Shown piece by piece: positions 1 to 64,000 of a stretch of 64,000 bases of DNA; position 1 is the stretch's first letter; each line of letters starts with the position of its first letter. The stretch is from NCBI GenBank assembly GCA_964016885.1, contig OZ024745.1, forward strand, positions 13,578,001 to 13,642,000, in the 5' to 3' direction. The stretch is from Eledone cirrhosa. Taxonomy: Eukaryota. The translations under genes and the position numbers were made by a program. The notes under the pieces were generated by a model. It was given only the letters and a program-made list of their open reading frames with translations. It was not told where the DNA came from and made no database searches.

Positions 1-160
1 CTTCAGAAGATCTTGCTTTTGAGTGAAAGCAGAGATTGTTTGCTGAAACTTTTAATCTGTGCTAATAATAAGTATTTACTCTACAGATTTATACATACTA
101 TATATATGTTACTCTTATCGAGTCCTCTCTGGATACTGGACTTTATATTTATTAATACTG
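1..160 (+). mobile_element. Penelope-like pLTR/3' end fragment with CAGAAGA-core hammerhead-like fold
   Basis: Homologous to 51001-51157 and 36620-36716. Reads cagaaga-tctt-gctttt-gagt-gaaa-gcaga-gattg-tttgc-tg-aaact and runs into (TA)n. Confidence 0.55.
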
Positions 161-182
161 CAATACATATATACATACATAT

Positions 183-261
<79 letters not shown>

Positions 262-969
262 ATAATAATAAAATGTGGAGAGGAGGCACACGAGTTAGGA
301 TATATATATATATATGAAAACAGGGAGAAAGAGACGATTATGAGGAAGAAAAATTTTTTTTTTTTCCTTTTTTTTGTGTCTCTCTCTCTCTCTTTTTTCT
401 GGGTTAGAAAATGATTAAAACGAAATGTTTTACTTTGTGTGAAGTGTTAAGGTCTTAGTTGATTTATTTATTATTTAAGAATGGCATTTATTTATCTATT
501 TATATATTTAATTATTGTCTATTACCGGTTTCTGCATGTATATGCATTATCAAATGATAGTGAAATGTATTAGTGTGGTGTCGCACATGTTAAAAAGAAG
601 GTGCAGAAAGAATAATGTTATATACAAACAAGGTTTAAGAAGTGAAAAGAAAAAAGAAAAAGGAAAAAAAACGTGCATAATGTGGAACGTAAAAAGTCAA
701 TGTGGAAGAAAAGTTAATGTTATTTACAAACACATTCATTGAAGTTAAGCAGTTCAAAATGTGTTAATATCGCAAGAGTGCTTAGTTGAACAATGGTTCC
801 GTGAAGGAGGCAAATGGTGGACTGTGGTGTGATATGATTTCCCTTTTTAGAGAGTTAATATGCAGGGGAAGCAATTCTTGCTGGGTGATATTTAATTTAT
901 TTAAGAAAAAGGATTAGGTAGGGTGTGAGGGAGGTAACTCTTGTAAATGTTTGATGGCTTGTTGCAGTT

Positions 970-2117
970 TTAGAAAGGTCCGAATTTTAGGGCATTGAGT
1001 ACTGGTTGAAATTTATTGATGAAATGTGTTTCCTTATTGGTATGTTGGATGAAAGTAGCGTTGTCTATGAATTTGTAAATGGGGAAAATTTTAAAGTTTG
1101 GAAGTTGGTTGAGAGCACAGTTGGAGATATGTTCACTAAATGCAATCTTTCTGTATTCCTGTATTTTAATTTGTGATTTATGGACTTTATAGTGCTCTAG
1201 ACAACATGAGCAAGTCAAAACATAGATAAGGTTTTCAGATGCACATGTAAACTTATGTTTAACTGTGAAACGCCCTTGTTTAAAATGGAATGTTGAACCT
1301 TCTATTAGATTTATGCATATGCCACAGTTGGGCCTTCCGCATTTTGTTACTGTAGGGTTTGTTGTGAGGGTTGGTTGGATTTTGGCTTGTGTGAGGATGT
1401 TTTTTATGGATTTAGGTTGTCTTTTGCTCTTTATGATGTTGTGTGTTTGGAGGATATTGTTCATTCTTGGGTCTCTTTTTAGTAAAGGAATGTTCTGGAG
1501 AATGGTGTCGAATGCCTCATTGTTGAGGGGATTGTGTGTGGAGATGTATGGTAGAGTTTTTTTGTTGCGGTTCACTCCTGGGTTTGGGGTGTCTGAGTTC
1601 CTGGATGTCTAGTTTTAGGGCACGTTGGAATCCATTGGTGATTAGGGATGGTGGGTAGTTTCTGCTGATAAGTGTGTTTTTTTAATCATTCTAGTCGTGT
1701 GTAGCATGTGTATTTATCTGAAACTATTGTGTAGATCCTTCTGGCTAAGTTATAAGGAATTGCCATTTTGGTATGGCAAGGGTGGCACGAGTTAAATGTA
1801 AGATATTGTTTGGAGTCTGTGGATTTGTAGTATATGTCTGTTTCTATTTTGTTGTTTGTTTTCTTGATGAGGATGTCGAGGAAAGGGAGTTGTTTATGGC
1901 TGTAATCCATTGTAAATTGTAAATTTGTGTTGAGTCCATTTAGAAGGGTTTTAAACTCAATCAGTCTTTCTATACTTTCATGCCAGAGGATGGAGCAGTC
2001 GTCCAGATATCTCTTCCCGATTTTTTCTATGTGTTGGTAGAAGTGGTTACCGTATTTGTCTAGGACTTTGCGGTAGAGAGTGGTTTCCAAATATCCCATG
2101 ACAAGGTTGGCGTATGA
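970..2117 (-). mobile_element. Penelope-like retroelement (Neptune-type), 5'-truncated and decayed: RT C-terminus plus GIY-YIG endonuclease
   Basis: PSYANLVMGYLE...RYLDDC...LPFLDI...YYKSTD...SCHP (ORF 1686-2099). Linker CGRPNCGIC, FTCASENLIYVLTC and C-terminal FQPVLN (ORF 970-1575). Frameshifted, and the YIG segment is deleted. Confidence 0.9.
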
Positions 2118-2362
2118 GGGAGGTGGATAGAGTTATAGCCCTTTAAGTTCTGAGTTCAAATTCTTCCGAGGTTAACTTTGCCTTTCATCCTTACGGGGTC
2201 AATAAAATAAAGTACCAGCAATGCACTGGGGTCGATTTAATCGATTTTCCCCTCCCCAAAAATTGTTGGTCTTGTGCCTAAATCAGGAACCATTATTAGG
2301 GCGGTGGATTGGCCGAATCGGTAGAGCGTTGGACAACATGCTTTGCGGAGTATAGTTATGGC
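2118..2362 (+). mobile_element. tRNA-derived SINE family A: one near-full copy plus a second head-only copy (2298-2362)
   Basis: B box gagttcaaat and conserved body gcctttcatccttacggggtc.ataaaataaagtaccag (Meta-domain-like). About 10 copies in the window. Confidence 0.85.
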
Positions 2363-2579
2363 AACTAAACCAGTTCCCCTAGACCCTTGTCTGGTGAGGA
2401 GGGTAAGTGGAACCTCAGCAGCACAAAAAACAAGAGCTTTAAAAAGGGAAGGTGACCTCCTCAGAATCAACAGCCATCCACCCCAACTATGGGTTAAACA
2501 GCCTCACCAACCCACAATTGGCCAAGCGTGGTATGTACGGCTACACCACTGACATGACCAAAACCAAAAACAGAAAGTG

Positions 2580-3668
2580 GTGGAGGTCAACCAGGGAGAG
2601 GTTCTTCCAACTGGAATGTGTAAACCCTGGATTGAATTGGATTGGATGGAGGTCAGCCAGGGAGGGGTTCCTCTAACAGGAGTGAGAAGGCCCTGGATTG
2701 GATTGGATGGAGGTCAGCCAGGGAGGGGTTCCTCTAACAGGAGAGAGAAGGCCCTGGATTGGATGGAGGTTAGCCAGGGAGGGGTTCCTCCAACAGGAGA
2801 GAGAAGACCCTGGATTGGATGGAGGTCCACCAGGGAGGGGTTCCTCCAACAGGAGTGAGAAGGCCCTGGATTGGATTGGATGGAGGTCAGCCAGGGAGGG
2901 GTTCCTCCAACAGGAGTGAGAAGGCCCTGGATTGGATGGAGGTCAGCCAGGGAGGGGTTCCTCCAACAGGAGAGAGAAGACCCTGGATTGGATGGAGGTC
3001 CACCAGGGAGGGGTTCCTCCAACAGGAGAGAGAAGACCCTGGATTGGATGGAGGTCAGCCAGGGAGGGGTTCCTCTAACAGGAGTGAGAAGGCCCTGGAT
3101 TGGATGGAGGTCAGCCAGGGAGGGGTTCCTCTAACAGGAGTGAGAAGACCCTGGATTGGATGGAGGTCAGCCAGGGAGGGGTTCCTCTAACAGGAGTGAG
3201 AAGGCCCTGGATTGGATGGAGGTCAGCCAGGGAGGGGTTCCTCCAACAGGAGAGAGAAGACCCTGGATTGGATGGAGGTCCACCAGGGAGGGGTTCCTCC
3301 AACAGGAGTGAGAAGGCCCTGGATTGGATTGGATGGAGGTCAGCCAGGGAGGGGTTCCTCCAACAGGAGTGAGAAGGCCCTGGATTGGATGGAGGTCAGC
3401 CAGGGAGGGGTTCCTCCAACAGGAGAGAGAAGACCCTGGATTGGATGGAGGTCCACCAGGGAGGGGTTCCTCCAACAGGAGAGAGAAGACCCTGGATTGG
3501 ATGGAGGTCAGCCAGGGAGGGGTTCCTCCAACAGGAGAGAGAAGACCCTGGATTGGATGGAGGTCCACCAGGGAGGGGTTCCTCCAACAGGAGAGAGAAG
3601 ACCCTGGATTGGATGGAGGTCAGCCAGGGAGGGGTTCCTCTAACAGGAGTGAGAAGGCCCTGGATTGG
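2580..3668. repeat. 56-bp minisatellite (~19 units; some 61-bp units with an extra ggatt)
   Basis: Unit ggattggatggaggtcagccagggaggggttcctccaacaggagagagaagaccct. Confidence 0.95.
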
Positions 3669-4617
3669 AAACTTGAGTAGCTTGAAATAAACACAACGCG
3701 CTGCTGGGAATGGAACTCCCAAATTTACGATCGTGAGCCGAACACTAAGTCTTCATACACACACAAACACACACTTACCCACACACACACACACACAAAC
3801 ACCTACTCATGCACATATAAACGAACAGACAGACACTGACACGCGTACACAATCAAATTCTAATGTCTAAACGAAGCGTAATGAGACTCTCTAGACATTT
3901 AGAAATGGTACAGTCTCGAGACACCAGTATCACGTGAGAGCTCATACTCTCTGTTGCTTCTTTATTTTGATATTGAAACCTGATATCTCCCTTTCCATCC
4001 ACTGCCCCCCCCCCCCCTCTCTCTCACCTTCTCATCGATTTCATTCAATATCAAATGTTATTATTTATTTATTTATTCATAATATTTTTAATTAAGAATC
4101 CCGTATTGTAATATCTTCAGTAATCGATAATAAAGTATGGTTGGTCGTGTTCGTCCATTTTCTCATACTCCCTCATCTGTCGTAGCTTACTCTATTAAGA
4201 TCCACGTGTTTATGTTTTACACGCATGCTCTTCTTCTTCTTCTTCTTCTTCTTCTTCTTCTTCTTCTTCTTCTTCTTCTTCTTCTTCTTCTTCTTCTTCT
4301 TCTCCGCCTGCCCCCAACAACACGCTCCGGCTTACTCCAATTATGTATCACGTGCAGTGATGCTTTAAAACCGGGGTCTGGTTTTGTAGAAATGAAGGTC
4401 AGATGTCATTTGCATATAACGCACATACACAGAAAACATACACATACACGCACACTCACACATACATATATACACACGCACAAACAAAAAACAAACTCGC
4501 ACATATTACTCTCGCATAACTATATAATTTTTCTGAATGATGTATGAATATTCATCAAAGGCCCACATACGCATATATATATATGTGTGCCACACACGCA
4601 TATATATATATATGTGT

Positions 4618-4743
<126 letters not shown>

Positions 4744-4866
4744 GTATACATGTTATACACATACATGTGTAGATGTTAACGTCTTCAAGTGTGTTGAGTA
4801 AGCAATATTTCTAAATGAAGTTCTTGGTGACAGCCATTTTCACGTCATAGGCACCATGGGAGCCAA

Positions 4867-4900
<34 letters not shown>

Positions 4901-4904
<4 letters not shown>

Positions 4905-5028
4905 ATACTTTGGGAGGGTCATGTTGCCAATAAGAAACACACGCACCAGTTGCTTTCACTTCAATTTATTATAATAAATTTATAATAAATTTATAAATTT
5001 ATAAATTTATAAATTTCTGGTTGGTTGG
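4901..5028 (-). mobile_element. Inverted copy of the 3' end of the HHR module at 50140-50523
   Basis: Reverse complement of ~50400-50523, abutting (TA)n. A third partial copy lies at 52853-52891. Confidence 0.8.
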
Positions 5029-5189
5029 CAATAAACATAAAAGAATTACAACCAAAATTAAATAGAAAATATGAGTGGAACTGCAACATCACAACTTACA
5101 ATTAAGGACAAAATGAAAACACACACACACATAGAACAAACAACCAACCACTAACATGTAAATAAATAAATAAATAAATAAATAAATAT

Positions 5190-5270
5190 AAACACACACA
5201 GACACCCGGATGTGGCACATGCGCAGACTGAGCACACAACACACACACAGAAACAAAATGGCGTAGGACA
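5190..5270 (+). promoter_or_regulatory. Putative promoter cassette (ETS-like, NRF1-like and YY1 motifs) upstream of a hammerhead
   Basis: ccggatgtg 5206-5214, gcacatgcgc, aaaatggcg 5255-5263. Direct copy at 50207-50290. Confidence 0.45.
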
Positions 5271-5305
5271 GAACAACCCCTCAATCTATCTTATTTCTCA
5301 TTCTT

Positions 5306-5341
5306 TCTTCTGATGAAGGACTAGCATCTGAAACGTTAAGA
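5306..5341 (+). ncRNA. Minimal type I hammerhead ribozyme motif
   Basis: tctt-CTGATGA-a-gga-ctagca-tct-GAAA-cgtt-aaga. Stem I is tctt/aaga and the palindromic AACGTT replaces stem III, as in PLE minimal HHRs. Confidence 0.7.
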
Positions 5342-5425
5342 CCCTCTTCCTGTTATATCAAGCGTTAACCTAATATATCTCTTCCATATACTGTACCGAT
5401 TGTGTTGTTATTTCTGTTTACCTTT

Positions 5426-5519
<94 letters not shown>

Positions 5520-5545
5520 CATATGTATATATATACATATGTATG

Positions 5546-5590
<45 letters not shown>

Positions 5591-5630
5591 CTGTGTGTGT
5601 GTGTGTATGTGTATGTGTGTGTGTGTGTGT

Positions 5631-7484
<1,854 letters not shown>

Positions 7485-7507
7485 TATATATATATATATA
7501 TATATAT

Positions 7508-7828
7508 AATAATTGTTTCTACTTTAGGAACAAGGCCAGCAATTAACCAGTGCATTACTGGTACTTTATTTTATCGACCCCTGTAAGGATGAAAGGCAAA
7601 GTTGACCTCGGCGGGATTATATATAATAATAATAATAATTGTTTCTACTTTTGGCACAAGGCCAGCAATTACCCCAGTGCATTACTGGTACTTTATTTTA
7701 TCGACCCCTGTAAGGATGAAAGGCAAAGTTAACCTCGGTGGGATTTGAACTCAGACCGTAAAGAGACGTAACTATGCTGGAAAGCATGGAGTCCGACCCT
7801 CTACCGATACTGCCAATCCACCGCCCTT
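7508..7828 (-). mobile_element. SINE family A, full copy (7636-7828) plus tandem partial copy (7508-7617)
   Basis: Reverse complement of the family A consensus, including A and B boxes. Confidence 0.9.
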
Positions 7829-7857
7829 ATATATATAATAATAATAATAATAAATAA

Positions 7858-8085
7858 AGTTGGCCGCTCTCTGATAGGTTTGTGGTTGAGCCTGTAGCAA
7901 TAGAAATATCAGGCGTTCTTGGCCCACAGACCACATCCCTACTCACTGATATCGGAGCCGAGTTGACTGCCCGCAAGTCCGAACCCTGCGAGGTGGAGTG
8001 GCTGTTCTAGTGCGTCTCCCTCACTATTCTCCGGAGCAATGTCTTCTCCATCATGTCCCCCGTGACCACGAGGAGGACAGACCCT
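7858..8085 (+). mobile_element. CRE-like non-LTR retrotransposon 3' fragment (restriction-like endonuclease tail)
   Basis: Manual translation PLSDRFVVEPVAIEISGVLGPQTTSLLTDIG...EVEWLF*CVSLTILRSNVFSI matches the RLE pattern F.P.A.ET.G..G...QR.S.A..RGN. Homologous to 56535-56830 (-). Confidence 0.75.
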
Positions 8086-8174
8086 TGTGTTAAATACAGA
8101 TATCACAGAGAGAGAGTGTGTGTGTGTGTGTGTATGTGTGAACTAAAAAAAACGTATAAAGTTTGTCTCGAGCC

Positions 8175-8433
8175 GGGTTGCTCATTTGGCCGGTGTTTAT
8201 TCTGGTTTCCGTGGCGTGAAGTGACTGAGAGTACAAGTCCCCTTCCTGGACAGGACGCCAGTCCATCGCAGGGTTAAACCCCCAGCTACTGCTGCTGGTA
8301 CTCATTTTCAGCTGAGTATACTAAAGCAACATGAAACGAAAAGTTTTGCTCAAGAAAACAAAGCGGAATCCAGTCCAGGAATCGAACCCACGACATTACG
8401 ATCGCAAGTCCAACACCCTTACCACTAGACCAC
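8175..8433 (-). mobile_element. tRNA-derived SINE (family B-related)
   Basis: Minus strand has an A box (tggtctagtggtaag), a B box (ggttcgattcc) and a cttgagcaa core. Confidence 0.75.
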
Positions 8434-9010
8434 ACACAGAGAGTAAACATTAGTGATTAAAATAAGTGACAGTAAGCATTCATTCCAGTAAAAAAAATGG
8501 ATAAAATTTAGTAAATTATAGTCATATTGAATAGCAATGAAGTGTGTCGAGAAATTTGAAATAATCAATAATTTTTTGCAGCGCTTTCTCTGACCACCCG
8601 CTGTTTCTTCTTTGTAGTCATCATACCATAGAGTGGATGCTTGTGTACACATGTATTACTCATGCGAACTACAGATTTTGTAATAAATGGAGTTTCAACT
8701 ATAGAAACAGTTCTGTGACTGTAGACTTGTGTTTCCACTTAATGTGCAGAAATCTGCGGAGACGTGATGTGAAAATGATTCAACGCTTCGGTGTGTTTAG
8801 TGAGCCTGTCACACGAGCAAAGAGGAGTACATAGTGTATGGCTGCTTGATAAGATATTCAGCATCATCATCAACATTGCTACCACAGTTGAACATTCCTG
8901 ACAAAGTCTCTGCACAATTCACGGTTCTCCATCGTTCCTGGCAACTGTTCCTTACTGGAGTTTCTATCGTCTCAGAGTTTATCAATGAATGTCTTCTACT
9001 GTGTCTACTG

Positions 9011-9253
9011 TGAAGGCGCATGGCTTAGTGGTTAGAGCATTGGGCTTGCAATCGAAAGGTTGTGAGTTCAATTCTCGGACCGGGCGATGCGTAATGTCCT
9101 TGAGCAAGACACTTTATTTCCCGTTGCTCCAGTTTACTCAGCTGTAGAAATGAGATGATAGGACTGGGGTCCCTATCATTAAATTACCCAAGACACCTCT
9201 AACGAGATATACCTTGGAGGAGGCCAGCTAAACCTGCATAAACACTCTACTGT
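9011..9253 (+). mobile_element. tRNA-derived SINE family B
   Basis: tggcttagtggttagagc (A box), gagttcaattc (B box), ccttgagcaagacactt (CORE/V-like). Inverted close copy at 17255-17483. Confidence 0.9.
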
Positions 9254-9424
9254 GTCTCCTATGAGTTAGTTCCCACAATAGTAGCTTCTGTTTACTTCTC
9301 CAGAAAGTCTTGTAAATCGTAACCATCTTTGAGCAATTGTAGTCGATATTTTTATCATACTGTTCGTATTTCTACATGGGGGATATTCAGCTTAATAACA
9401 CTGCTTATATTTCTACGTGGTAGC

Positions 9425-9548
9425 TTACGGGATAATACGGGATGGTGCGGGATGGTAAGGGATAATACGGGATAGTACGGGACAATACGGGATGGTACGG
9501 GATAATACTAGATGGTACGTGGAAGAATATGGGATAATACGTTGGTAA
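9425..9548. repeat. Degenerate 10-bp tandem repeat (gggataatac/gggatggtac)
   Basis: Visible periodicity. Confidence 0.8.
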
Positions 9549-9917
9549 TATAGCTGATACTTCTAGGTGCCCCAAAATCTGGAGAGTAGTCTTCCAAAAG
9601 CTGAGCTTGCTTTGGATGTGCTGGAATTTACCCCCATCATTCTCTCAAGGTAGATGAAGTGCTACCCTGTTTAAAGATATCTTTGCTCGCTATTTTTGGA
9701 TAGGTGTAGTCGTGGCCCGATGAAGATTGCTACATCACCTCATGTTTTGGTGCTGGTAGTCAGAAAAAGTTGTCCTAAGCATTGGCCGACTGGGTCTAAA
9801 AGTATAGGTTACCAGGAAGAGACAAAGAAGCGATCGACTTTCGTTAAATGGGACCGAGAAAACAATGTTTCCATTGGTCTTTCCAGTTGCTAATACTATC
9901 TATCGGTCGCAACTCCA

Positions 9918-10044
9918 GGTAGAAGGAGCAACGTGAAATAAAGTGTCTTGCTCAAGGACATAACGCATCGCCCGGTCGGGGAATCGAACTCACAACCTCA
10001 CGATTGCGAATCCAATTCTCTTACCACTCAGCCACGTGCCTTCA
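9918..10044 (-). mobile_element. SINE family B head
   Basis: Reverse complement of tgaaggcacgtggctgagtggtaagag...gagttcgattcc...ccttgagcaagacac. Confidence 0.85.
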
Positions 10045-10092
10045 CAGGAAGAGACAAAGGGGCCCACAAACAACTACAATACTATCATTTAA

Positions 10093-10989
10093 CTAGCAGT
10101 AAAGCCCGGCGTTGCTCGGGGTCGCTCAGTAGCTGTGTTAAAGTTACAATGTTAAGTTTCTTTCTTGGCTTAAAAACTGTAGTGTCTACTGTGCAGACTT
10201 GCATGTGGTGTTTTTGATTAATATTCCCTCAACCAACAATATGCCTTATGAAGTTAAGAAAACATAACGATAACCCGAATGTTATAACAAAAGAGGATGC
10301 TGGGGATAGAAACTGCACTGGTTATTTATTAACAAAGATCGAAAATGTAAACACTGCAACGCAGAGAAAAACATTAGCGTAACCAAATTATCAGTTATGT
10401 CTGTCTGCACGCCTATATCACCTCTCTGCACGACTATCTGTCTGCACGCCTATATCACCTCTCTGCACGACTGTCTGTCTGCACGCCTATATCACCTCTC
10501 TGCACGACTGTCTGTCTGCACGCCTATATCACCTCTCTGCACGACTGTCTGTCTGCACGCCTAACGACGAAATATTTGCTTGTTTTACGTAGTCTTTAAA
10601 TAGACTTGTTTTCAAGTAAAAATATTGTTTTAAAATGCTTTTAAATGGAAATGAAGCAAAACGGAAGCTTAGTATTCGAACTGATGAATTTTGCAGGTCA
10701 ATATTTTGCTGGCTCGACAACTGTTCGTGTATTGTAATTTTTTACGTAAGACGCTCAATGTAAACAGAACAAAGGGAAATAACTGATAACTTACGCTCAA
10801 AAATCGATACATTATATTCGATTTCGTCACATAGGGTGGGTCAATTTGAAATTTTTTTTTTCCGATGTCTTCGCTAGGGCTCAATGTACAAGTATAGCAA
10901 TTTCGGTGCAATTCCGTCAGAGATTCTAAGAGGAGATGTGTGCCAAAAATCGATAGACAGACAGACAACCACAGTTTTATATATAGAGA
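10093..10989 (-). mobile_element. Non-autonomous Helitron
   Basis: Minus strand reads A|TCtctatatataaa ... cccgagcaacgccggg hairpin ... CTAG|T. It has a 5' TC, a 3' CTAG, a subterminal GC hairpin, an A^T target and no TSD. Confidence 0.85.
10399..10563. repeat. 37-bp tandem repeat (~4.4 units) inside the Helitron
   Basis: Unit gtctgtctgcacgcctatatcacctctctgcacgact. Confidence 0.95.
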
Positions 10990-11132
10990 TTTCTATGTCG
11001 AATAAATAACTTTTTTTAATTGCTCTTTATTTCTATGACCGCAATTGACCGTAAAATTGTAAAGTAATACGGAGTGTAGAGTATATTAAACATGCCTTAC
11101 ATCTCCAATAAAAAGATCTTTTGAAATATACA

Positions 11133-12097
11133 CATCGTCGTCTTCTTCTTCTTCTTCTTCTTCTTCTTCTTCTTCTTCTTCTTCTTCTTCTTCTTCTTCT
11201 TCTTCTTCTTCTTCTTCTTCTTCCACAATCACCACCACTACCATCACTACCACTACCACCCCCACCACCACCACAACTTCCACTACCACCTCCACCACCA
11301 CCACCACCACCACCACTATCACCACCACTACCACCACTACTACCATCACCACCACCGCCACCACCACCACCACCACTACCATCACTACCACTACCACCAC
11401 CACCTCCACTACCATCACTACCACTAACACCACCACCACCACCACCACTACCACTACCGCCACCGCACCACCATCACCACCACCACTATCACTTCCACCA
11501 CCACAAGCACTACCACCACCATCACCACCACTACCACCACCACCACCACCACCACCACTACCACTACCACCACCACTACCACCATCACTACCACTACCAC
11601 CACCACCACCACCACCACCACCACCACCTCTACCACCACCACTACCACCACCACCTCCACTACCACCACCACTACCACCACCACCACCCCTATACCACCA
11701 CCACCTCTATACCACCACCACCACCACCACCACTACCACGACCATCACTACCCCCACCACCACCACTACCACCACTACTACCACCACCACCACTACCACT
11801 ACCACCACTACACCACCACCACCACCACCACCACCATCAACACCACCACTACCAACACTACCAGCACTACCACCACAACCACAACCACTACCACTACCAC
11901 CACCACTATCACTACCACCATCACTACCACCACCACCACCACCACCACTACCACCACCACCACTACCACCACCTCCACCACTACCACCACTACCACCACC
12001 AGCACCATCACCACCACCACCACTACGACCATCACTACCACCATCACCACTACCACTACCACCACCACCACCACCACCATCACCACCACCACTACTA
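11133..12097. repeat. (TTC)n followed by degenerate (ACC/ACT/ATC)n trinucleotide tract
   Basis: Simple repeat; poly-Pro/His/Val translations change frame freely. Confidence 0.95.
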
Positions 12098-12433
12098 ACT
12101 GGAGACCAATACTCTCAAGTGAATCACAAGTCTAATAATAAATTATGTCGCGCTGCATACTAATGTCTTCTATATGATATCAATATAATAGCTTACACAT
12201 GAACGTGTAGAAACATACGTACATACATACATACATACATACATACATACATACATACATACATACATACATACATACATACATACACACACACATACAT
12301 ACATACATACATACATACATACATACATACATACATACATACATACATACATACATACATACATACACACATACATACATACATACATACACACATACAC
12401 ACATACATACATACATACGTACATACATACATA

Positions 12434-13042
12434 CATGGTGGCTGCCAATTCGTTTTCGAGTACGGCCACTACTTTATATCCATGTAGGAGAACCCTACCG
12501 ATGTGCTGAACGAGTGTGACTTTTTAGTCCAGCCAGCGACTTGAAAACTCTGGTACAAACACTACACTTGTAACAATTATTGACACACAGTGCTGGGCCC
12601 ATGGTACCATGTGATGACAAGTGCAGAGAGATCTCCAGATATAAAGCAATGCCTGTGCCATGAAGCTTTTATAGTGAGCAAAGGCACTGCACAAAGCCAG
12701 TCCCACTCTCTTAACCAAGATGATATTTATCAAAAAGAAGAACAAGTCAACATCATTGGATACCATCAGGGTTGCAGGTGTTATATCAGAGTTTTCCTTC
12801 TCATAGAATTCTGCCTTGACAAAGGCTAAGGGGTCATCTCTCCCGGTGATTTTGGATGGCCATTGACTCTTACGAGCTCCTTTGCCCTTTGACAGGTTTT
12901 GTTTTTAGTCCTGCAGGATGTCCAAAGTCACCCTCCTCACCAAGAAACCTTGGTGAGGTTGCCAGTTTAGTCGCCAACGACCCGACCATGGGACAGGTTG
13001 TACTGGGATACATGTTACCAGTAGCACCAACTGGTGACCTGA
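12434..13042 (-). mobile_element. ~610-bp non-autonomous RTE-related element with (TATG)n tail
   Basis: Near-identical inverted copy at 26569-27178. Its 3' end actcg-aaaa-cga(a/g)t-tggcagccaccatg(tatg)n resembles the RTE 3' end. Confidence 0.85.
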
Positions 13043-13080
13043 CATACATACATACATACATACATACATACATACATACA

Positions 13081-13114
<34 letters not shown>

Positions 13115-13150
13115 CATACATACATACATACGTGCGTATGTACATACATA

Positions 13151-16100
13151 CATGATGGCTGCAAACTCTGCCAAGAGTATTGCAATCGCTTGTCAGATTC
13201 GGATGTGTGACGCTCGGATAGGGCTTTGCAAGCCTGCTAGAGACTTGCACTCTTTCACACAGTGACGACAACTATGGACCTCCCTGGCTTGAGGTCCCGC
13301 CCGCATCAGGGTGCCCGTGAACCCTCACAACACCGTGGAGATCATAGTTCACTGGTTCTCTTTGAACATGGCTGCGATTGTGGCTCCTGAGACCAGATTT
13401 GCTCAAGTAAACTTTTCCACACTCAGGGTACTTCAATTCAATGGAGACACCGATCGTTTAGAGAGATACACCAGGGCATTGCCTACGCCCATCCGGTTGG
13501 ATCTTCTCGTGCTCTATGCGTCTGTCCTCAAAATTATGGACCCCATCATTCACCATTCCACGCCAAGTTTCTCTTTCAAGAGCTTCTATCTCCCAGTCAG
13601 CCATCATCAAACCAGTTATTTTCAATGAGTCCTTTACATAATCCTTCAATCGGAGCCTTGGTTTGTGAGGTGGTCTCTTACCCTCACAAATCTCGCCATA
13701 GAAGAGTTGTTTTTGGATTCGATCATCCTCCATTCTGCAGAGGTGTCCGGTACATTGCAAACGCCGTTGATGGATGATACTCTCAATGCTCCGACACTCA
13801 CTTCTCTCAAGGACCTCAACATCACTCACATGCATCTGCCACTTGATACCAAGCATCTTTCTGAGACACTACTGGTGAAACCGTTGCAGTCTATGGATAT
13901 GCCGTTTGTAGGCAACCCATGTCTCACATGCATACAGCAAAGCTGACAGTACACATGCAGCATACACTCTCACCTTGGTCCTCATTGTGATTCCTCACTT
14001 ACACCAAGGACGGTCGTTGAGCCTTCCAAATGACTCACTTGCCTTACTAACACGTAGACCAACTTCTGCATCCAGAGAGCAGGTCACACTCAGAGTACTG
14101 CCCAAATACACAAATGTGTCAGCAGCCTTCAGCTTTTGACCGTATACGTATGGAGGGTCCATTGAAAATTTTATCCGGAGCAGGTTGGTACATGAAGACA
14201 GTCTCGTCAGACTGATTGTCTGTCCCAAAGCACTGCACGCATTGGAAAAAGAATCCATAAGGTGGTGCATGTCACTCTGGGAGTGTGCAAAGAGATCACA
14301 TGCATCTGCATATACAAATTCTCTGATCAAGGTACTCAGTACCTTAGTGTTGGCAGTGAGACGCCTAAGGTTAAACAGCTTGCCGGAAGTGCGGTATCTG
14401 AGATAGATACTGAGATAGATATTCTATTGACAATCCCTGAAGGCCATGAAGAAAACCATTGCGAAATACAAGGCAAACAAAGCTGGTTCAGGTATATCAC
14501 CCTGCTTGACACCATTTTCAACCGAGATTGGCTCAGACAGTTTACCTCCAACATTCACCCATGCCTGCATGTCATTGTGGGAGAGTTTCAGAATGTTCAC
14601 AAACTTTTCAGGACAGCCCAATCTCTCCAAAATAACCCACAAAGCCTTCCGAATAACGGTGTCAAATGCCTTGGTCAGATCGACAAAAACTTGGTATAAG
14701 TCGATGCGCTGCTCAATGCATTTCTCTTGAAGTTGTTTGGCCGAGAAGATCATGTCAACAGTGCCTCTGCCATTCCTAAAGCCACAGTGGGACTCAGGAA
14801 GTACCTCAACAGCAATGTGCTGTATCAATATGTCCAACAATATCCTGCGCAAGATCTTCCCAGCCACAGATAGCAGTGAAATACCTCTGTAGTTGTCACA
14901 GTCATCTTTGGCTCCCTTTCCATTGTAAAGTACCACCATCAATGCATCTTTCCAGTCCTGTGGCACATCTCCATTCCAAACATTCACAAAGCGATCAGTG
15001 AGGCGGTTTAAGAAGTTATCACCAGCACACTTGAAAATCTCGGCACTCAGTCCATCCATTCCAGGTGACTTGCCGCTGTTTAATTTGGCAATGGCCTTCG
15101 CCACCTCATCAAATGAAGGAGGATCAGCCATTGCCAGCTTTGTAGGTCTGGATGGAATCGACCGGATGAACTCATCATCAATTTCTGATGGTCTGTTGAG
15201 AAGCTCATCAAAGTGGTCATGCCACCTGATCAGGATTTCCTTCGGATCTCTGAGCAATTCCTTGCCGTACCCGGAGCGAAGTGGTGATATTTGCGAACCG
15301 GTCGGACCATATACCTCCCTGAGCAGACTGTATAGGAGCTTTGTATGATGTCATCTGAGGCCTTCTGGATTTCATCATCCTTTTGGCTCCACCAGGTATC
15401 CTGCATGACTCCCAATCGATGTTGCACACGTGCCTTGATCTGCCTGAAGGTCCGGTCACTCCTGTCAGAACGTGTCTCACACAACAATGATGTCAGCACT
15501 TTTTTTTTCTCTTCAAGCAAGGTCTGGATCATTGAATCATTTTCATCGAACCAGTCTTTATGCTTTCTATTAGTATGACCCAAAACTCCAGCACTAACAT
15601 GATAGACGGTTTTCTTCAATGATTCCCAAGCATTTTCACATTCCATGGACTCAAGGGACCTCAACCGCTCAGTTCTGACTTTCTCTGTTTTCAGACGAGC
15701 CACGTTTAGTTGTTTTCGAAGTGCAACCTTCTTCCCCCTTATTTTGGGCTTCACAACAAATTGAAATTTGGCACGCACCAAACGATGATCAGTCCAACAT
15801 TCCGCGCCTCGCAATACACGAACCAATGTGATATCCCTGATATCACGTTTTCTCGTTAAAACGAAGTCAATAAGACCTGGATGCATCCAAGTTGTCTTAT
15901 ATTTGTCTTTCTGCTGAAAGGGCGTGTTCCCAGCAACAAGATCCATCTCAGTGTACATCTGCAACAGAAGTTGACATTTGTTATTGCACTTACCTACTCC
16001 ATGCCTGCCCATCACACTCCAAGCTTCCCAGTCATTACCAACACGTGCATTAAAATCACGAAGGATGACAATCTTGTCTGCATAAGGTATACCATGGATG

Positions 16101-16592
16101 ACCTCTCTCAAAGACATGTAGAAACTTAGTTTTTCATCATCACTGGCACACATAGTAGGAGCGTACACACTGACCAGAGTCACAAAGCGGTTTTGAATCA
16201 GAGGGACTCTCATGGACATTATCCGATCATTGAATCTAGAAGGAAGATTTTCCAGCTTTGAGACGATTCCATTCCTGATAGCAAATGCGACCCCTGCCTC
16301 TCTCCTACAACCCTCTGCTCCACCACTCCAATAGAAGCTATATCCTCCCTTCTGTTCTGTGAATTGACTCTCACCTGCCAATCTCGTTTCTGAAAGAGAA
16401 CGATGTCCATCCTATAGCGATTGAGTTCCCTCGACACCAAAGCAGATCTTCTCTCAGGGTGAGTTTTACTGGACTGGGAATCCAGTAAAGTTCTTACATT
16501 CCAGCATCCAATATTCAGAGGTTTGAACCTCCTTGCAGTTGTAGGATGACGACCGGGTCCACGCTGCGGTGCCATGGGACACCTGCCGGCCC
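13151..16592 (-). mobile_element. RTE-clade LINE, near-complete ORF, frameshifted (APE endonuclease, RT, two C2H2-like fingers)
   Basis: GCWNVRTL, SVYAPT, DFNARVG, TDHRLV (APE). KSPGMDG, NYRGISLL, GFR.GRGT.DMIF, DLTKAFDTV, GVKQG, YADACD (RT). RIQKQLFYGE. Ends gcagccatcatg(tatg)n. Confidence 0.95.
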
Positions 16593-16688
16593 CTCGGGGG
16601 GTATTTGAACTCATAAAGCAAAGGGCTGTAACTATATACTACAAATCATGTTGTCCGACGCTCTACTGATACTGCCAATCCACATGCC
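16592..16688 (-). mobile_element. SINE family A head fused to the 5' end of the RTE
   Basis: gtggattggcagtatcagtagagcgtcggacaacatg...gagttcaaat..ccgagg, followed directly by RTE sequence. Confidence 0.85.
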
Positions 16689-17254
16689 AAAGTATAATAA
16701 ACTATATAAACTAACAGAAGTATTTTATCAACGCCCCAACGGTGTCTAACCAAGAAAAATCTATATGAGGCAGTTCTTCGACAACAAACAAATTCTGAAG
16801 CACCTTGGCGGATGGCTTCTCTGTTCTTTGGAGAGCTAATGGAAACGATATGCCATGATACATATGTTGAAAATTCCAGAAAATCTTGTTCCAGATGTTA
16901 ACATACAAGAAAAGGAAAAAATACGCTAGATACTGTCAGATACCTACATTCACTTGCTCAAAATCTCGCATCAGAAACCTCCACAAAGGCTACCCAATAT
17001 ATAGAACTGTTGTTGTTATCTTTACTTAATCCGCAGGTCTGCTCTAAATGGTGAGACCTATGGTCAAATGCGTGCCAGTTCCAAGATTTTATCTTATCTT
17101 CGTCTACATTGTTCGTATAATTTCCTTTTTTAACGACTAATTTGTAATTTGAAGTAGATTTAACTAGTATTTCTTCCGGGTCACAGATACCGCCTCGCTG
17201 GTTCATGATTCCAAACAGGGTGGAGTATTTGTGTGTGTGTGACATCTCACACCT

Positions 17255-17483
17255 ATGCAGGTTTAGCTGGCCTCCTCCAAGGTATATCTCGTTGGGGGTA
17301 TCTTGGGTGATTTAATGATAGGGACCTCAGTCTTATCATCTCATTTCTATAGCTTAGTAAACTGGAACAACGTGAAATAAAGTTCTTGCTCAAGGAAACA
17401 ACACATCACCCGGTCCGAGATTTGGACTCACAACCTTTCGATTGCAAGCCCAATGCTCTAACCACTAAGCCATATTCCTTCAC
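17255..17483 (-). mobile_element. SINE family B
   Basis: Inverted close copy of 9011-9240. Confidence 0.9.
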
Positions 17484-18155
17484 TGGAGTATTTAGCCTAA
17501 TGGATCTACTTTTCTCTAGTCCAGTAGTTAGAAAAGTGAGTTCTGGGAAGTTGCAGGATTCTTGGACAATTATCTGGACTTTGTCAAATAAGATAGCGTG
17601 TAATAAAATCTAATAAAAGCTTTTGCTTATGTTTGCTTGATCGTTTTCTTTCTTAGAATAAATTATCTTCTAGAAAATTCTTTGTTCTATTTAATGTCTC
17701 AGCAAAATTCGGTTGGGTGGAATTGTTTATAGAATATCAGTGTAAGTCCCATGATTATTGGAAAATCGTAAACACTGCACCAAAAGTTTATCTGTTGATT
17801 TACTGCGCTCGCTACACTAAGCAAATATCGATTTTAAGTATGTAGGTATATATCAGATGATATGCAGAGATATGTACAGAGGGTAATCTACATATAATTA
17901 GTGGTTAACCTCATGATAATCACGAGATGAAAACGGATGTAAAACAGGAATACAGACCACAATATACTGAGAGCTGATTGGAGAACGCCTAAATTGCGGG
18001 CGATCACACTGTCCGGTATAGATTTTACTTTAATGGATTAAGAAAAAAGATTCCATAATCTATTTTATCAGCTTTTTAAAACGTATGTATGTATATGTAT
18101 GTATGTGTGTATATATATATATATATACATAAACCTGTGTGTATGTATGTTTTAT

Positions 18156-18200
<45 letters not shown>

Positions 18201-18322
18201 TGTGTGTGTGTGTATTTTGAATATATATATATATGTAGAGGTTATATTTGATTTGTTGGGATACAACAAGCAAAATATTTTTATAACTGATATAAAGCAC
18301 TCAACAAATTATTGGAGTAAAT

Positions 18323-18483
18323 ATACAATATATTAACAAATGGAAACTATATTTATAAAACCATATTATTTCATTATACATATTTCAAGTGCCACCAAGG
18401 AATTTGCCTTGGTGACCCTTGAAATATGTATAATGAAATAAATATGGTTTTATAAATATAGTTTCCATTTGTTAATATATTGT

Positions 18484-18484
<1 letters not shown>
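18323..18484. repeat. ~78-bp-arm imperfect palindrome of a pLTR-like 3' end
   Basis: tacaatatattaacaaatgg...caccaagg-aatttg-ccttggtg...ccatttgttaatatattgta. The same sequence is also inverted at 51525-51675. Confidence 0.9.
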
Positions 18485-18567
<83 letters not shown>

Positions 18568-18638
18568 CACTTAATTCAAATTATTTTTTACCTTTGTATT
18601 TCCTTCGATTCATTTCCTGTTTAAAATATTTCTACTTT

Positions 18639-18740
<102 letters not shown>

Positions 18741-18933
18741 CTACCATGACTGAATCTTAACCATCTACTATGTCAGGGTATGTCATGCATCATCTTATTT
18801 TATCTGATGAGAACGTACTGTTGAACTTAACTCAGTACCTCTGAAATATGTATAATAAAATATACTTGATCACAAGAATATCTATTTTCTTAATATTTTG
18901 AATTAATATTATATATATTATATATATATATAT

Positions 18934-19006
<73 letters not shown>

Positions 19007-19095
19007 TGAATATAGCTGGATGCACACTCATGTATATATATATACACACAGACGGACACAAACACACACAAACAGACAGACACACACACACATAC

Positions 19096-19176
<81 letters not shown>

Positions 19177-19263
19177 GCCGTGGTTTCGTTTGTTTTAGTG
19201 TTTGTGTGTCCAAAAGAGAAGGAAAAAAAATGGACGGCTAGAAAAGAAGGAGAAAGAGATAAA

Positions 19264-22200
19264 GTGTAGGTGGAGGGGTGTAGATGGGGGTGTAGGTGGA
19301 GGGTGGAGGTGGAGGGGTGTAGGTGGAGGGTGTAGGTGGAGGGTGCAGGTGGAGGGTGGAGGTGGAGGGTGGAAGTGGAGGGTGGAGGTGGAGGGTGTAG
19401 GTGGAGGGTGGAGGTGGAGGGTGGAGGTGGAGGGTGGAGGTGGAGGGTGGAGGTGGAGGGGTGTAGATGGAGGGTGTAGGTGGAGGGTGTAGGTGGAGGG
19501 TGTAGGTGAAGGGTGTAGGTGGAGGGTGTAGGTGGAGGGTGGAGGTGGAGGGTGGAGGTGGAGGGGTGTTGATGGAGGGTGTAGGTGGAGGGTGTAGGTG
19601 GAGGGGTGTATGTGGAGGGTGGAGGTGGAGGGTGGAGGTGGGGGGGGGGGGGTGTAGGTGGAGGGTGTAGGTGGAGGGTGGAGGTGGAGGGTGGAGGTGG
19701 AGGGTGGAGGTGGAGGGTGTAGGTGGAGGGTGTAGGTGAAGGGTGTAGGTGGAGGGTGTAGGTGGAGGGGTGTAGGTGGAGGGTGTAGGTGGAGGGGTGT
19801 AGATGAAGGGTGTAGGTGGCGGGGTGTTGATGGAGGGTGTAGGTGGAGGGGTGTTGATGGAGGGTGTAGGTGGAGGGGTGTTGATGAAGGGTGTAGGTGG
19901 AGGGTGGAGGTGGAGGATGTAGGTGGAGAGTGGGGGTGGAGGGTGTAGGTGTATGGTGTAGGTGGAGGGGTGTAGATGGAGGGTGGAGGTGGAGGGGTGG
20001 AGGTCGAGTATGGGGTGTAGGTGAAGGGTGGAGGTGGAAGGATGTTGATGAAGGGTGTATGTGGAGGGTGGAGGCGGAGGGTGGAGGTGGCGGGTGGAGG
20101 TGGAGGGTGGAGGTGGAGGGTGGAGGCGGAGGGTGTAGGTGGAGGGTGTAGGTGGAGGGGTGGGGTGGAGGGTGTAGGTGGAGGGATGTTGATGGAGGGT
20201 GTAGGTGGGGGTGTAGGTGTGGGGGGTTGATGGAGGGTGTAAGTGGAGGAGTGTTGATGGAGGTTGTGGGTGTAGGGTGGAATGTGTGTGTGGGGGGGTT
20301 ATGGAGGATGTAGGTGAAGGGTGTAGGTGGAGGGGTGGAGGTGGAGGATGTAGGTGGAGGGATGTTGATGGAGGGTGTAGGTGGAGGGTGGAGGTGGAGG
20401 GGTGAAGGTGGAGGTATATTGATGTAGGATGTAGGTGGAGGGTGTAGGTGGATGGGTGTTGATGTAGGGTGTAGGTGGAGGGGTGTTGATGGAGGGTGTA
20501 GGTGGAACGTGTAGGTGGAGGGGTGTTGATGGAGGATGTAGGTGGAGGGTGGAGGCGGATGGTGTAGGTGGAGGGTGTTGATGGAGGGTGTAGGTGGAGC
20601 GTGTAGGTGGAGGGGTGTTGATGGAGGTTGTAGGTGGAAGGTGGAGGTGGATGGTGTAGGTGGAGGATGTAGATGGAGGGGTGGAGTTGGATGGTGGAGG
20701 TGGCGGGTGGAGTTGGAGGGTGTAGGTGGAGGGTGTAGGTGTGGGGGGGTAGATGGAGGGTGTAGGTGGAGGGTGTAGGTGGGGGTGTAGATGGAGGGTG
20801 TAGGTGGGGGTGTAGATGGAGGGTGTAGGTGGAGGGTGTAGGTGGAGGGGTGTTGATAGAGGGTGTAGGTGGAGAGTGGAGGTGGTGGGGTGTTGATGGA
20901 GTGTGTAGGTGGAGGGTGAAGGTGGAGGGTGGAGGTGGAGAGTGGAGGTGGAGGGTGGAGGTGGAGGGTGTAGGTGGAGGGGTGTTGATCGAGGGTGGAG
21001 GTGGAAGCGTGGAGGTGGAGTATGGGGGTAGGTGAAGGGTGGAGGTGGAGGGGTGTTTATGGAGGGTGGAGGTGGAGGATGGAGGTGGAAGGTGGAGGTG
21101 GAGGGTGGAGGTGGAGGGTGGAGGTGGAAAGGTGTGGTGGAGGGTGGAGGTGGAGGGGTGTGGTGGAGGGTGTAAGTGGAGGGATGTTGATGGAGGGTGT
21201 AAGTGGAGGGTGGAGGTGGTGGGTGGAGGGTGGAGGGGAGGGTGGAGGGGAGGGTGTAGGTGGAGGGTGGAGGTGGAGGTATATTGATGGAGAATGTAGG
21301 TGGAGGGTGTAGGTGGATGGGTGTTGATGTAGGGTGTAGCTGGAGGGGTGTTGATGGAGGGTGTAGGTGGATGGTGGAGGTGGAGGGTGTAGATGGAAGG
21401 GTGGAGGTGGATGGTGTCGGTGAGGGGTGTTGATGGAGGGTGTAGGTGGAGGGTGGAGGTGGAGGGTGTAGTTGTAGGGGTGTTGATGGAGGGGTGTTGA
21501 TGGAGGGTGTAGGTGGAGGGTGTAGGTGGAGGGGTGTTGATGGAGGGTTTAGGTGGAGGGGTGTTGATGGAGGATGTAGGTGGAGGGGTGTTGATGGAAG
21601 GGTGTTGATGGAGGGGTGTAGGTGGAGGGGTGTTGATGGAGGGGTGTAGGTGGAGGGGTGTTGATGGAGGATGTAGGTGGAGGGGTGTTGATGGAGGGTG
21701 TTGATGGAGGGTGTAGGTGGAGGGTGTAGGTGGAGGGGTGTTGATGGAGGGTGTAGGTGGAGGGGTGTTGATGGAGGGTGTAGGTGGAGGCGTGTTGATG
21801 GAGGGTGTAGGTGGAGGGGTATTGATGGAGGGTGTAGGTGGAGGCGTGTTGATGGAGGGTGTAGGTGGAGGGGTGTTGATGGAGGGTGTAGGTGGAGGGG
21901 TGTTGATGGAGGGGTGTTGATGGAGGGTGTAGGTGGAGGGGTGTTGATGGAGGGGTGTTGATGGAGGGTGTAGGTGGAGGGGTGTTGATGGAGGGATGAG
22001 GTGGAGGGTGTAGGTGGAGGGTGTAGGTGGAGGGGTGTTGATGGAGGGTGTAGGTGGAGGGGTGTAGGTGGAGGGGTGTTGATGGAGGATGTAGGTGGAG
22101 GGGTGTAGGTGGAGGGTGTAGGTGGAGGGTGTAGGTGGAGGGGTGTTGATGGAGGGGTGTAGGTGGAGAGGTGTAGGTGGAGGGTGTAGGTGGAGGGTGT

Positions 22201-24048
22201 AGGTGGAGGGGGTGTTGATGGAGGGGTGTTGATGGAGGGGTGTTGATGGAGGGTGTAGGTGGAGGGTGTAGGTGGAGGGGTGTTGATGGAGGATGTAGGT
22301 GGAGGGTGTAGGTGGAGGGTGTTGATGGAGGGTGTAGGTTGAGGGTGTAGGTGGAGGGGTGTTGATGGAGGGGTGTTGATGGAGGGTGTAGGTGGAGGGT
22401 GTAGGTGGAGGGTGTTGATGGAGGGTGTAGGTGGAGGGTGTAGGTGGAGGGTGGAGGTGGAGGGGTGTTGATGGAGGGTGTAGGTGGAGGGTGTAGGTGG
22501 AGGGTGTAGGTGGAGGGGTGTTGATTGAGGGTGTAGGTGGAGGGGTGTAGGTGGAGGGTGTTGATGGAGGATGTAGGCGGATGGGTGTTGATGGAGGGTG
22601 TAGGTGGAGGGGTGTAGGTGGAGGGGTGTTGATGGAGGGTGTAGGTGGAGGGGTGTTGATGGAGGGTGTAGGTGGAGGAGTGTAGGTGGAGGGGTGTAGG
22701 TGGAGGGGTGTTGATGGAGGGTGTAGGTGGAGGGGGTGTTGATGGAGGTGTAGGTGGAGGGGTGTTGATGGAGGGTGTAGGTGGAGGGTGTAGGTGGAGG
22801 GGTGTTGATGGAGGGGTGTTGATGGAGGGTGTAGGTGGAGGGGTGTTGATGGAGGGGTGTTGATGGAGGGTGTAGGTGGAGGGTGTAGGTGGAGGATGTA
22901 GGTGGAGGTGTAGGTGGAGGGGTGTAGGTGGAGGGGTGTTGTTGGAGGGTGTAGGTGGAGGGTTTAGGTGGAGGGTGTAGGTGGAGGGGTGTAGGTGGAG
23001 GGGTGTTGATGGAGGATGTAGGTGGGGGGGTGTTGATGGAGGGTGTAGGTGGAGGGTGTAGGTGGAGGGGTGTTGATGGAGGGTGTAGGTGGAGGGGTGT
23101 TGATGGAGGGTGTTGATGGAGGGTGTAGGTGGAGGGTGTAGGTGGAGGATGTAGGTGGAGGGTGTAGGTGGAGGGGTGTAGGTGGAGGGGTGTTGATGGA
23201 GGGTGTAGGTGGAGGGTTTAGGTGGAGGGTGTAGGTGGAGGGGTGTAGGTGGAGGGGTGTTGATGGAGGATGTAGGTGGAGGGGTGTTGATGGAGGGTGT
23301 AGGTGGGAGGGTGTAGGTGGAGGGGTGTTGATGGAGGGTGTAGGTGGAGGGTGTTGATGGAGGGTGGAGGTGGAGGGTGGAGGTGGAGGAGTGTTGATGG
23401 AGGGTGTAGGTGGAGGCGTGTAGGTGGAGGGTGTAGGTGGACGATGTAGGTGGAGGGGTGTTGATGGAGGGGTGTAGGTGGAGGGGTGTAGGTGGAGGGT
23501 GTAGGTGGAGGGTGTAGGTGGAGGGGTGTTGATGGAGGGTGTAGGTGGAGGGGTGTAGGTGGAGGGGTGTAGGTGGAGGGGTGTTGATTGAGGGGTGTTG
23601 ATGGAGGGTGTAGGTGAAGGGTGTAGGTGGAGGGTGTAGGTGGAGGGGTGTTGATGGAGGGGTGTTGATGGAGGGTGTAGGTGGAGGGTGTAGGTTGAGG
23701 GGTGTAGGTTGAGGGTGTAGGTGGAGGGGTGTTGATGGAGGGGTGTTGATGGCGGGTGTAGGTGGGGGGGTGTAGGTGGAGGGGTGTAGGTGGAGGGTGT
23801 AGGTGGAGGGTGTAGGTGGAGGGTGTAGGTGGAGGGGTGTTGGTGGAGAGGTGTAGGTGGAGGGTGTAGGTGGAGGGGTGTAGGTGGAGGGGTGTAGATG
23901 GAGGGTGTAGGTGGAGGGTGTTGATGGAGGGTGTAGGTGGAGGGGTGTAGGTGGAGGGGTGTAGGTGGAGGGTGTAGGTGGAGGGGTGTAGGTGGAGGGT
24001 GTTGGTGGAGGGGTGTTGGTGGAGGGGTGTAGATGCAGGGTGTAGGTC
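19264..24048. repeat. 4.8-kb G-rich degenerate minisatellite (ggtggagggtgta / ggggtgttgatggag)
   Basis: The + strand is almost devoid of C; units of about 13-14 bp. Confidence 0.95.
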
Positions 24049-24131
24049 GGTAGAGGTTAAATATTTGTTCATTAATTGATATTTGTCTATGGAAGAAAGA
24101 AATTTAGTATCAACAGGGTATTGAATGGTAG

Positions 24132-26090
24132 ATATGCACTGGACATTTCTCTTATACACACATAGATATATACACACATATACACATACACATATGCACT
24201 GGATATTTCTCTCATACACACATAGATATATACACACATATACACATACACATATGCACTGGATATTTCTCTTATACACACATAGATATACACACATATA
24301 CACATACACATATGCACTGGATATTTCTCTTATACACACATAGATATATACACACATATACACATACACATATGCACTGGATATTTCTCTTATACACACA
24401 TAGATATATACACACATATACACATACACATATGCACTGGATATTTCTCTTATACACACATAGATATATACACACATATACACATACACATATGCACTGG
24501 ATATTTCTCTCATACACACATAGATATATACACACATATACACATACACATATGCACTGGATATTTCTCTCATACACACATAGATATATACACACATATA
24601 CACATACACATATGCACTGGATATTTCTCTTATACACACATAGATATATACACACATATACACATACACATATGCACTGGATATTTCTCTTATACACACA
24701 TAGATATATACACACATATACACAGTACACATATGCACTGGATATTTCTCTTATACACACATAGATATATACACACATATACACATACACATATGCACTG
24801 GATATTTCTCTTATACACACATAGATATATACACACATATACACATACACATATGCACTGGATATTTCTCTTATACACACATAGATATATACACACATAT
24901 ACACATACACATATGCACTGGATATTTCTCTTATACACACATAGATATATACACACATATACACATACACATATGCACTGGATATTTCTCTTATACACAC
25001 ATAGATATATACACACATATACACATACACATATGCACTGGATATTTCTCTTATACACACATAGATATATACACACATATACACATACACATATGCACTG
25101 GATATTTCTCTTATACACACATAGATATATACACACATATACACATACACATATGCACTGGATATTTCTCTTATACACACATAGATATATACACACATAT
25201 ACACATACACATATGCACTGGATATTTCTCTTATACACACATAGATATATACACACATATACACATACACATATGCACTGGATATTTCTCTTATACACAC
25301 ATAGATATATACACACATATACACATACACATATGCACTGGATATTTCTCTTATACACACATAGATATATACACACATATACACATACACATATGCACTG
25401 GATATTTCTCTTATACACACATAGATATATACACACATATACACATACACATATGCACTGGATATTTCTCTTATACACACATAGATATATACACACATAT
25501 ACACATACACATATGCACTGGATATTTCTCTTATACACACATAGATATATACACACATATACACATACACATATGCACTGGATATTTCTCTTATACACAC
25601 ATAGATATATACACACATATACACATACACATATGCACTGGATATTTTCTCTTATACACACATAGATATATACACACATATACACATACACATATGCACT
25701 GGATATTTCTCTTATACACACATAGATATATACACACATATACACATACACATATGCACTGGATATTTCTCTTATACACACATAGATATATACACACATA
25801 TACACATACACATATGCACTGGATATTTCTCTTATACACACATAGATATATACACACATATACACATACACATATGCACTGGATATTTCTCTTATACACA
25901 CATAGATATATACACACATATACACATACACATATGCACTGGATATTTCTCTTATACACACATAGATATATACACACATATACACATACACACATGCACT
26001 GGATTTTTCTCTTATATACACACATTTATATATACACACATTTATATATACACACATACACATACGCACACATGCACTGGACCTTCTCTT
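24132..26090. repeat. 60-bp tandem array (~32 units, highly homogeneous)
   Basis: Unit atatgcactggatatttctcttatacacacatagatatatacacacatatacacatacac. Confidence 0.97.
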
Positions 26091-26337
26091 ATATACACAC
26101 ATACACATATACTCATATATACACACATATACACATATACACATATACACACATATACACACACACACACATACACACACATGCAACGACTCCTTCTGCC
26201 ATGCACACATACATATACACACGCATGCATAGACACACAAATACAAATACACATAATTATATATGTGAATTTATATATCTATATATGTCTCTCTCTTTCT
26301 CTCTTTCTCTATGTATATATGTATGTATGTATGTATG

Positions 26338-26438
26338 TCAGGTCACCAGTTGGTGCTACTGGTAACATGTATCACAGTACATCCTGTCCTATCGTTGGCG
26401 ACTAAACTAGCAACCCCACCAAGTTTGCAGCCATCATG
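26338..26438 (+). mobile_element. 101-bp mini derivative: 5' end of the 610-bp element plus RTE 3' terminus
   Basis: tcaggtcaccagttggtgc...accccaccaag joined to tttgcagccatcatg(tatg)n. Confidence 0.8.
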
Positions 26439-26568
26439 TATATATGTACATACGTACGTATTTATGTATGTATGTATGTATGTATGTATGTATGTATGTA
26501 TGTATGTATGTATGTATGTATGTATGTATGTATGTGTATGTATGTATATATGTATGTATGTATTTATG

Positions 26569-27178
26569 TCAGGTCACCAGTTGGTGCTACTGGTAACATG
26601 TATCCGAGTATAACCTGTCCCATGGTCGGGTCGTTGGCGACTAAACTGGCAACCCCACCAAGGTTTCTTGGTGAGGAGGGTGACTTTGGACATCCTGCAG
26701 GACTAAAAACAAAACCTGTCAAAGGGCAAAGGAGCTCGTAAGTGTCAATGGCCATCCTAAATCACCGGGAGAGATGACCCCTTAGCCTTTGTCAAGGCAG
26801 AATTCTAGGAGAAGGAAAACTCTGATATAACACCTGCAACCCTGATGATATCCAATGATGTTGACTTGTTCTTCTTTTTGGTAAATATCATCTTGGTTAA
26901 GAGAGTGGGACTGGCTTTGTGCAGTGCCTTTGCTCACTATAAAAGCTTCACGGCACAGGCATTGCTTTATATCTGGAGATCTCTCTGCACTTGTCGTCAC
27001 ATGGTACCATGGGCCCAGCACTATGTGTCAATAATTGTCACAAATGTAGTGTTTGTACCAGAGTTTTCAAGTCGCTGGCTGGACTAAAAAGTCACACTCG
27101 TTCAGCGCATCGGTAGGGGTTCTCCTACATGGATATAAAGTAGTGGCCGTACTCGAAAACGAGTTGGCAGCCACCATG
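26569..27178 (+). mobile_element. ~610-bp non-autonomous RTE-related element with (TATG)n tail
   Basis: Inverted copy of 12434-13042, flanked by (TATG)n on both sides. Confidence 0.85.
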
Positions 27179-27238
27179 TATGTATGTATGTATGTATGTA
27201 TGTATGTATGTATGTATGTATGTATGTATGTATGTATA

Positions 27239-27380
27239 CATTTGACACCGTTAATCGGAAGGCTTTGTGGGTTATTTTGGAGAGATTGGCTGTCCTGAAA
27301 AGTTTGTGAACATTCTGAAACTCTTGTGTCTGAGTGTCGGAGAATTGAGAGTATCATCCACCAACGGCGTTTGCCATGTA
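27239..27380 (+). mobile_element. Mosaic of two internal RTE segments
   Basis: 27239-27324 matches the reverse complement of 14582-14668; 27331-27380 matches the reverse complement of 13751-13800. Confidence 0.85.
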
Positions 27381-27404
27381 TGTATGTATGAATGTATATA
27401 TATC

Positions 27405-27900
27405 ATCGCTACTGGTAACATGTATATATATCAGCGCTACTGGTAACATGTAATCTAGTACAACCTGTGCATAGTCGGGTCTTCAGCGACTAAACCAAGC
27501 TTGCTTGATGAGGAGGGAGATATTGGACACCCTGCAGGATGAAAAACAAAACCCGTCAAAGGGCGGAGGAGTGTCAACGGCCATCCAATACAGCTTTTTG
27601 TGAATGCGTGTAGCGAAAGACCCCTAGTCTTCATTAAGACATCTTTCTAGAAGGTCACTCTGATATAAAACCTGCAACATTGTTTGCGTCCAATGATGTA
27701 GGCCAGTTCTTTTTGGGTAAATGTTTTCGATGTTCAGAGAGTGGGATTGGGCCGTGCAAAGCCTTTCCTCACTTAAAAAAGCTTCAAGCACAGGCATCTC
27801 TTGATATGTGACATTTTTTGCGATGCAAGCTATTGGCTGGCCACAGGCAAGACCCTATCGGACTAAAACACCACGCCCTTCATGTTCATGCTTAAGTATC
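27405..27900 (+). mobile_element. Older diverged relative of the 610-bp element
   Basis: Shares gctactggtaacatg, gcgactaaac, tgaggaggg, cctgcagga..aaaaacaaaacc.gtcaaagggc, ctctgatataa.acctgcaac and ggactaaaa. Confidence 0.75.
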
Positions 27901-27941
27901 AAGCGATGGCATTCCTTCCTCGAAATCACGTTGCAGGCACG

Positions 27942-28000
<59 letters not shown>

Positions 28001-28001
<1 letters not shown>

Positions 28002-28335
28002 GTCTAATGGTAGCTAAGATGCTTCCATAGGCGGTATGCCGGTTGAGCACTCTATGCTCCTACGGAGCAGAGTATGATAGAATAGAAAACGAAAAATCAG
28101 TGATGCATCGGAACTCAATTTATTACGAATTACAATTGTTTCCCCGGCGAACAGCTCGAGGTGCGATTTGTGTGTGGACCGACCTGACTCTAGATTCACA
28201 GGTTCCTCGGACACGTCTATTGATTTTGGAGCAGATCCTCTTTCTGGGGTTTCTGACCCTACGGGTCTATATCGTCCACCTTCATCCTCTTTGCGCGTCC
28301 TTGGGTTGGTCACTGGTTAGTGACGTCATCATAAT
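28001..28335. mobile_element. Unclassified ~335-bp interspersed repeat (may extend to ~28431)
   Basis: Near-identical inverted copy at 38770-39104. The tgtctaatgg terminus abuts (TA)n in both copies. Confidence 0.85.
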
Positions 28336-28437
28336 TCTGACCACTGGTAGCAGCCCGCTGACCATCAGGGCGTGAGCTGTCACTTACCTACTGTCCCGTC
28401 GGCAAAATTACTGCTGTGTTTGCCAGATCACACTCCC

Positions 28438-28468
<31 letters not shown>

Positions 28469-28923
28469 TGCACAGAGATACGGACAGATATATACAGAGT
28501 AGCTTGTTCACACATCTACGCACAGAAACATACACACATATCCATGTATACACACACACATAAACAGTCACACAAATATACGCATACATGCACACACGCG
28601 TGCGTGTATATACGTACGCATATATACACACACATACACGCACCTGTATATATACATACAGACACACACACACGTACACAATCGTACATATACATACATA
28701 TACATGCACAGATATATATATATACATACACATACATACACACATACGCACATCTGCACATATATATATATATACACACATATATATACACCCACCCACA
28801 CGCACATATACACACATACATCTACTCACATGTGTATATATATATATATATATACACACATATTTACATATTTTTTTCCTCTACATGTGTGCATATATAT
28901 ACACACACAACACATGTACTCTT

Positions 28924-29060
<137 letters not shown>

Positions 29061-29399
29061 CATACATATATTTACACGCGCATAAAAAAATATATAAAAA
29101 ATATATAAGAAAAGCATATAAAGATACACATTGGGCTGTACATGAAAAAATACACCCTGATTTACATGCTGACAGAGTTGTTGCCAACGTAGATTAATCC
29201 ACGTATAGAAACCTCAAGCAAAACTACATATGGGGAGCTCATCGTAGTAATGTAAAGGGTATGCCCAGACCGTATATAGAAAATGTATGCAGAATATAGG
29301 AAAATGTATGCAGATTACATAAAAAGAATATATATCTGAATTATATAAGAAAAGTATATAAAGATACACATTGGAAAAATACATGAGGTGTTACATAAT

Positions 29400-30300
29400 G
29401 GAATGCGTGGCGAATAAGCACACACTACTGAAAAATACACATGCAGGGAGTGCGTGAACAGGCCATAATGGAGCATGTCACTGTGGGTGAGATAGAGTGC
29501 CTTATTGATGTATGGTACGGAAGTTGAGCCACCGTGTCCCGGCTCATGCGATGTCGTTGTCTAGGATGATGTACTGAGTCCGATAAGCAGCATAGGCTGC
29601 GGCGACTTACACCACAGGACATACATAGTCAATAAGGTATGGTGTCTGATCCCTTGGACATGCGCTGCCGCTCGGACCGGCGTCCGCTTCCCCACATGCC
29701 TTTAGTTTGGGCTGTCCGGTTGTGTCCATGCGGAGAATGTGCACATTCTCTGGTGTCTGCACGTCATGATAATCTCCGATTTCAGGTTGATCGCATCATC
29801 CTTCAATCTGACTATCTCCATGGCCTCGGATAGGCATAGCCTACACTTCCAATTTCCAGCCGAATATGCATTTACATGTTGAACGATACTCCAGTTGAGA
29901 TCATACAGGGTGCCGTTGTCTTCCAAGTCCCATATTAGGTTCGCCAGCCTAGTGGAGTGTCTCTCGCTCCGATCCTTGAAAGAGTTTGTGTGATTATACA
30001 TCCTCAATTTAAAGGTCGTGGATGTTGCGCCGATGTAGGTGCGCTTGGTGTTGCGTGTGTTAACCACACATTTATATACTAGGCCCTTCCTTAGACATCT
30101 TCCCTGCAGAGGGCATTGTGTGCTCGCTCTGTAGTTGCATGTTCGATCGTTATGTTGCTCATTTCCAACGCTGGGCCATTGGTCTACCACGGCACTCCCT
30201 CGATTCTCTGGGTGTTGTTCTGTCGGTGCGGTGGTTTCCCCTCCGTCATTCAGTTCCGCCTGGCATTCGATTACAGCGTCTTATTATACTTATACCTATA
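29400..30300 (-). mobile_element. Penelope-like element fragment, Naiad-type GIY-YIG endonuclease
   Basis: ORF 29702-30190: CNYR..CPLQGRCL..LVYKC..TYIGAT..FKLRMYNH..SF..STRLA..IW.L..W.I..CRLCLSE..IN.KSE..CRH. Element boundaries are uncertain. Confidence 0.85.
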
Positions 30301-30775
30301 AACTCTAGGCTTAGGCATAATTGTTAGCTGTATCATGCCTCTACTGGCACGTAAATAAACCCCACATGTGTGAATTAATAGTATTTGTTTGGTATTGACG
30401 ATGGCCTGTCGAAATTGTAGACTTCCCGCTAGCACGTAGATAGGGTAGCTACGTTCCTAGAATACTCGGAAAAATTAATTTCCATTTCTTTAGCTGGACG
30501 ATACCACTCGAAACTGGCTGACATGTGGTTAGGAGGTGCTGGCTGGGATTCACAATCGAAGGCTTTAATCTTTACTCTATATCCCACCCTGATATCTTAT
30601 CGAGATTAACCTTTTCATATAAGACTCTCTCTGTAAGTTCATTAAATAATTTTTTTTTTTTTTTTTTTTCCAATTTTCAATTTATTATTTTTTTATTTAA
30701 TTTCATCCTATAACTCGTAACATAAGTTAAAAGTTCCAATTTTCTGTTCACACATTAGACCATACAGACACCATT

Positions 30776-30989
30776 GATTGGCAGCATCGGTAGAGGGTCG
30801 GACGCCATGCTTTGCAGCATAGAGTTACGGCTCTTTATGATCTGAGCTCAAATCCCGCCGAGGTTAACTTTGCCTTTCATCCTTATGGGGGTCGATAAAA
30901 TAAAGTACCAGTCACGCACTGGAGTCGATTTAATCGACTTTCCCCTCCCCCAAATTACTGGCCTTGTGCCTATATAAGAAACCATTATA
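30776..30989 (+). mobile_element. SINE family A
   Basis: Consensus match; almost identical to 43103-43318. Confidence 0.92.
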
Positions 30990-31342
30990 TGCCTTTGTTA
31001 AAATATAGATTCTTTGCAATAACATTTTTCGTGCGTTTTCTAGCTTGACTGTAGTGTGACCCTTACGCTGACTTCTTTCTTTTTTCTTCTTTCTTTCTTC
31101 CCCTTTTTTATTCTTTGACGGAGAGGTGGTAGTACATTATAAGCCTTCGCCCCCTCACCAGATGGTCATTAGCAGATCGAGTAGCCATCACTTTGAGGGC
31201 GACTGGCCGAGGTGAAGGCAGCTAGTTGGTCAGTCGTCCTCGCTGTCTCTTGTCTCTGATTTTTCGGACCCATGGTTTTTACCGTCTCCTATATTTATAT
31301 ACACACACACACACTCTCTCTCACACACACACACACACACAT

Positions 31343-31387
<45 letters not shown>

Positions 31388-33026
31388 AATACCAACGCTG
31401 CACGTTGTTGCCCAGGTGCCGGAAATGTTTAAAATGTCTTTCATTTATTTATTAATTTTCTTGTCAAACTTAAATGACTTAACTTCTAAGAAGTTTTTAC
31501 GAAGTACTTTAGACATAACGATTAACAAACATACATTTACAGTCTCGGTGGCACTTCTTATACTGCGATATATAATTATTTCACTTTGAATGTTGATATA
31601 GTATATTGTTTATTAATGTGGACTGTTGTCTAGAACGTTGATAGAACCTTCTATTTACAGCACCATCTTTTCTATATATTTCATAACTGTATTAATAGAA
31701 TATTCTATCAACAACATACTCTGAAATGTATCTATTTTATTAACTGTATAGTCTTACTTTAGATTAGAAGTTCCGAGAATACTTATAAAGTTTAGTGGAC
31801 TATATTAAATGTTATACAATGTAATCCTTCCCTGTGTCAGTGTTAGGTGATGTAAACGGCTCCTGAGGGTTGGACTACTTCCCCTAAGATGGCTTTTGTA
31901 TCATTAATTTCATTCCTTATGCGAACGTGATAAAACAATGTGAAATTTACAGAGAGGACGCTAAGAAGTCTAAGTGTGATGCATCAATCGGTCGATGTTC
32001 TTCGAGATAAATCAGTTGATTTAAATATATTTCTGTGGAATTACAGAATCAACATTTTGTAGAATGCTTCAGAGATGCAAATATGCTTTCTAGAGGTTAT
32101 TAATCTTAGATGCCATTAATTGGGATTTCCTGCTAGTAATGTTATCGCGATTCAGTTCTTTCAACTTATCTTTTAGATGTCTTTTATACGGTGATATATA
32201 AGTAAAAATCTTAATCCTTCATCATTTATTAATTTCAGCCATTGGCATTAAACACAGGATTTATCTGGGGTTTTTTCACCTTTCTTTTGTTTTGTTTTGA
32301 TCTTTTTTACGAAATAGGTTTCACCATGCCCTGCCATTAACAAATCTAGAGCAAGGTATTAAAAGCTTTCCAGCTCGCATCACATTCAATAATCTAAATT
32401 TACTTGAATTTGGATAGAGAAAAAAATCTCAAAAGATTACAATATTCTTTAATATCGTATGATTTAGCAAATATATTTTTCGATTTTTAAGTAAGATATA
32501 AATACAACTTACCAGTATTTCTATTACTTGAGTGAAATAAAATCTGAAGCAGTCGCTGTAATATGTTTTAGGTCGAAAACATACAGGTCAAATACGTAAT
32601 GTATTTGTATTTCCCTGCTGGTTAGATGGGGAAAATAATTTTAATCTGCTTTAACTTTTGTTAATGTTATGAGAAGCTTTTAAAGGATATTCTGTGTTAA
32701 TATAATAGCAACGATCTTAGTGTTTAGATAATGTTTCTGGAGACATTCAGTACACTTTGATAGTTGTTAGTAGAATTTTACGGTTAAAAAAGGCTGAATA
32801 AGAGAAGGTTTTTCGCTCACAATGCATTTACCCTAGTAAGAAAATCCTGTACAGAAACGGGAAGGAACCATTGAAGCATAAAAATATTCAAATCGAAGTC
32901 GGAGGTGGTCACCGCGATAAAGCGTTCGTCAGGTAACCGAAAGGTTTACAGTGCGTAGCCAACCATCACACTATTCTGTGTACATTACAAGGACTCATAA
33001 ATTGCTCAGTCGTCAAGCTGTAAATG

Positions 33027-33145
33027 GATTTCAGAGAGTTATATTACTCATATCTATTGATTATAGATTTCAGGGAGTTATATGACCCATAGCTATTTAT
33101 TATTGATTTCAGGGAGTTATATAACTCATGTCTATTGATTATTCA
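33027..33145. repeat. ~40-bp tandem repeat, 3 units
   Basis: gatttcag(a/g)gagttatat.ac.cat..ctatt.attat repeated three times. Confidence 0.8.
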
Positions 33146-33831
33146 TTCTATTTAACATCAATTGTAGCACGTAAATTCTGTTGTCCCTGTCATGGAAAAT
33201 ATACATCCAAAATATTTTGTATTTCTGTTGCTATTTTCAGTAGCTTTACAAACATTAGTGACTAGTAAATATCTGTGGTCAGCTTACATAAAACATTGCA
33301 CCCCATCAGCATTTGACAGGAGGTTCAACATCCTTTTGTACAATAACCTATCGGCTACAATAAAGTTTGTCGACTTTACTAAAGTCATTGAACTCATGTG
33401 CAGCAAATAACCCTACTTAGAAAGTGAAGAACAATATGACCGTCTTCGATTACATACCCAACTGCGGAAGCTGTCAAAAGCTACTTCCGGTTTCGTCTTA
33501 GTGTTGAATTTCTCAATGACTTCCCATTTAACCAGTAATTAATTGCAAGAAAATAAATAATTTTTACCTGGCATACATTTCTATATAGTAGATATATCTG
33601 AACATTTTAAGATAAATGCAACTATGAAAATGAGATTTTACCTTATAAGGACAAGTGATAAAAACAACTTTGGCCTCACTGTTAACGTATCTTATGTGTT
33701 TCTCAACATAATTACTCTCACTAAATATATCCAAAATGAAATTTCTCGTAGTAATTGTATATAGCTTGATAAAAGTCACACTTCTCACTTGCAATGTTTT
33801 CATCACATGCTACACATAAAAACTATGTTTT

Positions 33832-34268
33832 CTTAATCCTGTGTGGACTACCTACACCTAAATAAGAGTTTGCAAGTCGGGGAAAGGTTCTTAATCATGT
33901 GTGCCCTACCTACACCTAAACAAACACATGTAAGTCGGGGAAAGATTCTTAGTCCTGTGTGCCCTACCTACACCTAAACAAACACATGTAAGTCGGGGAA
34001 AGATTCTTAGTCCTGTGTGCCCTACCTACACCTAAACAAACACATGTAACTCGGGGAAAGATTCTTAGTCCTGTGTGTCCTACCTACACCTAAACAAACA
34101 CATGTAAGTCGGGGAAAGATTCTTAGTCCTGTGTGCCCTACCTACACCTAAACAAACACATGTAAGTCGGAGAAAGATTCTTAGTCCTGTGTGCCCTACC
34201 TACACCTAAACAAACACATGTAAGTCGGGGAAAGGTTCTTAATCCTGTCTGGACTACCTACACCTAAA
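33832..34268. repeat. 58-bp minisatellite (~7.5 units)
   Basis: Unit cctgtgtgccctacctacacctaaacaaacacatgtaagtcggggaaagattcttagt. Confidence 0.95.
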
Positions 34269-34390
34269 GAAAGGGCTGAAAGTAGGTGAGGAGATAACAG
34301 ACGCTGTAATTGTTGTTCTTGTTCTTTTCCTCCTTATTGTTGCAGCTGTTGTTGTGGTTATTAGTTTTACTGTTGTCTAATTGTTGTTGC

Positions 34391-34434
<44 letters not shown>

Positions 34435-34689
34435 GTTTTGTTGTTGTTGTTGTTACTGTGTAACCTCAGTTCAACCACAATTGTACAGCGCTAATAGTGA
34501 CAGATATTTTCTAACACACACGCGTACATATACACACACACATACATACACACACAAAAGATAAATACCTACACATATACATACATGCATACATACATAC
34601 ATACATACATACATACATACATACATACATACATACATAAACATAGACACACATACATAAACACACGTGCATACACACATGACTAACTG

Positions 34690-34890
34690 CACGAGGGATA
34701 AGTCGCCAAGTTTGGATGGTCTGCCCTAAGAGCTTTATGCTATGCTTACAGGCCAGACTTGTTCGGTGATCTCTTGGCAGACATCTCCTACAACTGGTAG
34801 CAGAACCGGAGCCGAGGAGCGGTGGCATTGGTGACAAAGGACCCGAACAAAGGGGACTATATTGATAAAATAGTTTTAGGCCTATAACTG
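34690..34890 (+). mobile_element. L1/Tx1-like LINE RT N-terminal fragment
   Basis: Manual translation DKSPSLDGLP*ELY...PDLFGDLLADI.YNW...VALVTKDPNKGDYI...FRPIT. Confidence 0.7.
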
Positions 34891-34984
34891 TTCACATAAA
34901 TGGTATGTGAATTGTTTGTGTATCGATGGTCGTGGGGAATGGTACAATGTTTAGGTAACAGTTTCAATCTCTGGTTAAATTTTT

Positions 34985-35194
34985 GGGGCGGTGAATTGGT
35001 AGAATGGTTGATCCGTCGGATGAAATGCCTTACAGTATCTTGTGACGGCTCTTTGTGTCCTGCTTTCAAACTGCACCGAGGTCAACTTTTCCGTTCATCA
35101 ATAAAATAAAGTATTATTAAAGTACTGGGATCGGTATAATAAATTCCTCGCCCCTAATTATAATTGTTGGCCTTGTATCTAAATTAGGAACTAT
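34985..35194 (+). mobile_element. SINE family A, diverged (another head-only copy at 35806-35864)
   Basis: ggcggtgaattggtagaatgg...ccgaggtcaacttt...ataaaataaagta...ggccttgt. Confidence 0.75.
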
Positions 35195-36147
35195 GCTGGC
35201 TAGAGCAGTGCATGGTTGTCAATGTTCCTTGTCATGTTTGATGTTACATTAATGCTAAACATGGGATAAACCATGTTACTTTTCTATTTTTTATGTTTAT
35301 CGTAGTTAGAGTGCGTTATTGTATTACAGTTTGTCATTGAAATTGCTTCTAACTAAGATTCTGTTGAGTGTAGAACATCTTATTGAATTTCCTCATCTGA
35401 TAATAGGTTAGATATAAGCCTATTAATATTATCTGTGATGTATTAGAACAGTGGGCGACTGATTGAGATCATATTTTTGTATATTCCTTAAGTTTTGTGT
35501 TTAGATCTAAGTAATTTTTAGGTGTGTATTTTTTGTGACTTTGAGATTGAATTCTTTCAAAATATTAATTTGTATTTTTCCAAGTTTGCCAATGACATTG
35601 CCATTCATATTATAGTATACGGTTAGCTTATCATCTTTATATAGTCAGTCCTATTCTAGTGGATTTTATAGTTTTCTAATCAATGTAGTATTAGATTTCA
35701 TCCCCGCTTCGTCGTAATACTCAAGTTTATATCCATGTTTCTTAACTAAGATGGAATTATCATAAAATGGTTAATTCTTTGTGTTCATTATTATAGCAAT
35801 ATCAACGGCGGTGGATTGGCAGTATCGGTAGAGAATCAGCCACCATACTTTGCGGCATAGACTTATATAAGTCGTCCATCACCCCCTCTCTCTATGTATA
35901 TGAGTCATCCATCACACATTTATCGTATTTTGAAATTCGTTAGTATGATTATTAAAGGTTACATGTTTATTAAATTAAGTTTATCTGAATTGTTATTTAG
36001 CTTGTCTCTATTTTTGTTATAATAAACATGTCAATTGGATTTCAAAACAACCCTCCCTTCAGCAGTTGAGTACTTTATACATACACAGGCTTATATATAC
36101 ATACATACATATATATACATATATATATATGTGTGTGTGTGTGTGTA

Positions 36148-36237
<90 letters not shown>

Positions 36238-36272
36238 CAATGATATTACTATAAATAACTCATTGTTTATAT

Positions 36273-36334
<62 letters not shown>

Positions 36335-36712
36335 GTATGTATATATATATACGTATGTATATATGCATGCATGCATGTATGTATGTTCTTCTGGTTTTAT
36401 AATTTCACAATTTTTTGTATGTATGTATGTGTTTGTATGTATGTGTGTATGTATGTATGTTTGTATGTATGCACTGAAATAAATCTGATCTGGGAAAAAC
36501 AGGAAATTGTGAGGGCATATGTGTATGTGCGTACATATACATATATGTATATGCACATGTGTGTAACCTTGAAATAACAGTGAAACTATATATATATATA
36601 TATATATTTATTAAAATAACAGAATAAATATTTGCTCTACGGTTCTTATATATTTGATATATTTATCCTTATCGAGCCCTCTTTGGATTTTAGTCTTCAA
36701 ATTTATTATTAT

Positions 36713-36750
<38 letters not shown>

Positions 36751-36930
36751 TAGCTCTAGATTTTCTTAACTATTGGAGCGCTTGCCAGCATTTCTACGAT
36801 TTTGCGTTTCGTTTCGCTTTTTCTACCAGCCGAAATACGATTCTCGCTGAATATATATATATATATATATATATAAACGGAAAAAAATTAAACGATATTT
36901 CATTTCCCACTCTTAGTACGGCTGTTACTT

Positions 36931-37443
36931 AAATATAAGTATGTACACGTACATACATATATGTATGCCGACGTACAGTAGTATGTATATATATATATAC
37001 ATACATGCACACATATATATATGCACGTATGGATTCCCCGAACATTTATTATAATGCTCGGTGTGTTTGTAAACAAACATCCCGTATTAAGCCGTAGTGT
37101 CTAGCAACCACCGTTGCTCGTTTGTTCAACACTGACAAAGGAACGCTGTACTAGTTTCAAGCTTGTTAGCTATCGTCAGCAACGTATACCTTCCTGCCAG
37201 ATTGTTGAACGTATATACTTACCTTATGCATATTAACGGCTGAGTAGCCCAATTTGCATATCGAGTGGGTTAATCGGCCGGGTGCACCGAAAACGGATGT
37301 TTGTTTACAAACACACCGAGCATTATAATAAATGTTCGGTGAATCCATACGTGCATATATATATGTGTGCATGTATGTAATAATATATATATACATACTA
37401 CTGTACGTCGGCATACATATATGTATGTACGTGTACATACTTA

Positions 37444-37448
<5 letters not shown>
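36931..37448. repeat. ~152-bp inverted repeat with ~210-bp spacer
   Basis: 36931-37082 is the reverse complement of 37295-37448, with few differences. Confidence 0.92.
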
Positions 37449-37500
<52 letters not shown>

Positions 37501-37668
37501 CAAAGAAATTGTGGTAAAGAACCAGATGGACCATAACGCACCAGAGTACTCAATACTTAGGGTAGTAAAGTGGGAAATAGGAAAAAGTATGACCCCGACG
37601 GCTTGAAGTATGACGAAACGGCTTGAGTTCTGTCCTCGGGATCATACTTTTTCCTATATATATATATT

Positions 37669-37701
<33 letters not shown>

Positions 37702-37884
37702 TCATTATTATTATTATCATTATTAGTGACTGTTTACTTCGAAGTTTCACGGACAGTGGCTTCTTAAAAGAATATACGTGTGTGTCTGAGTGTATACATA
37801 CATGTGTGTGTGTGTGATTACATACATGTGTGTGTGTGTATACATACATGTGTGTGTGTGTATACATACATGTGTGTGTATACA

Positions 37885-37929
<45 letters not shown>

Positions 37930-38276
37930 GTGTATACATACATGTATGTGTGTCTTTAACCATTTATAGCTTCTATTAAAGGTCAGTCAATCCAATATAT
38001 TATTTGTTGGCATCAAACCAGTTTAGTCGCCATATTTTCTACTAAATGACTGACTGAAATAAACAGTAAAACATTGTTGTTGTTGTGGTTGATAGTAGCA
38101 GTGATATGTGTTGTTGTTGGTGGTGGTGGTGGTGATGTTGTTGATAGTGATGGTGATGTTGTTGTTGGTGGTGATGTTGTTGTTGTTGTTGGTGTTGGTC
38201 ATGGTGAGGATGTCTGATTTGGAAGTTGTTTTCATTATCATTAGAAACAATTATTATTATTATCATTATTATTATA

Positions 38277-38768
38277 AGGGCGGTGAATGGGCAGAGCGTC
38301 ACACACCATGCTCTGCAGCATAGAGTTATTGCCCTTTATGTTCTGAGTTCAAATCCCACCAAGGTTAACTTTGCCTTTCATCCTTACGGGGTCGATAAAA
38401 TAAGTACCAGTAATACACTGGAATAATTGCTGGCCTTGTGCCAAAAGTAGAAACAATTATTGACACAAAGTGAAGTCGTTCTAGCATTTGTCCGACTCTC
38501 GAACGACTTCACTTTGCGTCAATAATTAAAAAGAAATAATTATCGAAACACTGTGAGTGTGGGGAACTGGCAGAGTTGCTTGCCTTGTGCCTAAAGTAGA
38601 AACAGTTATTATTTTAAGGGCAGTAATCGGTAGAGCGTTGGACAACATGCTTTGTGGCATAGAGTTACAGCCCTTTACATTCTGAGCTTAAATCTCTTTC
38701 ACCCTTACGGGGTCGATAAAATAAAGTACCAGTAGCACACTGGGGTCGATCTAATCGACATTCCCCAG
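38277..38768 (+). mobile_element. Cluster of SINE family A copies and fragments
   Basis: Copies at 38277-38460 and ~38560-38768, with a hairpin between them. Confidence 0.85.
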
Positions 38769-38769
38769 T

Positions 38770-39104
38770 ATTATGATGACGTCACTAACCAGTGACCAAC
38801 CCAAGGACGCACAAAGAGGATGAAGGTGGACGATATAGACCCGTAGGGTCAGAAACCCCAGAAAGAGGATCTGCTCCAAAATCAATAGACGTGTCCGAGG
38901 AACCTGTGAATCTAGAGTCAGGTCGGTCCACACACAGATCGCACCTCGAGCTGTTCGCCGGGGAAACAATTGTAATTCGTAATAAATTGAGTTCCGATGC
39001 ATCACTGATTTTTCGTTTTCTATTCTATCACACTCTGCTCCGTAAGAGCATAGAGTGCTCAACCGGCATACCGCCTATGGAAGCATCTTAGCTACCATTA
39101 GACA
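38770..39104. mobile_element. Second copy of the unclassified ~335-bp repeat
   Basis: Reverse complement of 28001-28335. Confidence 0.85.
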
Positions 39105-39137
39105 TACATATATACACACCATTAGACATATATATAT

Positions 39138-39233
<96 letters not shown>

Positions 39234-39429
39234 ATATATATATCAGCCACCCACCACACACACGCTTATGAATGTAAAGACAAGGTGCTACATTTTCATA
39301 TTATCATCACATGGAATGCTTAATCCTGCTTAATTGTGATGATTAATTAATTATTTACAGAAAGACAAATGTATATATGTATACATACATGCACATGTGT
39401 ATGTATATATATATATATACGTATGTATG

Positions 39430-39465
<36 letters not shown>

Positions 39466-39518
39466 CACATATAACCCGGAATAATTTACCTATATAATAT
39501 ATATATATATATACATAC

Positions 39519-39553
<35 letters not shown>

Positions 39554-39645
39554 CATACATACACATGTGCATGTATATATATATATATTATATATATATA
39601 TATACATGCACGTGTTTATGTATATATATATATACACACACATAT

Positions 39646-39714
<69 letters not shown>

Positions 39715-39752
39715 TAAATTATTCCGGGTTGAATATATATATATATATAAAT

Positions 39753-39951
<199 letters not shown>

Positions 39952-40338
39952 CATGTATGTATGCATATGTGGATTCATTTACACCATTAATTAAAATATC
40001 ATTAATTTTAAGATATTTAAACCACGTGGCCACAGCATATGATTAAACTGGTTCTTAAAAGAACCGCCAGGGGGTATCCCTGGTATATATATATTGTCAA
40101 ACGTGATTAGAAATAGCTTATATTTATGCAACCTTTTTTCATAAAAAGAGAAGATGCATGTTGACTCCATTTTTATGTCTTACTTTTTACCTCTATCGCG
40201 GTCTATTTATATGATACACCTTTTTGTGTATGTATATATATATGTATTTATACATATATGTATATCTGTGTGAATGTATGTATGCGTGAATGTATGTATG
40301 TGTATATATGTATATATGTGTGTATTTATGTATTTATG

Positions 40339-40492
<154 letters not shown>

Positions 40493-40659
40493 TACAACCA
40501 CACATATATATATGTATGTGTGTGTGTGTATGCAGATATATATGTGTGTCTGTATTTGTTTAAGTGTTTCGTTTTCTTTTATTTGAATTCTACCTTCAAG
40601 GTAGGAGCTGATTTTAACAAAGAGACACAGTATGTGGATAACAAAAAATGATGAATGTA

Positions 40660-42957
40660 TGTTTGTGAAATCACGTGTGAGGTGGAGGCTTTCTCACATG
40701 AAGGATAAGTGGTGGAGTGAGAAGGCTGATGAGATACAAGCTGCATCAGATTCCAATAACACAAAGCTGTTGTTCAATCTCTTCGCGTAAAGTTTATGGA
40801 CCGTCTTCTTCTCTGGTGACACTGCTTCGCAGCAAGGATGACAAGGAACGTCTTCGTGATTCACAAAGTGGCGAGAGCACTTTGATGAACTTTTGAAACA
40901 GCCGTCTGTCGTCAATGAAGATTTCCTCAATCTCATTCCTCAAAAACCTGTGAAAGTAGCTCTTGCAAGACCACCGACGCTTGTGGAGGTTGCAGTAGCT
41001 ATCTCGTAGCTGAACAGTGGAAAGTCTCCAGGTATGGATGGCATACATGTAGAGCTCTTACAATATGGTAGTGAGAAACGTTTTCGACATCTTCACTCTT
41101 TGTTTGGCAGGATATGGGCTAGTGAATCCATACCTGAGGACTGGAGAGATGCAGTAATGGTAGTCTTGTACAAGGGAAAAGGTATCAAGAATGATTGCGG
41201 AAACTACAGAGGTATATTATTGCTTTCTGTCGTAGGAAAATTTTATGTAGGGTGTTTCTGTACCGTCTGCTGACACACATTGCAAATTATGTTCTTCCAG
41301 AAAGTCAATATGGTTTTCGTGCTGGACGCGGCACTACTGATATGATCTTCTCAGTTAGACAGCTCCAGGAGAAGTGCATGGGATAAGGTTTGGATCTGTA
41401 TCAGGTTTTTGTCGATCTGTCAAAAGCTTTCGATACTGTTAACAGAAATGCATTGTGGAAGGTTCTCCAGAAACTTGGTTGCCCTGATAAGTTCCTTGCT
41501 TTGGTTAGGTCTTTCCATAACGACATAAAGGCTTGGTTTAATGTCAGAGGTAACATGTCGGAGCCTATCTCAGTAAAAAATGGAGTGAAACAGGGGGATA
41601 TTCCAGCACCGACCCTGTTTGCCATATACTTTGCAATGGTTTTCTATATTGCATTCAGAAATTGCGAGCATGGTGTTTACATCCAATATCGAACCTCTGG
41701 CAGCATATTTAACATCAGGCGCTTTGCTGCAAAAGCATAAGACCTCTTGTCTGCAAAAACAAGAGACCTCTTGTCTGCAGTTGATTGCGATCTTATAGCG
41801 TACACAGAGAGTTATATGCAGCACATTTTGAATGCATTTTCGGATGCTTGCACTGCCCTACGATTGACTGTCAGTCTCAAGAAAACCGTCGTCATGTACC
41901 AACCTGCCCCTGGTAAGCAGTACAGTGAACCAAATATCTATGTGTATGGTAAACGACTTGGAGTGGTTAATCAGTTTGTCTACCTGGGAAGCACTGTCAA
42001 TCGATACAGCAATCTTGATAATGAAATTCCACTCCGGATTAGGAAAGCAAGTGATGCTTTCGGAAAGCTAGAAAGGCGCCTCTGGGGTCGGCGAGACATA
42101 TGCAGGAGGACAAAGGTAAAGGCGTACAAAGCATGTGTGTTCTCTTGTCTTCTTTATGCCTGCGAGACCTGGGTCACATATCGACACCACCTTAAACAAT
42201 TGGAGCGTTTCCAACAGATGTGTCTCAGACGGATCTATGGCGTTCACTGGAGGGACCACATCAATGATGTCGTGATTTTGGAAAGCTCTCTGTGTGAAAG
42301 TATAGAAGCTCTTGTGCTTAAGCAAAGATTCCGATGGAGTGGTCACCTTGCCAGGATGAAGGATTCTAGAATACCAAAACAACTCTTTTATGGAGAGTTA
42401 GTTACACGAAAACGACCTCCATATAAACCAAAAAAGAAGTATAAGGATTCGTTGAAATCCTCTTTGAAAGACGCTAACATCTCTGCTGATACATGGGAAA
42501 GCGTAGCTGCTGATCGTAATAAATGGAGAAAGACTGTACATGAGAGGAAAGTTGCGGCATCTCAAATCGCCTACGAGGCATCTCAAATCGCCTTTGAGGC
42601 ATCTCAAATCGCCTACGAGAAAGTAAAGCGGGATGTGAGGAAGGGCATTGCTGTTGCATTTCCAGACAGCGAAGGTCCTCCTATGGCGCTGAAATGCAGC
42701 GTCTGTGCGAGACTCTGCCTCAGTAAAGCTGGACTCTAAATTTATCTTGGCAGTCATAAAGTGAGACCAGTGGTTGAAAACCAGGCTGCTGTTTGAGATG
42801 CTACTCATCATGCCTGCCAAGCATGTGGAAGATAGTGTAGATCAGCAAGAGGGCTCAAACGACATGCAAAAGTACAGTGAATGTTTTGGTTGCCAACTCT
42901 GTGCAAGACATTTTAGATCATTGGCTGGGCTAAAAAGCCACATTCGATCGTAGCACC
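40660..42957 (+). mobile_element. RTE-clade LINE, 5'-truncated and decayed (second subfamily)
   Basis: KSPGMDGI, NYRGILLL, QYGFRAGRGTTDMIF, DLSKAFDTV, GVKQG, RIPKQLFYGEL. C-terminal CSVCARLCLSKAGL and CQLCARHFRSLAGLKSHIRS. Confidence 0.95.
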
Positions 42958-43102
42958 GTTAATTGTCTGTGCGTGTGTGTGTCTATGTGTGTATGTATAT
43001 GTATGTGTATATATATATAGAGATATGTAAATCTGTGTGTGTATGTGTGTGTATATGTCTGTGTGTATGTGTGTGTGTATGTGTATGTGTATATATATAT
43101 AT

Positions 43103-43318
43103 AGTGGATTGGCATTATCGGTAGAGGGTCGGTCGCCATGCTTTGCAGCAAAGAGTTACGGCTCTTTATGATTTGAGCTCAAATCCCGCCGAGGTTAACT
43201 TTGCCTTTCATCCTTATGGGGTCGATAAAATAAAGTACCAGTCACGCACTGGGGTCGATTTAATCGACTTTCCCCTCCCCCAAATTACTGGCCTTGTGCC
43301 TATATAAGAATCCATTAT
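43103..43318 (+). mobile_element. SINE family A
   Basis: Consensus match with (TTA)n tail. Confidence 0.92.
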
Positions 43319-43554
43319 TATTATTATTATTATTACAGTTGCATTTATCTTGCTTTATGTTCATACGAGTTATCACCAAGTAACTTTTTTTTTATTTTTG
43401 TTGTTATTACTCTTTGAGTGTCAGTCATTGATGTTATTTAACTGGAAAGTTTGTTGAAATGAATATCAAGCCACTACCTGCAGCCTCAGATATTCTATTA
43501 TTATTATTATTATTATTGTCGTTATTGTTATTATTATGATTTTTTTTGTGCAAT

Positions 43555-43588
43555 GACCGTACTCGATAACGAGGGTGCAGCCATCATG
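43555..43588 (+). mobile_element. Extreme 5'-truncated 3' end of the (TATG)n-tailed element
   Basis: ccgtactcgataacgagggtgcagccatcatg(tatg)n. Confidence 0.7.
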
Positions 43589-44168
43589 TATGTATATATG
43601 TATGTATGCAGGATTGTATGTATGTATGAATGTATGTATGTACGTATGTATGTGTATGTATGTATGTACGTATGTAGTATGTACGTATGCATGTGAAAAT
43701 CTATGTATGTATGTATGTGTATGTCTGTGTGTATTTGACGTACGTATGTGTACATACTGCTTTATTATTTTCTCACTGGTTTCAGTCATTAAACTGTGGC
43801 CATGTCTACTCCGGTCTACAGGAACCTAATACATGTTAAACACCTGACATCTTTTACAGATGGAATTTCCTAATCAACCGTGTCCTTCGCAGCTTCTCAA
43901 TAGGCAGTTACAAAGCACTCAATGGTACGAAAAGTTAGTCCAGAGTAAACACAAAGTTAAAGTGTGACACCAAGAAAGTGTGACACCAAATGCATGTAGC
44001 CATATTTTTACCACAACGGTAAATAGAAACTGGTCGTAGAAGAGGATGGCCATGACTGGAACACCTTTGATCGTAGGCCTGCTCAGTCAAAACCGACTTA
44101 GGGTTAAACAATAACGATAACTCGTACTCTACTTTAATTTATCTCACTATTACAATATGTCAGTCAGT

Positions 44169-44262
<94 letters not shown>

Positions 44263-44464
44263 TTCTTTCTCTTTCTTTCTCTCTCTTGTTTCTCTCTTTT
44301 TCTTGCTTCACTCTCTCTTTCTCTTTTGTTTCTCTTTATTATTGTCAATACACCTCTCTCTCCAGTTCCATTCCTACTCCTCTCTCTCTTCTCTCTCTCT
44401 CTCTACTCACATATACTCACACACACATACACATATGCATACATACATGCATATACACATACAC

Positions 44465-44499
<35 letters not shown>

Positions 44500-44657
44500 C
44501 ATACATACATACATACATACATACATACATACATACATACATACATACATACATACATACACACATACATGCATGAACACATACATACATGAATGCATGC
44601 AAACAAACACAAGGTGCCCTCTCTAATGAACTAGTTAAAAGATTCAATTAATCCCCT

Positions 44658-44671
44658 CCACCAGGGGGCAG
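44658..44671 (+). promoter_or_regulatory. Candidate CTCF-binding site
   Basis: CCACCAGGGGGCAG fits CCASYAGRKGGCRS in non-repetitive sequence. Confidence 0.5.
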
Positions 44672-45427
44672 TAGAGGGGTGAAGTGGCACGAGTGCACAG
44701 CGGGTGACAGATGCAGGAGGTGTAGTATGAGGAGTTGTTTGATATTTACAGAGATCTGCTGAAAATATTGCTTTATCAGAAACTCATCACAGCTTGTCTA
44801 ATTCAAGGATAGATATTCACCCAAGCGGTAAGTCTATATGTGATAAACTTGTAGCTATTACTGGCCAATAGCTGTCACATTTTCAAACATGCTACACGTG
44901 TTTTAAACATACTACACATAGGACAAAGAAGCCTATATGTGTTCAATAGATTTGTTAGAAATAGCAGGCTAAACCACCTCCTCATTTTTTAAAGGAATTC
45001 CTCCCTAACTTGCTGCTTTTATCAATAGATTTGAACGTGTTAGACATGAGAAGTGTATCCGCTTTATGGTCACATAACCTGTTAGAAAGAGAAGACGAAC
45101 CTCCCCCACATTTTAAGAATTTCTCCCCAACTTGCTGCTTTTGGAAGTTTTTTTTTTAAGAGAACAAAAAGAATGAACAGAAAAAAGGGAATGAAAAGAA
45201 GAAAAAGAAAGAAAGATCAAGCAATGAAATAAATGGAGAGGGACAGGTTCAAAACCCCAGTCTGAACGGTTCCTCGGCCGCGACCCACGGACAAAATGAC
45301 AAAAGATTTGGACATGCTAGACATGGTGGGAAAGGCACCCTCTTTATGATCGTTTAACTTGCTAGAAAGAGTAGACAAATCTACCTGAAATTTTAGGCAG
45401 TCTGTGTGTGCGCGCGCGTGTGTGGGG

Positions 45428-45461
<34 letters not shown>

Positions 45462-46307
45462 TTGTGTGTGCGTGTGTGTGTATGTGTATGTGTGAGTGTC
45501 TGTGTATGCATGTGTGTGTATGTGCGTGTAATTGTGTGTGTGTGTGTGTGTTTTTTTTTTGTTTGTAGGTCACATCAACCGATCGTTTATAGTAGAATCG
45601 ATTGAAATACATAAATGTATTTCGTATTTAGATTTGTCTGCTATTTTTAGCGGGTCGAGTTATTATGTAATGAGTCCACCTCGTACCTAGCATGTTTGAA
45701 AATGTGATGGCCGGCGGCTAGTAATAGCCGTGAGTTAATTATTATACAATGTCTGTTCGCTTGGTTGAATTCAGTGTATCCTTGAATTTAATAAAACATC
45801 TTTTTACAAGGAAAATAACTATATTCAAAATGCATTTATAATATGATAATTACAAAGGAGGAAAAGGGAAAGAAAAATAGAAGAGAAGTATATCAGTTAG
45901 TCTCTTTGACTGAGCTGAAGTCTTGGGTCAAGAGAAGATCAAGACAGGGCGCCTGGCATTTAGAATGTTGTTAAACACTCACAGCCCTCTACTAGTTGGG
46001 CAATACGGTCATATGCTAAAGGGTGGGTGAATGTAGTGCGGACGGCCCTAGTAAATGGGCCTACTCTGAGCAAGAGCATGCAGGCTGGCGAATGCAGACA
46101 AGAGAGGGGGCACTTTCCGATGGTGTTCTTGGGTATCAGGGTTATTTCGGATCTGCGAAGCTCCGAAATTACCCCTGGATGGTGCTCATCCCTATTGGGA
46201 TTTCTTTTGTTTCTAGTTTTTCGTTGTTTCTTTGTTATCTGTTATCTTTCTTGCGCCCTTTTAATGTCAACCCCTTCTGTCCATGCCTCTTGTATTGTCC
46301 ATAATGT

Positions 46308-46480
46308 TTCGGCCCTATCTTTTTTATCTTATCTTTTAGTTCAAATCCGACCGAGGTTACCTTTGTCTTTCATCCTTACGGGGTCGATAAAATAAAATAC
46401 TTGTAACATACTGGGGTCGATTTAATTGACTTTCCCTTCCATAAAATTGTTGGCCTTGTATCTAAATCAGAAACCATTAT
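46308..46480 (+). mobile_element. SINE family A, 5'-truncated (preceded by a possible LINE 3' remnant at ~46020-46305)
   Basis: agttcaaatcc..ccgaggtt..ctttcatccttacggggtcgataaaataaa. Confidence 0.8.
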
Positions 46481-46784
46481 TTCATCGTATTTTATTCTAT
46501 ATTAATATTTTGTTTGTTAATAGATAGTTTTTTCCTAGTAATTTTACGCGAGTTTCTAATGCACCACCAGGTGTAAAGGATTGTTGTTGGTTTAGGATGG
46601 TGGTAGTGTTACATGTGTTCTGTGGGAGTTTTGTATAGTATCGAGTAGTGACTCTGTAGCATATCAGTTGTGTGAGTTATAATATGTTATAATATATTAT
46701 AACATGTTAGAATATGTTATGCTGTATTATGAGTTGTGTAAGTTGCATTATTTTATTGGGTGGTGATTGTGTCCAATGGGTGTG

Positions 46785-47433
46785 GTTATATGTTATAATA
46801 TGTTAAAATATGTTATGATATGTCATGTTATGCTATGTTATAATATGTTATGCTATGTTATGATATGTTATAATATGTTATATGTTATACTATGTTACGC
46901 TATGTTATGCTATGCTATGTTATACTATGTTATAATGTTATGATATGTCATGTTATGCTATGTTATGCTATGTTATAATATGTTATGCTATGTTATGCTA
47001 TGTTATAATATGTTATATGTTATACTATGTTACGCTATGTTATGCTATGCTATGTTATACTATGTTATACTATGTTATAATATGTTATGATATGTCATGT
47101 TATGCTATGTTATGCTATGTTATAATATGTTATGCTATGTTATACTATGTTATATGTTATACTATGTTATGCTATGTTATGCTATGTTATGCTATGTTAT
47201 ACTATGTTATATGTTATACTATGTTATGCTATGTTATGCTATGTTATGCTATGTTATGCTATGTTATACTATGTTATGCTATGTTATACTATGTTATGTT
47301 ATGCTATGTTATACTATGTTATACTATGTTATGTTATACTATGTTATGCTATGTCATATGTTATACTATGTTATGCTATGTTATATGTTATGCTATGTTA
47401 TACTATGTCATAATATGTTATGCTATGTTATAA
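46785..47433. repeat. Degenerate pentamer repeat (TATGT/TATGC/TATAC)
   Basis: Visible 5/10-bp periodicity. Confidence 0.95.
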
Positions 47434-47747
47434 CACGTGATGTCAATTGTGTAAAATGTATTGAGTTCACAGTTCACGAAGGAAGTTAGTCTCCTGTTTC
47501 ATTGTTTAACTCTTAATCAGAACCGTTCAACCGTTCTTGTTTTTCACGCAGACTTAACTCCAATATTACATTTGTTTTCCTTTAGTTTCGATTAACTCTC
47601 TTTTGTTTTCCTTAATACACCGTTTCTTTGTTGTAATTAGGACTTCAAAGTTACGATACACCGACACTCCAACTATTGTTGATCGCCTTCAAACCTATCT
47701 TCTACCAAACCACCACCATCTCTCAATCTATCGAGTTGTCCGACCAC

Positions 47748-48912
47748 CAGAGTCGGATTTAATGGGGGAACAAAGGGGATAATAGCCCCGGCTCCTCTGC
47801 AGTCGGGGCCCCACCAAACACGGCCCGGCTCCGCTGCAGTAGGGACCCCACCAGCGACGGCCCGGCTTCTCTTGCAGTGGGGACTCCACCAGTGACGGCC
47901 CGGCTCCCCTTGCAGTGGGGACTCCACAAGCGACGGCCCGGCTCCCCTGCAGTCGGGACTCCACAAGCGACGGTCCGGCTCCCCTGCAGTCGGGACTCCA
48001 CAGCGACGGCCCGGCTCCCCTGCAGTCGGGACTCCACAGCGACGGCCCGGCTCCCCTGCAGTCGGGACTCCACAGCGACGGCCCGGCTCCCCTGCAGTGA
48101 GGACTCCGCAAGCGACGGCCCGGCTCCCCTGCAGTCGGGACTCCACCAGCGACGGCCCGGCTCCCCTGCAGTGAGGACGCCATCAGCGACGGCCCGGCTC
48201 CCCTTGCAGTGGGGACTCCACAGCGACGGCCCGGCTCCCCTGCAGTCGGGACTCCACCAGCGACGGCCCGGCTCCCCTGCAGTGAGGACGCCATCAGCGA
48301 CGGCCCGGCTCCCCTTGCAGTGGGGACTCCACAGCGACGGCCCGGCTCCCCTGCAGTGGGGACTCCGCAAGCGACGGCCCGACTCCCCTGCAGTCGGGAC
48401 TCCACCAGCGACGGCCCGGCTCCCCTGCAGTGAGGACGCCACCAGCGACGGCCCGGCTCCCCCTGCAGTGGGGACTCCACAGCGACGGCCCGGCTCCCCC
48501 TGCAGTGGGGACTCCACAGCGACGGCCCGGCTCCCCTGCAGTGGGGACCCCACCAGTGACGGCCCGGCTCCCCTGCAGTCGGGACTCCACAAGCGACGGT
48601 CCGGCTCCCCTGCAGTGGAGACCCCACCAGCGACGGCCCGGCTCCCCTTGCAGTGGGGACTCCACCAGCGACGGCCCGGCTCCCCTGCAGTCGGGACCCC
48701 ACCAGTTGGGCTTTTTAATTTTAGGATGGTTAGAATTTTTTAATTTTATACCTGAATGTATAACCAAGTTAACTTTGATATGTAAAATTTTTTTTTTTTT
48801 TTTGGGGGGGGGGGGGGGGGGGCTGTGTATTCTACTTTTTTGTGTATGCACCCCCATAAAACAAAACAAAAATCTGAAGTGCCCCCCTCTCCTCTGTCTA
48901 AATCCAACCCTA
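47748..48912. mobile_element. hAT-like non-autonomous DNA transposon hosting a minisatellite
   Basis: TIRs cagagtcggattta / taaatccaacccta (11/14 match, all transitions). 8-bp TSD ccgaccac (47740-47747) / ccaaccac (48913-48920). Confidence 0.7.
47785..48704. repeat. GC-rich 36-39-bp minisatellite (~24 units)
   Basis: Unit cagcgacggcccggctcccctgcagtcgggactcca. Confidence 0.95.
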
Positions 48913-49429
48913 CCAACCACTACCTTATCTTGATTACTCAACACATACACATCCTCGTCCTGTTCAACTCCTCCACCTTCCACACTCAATGACAATTCAA
49001 CGCCAGCAAACTGATTGAAGATTCGCTAGTTCTATGCCATCCTTAGCAGGACACACCCTTCTCCTTTAGTCCATCAGAAACAGCCAGGTAGATGGATAAA
49101 ACTATGCTCTTAAGCATGCATCATCCCATCTAACATTCCAACCAAAATTCATGTCCCCAAAACAACACTTTCAATGAGTTTCGAACAGCTACCAACTTTC
49201 AAATAGAATAGATTATTTTATATCAACTTTATTTTATTATCGTAGCCTCGATTCTAGGGCGGCGCTGCGTGGCGAATTGCTTGCATTAAAGAGGTGAGTA
49301 AAGCTATATTGTTGACAATACTAACTCCTACTCAATGTGAGGGATTTTATAGTTTATTTTATATCTAAGTACGATATACTTACTATCATTATTGACCGCG
49401 CACGTACTATATATATATATATATACATA

Positions 49430-49491
<62 letters not shown>

Positions 49492-49560
49492 TAAAAAGTA
49501 AACGACACAGTTTGAAGAAATATATTACCGTAGTTTAACGCCTGAAATAACAAGAAAAGC

Positions 49561-49597
49561 GTCTTAACGTTTCGGACATTAGTACCTCATCAGCAAA
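49561..49597 (-). ncRNA. Minimal hammerhead motif in a pLTR homologous to 5306-5428
   Basis: Minus strand reads CTGATGA-gg-tactaatgt-cc-GAAA-cgtt-aagac, and its downstream sequence aligns to 5338-5428. Stem I is degenerate. Confidence 0.6.
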
Positions 49598-49971
49598 TAG
49601 AGTGAGAAATAAAAGATGAAATAGAAAGATAGAGAGTAAGAAGAGGGTGGGACGGAAAAAAATGAGAAAAAAACAAACGTGCATATTCAGTCACCCACTT
49701 TGGATATATATATACACACAAATGAATATATGAGGGATGAACATCTATACAATTATACATGTGTTCGAAATGCAAAAGACCAAGTTAGCTAGATAGAAAA
49801 ATACTAATTTAACATAATATGGTTTGCCTGTCTCGATTTAAAATAATAAATCAATAAAAATAACAAACCTATATTGGCAATGGCCGTGATACCCGGAAAA
49901 ATTCTAAATTTGTGAAAGTTACTATTCCTGTGCTCTTCTGCGGGTATCCAGGAAAATGCGTATCAATCAGA

Positions 49972-50137
49972 ATACTTAAGAAGACTGAGAAATACGTATT
50001 GTTGAACGCACATGTGTCCCACCGCCTAACTCGTCCCATAGCCGTGCCGCTAAAAATAGCGGCACGGCTATGGGACGAGTTAGGCGGTGGGACACATGTG
50101 CGTTCAACAATACGTATTTCTCAGTCTTCTTAAGTAT
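49972..50137. repeat. Perfect palindrome, 81-bp arms, 4-nt loop
   Basis: 49972-50052 is the exact reverse complement of 50057-50137; loop aaaa. Confidence 0.97.
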
Positions 50138-50206
50138 ATATATATATTTCTTAAGTATATATATATATTTCGTTTCTGAATAAATAGAAAAATAGAAAAA
50201 TGAACA

Positions 50207-50290
50207 CAAACACACACAGACACCCGGATGTGGCGCATGCGCAAACTGAGCACGCAACCCACACACAAACAAAATGGCGTAGGATAGAAG
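50207..50290 (+). promoter_or_regulatory. Putative promoter cassette (ETS-like, NRF1 and YY1 motifs)
   Basis: ccggatgtg 50224-50232, gcgcatgcgc 50233-50242, aaaatggcg 50271-50279. Confidence 0.5.
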
Positions 50291-50325
50291 AAAGGAAAGG
50301 CACAGAAACGAAGAAAGAAATCCCC

Positions 50326-50370
50326 AGTCACTGAAGAGGTCACAGAGTGTGTGACGAAAGAACTATGACT
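50326..50370 (+). ncRNA. Type I hammerhead ribozyme, intact core
   Basis: agtca-CTGAAGA-g-gtcaca-gagtg-tgtgac-GAAA-g-aa-c-TA-tgact. Stem I 5 bp, stem II 6 bp, minimal stem III, CUA cleavage triplet. Confidence 0.85.
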
Positions 50371-50519
50371 ATATATATATAAACAACTATCTGGTTGTGG
50401 AACCAACCAACCAACCAGAAATTTATAAATTTGTAAATTTATAAATATATATTAAATTAAATTGAAGTGAAAGCAACTGGTGCGTGTGTTTCTTATTGGC
50501 AACGACCCTCCCAAAGTAT

Positions 50520-50573
<54 letters not shown>

Positions 50574-50624
50574 GTATATATGTATATATATATACATATA
50601 TATATATATATTTATGTATATATG

Positions 50625-50769
<145 letters not shown>

Positions 50770-50776
50770 ACATATA

Positions 50777-51157
50777 TATTTATTAAATGACAGATTAAAG
50801 TTTAAGCAAAGAATCGCTGCTTTCACCCTTAACGGGATCTTCTGAAACTAACAAAGTCAATCTGTAGACGTATTATTTGTTTTTTCCCGTTCTTTGCCAG
50901 CGAACGTTTCCACGAACCAAAGTATCGTCTTCCTGTCTTCCTCCGATTGCAACGTTTTTTGAAATATTCACTTCTGCGTTCACAGATTGACTTTGTTAGT
51001 TTCAGAAGATCCCGTTAAGGGTGAAAGCAGCGATTCTTTGCTTAAACTTTAATCTGTTATTTAATAAATATTTGCTCTACGGTTCTTATATATTTGATAT
51101 ATATTTATCCTTATCGAGCCCTCTTTGGATTTTAGTCTTCAATTTTATTATTATTAC
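50777..51157. mobile_element. Head-to-head inverted pLTR-like pair, each arm with a CAGAAGA-core hammerhead-like fold
   Basis: Arms 50777-50865 and 50982-51070 (89 bp, 1 mismatch seen), with (TA)n on both sides. Confidence 0.8.
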
Positions 51158-51171
51158 TATATATATATATA

Positions 51172-51494
<323 letters not shown>

Positions 51495-51949
51495 CATATA
51501 TACATATATATATACATATATATACGATATTAACAAATGGAAACTATATTTATAAAACCATATTTATTTCATTATACATATTTCAAGGACACCAAGTTAA
51601 ATTATAGTGTGCTTTCATGCGATAAGATATAATATAGAACAGTTTTATAAATATAGTTTCCATTTGTTAATATCGTATATATATATAATAAACAAATATC
51701 ATATATAATATCTATATATATATAATAAACAAATATCATTATCTCTGAAGACAGCATATATATGTGTAGGTATGTATATTCCCTCTGATAGTTTGTAAAA
51801 ATTTTACATAGATCGATATGATATACATACCAACACAAACATATATATCCTAGAAACGATCGTAAAATGATGAATGTTTTAATATAAGGAACTGTTTGTT
51901 TGTTTTTATTCATTATTTTTATTAATTTATTTATATATATATATATATA

Positions 51950-52736
51950 TAATGAAAAATTGAACAGGGACAGAACAGAGAGGCAGTACAATAAATGTTT
52001 ATTAAATTCACGCCCAGGAGAGTGGGGGGTAGGTGGGGGACGACGTTTCGGGCATAAGCCCTTCTTCAGGTGAGAGTTCAAAAGGTGTGTAGGGGAGTGG
52101 TGGAGAGACATATAGCGAAAGGAAACGGTGCGAATGAAAAATTAACAAATAAAGACAAAAATATAATAAATAATAAATAAAAATAAAGCATGATCAAAAT
52201 ACAAGGAATGAGAAAATTTAAAAATAAAGGCATGATCAAAATAAACTGAAATTAAAAGGGGGGTAAACAGGTGGTGGAAGGGTGTGGGGTGAGTAGAGGT
52301 GGTAGGCAGAGACGGGGAAAAGGGAAAAAGAAACAGAAAAACGTAGGGAGGGGGGGAGTAAACACCGGAAAATTAAAGACAAAAAATCATAAAGGAAATA
52401 ACACAGGCGATCGTGAACAAAACATCATAGAAATATCATAAAGGTAATAACACAGGCGATCGTGAACAAAAAATCATAGAAATACAATTGTAAGAACACA
52501 GGCAAAGAATCATATACGGGAAAAAAAGGGGTACGGTAACAAAATCAAACAGAGGTAATGCGTGGAAGGAAAGACAAAGTGTGGGAAGGTGTGTAAAGTT
52601 CGGAGAAAGGTCACGGCGGATTAGATCGGGGTTGAGCCGGTTGTTAAGTTAAGTTCCAAGGATGGAGGTCGTGTGAGTGTGTGTTATGTATAATGAAAAA
52701 TTGAACAGGGACAGAACAGAGAGGCAGTACGATAAA

Positions 52737-52738
<2 letters not shown>
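51950..52738 (-). mobile_element. Short Penelope-like remnant: 3' UTR with HHR and ~48-bp terminal direct repeat
   Basis: ataatgaaaaattgaacagggacagaacagagaggcagtac.ataaatg at 51950 and 52690, (TA)n on both sides, and aataaa downstream of the HHR on the minus strand. Confidence 0.75.
52039..52072 (-). ncRNA. Minimal type I hammerhead motif
   Basis: Minus strand reads ac-CTGAAGA-a-gggc-ttat-gccc-GAAA-cGTC-gt. Perfect stem II and a GUC triplet; stem I is weak. Confidence 0.75.
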
Positions 52739-52785
<47 letters not shown>

Positions 52786-53962
52786 TATATATATATATAT
52801 ACAGACACACACACACACACACATATTTCGTTTTTGTATTTCTTTTGAAAGATTTCTTTTATTGGCAGCATGACCCTCCTAACGTATAGCAATATATATA
52901 ATTTCGTTTTTGTTTTTTGTTTTGTTTTTTGTTTTTGTTTTTGTTTTTTTCATATGTAGGACCACATTTTCCAGTGTGTTATTCTGTAATGTGTGATGTG
53001 AGATAAATTTGACTTCTATTTCTAACAGGCCAAGAGTCCGTGCAGAGACCTCCCCCTCTCCAACCAATCTCAACCCCCAGTGAAATCCTAGGTCAATCAA
53101 GATCGAACAAAGCTTCGTTTTCTATGTCAGGAACTATATTATTCAATGTAACCTGTATTTATGTGATTGGTGAGAGATTTAACTGATATTTTCAACAGGT
53201 CGAGTAACACCAATTAACAACGCTCTACTGTCGCCTTCTCTCCCTTTCTCTCTTCCACTGGTTGAACTAACAGACAACAGGCAGTAAGGGGCAATGTCCT
53301 TAGAAGAGGACGTTTCACCCTTTACAAATATATATATGCCTTAAGATCATTATAATTAAATTATTTCTGCATTAATTCTACTAGCAGAAAAACCACTCTT
53401 CGGTTGGTTTTCTGCTAGCATGTGTAGTGTGTATATTGATATTATACGCAGGTATACATACATGTAGATATGATACATCAAATAAAATCGTAATTGACAA
53501 TATACACAGAAATGTGTTACACTGTCTTATGTAATCAGTAAAGTAATCCATGATACATAAAAAAAAAGATGATATATATAAACTGCATTAGGAAACAATT
53601 AGTGACAGAAAACTAGTATGTTTATTCAAGCGATCGCCAACCGGAAGTGTTGACATTTCAGAAATGTTAAAGAAGTGAATCTTTATATAAACAAAATATA
53701 TTTAATCAACAGCCACGAAATTAAGTAGATAAATTATGTAATATTCATTCATTATTTATTCAAAGTAATCCAACTTATTTTACTAATGGGATAAAAAAAA
53801 TTATAAACCGTACGGAGACCCGCGCTTCTTACTATATTATAGTTTAGATTTCCAGATCATTTCATTAAATTCACTATTTCTTTTAAAGATACATTATCGT
53901 CTGCTGGGACTAATACTACAGTAAGACCTCCTTTTCTGCTGAATTAGTGATCAAGTAATTGC

Positions 53963-55413
53963 TATCATCACCATCATCATCATCATCACCATCACTATCA
54001 TCACCATCACCATCATCAACATCACCATCATCAACATCACTATCATCATCATCACCATCACCATCACTATCATCACCATCATCATCATCGCCATCATCAT
54101 CACCATCACTATCATCACCATCACCACCACTACAACCACCATCACAACTACCACCACAACTACCACCACCACAACTTCCACCACCACAACTACCACCACC
54201 ACAACTACCACCACCACTACCACCACTACTACCACCACCACAACTACCACCACCACTACTACCACCACCATTACTACCACCACCACCACAACTACCACCG
54301 CCAAAACTACCACTACCACCACTACTACCACGACCACCACCACTACTACCACCAACACCACCACTACCACCACTATTACCACCACCACCACTACTACTAC
54401 TACCACCACCACCACAACTACCACCAACACAACTACCACCACCACTACTACCACCACCACAACTACCACCACCACTACCACCACCACCACAACTACCACC
54501 ACAACTACCACCACCAATATCACCACTACCACTACTACCACCACCACCATTACTACCACCACCACCACAACTACCACCGCCAAAACTACCACTACCACCA
54601 CTACTACCACGACCACCACCACCACTACTACAACCAACACCACCACTACCACCACTATTACCACCACCACCACTACTACCACTACCACCACCACCACAAC
54701 TACGACCAACACACCTACCACCACCACTACTAACCACCACCACCACCACAACTACCACCACCACCACCACATCTACCACCACCACAACTACCACCACCAC
54801 CACATCTACCACCACAACAACTACCACCACCACAACTACCACCACCACTATTACCACCACCACAACTACCACGACCACTGCTACCACCACCACTACTACC
54901 ACCACAACTACCACCACCACTACTACCACCACAACTACCACCACCACCACTACCACCACCACCACATCTACCACCACCACAACTACTACCACCACCACCA
55001 CAACTACCACCACCACTACATCTACCACCACCACAACAACTACCACCACCACCACAACTGCCACCACCATCACTATTACAACCACCACCACAACTACCAC
55101 CACCACTACATCTACCACCACCACAACAACTACCACCACCACCACAACTGCCACCACCATCACTACTACCACCACCACCACAACTACCACCACCACTACA
55201 TCTACCACCACCACTACATCTACCACCGCCACCACAACTACCACCACTACCACAACTGTCACCACCACCACAACTACCACCACCACTACATCTACCACCA
55301 CCACTACATCTACCACCACTACCACAACTGTCACCACCACCACAACTACCACCACCACTACTACCACTACCACAATTACCACCACCACTACTACCACCAC
55401 CACTACTACCACC
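53963..55413. repeat. Degenerate (ATC)n/(ACC)n trinucleotide tract with internal block duplications
   Basis: Simple repeat with a one-base phase shift near 54732. Confidence 0.9.
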
Positions 55414-55485
55414 AGGAGGTACAAGGCTCACTTGATGTTATATATATTGTAATGTGTTGAGTGTGTTTGATGAGTTGCGAGTGGA

Positions 55486-56334
55486 TTATTCTACCGTGAG
55501 GCCCTCGTTGTGAGCGGGGTCTACCGTGAGGCCTTCGTTGTGAGCGGGGTCTACCATGAGGTCGCCGTTGTGATCGGGGTCTACCGTGAGGCCCTCGTTG
55601 TGAGCGGGGTCTAGCGTGAGGCCCTCGTTGTGAGCGGGGTCTAGCGTGAGGCCTTCGTTGTGAGCGGGGTCTAGCGTGAGGCCCTCGTTGTGAGCGGGGT
55701 CTAGCGTGAGGCCCTCGTTGTGAGCGGGGTCTACCGTGAGGCCTTCGTTGTCAGCGGGGTCTACCGTGAGGTCGCCGTTGTGATCGGGGTCTACCGTGAA
55801 GCCCTCGTTGCGAGCGGCGTCTACCGTGAGGTCCCCGTTGTGAGCGGGGTCTACCGTGAGGTCGCCGTTGTGAGCGGGGTCTACCGTGAGGTCACCGTTG
55901 TGAGCGGGGTCTACCGTGAGGTCACCGTTGTGAGCGGGGTCTACCGTGAGGTCGCCGTTGTGAGCGGGGTCTACCGTGAGGTCACCGTTGTGAGCGGGGT
56001 CTACCGTGAGGTCACCGTTGTGAGCGGGGTCTACCGTGAGGTCGCCGTTGTGAGCGGGGTCTACCGTGAGGTCACCGTTGTGAGCGGGGTCTACCGTGAG
56101 GTCACCGTTGTGAGCGGGGTCTACCGTGAGGTCGCCGTTGTGAGCGGGGTCTACCGTGAGGTCGCCGTTGTGAGCGGGGTCTACCGTGAGGTCGCCGTTG
56201 TTAGCGGGGTCTACCGTGAGGTCGCCGTTGTTAGCGGGGTCTACCGTGAGGTCCCCGTTGTGAGCTTGGTTTGACCTGAGGCCCTTGATTTGAGCGGGGT
56301 CTGCCATGAGGTCCTCGTTGCGATCGGGGTCCAA
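55486..56334 (-). CDS. Candidate terminal exon: 30-bp minisatellite (28 units) encoding DPAHNGDLTV repeats
   Basis: The repeat itself is certain. The frame is open across all units, variants include ggc/ggt/ggg and gaa/gag, and the acceptor-like ctaattgcatccAG lies directly 5'. Coding status is unproven. Confidence 0.3.
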   Translation of the reverse strand: MDPDRNEDLMADPAQIKGLRSNQAHNGDLTVDPANNGDLTVDPANNGDLTVDPAHNGDLTVDPAHNGDLTVDPAHNGDLTVDPAHNGDLTVDPAHNGDLTVDPAHNGDLTVDPAHNGDLTVDPAHNGDLTVDPAHNGDLTVDPAHNGDLTVDPAHNGDLTVDPAHNGDLTVDAARNEGFTVDPDHNGDLTVDPADNEGLTVDPAHNEGLTLDPAHNEGLTLDPAHNEGLTLDPAHNEGLTLDPAHNEGLTVDPDHNGDLMVDPAHNEGLTVDPAHNEGLTVE

Positions 56335-56395
56335 CTGGATGCAATTAGTTCAATATGAATAATAGGAGGATATTGTTTTCTTTATGCATATGTGG

Positions 56396-56506
<111 letters not shown>

Positions 56507-56534
56507 GGGCAGCGAGATCTATATTTTCTACTGA

Positions 56535-56830
56535 CTGTTCAAGGGACAAACAGCCTCGTGGTTCCGGCCGACAAGATGGAGAAGACATTGCCTCAGAGGA
56601 CGGTAAGGAAGACGGCGCACTGGAACAGCCACCCTACCTCTCGCAAGGTTCGCACTTGTGAGGTAACCAGCTCCGCCCCGGGGGTGCCAAGAACGGTGGA
56701 AGTCTCCCCCAGCAGAAACTCCATCACAAATCTATCAGAGAGTGGACGATAATTTGACAGTTTGATCTCTCCGGTCTGGTGAGCAGCGAGGCCTGGGGTG
56801 TTAGTTGAATAGCAACAGGAACAGCTGACT
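56535..56830 (-). mobile_element. CRE-like retrotransposon 3' fragment (RLE tail)
   Basis: PGLAAHQTGEIKLSNYRPLSDRFVME...ETSTVLG...REVGWLFQ...GNVFSI. Nucleotide homology to 7858-8085. Confidence 0.75.
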
Positions 56831-57577
56831 ACGAAGGCAAGATAGATTATATGGCGGTGGTGGTGGTGGTGGTGGTGGTGGTGGTGGTGGTGGTGGTGGT
56901 GGTGGTGGTGGTGGTGGTGGTGGTGGTGGTGGTGGGATAGGAGGAGGAGGGGGGAGACGACGACGACGACGACGACGAAGAAGAAGAAGAAGAAGAAGAA
57001 GAAGAAGAAGAAGAAGAAGAAGAAGAAGAAGAAGAAGAAGAAGGAGAAGGAGAAGGAGAAGAAGAAGAAGAAGAAGGAGAAGGAGAAGAAGAAGAAGAAG
57101 AAGAAGAAGGAGAAGGAGAAGGAGAAGGAGAAGAATTTATAAGATGTTATTTTGTGAAGATATTTTCTACGCGTGACTTGAAATATTTCTTTAGTGAGTG
57201 AATTATTTACAGCACATGGTCAGCATAGCTGGAATATGATTACATCATAAGAACTAACAACTATACGCACAATATTAATGTAATATCAATAACAATTTGT
57301 AGTCGCTTTTAAGATCAATAATTATTTCAACTGCACTTTGTCAGACTGATAGGAAATGATGACAGTGAGATGCTGAAAGTGAGAGAAAATCGTGATCTTT
57401 GAAATTAATATTTTTTAATTGCTTTATATGCCATATAGAGAATATTGAATTAATGACAGTGTTAGGAAAAAAATTGTTGAGGAAAATATGAATAAGAAAA
57501 CTCTTTAAACTCTTCTCTTTAATATTGATTTCTAGTTTGCACAACGCCTGAAGTTTTTTTTACGGGAGAGGGGGGGG

Positions 57578-57680
57578 GTATATGGTTAGAATGTTTCAGG
57601 AAAGAATCGCTGGACACATTTTACGGGCAAAACCAAGCGGCAGGAGACCCAGGGATAGACCTCCTCGTTCAAGGACGGAA
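57578..57680 (+). mobile_element. RTE-like LINE C-terminal fragment
   Basis: MVRMFQERIAGHILRAKPSGRRPRDRPP fits GH..RM...R....IL...P.G.RPRGRP. Confidence 0.65.
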
Positions 57681-57743
57681 ACTGAAATAGCTTGGTCATT
57701 TGATATTGTACCACGACACCCTACATTTAGTGAGTATGGTCGT

Positions 57744-60700
57744 ACAGAGACACTCTCTCGTCCTGGTAAAAGAGGTGTAGAGACAGTAGAGATTGCTGGG
57801 GACATCAAGGAATAAACAGAGACACTCTCTCGTCCTGGTAAAAGAGGTGTAGGGACAGCAAGAGATTGCTGTGGACATCAAGGAATAAACAGAGACACTC
57901 TCTCGTCCTGGTAAAAGAGGTGTAGGGACAGCAAGAGATTGCTGTGGACATCAAGGAATAAACAGAGACACTCTCTCGTCCTGGTAAAAGAGGTGTAGGG
58001 ACAGCAAGAGATTGCTGTGGACATCAAGGAATAAACAGAGACACTCTCTCGTCCTGGTAAAAGAGTTGTAGGGACAGCAGTGATTGCTGGGGACATCAAG
58101 GAATAAACAGATACACTCTCTCGTCCTGGTAAAAGGGGTGTAGGGACAGTAGAGATTGCTGGGGACATCAAGGAATAAACAGATACACTCTCTCGTCCTG
58201 GTAAAAGGGGTGTAGGGACAGTAGAGATTGCTGGGGACATCAAGGAATAAACAGATACACTCTCTCGTCCTGGTAAAAGGGGTGTAGGGACAGCAGTGAT
58301 TGCTGGGGACATCAAGGAATAAACAGATACACTCTCTCGTCCTGGTAAAAGGGGTGTAGGGACAGTAGAGATTGCTGGGGACATCAAGGAATAAACAGAT
58401 ACACTCTCTCGTCCTGGTAAAAGGGGTGTAGGGACAGCAGTGATTGCTGGGGACATCAAGGAATAAACAGAAACACTCTCTCGTCCTGGTAAAAGAGTTG
58501 TAGGAAGAGCAGAGATTGCTGGGGACATCAAGGAATAAACAGAGACACTCTCTCGTCCTGGTAAAAGAGTTGTAGGAAGAGCAGAGATTGCTGGGGACAT
58601 CAAGGAATAAACAGAGACACTCTCTCGTCCTGGTAAAAGAGGTGTAGGAAGAGCAGAGATTGCTGGGGACATCAAGGAATAAACAGAAACACTCTCTCGT
58701 CCTGGTAAAAGAGTTGTAGGAAGAGCAGAGATTGCTGGGGACATCAAGGAATAAACAGAGACACTCTCTCGTCCTGGTAAAAGAGGTGTAGGAAGAGCAG
58801 AGATTGCTGGGGACATCAAGGAATAAACAGATACACTCTCTCGTCCTGGTAAAAGAGGTGTAGGGACAGCAGAGATTGCTGGGGACATCAAGGAATAAAC
58901 AGAGACACTCTCTCGTCCTGGTAAAAGAGGTGTAGGGACAGTAGAGATTGCTAGGGACATCAAGGAATAAACAGAGACACTCTCTCGTCCTGGTAAAAGA
59001 GGTGTAGGGACAGCAGAGATTGCTGGGGACATCAAGGAATAAACAGAGACACTCTCTCGTCCTGGTAAAAGAGGTGTAGGAAGAGCAGAGATTGCTGGGG
59101 ACATCAAGGAATAAACAGAAACACTCTCTCGTCCTGGTAAAAGAGTTATAGGAAGAGCAGAGATTGCTGGGGACATCAAGGAATAAACAGAGACACTCTC
59201 TCGTCCTGGTAAAAGAGGTGTAGGGACAGTAGAGATTGTTGGGGACATCAAGGAATAAACAGAGACACTCTCTCATCCAGGTAAAAGAGTTGTAGGAACA
59301 GCAAAGATTGCTGGGGACATCAAGGAATAAACAGAGACACTCTCTCGTCCTGGTAAAAGAGGTGTAGGGACAGTAGAGATTGCTGGGTACATCAAGGAAT
59401 AAACATACACACTCTCTCATCCTGGTAAAAGAGTTGTAGGAACAGCAAAGATTGCTGGGGATATCACGGAATAAACAGAGACACTCTCTCGTCCTGGTAA
59501 AAGAGGTGTAGGGACAGTAGAGATTGCTGGGGACATCAAGGAATAAACAGAGACACTCTCTCGTCCTGGTAAAAGAGGTGTAGGGACAGCAGAGATTGCT
59601 GGGGACATCAAGGAATAAACAGAGACACTCTCTCGTCCTGGTAAAAGAGGTGTAAGGACAGCACAGATTGCTGGGGACATCAAGGAATAAACAGAGACAC
59701 TCTCTCGTCCTGGTAAAAGAGGTGTAGGAAGAGCAGAGATTGCTGGGTACATCAAGGAATAAACAGAGACACTCTCTCGTCCTGGTAAAAGAGGTGTAAG
59801 GACAGCAGAGATTGCTGGGGACATCAAGGAATAAACAGAGACACTCTCTCGTCCTGGTAAAAGAGGTGTAGGGACAGTAGAGATTGCTGGGGACATCAAG
59901 GAATAAACAGAGACACTCTCTCCTCCTGGTAAAAGAGGTGTAGGAAGAGCAGAGATTGCTGGGGACATCAAGGAATAAACAGAGACACCCTCTCGTCCTG
60001 GTAAAAGAGGTGTAGGAAGAGCAGAGATTGCTGGGGACATCAAGGAATAAACAGAGACACTCTCTCGTCCTGGTAAAAGAGGTGTAGGGACAGCAGAGAT
60101 TGTTGGGGACATCAAGGAATAAACAGAGACACTCTCTCGTCCTGGTAAAAGAGGTGTAGGAAGAGCAGATATTGCTGGGGACATCAAGGAATAAACAGAG
60201 ACACTCTCTCGTCCTGGTAAAAGAGGTGTAGGGACAGCAGAGATTGTTGGGGACATCAAGGAATAAACAGAGACACTCTCTCGTCCTGGTAAAAGAGGTG
60301 TAGGAAGAGCAGATATTGCTGGGGACATCAAGGAATAAACAGAGACACTCTCTCGTCCTGGTAAAAGAGGTGTAGGAAGAGCAGAGATTGCTGGGGACAT
60401 CAAGGAATAAACAGAGACAATCTCTCGTCCTGGTAAAAGAGGTGTAGGAACAGCAAAGATTGCTGGGGACATCAAGGAATAAACAGAGACACTCTCTCGA
60501 CCTGGTAAAAGAGGTGAAGGAAGAGCAGAGATTGCTGGGGACATCAAGGAATAAACAGAGACACTCTCTCGTCCTGGTAAAAGAGGTGTAGGGACAGCAC
60601 AGATTGCTGGGGACATCAAGGAATAAACAGAGACACTCTCTCGTCCTGGTAAAAGAGGTGTAAGAACAGCACAGATTACTGGGGACATCAAGGAATAAAC

Positions 60701-63700
60701 AGAGACACTCTCTCGTCCTGGTAAAAGAGGTGTAGGAAGAGCAGAGATTGCTGGGGACATCAAGGAATAAACAGAGACACTCTCTCGTCCTGGTAAAAGA
60801 GGTGTAGGAAGAGCAGAGATTGCTGGGGACATCAAGGAATAAACAGAGACACTCTCTCATCCTGGTAAAAGAGGTGTAGGGACAGCAGAGATTGTTGGGG
60901 ACATCAAGGAATAAACAGAGACACTCTCTCGTCCTGGTAAAAGAGGTGTAGGGACAGCAGAGATTGCTGGGGACATCAAGGAATAAACAGAGACACTCTC
61001 TCGTCCTGGTAAAAGAGGTGTAGGAAGAGCAGAGATTGTTGGGGACATTAAGGAATAAACTGAGACACTCTCTCGTCCTGGTAAAAGAGGTGTAGGGACA
61101 GCAGAGATTGCTGGGGACATCAAGGAATAAGCAGAGACACTCTCTCGTCCTGGTAAAAGAGGTGTAAGAACAGCACAGATTACTGGGGACATCAAGGTAT
61201 AAACAGAGACACTCTCTCGTCCTGGTAAAAGAGGTGTAGGAAGAGCAGAGATTGCTGGGGACATCAAGGAATAAACAGAGACACTCTCTCGTCCTGGAAA
61301 AAGAGGTGTAAGAACAGCACAGATTACTGGGGACATCAAGGAATAAACAGAGACACTCTCTCGTCCTGGTAAAAGAGGTGTAGGAAGAGCAGAGATTGTT
61401 GGGGACATCAAGGAATAAACAGAGACACTCTCTCGTCCTGGTAAAAGAGGTGTAGGGACAGCACAGATTGCTGGGGACATCAAGGAATAAACAGAGACAC
61501 TCTCTCGTCCTGGTAAAAGAGGTGTAGGGACAGTAGATATTGCTGGGGACATCAAGGAATAAACAGAGACACTCTCTCGTCCTGGTAAAAGAGGTGTAAG
61601 GACAGCAGAGATTGCTGGGGACATCAAGGAATAAACAAAGACACTCTCTCGTCCTGGTAAAAGAGGTGTAGGGACAGCAGAGATTGCTGGGGACATCAAG
61701 GAATAAACAGAGACACTCTCTCGTCCTGGTAAAAGAGGTGTAGGGACAGCAGAGATTGCTGGGGACATCAAGGAATAAACAGAGACACTCTCTCGTCCTG
61801 GTAAAAGAGGTGTAAGAACAGCACAGATTACTGGGGACATCAAGGAATAAACAGAGACACTCTCTCGTCCTGGTAACAGAGTTGTAGGGACAGTAGAGAT
61901 TGCTGGGGACATCAAGGAATAAACAGAGACACTCTCTCGACCTGGTAAAAGAGGTGAAGGAAGAGCAGAGATTGCTGGGGACATCAAGGAATAAACAGAG
62001 ACACTCTCTCGTCCTGGTAAAAGAGGTGTAGGGACAGCACAGATTGCTGGGGACATCAAGGAATAAACAGAGACACTCTCTCGTCCTGGTAAAAGAGGTG
62101 TAAGAACAGCACAGATTACTGGGGACATCAAGGAATAAAGAGAGACACTCTCTCGTCCTGGTAAAAGAGGTGTAGGAAGAGCAGAGATTGCTGGGGACAT
62201 CAAGGAATAAACAGAGACACTCTCTCGTCCTGGTAAAAGAGGTGTAGGGACAGCAGAGATTGCTGGGGACATCAAGGAATAAACAGAGACACTCTCTCGT
62301 CCTGGTAAAAGAGGTGTAGGAAGAGCAGAGATTGTTGGGGACATCAAGGAATAAACAGAGACACTCTCTCGTCCTGGTAAAAGAGGTGTAGGGACAGCAG
62401 AGATTGCTGGGGACATCAAGGAATAAACAGAGACACTCTCTCCTCCTGGTAAGAGAGGTGTAGGGAGAGCAGAGATTGCTGGGGACATCAAGGAATAAAC
62501 AGAGACACTCTCTCGTCCTGGTTAAAGAGGTGTAGGCACAGCAGAGATTGCTGGGGACATCAAGGAATAAACAGAGACACTCTCTCGTCTTGGTAAAAGA
62601 GGTGTAGGAAGAGCAAAGATTGCTGGGGACATCAAGGAATAAACAGAGACACTCTCTCGTCCTGGTAAAAGAGGTGTAGGGACAGCAGAGATTGCTGGGG
62701 ACATCAAGGAATAAACAGAGACACTCTCTCGTCCTGGTAAAAGAGGTGTAGGAAGAGCAGAGATTGCTGGGGACATCAAGGAATAAACAGAGACACTCTC
62801 TCATCCTGGTAAAAGAGGTGTAGGAAGAGCAGAGTTTGCTGGGGACATCAAGGAATAAACAGAGACACTCTCTCGTCCTGGTAAAAGAGGTGTAGGAAGA
62901 GCACAGATTGCTGGGGACATCAAGGAATAAACAGATACACTCTCTCGTCCTGGTAAAAGGGGTGTAGGGACAGCAGAGATTGCTGGGGACATCAAGGAAT
63001 AAACAGAGACAATCTCTCGTCTTGGTAAAAGAGGTGTAGGAAGAGCAGAGATTGCTGGTGACATCAAGGAATAAACAGAGATACACTCTCGTCCTGGTAA
63101 AAGAGGTGTAGGAAGAGCAACGATTGCTGGCGACATCAAGGAATAAACAGAGACGCTCTCTCTTCCTGGTAAAAGAGGTGTAGGGACAGCAGAGATTGCT
63201 GGGGACATCAAAGAATAAACAGAGACACTCTCTCGTCCTGGTAAAAGAGTTGTAGGGACAGTAGAGATTGCTGTGGACATCAAGGAATAAACAGAGACAC
63301 TCTCTCGTCCTGGTAGAAGAGGTGTAGGAAGAGGAGAGATTGCTGGGGACATCAAGGAATAAACAGAGACACTCTCTCGTCCTGGTAAAAGAGGTGTAGT
63401 GACAGTACAGATTGCTGGGGACATCAAGGAATAAACAGAGACACTCTCTCCTCCTGGTAAAAGAGGTGTAGGAAGAGCAGAGATTGCAGGGGGCATCAAG
63501 GAATAAACAGAGACACCCTCTCGTCCTGGTAAAAGAGGTGTAGGAAGAGCAGAGATTGCTGGGGACATCAAGGAATAAACAGAGACACTCTCTCGTCCTG
63601 GTAAAAGAGGTGTAGGGACAGCAGAGATTGTTGGGGACATCAAGGAATAAACAGAGACACTCTCTCGTCCTGGTAAAAGAGGTGTAGGAAGAGCAGATAT

Positions 63701-64000
63701 TGCTGGGGACATCAAGGAATAAACAGAGACACTCTCTCGTCCTGGTAAAAGAGGTGTAGGGACAGCAGAGATTGTTGGGGACATCAAGGAATAAACAGAG
63801 ACACTCTCTCGTCCTGGTAAAAGAGGTGTAGGAAGAGCAGATATTGCTGGGGACATCAAGGAATAAACAGAGACACTCTCTCGTCCTGGTAAAAGAGGTG
63901 TAGGAAGAGCAGAGATTGCTGGGGACATCAAGGAATAAACAGAGACAATCTCTCGTCCTGGTAAAAGAGGTGTAGGAACAGCAAAGATTGCTGGGGACAT
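57744..64000. repeat. 72-bp satellite array (~87 units, runs off the window end)
   Basis: Unit acagagacactctctcgtcctggtaaaagaggtgtagggacagcagagattgctggggacatcaaggaataa. Three 73-bp units occur near the left edge. Confidence 0.98.

What the first reader, a model, noticed from the sequence alone, without database searches (positions are those of the whole stretch)
5190..5428. One ETS/NRF1/YY1 cassette sits upstream of two unrelated hammerhead ribozymes
Seen: an ~80-bp block (ccggatgtg, gc[a/g]catgcgc, aaaatggcg) occurs at 5190 and 50207. Each copy is followed ~50 nt after the YY1 motif by a hammerhead on the same strand. The two ribozymes and their 3' tails share no sequence (CTGATGA/AACGTT type versus CTGAAGA/CUA type). 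Established: these motifs typify TATA-less Pol II promoters, and PLE pLTRs carry promoter plus HHR. Inference: a portable promoter module swapped between PLE or retrozyme-like families, giving tiny self-cleaving transcription units.
Basis: partly seen in the sequence, partly recalled or inferred. Interest (0 to 1): 0.75.

Follow-up and report, generated by a model that had tools for sequence, protein, structure and literature searches.

The report
Penelope promoter end; one-off hybrid junction
The shared block is the tail end, and likely the promoter, of one very abundant Penelope-like jumping gene that carries its own predicted self-cutting RNA, and its pairing with a second ribozyme here is a join found only once in the genome, not a promoter module swapped between families.

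Summary
The block is real, but it is not portable. It is the 3' UTR/pseudo-LTR of one Penelope-like family (F2; 5,748 exact 31-mer copies). All 100 listed copies run on into F2's own 3' end. The other ribozyme belongs to an unrelated Neptune-type family (F1; 8,062 matches); 0 of 30 F1 copies carry the block. The F2|F1 join at 5276/5277 occurs once in 3 Gb.

The promoter idea itself gains support. In tandem F2 the block lies 240-290 nt before the ATG. A sister family (F3, about 58-64% protein identity) keeps the NRF1-like and YY1-like words and a covarying hammerhead but loses the ETS-like word. 5'-truncated copies pile up at the YY1-like word in both families, which likely marks the RNA start. 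The scan already reported this footprint for F2 (e1-9926904); the F3 replicate and the uniqueness of the join are added here. No RNA evidence was obtained. Known kind, modest interest.

The parts
4900..5028 (-). Inverted left arm of an F2 insertion: F2 3' end (short END1 terminus) abutting (TA)n
   Evidence: 91% to 50407-50554 reversed; 96% to L062
5029..5276 (+). F2 piece: last ~25 codons of the GIY-YIG domain (stop at 5103-5105), 3' UTR and the motif block; cut off 22 nt after the start of the YY1-like word
   Evidence: 96% to other F2 copies
5206..5263 (+). ETS-like (5206), NRF1-like (5215, one change) and YY1-like (5255) words; likely promoter, inferred RNA start a few nt before the YY1-like word
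   Evidence: footprint; motif names recalled, not matched to a library
5276..5277 (.). F2|F1 junction, no microhomology, unique in the genome
   Evidence: 1 hit each; loose ends show each parent's own continuation at this point
5277..5428 (+). 5'-truncated 3' end of Neptune-type family F1 with a minimal type I hammerhead (core 5310, two stem II changes, predicted cut after 5337), ending at (TA)n
   Evidence: 97% to L036
5633..7490 (-). Second, longer 5'-truncated F1 copy: RT/thumb, CxxC linker and GIY-YIG in ORF 6374-7243; long 3' UTR without the block; hammerhead partly deleted
50166..50181 (-). Stub of the inverted F2 arm (long END2 terminus) at the left end of the second insertion
50179..50523 (+). 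Ordinary truncated F2 pseudo-LTR: motif block (50224-50279), hammerhead (stem I 50326-50330/50366-50370, core 50331, predicted cut after 50365), ORF start with the ATG damaged, END1 at (TA)n
   Evidence: 99% to L391

Best explanation
The block belongs to the pseudo-LTR of one high-copy Penelope-like retrotransposon family (F2) and is likely its Pol II promoter, while the copy at 5190 is a join to the 3' end of an unrelated family (F1) that occurs once in the genome. Shown: in tandem F2 units the block of the upstream copy lies about 240-290 nt before the ATG of the next copy, with the hammerhead in between. Inferred: NRF1-like and ETS-like sites act upstream, RNA starts a few bases before the YY1-like word, and reverse transcription primed at two internal sites near the ORF start reads through the uncut hammerhead and often runs off at the RNA 5' end. 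This would give the many short copies that begin at the YY1-like word. Inferred for the join: a 5'-truncated F1 copy landed in the (TA)n at F2's right end, and that insertion (or a later deletion) removed F2's own hammerhead and tail.
For: Cassette 31-mer: 5,748 exact matches, reversed control 0. 100 of 100 listed copies continue into F2's 3' end: 97 to END1, 2 with internal deletions, 1 slightly short; none joins F1. GIY-YIG coding sequence lies upstream, and a full pLTR-ORF-pLTR unit of 4,071 bp exists (L062). Join 28-mer with 2 mismatches: 1 hit. YY1-like word plus F1 core at any 20-50 nt spacing: 1 hit. F1: 8,062 matches, 0 of 30 with the block; F1 and F2 proteins align only over 53 aa at 30%. 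Sister family F3: exact NRF1-like word in 16 of 21 long copies, YY1-like in 11 of 21, ETS-like in 0 of 21; identity outside the words 0.60-0.62 against 0.56 for shuffles. Stem II differs between F2 and F3 by two compensatory pairs. 5' ends: F2 11 of 67 at-risk copies end in -14..+4 of the YY1-like word (0 of 300 simulated scans at 19 nt; p 0.01 at 25-30 nt); F3 18 of 39 end in -30..+15 (scan p 0.0025). Summed contig depth doubles across the same spot in run X3. 25 of 27 inverted F2 pairs have exactly one tailed end (counted), as described for PLEs.
Against: No RNA start, chromatin or binding data: the RNA runs were contigs with a share of 0.05-0.06 and showed nothing. The F2 footprint is not significant with the 46-nt window (scan p 0.28), and the narrow window was chosen after seeing the data. 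A second cluster of F2 5' ends lies at +50..+76 (11 copies), so RT stops also arise away from a start site. F3's spacer is an (AAAT)n tract, which blurs end mapping and could itself cause stops. F3 was first found with a pattern holding both words, so relatives lacking them would be missed. Samples are the first 100 hits on one contig. The route of the join cannot be read from sequence.
Confidence: 0.72

Rival explanations
1. Portable ETS/NRF1/YY1 promoter module swapped between unrelated Penelope or retrozyme families.
For: One real F2-block/F1-hammerhead arrangement exists. Two families in this genome share the NRF1-like and YY1-like words.
Against: The arrangement is unique. 100 of 100 block copies are F2 and 0 of 30 F1 copies have the block. 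Of 100 listed hits (of 337 and of 157) of two general YY1-plus-core patterns, 98 each are F2 or F3 by eye; the two others do not form a family. F2 and F3 are sisters, so the sharing is by descent.
Confidence: 0.03
2. The join arose during reverse transcription: the enzyme began on an F1 RNA, copied about 150 nt and switched onto F2 RNA just after the YY1-like word, within one two-armed F2 insertion.
For: The left arm ends in END1 and F2's expected tailed right end is missing. No F2 remainder lies nearby in the window. Both pieces are about 96-97% like their families, so of similar age. The join falls near the inferred RNA start region.
Against: No microhomology and only one case. Both families crowd into (TA)n and other F2/F1 neighbours exist (L037, L053, L054), so nested insertion with deletion suffices.
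Confidence: 0.2
3. The words are not a promoter: they are kept for another reason (RNA signal, enzyme binding) or by chance, and the 5'-end cluster is an RT pause or an alignment effect of the A-rich spacer.
For: The F2 cluster is weak in a wide window, a second cluster lies at the hammerhead, simple-repeat runs of 10-14 nt also match between F2 and F3, and there are no transcript data.
Against: The words were named before F3 was seen and survive where the rest of the UTR is near shuffle level. The cluster recurs in two families with different spacers, and the rate of ends drops to 0.05-0.10 per 100 nt upstream. The position matches where Penelope promoters lie (PMC2377424).
Confidence: 0.25
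4. The join is an assembly error.
For: No listed contig piece bridges 5276/5277 in four runs (most records not shown).
Against: The join is not inside a simple repeat. The runs may be other individuals, and short contigs break at repeats.
Confidence: 0.05

Closest known systems
C-terminal-endonuclease Penelope-like elements of Neptune/Nematis type (Craig et al. 2021, PMC8557442; passages and section 11 read)
   Same: RT followed by a CX2-5CxxC linker and a GIY-YIG domain with CCHH; partial tandems, inverted 5'-truncated arms, a tail at one end, (TA)n targets, hammerhead in the pLTR.
   Different: The F2 tail is about 65 nt rather than 30-40. F2/F3 were not placed in a clade by a tree. No promoter words are described there in the passages read.
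Penelope of Drosophila virilis, pLTR promoter (Schostak et al. 2008, PMC2377424; abstract and Discussion read)
   Same: [quoted passage not shown]
   Different: Shown there by reporter assays, only inferred here. Different motifs, and no intron was looked for here.
[quoted passage not shown]
   Same: Short helix I, an extra base between positions 9 and 10.1, G10.1-C11.1, tiny helix III (palindromic in F1).
   Different: The helix III loop of F2 is not strictly palindromic. Cleavage untested.
Poseidon of Anolis, internal RT initiation (Frangieh et al. 2024, PMC11167929; parts 1-2 of 4 read)
   Same: Two end points inside the ORF start define the tail; uncut RNA is copied.
   Different: Shown in vitro there, inferred from copy ends here. 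The F2 hammerhead lies wholly upstream of the ATG.
YY1 site of human LINE-1 (PMC11602158; passages read)
   Same: A YY1 site at nt 9-20 of the RNA sets where transcription starts; the F2/F3 ends put the YY1-like word at a similar place.
   Different: Unrelated element class with a fully internal promoter; here the upstream words must come from a tandem copy. Binding untested.

Membership tests
EN+ Penelope-like element (F2) | RT followed by C-terminal GIY-YIG endonuclease | tested here: met
   GIY-YIG end; ORF to stop; RVT_1 E 0.001, below Pfam's cut-off; 54 homologues
EN+ Penelope-like element (F2) | Partial tandem forming pLTRs, inverted truncated arm, tail at one end | tested here: met
   L062, L068, L070; 25 of 27 pairs with one tail
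EN+ Penelope-like element (F2) | Hammerhead in the pLTR | tested here: met
   fold; 83 of 100 copies match the full pattern; covariation with F3
Neptune/Nematis clades | CX2-5CxxC linker and CCHH (F1, F2) | tested here: met
   read from translations; definitions
Neptune versus Nematis | RT phylogeny with reference elements | not tested
   no named reference set was fetched; F1 is called Neptune-type from its linker and recalled motifs
Hydra clade | No CCHH, CxCX5C linker, under 3 kb | tested here: not met
   F2 has CCHH and a 4.07-kb unit
Retrozyme / non-coding mini-unit | Non-coding hammerhead-bounded unit with no ORF of its own (recalled) | tested here: not met
   both ribozymes trace to coding elements
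Active hammerhead ribozyme | Self-cleavage at the predicted site | not testable with these tools
   no raw RNA reads available
Pol II promoter with NRF1/YY1/ETS sites | Capped starts near the words; factor binding | tested here: inconclusive
   indirect only: conservation and 5'-end clusters
Portable promoter module | Recurrent linkage to unrelated families | tested here: not met

The most novel reading that the evidence does not exclude
A Penelope lineage uses a host-style NRF1/YY1 promoter in which YY1 fixes the start site just as in human LINE-1, a convergent design kept across two families about 40% apart in protein. The start site is legible from thousands of fossil copy ends, and over 5,700 intact blocks point outward from (TA)n insertions into host DNA.
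Probability: 0.45. Interest if true: 0.5.

Novelty: new member of a known kind. Interest (0 to 1): 0.27.

Why it matters
As a portable module it would have been surprising, but that reading is refuted. What remains is a testable promoter anatomy for a Penelope family. The papers read map a start site only for Drosophila Penelope and one Chlamydomonas element. Copy-end footprints in two sister families predict the start to within about 20-40 nt, and the likeness to the LINE-1 YY1 site would be a case of convergence. Searches for Penelope-like plus NRF1 found 0 papers, and YY1/retrotransposon/start site/Penelope found 1 review of human elements (listing only). The library lacks most subscription papers, so this does not show that it is unpublished.

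Tried and rejected
A DNA search of the genome with the 96-nt block returned nothing because very common words are skipped; patterns were used instead. Rfam gave only microsatellite and palindrome noise in the 150 of 216 rows listed. RNA evidence: 8 runs found, 2 on record as RNA with share 0.05-0.06, all contigs; no start, end or cleavage could be read. No listed contig bridged the junction, which proves nothing. tblastn of the F2 endonuclease over 349 fetched sequences found no relatives below 72% other than F3 and old F2 among the rows printed. L320 and L341 were checked as a possible further YY1-plus-hammerhead family and rejected. A sequence look-up of earlier findings was empty. Rows dropped: in the F3 sample, 96 of 100 listed places were fetched, 95 were distinct, and 91 were used after removing one microsatellite mis-alignment (L307) and three of four tandem duplicates (L245/L247); copies cut by the fetched window were counted as running beyond. 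PMC2715254 passages were read and not used. No supplements were opened; the Repbase family files of PMC8557442 might already hold F1-F3.

Full report
Observation. A self-comparison shows more shared sequence than reported. The block aligns over 116 nt, and the 3' tail of the 50207 copy lies inverted at about 4900-5028, directly upstream of the 5190 copy. The window is on contig C5 of a 3.0-Gb animal genome. The best named homologue of the element's protein is from Octopus vulgaris at 66%, so the host is likely an octopus. The names ETS, NRF1 and YY1 are recalled; no motif library was run.

What the block is. A 31-letter pattern from the block has 5,748 exact matches, with 0 for the reversed control. 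All 100 listed places were fetched. 97 run through the hammerhead seen at 50331 to the same end at (TA)n, 2 reach that end after an internal deletion, 1 stops slightly short, and none joins another family. Upstream lies the end of a GIY-YIG endonuclease with a CX4CxxC linker. L062 holds a full tandem unit of 4,071 bp in which the block is followed by the hammerhead and, 240-290 nt on, by the ATG of the next ORF. Copies end at two points inside the ORF start, about 65 nt apart, and 25 of 27 inverted pairs have one of each (counted). This is the described Penelope architecture. I call the family F2. The 50207 locus is an ordinary truncated F2 insertion, 99% like other copies.

What the other ribozyme is. 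The hammerhead at 5310 belongs to family F1, with 8,062 matches at one mismatch. None of 30 F1 copies has the words within 500 nt upstream, apart from four stray hexamers. A longer F1 copy lies in the window itself at 5633-7490 on the minus strand, with RT, linker and GIY-YIG sequence, and its 740-nt 3' UTR has none of the words. F1 and F2 proteins align only over 53 residues at 30%.

The junction. F2 sequence stops at 5276 and F1 begins at 5277 with no microhomology. Contigs of other runs show each parent's own continuation at exactly this point. The 28-letter join has one match in the genome with two mismatches allowed. The YY1-like word followed at 20-50 nt by the F1 core also has one match, the window. 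Two looser patterns gave 337 and 157 hits; of the 100 listed for each, 98 are F2 or its sister by eye and none is F1. The similar 46 and 51 nt spacing is therefore a coincidence of where the F1 piece was truncated. Both families insert in (TA)n, and other F2/F1 neighbours occur. Insertion with deletion, or a later deletion, is the simplest origin; a template switch is not excluded.

Is the block a promoter? A pattern with both outer words but excluding the F2 spacer gave 27 hits: 18 from a sister family F3, 7 F2 variants and 2 others, one overlapping the ATG of what looks like a host first exon. F3 is about 58-64% identical to F2 in its longer protein matches and has the same ORF start. In an F3 sample anchored at the 3' end, 16 of 21 long copies have the exact NRF1-like word, 11 of 21 the YY1-like word and 0 of 21 the ETS-like word. 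Outside the words, F2 and F3 are 0.60-0.62 identical against 0.56 for shuffles. Older F2 copies keep decayed forms of all three words. Hammerhead stem II differs between F2 and F3 by two compensatory pairs; within each family the free core position 7 varies.

Copy ends. Among 100 F2 copies anchored at the 3' end, 11 begin at -14..+4 of the YY1-like word, and none at -40..-15 or +5..+34. That is significant for windows of 19-30 nt but not for 46 nt (scan p 0.28). Another 11 begin at +50..+76. In F3, 18 of 39 copies that reach the region begin at -30..+15, and only 2 of the remaining 21 end in the next 220 nt (scan p 0.0025). Summed contig depth in run X3 rises from about 0.72 to 1.49 million across the same spot (a rough measure). 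YY1 motifs lie mostly downstream of human start sites, and the LINE-1 site at nt 9-20 sets initiation. The simplest reading is an RNA start just before the YY1-like word, copied through an uncut hammerhead as in Anolis Poseidon. No RNA data could be had.

Verdict. The sequence observation holds with corrections. The portable-module reading is refuted for this pair. The block is a family-specific pLTR segment and likely promoter of a known kind of element, as in Drosophila Penelope. Interest is modest and rests on the promoter anatomy, not on the junction.

Noticed in passing
L037 and L053/L114 (G000:C1:10594510 and 30399474): An old F2-type copy's tail is joined directly to a 5'-truncated F1, inside a block of about 1.5 kb duplicated at 92%; a second kind of F2/F1 join.
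   Followed up: partly
   Followed up: no
window 5277-5428 and 5633-5759: The two tail-to-tail F1 ends differ at only 3 of about 124 aligned bases and share two minority variants; possibly a local inverted duplication or one source.
   Followed up: partly
window 49514-49612 (-) and 52030-52080 (-): Two more hammerhead-like motifs: a diverged F1-like one and a third family, neither with the block upstream in the stretches read.
   Followed up: partly
window 49972-50137: Near-perfect 166-nt palindrome just left of the second F2 copy; its left flank is a repeat seen in other loci.
   Followed up: no
L202 (G000:C1:20196703): NRF1-like word followed by a YY1-like word that overlaps the ATG of an apparent host first exon: the same grammar at a host gene start, one case.
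   Followed up: partly
L245-L249 (G000:C1:34853600-34854890): Five F3 3' ends in tandem at about 313-nt spacing.
   Followed up: no
window 14424-16411 (-); 970-2100 (-); 57865-64000: Endonuclease-plus-RT LINE fragments; another apparent RT/GIY-YIG fragment; a 72-bp tandem array of about 6 kb.
   Followed up: no

What the first reader, a model, noticed from the sequence alone, without database searches (positions are those of the whole stretch)
50777..51070. Atypical CAGAAGA-core hammerhead with covarying stems, duplicated head-to-head
Seen: acagatt..agttt-CAGAAGA-tccc-gttaa-gggt-GAAA-gca..tgc-TT-aaact..aatctgt, giving an extended stem I and a real stem III. The diverged copy at 1-60 keeps CAGAAGA and the T.T base of stem II while changing pairs (ccc/ggg to ctt/gag; stem III gcaga/tttgc). 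The inverted arm starts exactly at the base of stem I. Inference: a conserved U4A core variant, possibly undescribed.
Basis: partly seen in the sequence, partly recalled or inferred. Interest (0 to 1): 0.7.

Follow-up and report, generated by a model that had tools for sequence, protein, structure and literature searches.

The report
Altered hammerhead ending a Penelope retrotransposon
This is the truncated, folded-back end of a very abundant jumping gene whose hammerhead-shaped RNA carries an A where working hammerhead ribozymes have a U; older sister families kept the A, the stems and the rest of the core, so the shape is likely still needed and is predicted to cut itself only slowly, while the head-to-head duplication is an ordinary by-product of insertion.

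Summary
The motif is real. 50867-51160(+) is the 5'-truncated end of a young Penelope-like retroelement with Hydra-clade motifs (713-aa ORF). 50776-50865(-) is the inverted copy usual for these elements. The core reads A at position 4 in 18,366 of 18,547 exact genome matches (99%) and in 24 of 29 older copies picked without a motif filter. Between young and old families, 0 of 40 paired positions changed, against 6 of 23 loop and 15 of 52 upstream positions, so the fold was kept while it carried A4. The ccc/ggg to ctt/gag change at 1-60 is decay of one copy (0 of 39 old copies share it). U.U at the base of stem II is a published Hydra trait. The arm start at stem I is not general (2 of 26 arms). 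One true compensatory pair closes stem I. Cleavage is untested; copies show no excess of ends at the cut site, and neither does a canonical-core family. I found no natural U4A in the papers searched; U4C is known. This scan has already noted the same family at least six times in this genome.

The parts
50776..50865 (-). Inverted, 5'-truncated copy of the element's 3' end; holds a complete A4 hammerhead motif (core C3 at 50844) and stops at the element's first 3' terminus, against (TA)n
   Evidence: 89 of 90 identical to 50982-51071; terminus shared with most arms at +68 from C3
50866..50870 (.). Inversion junction; the last bases are shared between the inverted arm and the start of the forward copy
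   Evidence: forward match to the element begins at 50867
50867..50981 (+). 3' UTR remnant of the element, the spacer between the two arms
   Evidence: 50867-51071 is 95.6% identical to nt 3039-3243 of a full unit
50982..51057 (+). Type I hammerhead-shaped motif: extended stem I with a 9x2 internal loop, 3-bp stem II on a U.U pair, 5-bp stem III; predicted cut between 51043 and 51044 (CUU)
   Evidence: sequence; pairing and energies; conservation
51003..51009 (+). Core CAGAAGA; 51004 is A4, canonical U4
51058..51071 (+). Last 14 nt up to the first 3' terminus of insertions (+68 from C3)
51072..51160 (+). About 89-nt 'tail': start of the next unit (5' leader, ending about 40 nt before the ATG in full copies); second 3' terminus, followed by (TA)n
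   Evidence: 98.9% to nt 1-88 of the unit; context in L092, L094, L095
2..157 (+). Decayed copy of an older sister subfamily: A4 core (C3 at 4), stems II and III, 3' strands of stem I and tail; the 5' strand of stem I is mostly lost
   Evidence: 77% to the young copy; 79-85% to its best genome matches; upstream sequence in L061
36632..36718 (+). Tail-only fragment of the young family
   Evidence: 96.6%; sequence

Best explanation
The locus is the truncated 3' end of a young, very abundant Penelope-like retroelement plus an inverted copy of that end, and its hammerhead motif is likely a slowed ribozyme that selection still keeps. Shown: the motif sits about 0.9 kb after a 713-aa RT plus GIY-YIG-type ORF; A4 is fixed in the young family and in older subfamilies; stems and core did not change while loops and flanks did; insertions end 28 and about 116 nt past the predicted cut, so they were copied from RNA that was not cut at that hammerhead. 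Inferred: A4 weakens the U-turn and, with U11.1, favours a competing UUUCA/UGAAA hairpin, so most tandem transcripts would stay whole and serve as templates for reverse transcription that starts downstream of the motif. A slow, probably protein-assisted cut would act on a minority of transcripts or late in the cycle. The inverted arm would come from a template switch during insertion; a transcript through this copy would pair the two arms in a 90-bp hairpin and would not fold as a ribozyme.
For: Linked ORF: 8 of 10 fetched long loci hold the 713-aa frame, mean pairwise DNA identity 98.2%, flanked by this motif upstream and downstream (unit 3,243 nt). Hydra motifs by inspection: RWR, DKT, CxCx5C, CxxC, CxH, (TA)n targets. 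A4: 18,366 vs 181; 24 of 29 unfiltered old copies. Old copies link to ORF pieces of 55-79% aa identity over the well-aligned stretches (L042, L046). Young vs old majority bases: stems 0 of 40, core 0 of 12, loops 6 of 23, 5' flank 15 of 52 (Fisher 0.0015 and 0.00009). N7, the free core position, is the one that varies (A 16, U 10, G 3 of 29). Terminal stem I pair: C-G 8, U-A 8, CxA 2, U.G 1, AxA 1 of 20, after dropping one junction copy, L179. Competing hairpin pair probabilities 0.20-0.40 with A4, 0.00-0.02 with U4. A natural U4C lowers activity in vitro yet supports viroid infection (PMC3088659). The PAc hammerhead cuts only with its protein, and uncut RNA is the main insertion substrate (PMC11167929).
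Against: No cleavage data. In a pairwise mutagenesis, changes in the CUGA turn other than the C3-G8 swap gave low activity with no rescue (PMC9901934). A4 comes with a U.U pair and a CUU triplet; CUU being a weak triplet is recalled. The hammerhead fold lies 5.2 kcal/mol above the minimum, 4.9 with U4, so A4 changes that gap little. No excess of copies starting at the cut site: 167, against 117, 156 and 187 at three nearby positions, plus 79 stem I fold-backs, on 34,320 read-through copies. The old set was partly chosen by core-bearing patterns, so its core count is partly built in; one search is the unfiltered check. The compensatory pair is one event on a tree, and the subfamily tree was poorly resolved.
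Confidence: 0.5

Rival explanations
1. The ribozyme is dead and the fold is kept only as a handle for the element's protein, or as a ruler that sets the two reverse-transcription start sites downstream.
For: U-turn mutants are near inactive in PMC9901934. Catalytic mutants of the PAc hammerhead still insert in vitro. No DNA footprint at the cut site. The distal 7-bp stem I is the only helix that is nearly always formed (0.72-1.0), and it carries the one compensatory change.
Against: G5, A6, G8, A9, G12, A13, A14 and the 15.1-16.1 pair keep their majority base in old copies while N7 varies, as catalysis would require. A canonical-core family shows the same 0.7% rate of starts at its cut site (34 on 4,732), so the missing footprint does not single out A4.
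Confidence: 0.3
2. The A4 core is fully compensated, for instance by a contact between loop II and the stem I internal loop, and cuts at ordinary speed as a monomer.
For: Stem III is a real 5-bp helix and stem I has an internal loop of the kind used for tertiary contacts (recalled for Schistosoma-type hammerheads). PMC3088659 suggests that tertiary contacts offset core variants.
Against: Loop II and the internal loop are the parts that changed between subfamilies. Tens of thousands of insertions read through the site uncut. No rescue of CUGA mutants by a second change.
Confidence: 0.12
3. The motif is a neutral relic: U4A killed it in a master copy and the sequence hitchhiked to high copy number.
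For: High copy number alone shows no selection (copies are 98% alike). Naiad elements spread without a canonical hammerhead. Other core changes occur in neighbouring families of this genome.
Against: 0 of 40 paired positions changed between young and old families, against 15 of 52 in the adjacent flank and 6 of 23 in loops, with A4 in both.
Confidence: 0.08

Closest known systems
Hydra-clade Penelope-like elements and their 3' hammerheads (Craig et al. 2021, PMC8557442; section 11, File S2, part of File S7 seen)
   Same: Single ORF with C-terminal GIY-YIG-type domain, DKT, CxCx5C linker, CxxC and CxH, (TA)n targets, partial tandems, inverted 5'-truncated copy, tail at one end. U.U at the base of stem II in 14 of 26 rows, U at the cut site in 10 of 26.
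   Different: All 26 rows read CUGA (their descriptor asked for the canonical core); here CAGA. Stem III has 5 bp and a 7-nt non-palindromic loop instead of a short palindrome. RWR for RWK; unit 3.24 kb; tail about 89 nt instead of 30-40.
Minimal and variant hammerheads of Penelope-like elements (Cervera and De la Pena 2014, PMC4209133; parts 1-2 of 4, one of two supplements searched)
   Same: Type I motif in the pLTR; pairs on opposite strands 100-700 bp apart already described; a family-wide core variant (U3-A8) already described.
   Different: No U4A named in the text seen or in the supplement searched. Metazoan motifs there need dimers; this one has a monomer-size stem III.
Natural hammerhead core variants (Perreault et al. 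2011, PMC3088659; viroid U4C cited there; A6C in PMC7151607)
   Same: Position 4 can vary in nature (U4C); U10.1-U11.1 is a known active variant.
   Different: Those are rare single examples with a pyrimidine kept at 4; here a purine is fixed in over 18,000 exact matches and several subfamilies. Figures 5, S6 and S7 are pictures I could not see.
PAc Poseidon element of Anolis (Frangieh et al. 2024, PMC11167929; parts 1-2 of 4)
   Same: Two 3' termini that define a tail; insertion from uncut RNA.
   Different: PAc cutting was shown and is protein-assisted; nothing is shown here. Different clade.

Membership tests
Type I hammerhead ribozyme | Core C3 U4 G5 A6 N7 G8 A9 | tested here: not met
   A at position 4 in this copy and 99% of family matches; the other six fit
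Type I hammerhead ribozyme | G12 A13 A14, A15.1-U16.1 pair, H17 | tested here: met
   51023-26, U51042, U51043; majority bases in old copies
Type I hammerhead ribozyme | Three helices around the core, stem I open | tested here: met
   7+5, 3 and 5 bp can pair; 0 of 40 paired positions differ between families; not the minimum-energy fold
Type I hammerhead ribozyme | G10.1-C11.1 pair | tested here: not met
   U.U; a known active natural variant, common in Hydra elements
Type I hammerhead ribozyme | Covariation in the helices | tested here: inconclusive
   One compensatory change at the end of stem I; none in stems II or III
Type I hammerhead ribozyme | Match to an Rfam hammerhead model | tested here: not met
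   None at gathering score in the window or at E<=10 in 50770-51160. Canonical cores elsewhere in the window were not hit at gathering score either.
Type I hammerhead ribozyme | Site-specific self-cleavage | not testable with these tools
   No assay possible; no RNA run listed
Type I hammerhead ribozyme | Loop I - loop II tertiary contact | not tested
   No structure model was built
Penelope-like element, Hydra clade | Single ORF with RT and C-terminal GIY-YIG endonuclease | tested here: met
   713-aa frame with GLYRDD and VYKC...AYIG by inspection; Pfam gave no relevant hit; by-eye likeness to Hydra-1_Obim
Penelope-like element, Hydra clade | DKT, CxCx5C linker, CxxC and CxH, RWK | tested here: met
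   HSDKTG, CNCRNRADC, CDLC, CKH; RWR in place of RWK
Penelope-like element, Hydra clade | pLTR tandems, inverted 5'-truncated copy, tail, (TA)n target | tested here: met
Penelope-like element, Hydra clade | Canonical hammerhead near the 3' end | tested here: not met
   Motif is at the expected place but has A4
Penelope-like element, Hydra clade | Generally under 3 kb | tested here: not met
   Unit 3,243 nt; a loose trait in the source
Penelope-like element, Hydra clade | Placement in the Hydra clade on an RT tree | not tested
   Reference proteins were not available as tool sequences

The most novel reading that the evidence does not exclude
A natural A4 hammerhead that still cleaves and is built as a switch: A4 pairs with U11.1 in an off-state hairpin that keeps the tandem transcript whole for reverse transcription, and the element's own protein refolds it to cut. 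The A itself could have arisen in one step by fold-back at the TTC-N-GAA near-palindrome centred on position 4, where inversion junctions of this family are common.
Probability: 0.2. Interest if true: 0.7.

Novelty: new variant of a known kind. Interest (0 to 1): 0.4.

Why it matters
U4 is part of the consensus core that hammerhead search patterns require, so an A4 family with over 18,000 exact copies is invisible to them, and more such families may be hidden. Whether Penelope-like elements need their hammerhead to cut is an open question. This family spread widely with a change expected to cripple the U-turn, yet kept the fold and the catalytic bases, which makes a two-construct assay (A4 against U4) a direct test. 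The particular window copy adds nothing beyond the family: it is one dead insertion among tens of thousands.

Tried and rejected
Rfam: no hammerhead hit; the whole-window E-value list was filled by microsatellite matches to miRNA models. Pfam: no RT or GIY-YIG hit for the ORF. RNA evidence: no RNA holder listed. Contigs of four runs laid on 50900-51160 show no listed variant at 51004; the two other-organism runs had only 6 and 14 records laid and are no evidence of spread. Canonical-core sister subfamily: not found. One strict pattern gave 0. A loose one gave 1,276, but 21 of the 30 inspected are fold-back palindromes centred on position 4 (arm match at least 30 of 40), which read CTGA on one strand and lack stem I. 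Second independent A4 family: one pattern (stem III starting ACA) gave 617 hits; the 30 inspected are this family, fold-backs, scattered copies of canonical families or unrelated hits, so none was confirmed. Cleavage footprint in DNA: 0.7% of copies start at the cut site in both the A4 family and a canonical-core family. The canonical family is higher against its own controls (34 vs 12 and 4), but 26 of the 34 are likely stem I fold-backs (not inspected), so the test does not separate the families. Dimer model for the two arms: rejected, as they are antisense and pair with each other (-162.7 kcal/mol). Subfamily tree: too poorly resolved to count events. Ambros and Flores 1998 and Nelson and Uhlenbeck 2008 were not held, so measured U4A rates remain unseen.

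Full report
1. Observation. The inverted arm 50776-50865 matches 50982-51071 at 89 of 90 bases. Both ends of the 385-nt unit abut (TA)n. The copy at 2-157 is 77% identical. Rfam finds no hammerhead. The 76-nt motif folds no better than shuffles (z -0.63), and the hammerhead fold is 5.2 kcal/mol above the minimum, so folding energy alone does not support it; the comparative data do.

2. What it belongs to. The window lies in a 3.0-Gb genome. Close copies continue upstream into a coding frame. Of 10 long loci fetched, 8 hold a 713-aa frame, 98.2% identical on average. In tandem loci the motif stands both before and after the frame, with a unit of 3,243 nt. By inspection the protein has RWR, DKT, CxCx5C, CxxC and CxH, the marks that Craig et al. 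give for the Hydra clade of Penelope-like elements (PMC8557442, section 11), and it resembles Hydra-1_Obim by eye. Pfam gave no relevant hit and no tree was built. 50867-51071 is the last 205 nt of the unit; 51072-51160 is the start of the next unit, the 'tail'. Arms end mostly at +68 or +156 from C3, two termini as in the PAc element (PMC11167929).

3. The duplication. An inverted 5'-truncated copy at the 5' end, with the tail at one end only, is described as typical of these elements, and opposite-strand pairs 100-700 bp apart are described in PMC4209133. Arm starts are scattered: 2 of 26 within -400 to +40 of C3 fall within 5 nt of the stem I base, one being this copy (counted, loci L001-L030 and L062-L101). 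A transcript through the locus would pair the arms (-162.7 kcal/mol), so the pair is not a ribozyme dimer.

4. Is A4 fixed? Exact 30-mers: 18,366 with A, 181 with another base. A looser A4 pattern gives 33,489, control 26. For older subfamilies, recognised by a different loop III, 94 of the first 100 of 204 matches have A. Among 29 old copies picked by BLAST with no motif filter, 24 have A, 4 T and 1 G; two of the T are fold-back junctions. The 1,276 'CTGA' matches are mostly such junctions: 21 of 30 inspected are palindromes centred on position 4, because TTC-A-GAA is nearly self-complementary. Related families in the genome keep U4: a family with a 53% identical ORF has UUGAUAA, the known U3-A8 form, and an abundant family of similar shape has CUGAUGA (I did not link that one to an ORF).

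5. Is the fold under selection? Old copies are tied to decayed ORF pieces of 55-79% aa identity over their well-aligned stretches. Majority bases of 40 sampled young copies (of 112) against 33 old copies differ at 0 of 40 paired positions, 0 of 12 fixed core positions, 6 of 23 loop positions and 15 of 52 upstream positions (Fisher 0.0015 and 0.00009). I set aside the 3' flank count because (TA)n and shifts spoil it. The core count is partly built in by the patterns; the unfiltered set agrees, except that 51013 reads T 16, C 11, which still pairs with G and fits CpG decay. N7 is A or U. One compensatory change closes stem I: C-G 8, U-A 8, mismatch or wobble 4, of 20 (L179 dropped as a junction); it is one event, not sixteen.

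6. Does it cut? Untested. For slowing: mutants of the CUGA turn had low activity and no rescue (PMC9901934, passages); natural U4C is much weaker in vitro but works in vivo (PMC3088659); A4 raises a competing UUUCA/UGAAA hairpin from 0.00-0.02 to 0.20-0.40. Copies starting at the cut site number 167, with 117, 156 and 187 at control positions, plus 79 stem I fold-backs, on 34,320 read-through copies. A canonical-core family has the same 0.7% (34 on 4,732; controls 12 and 4). Insertion from uncut RNA is therefore common to both and says little about A4. No RNA run was listed.

7. Reading. Most likely a slowed, still selected hammerhead on a template that is mostly left whole (0.5); a dead fold kept as a protein handle (0.3); fully compensated (0.12); neutral relic (0.08).

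8. Literature. In File S2 of PMC8557442 all 26 Hydra rows have CUGA, 14 have U.U and 10 have U at the cut site; the descriptor used asks for the canonical core. 'hammerhead' with 'U4A' gave 0 papers; searches listed nothing naming a natural A4. Five CAGA strings were absent from 11 supplement files of PMC3088659 and from the one searchable supplement of PMC4209133 (file 1 not searched). Seen: PMC4209133 and PMC11167929, parts 1-2 of 4; PMC8557442, passages, section 11, supplement parts 1, 2 and 52 of 59; PMC3088659, abstract, passages, one part; passages only of PMC9901934, PMC7151607, PMC6155905, PMC13725137, PMC11014351 and bioRxiv 2026.07.22.740005. Not seen: Ambros and Flores 1998, Nelson and Uhlenbeck 2008, Ruffner 1990, Lunse 2017 (recalled), figures of all papers, bioRxiv supplements. 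An earlier U4A could lie there.

9. Verdict. A new variant of a known kind: element class, duplication, tail and U.U pair are known; a lineage-wide A4 core under purifying selection was not found in print. Earlier notes of this scan describe the same family at least six times in this genome; they are not independent support. My reading was recorded before I saw them. Interest 0.4.

Noticed in passing
G000; e.g. L135, L138, L157 (centres near 1500): Fold-back inversions centred exactly on core position 4 are common (21 of 30 inspected among 1,276 CTGA-type hits). They give a canonical-looking core on one strand without stem I, a trap for motif counts and a possible one-step route from U4 to A4.
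   Followed up: partly
L102:2955-3085(+), same type in L099/L102(-), L134, L185: A related family (ORF 53% identical) ends in a hammerhead with a U3-A8 core, a very long stem II and a GUC site; 4 distinct copies seen.
   Followed up: partly
L096 near 1021(+), L194 near 1672 on the - strand: Two copies of another minimal hammerhead with a CCGAAGA core (U4C), long stem II and palindromic stem III. Position 4 may be labile in more families of this genome.
   Followed up: no
window 5310(+), 50331(+), 37179(-), 49593(-), 52069(-): Canonical CUGANGA...GAAA cores of other repeat families; the first three pass a stem I/III pairing filter.
   Followed up: no
window 29705-30139(-): Endonuclease-region fragment 41% identical to the 713-aa protein: another Hydra-like family.
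   Followed up: no
window about 49968-50138: Long near-perfect palindrome (Rfam miRNA-like score below threshold), probably another fold-back insertion.
   Followed up: no
window 57865-64000: Tandem array of a 72-nt unit, about 82 copies, 92-97% alike.
   Followed up: no
window 12493-13112 / 26499-27118 and 27942-28339 / 38766-39163: Long inverted repeat pairs, 94-95% complementary, 10-13 kb apart.
   Followed up: no
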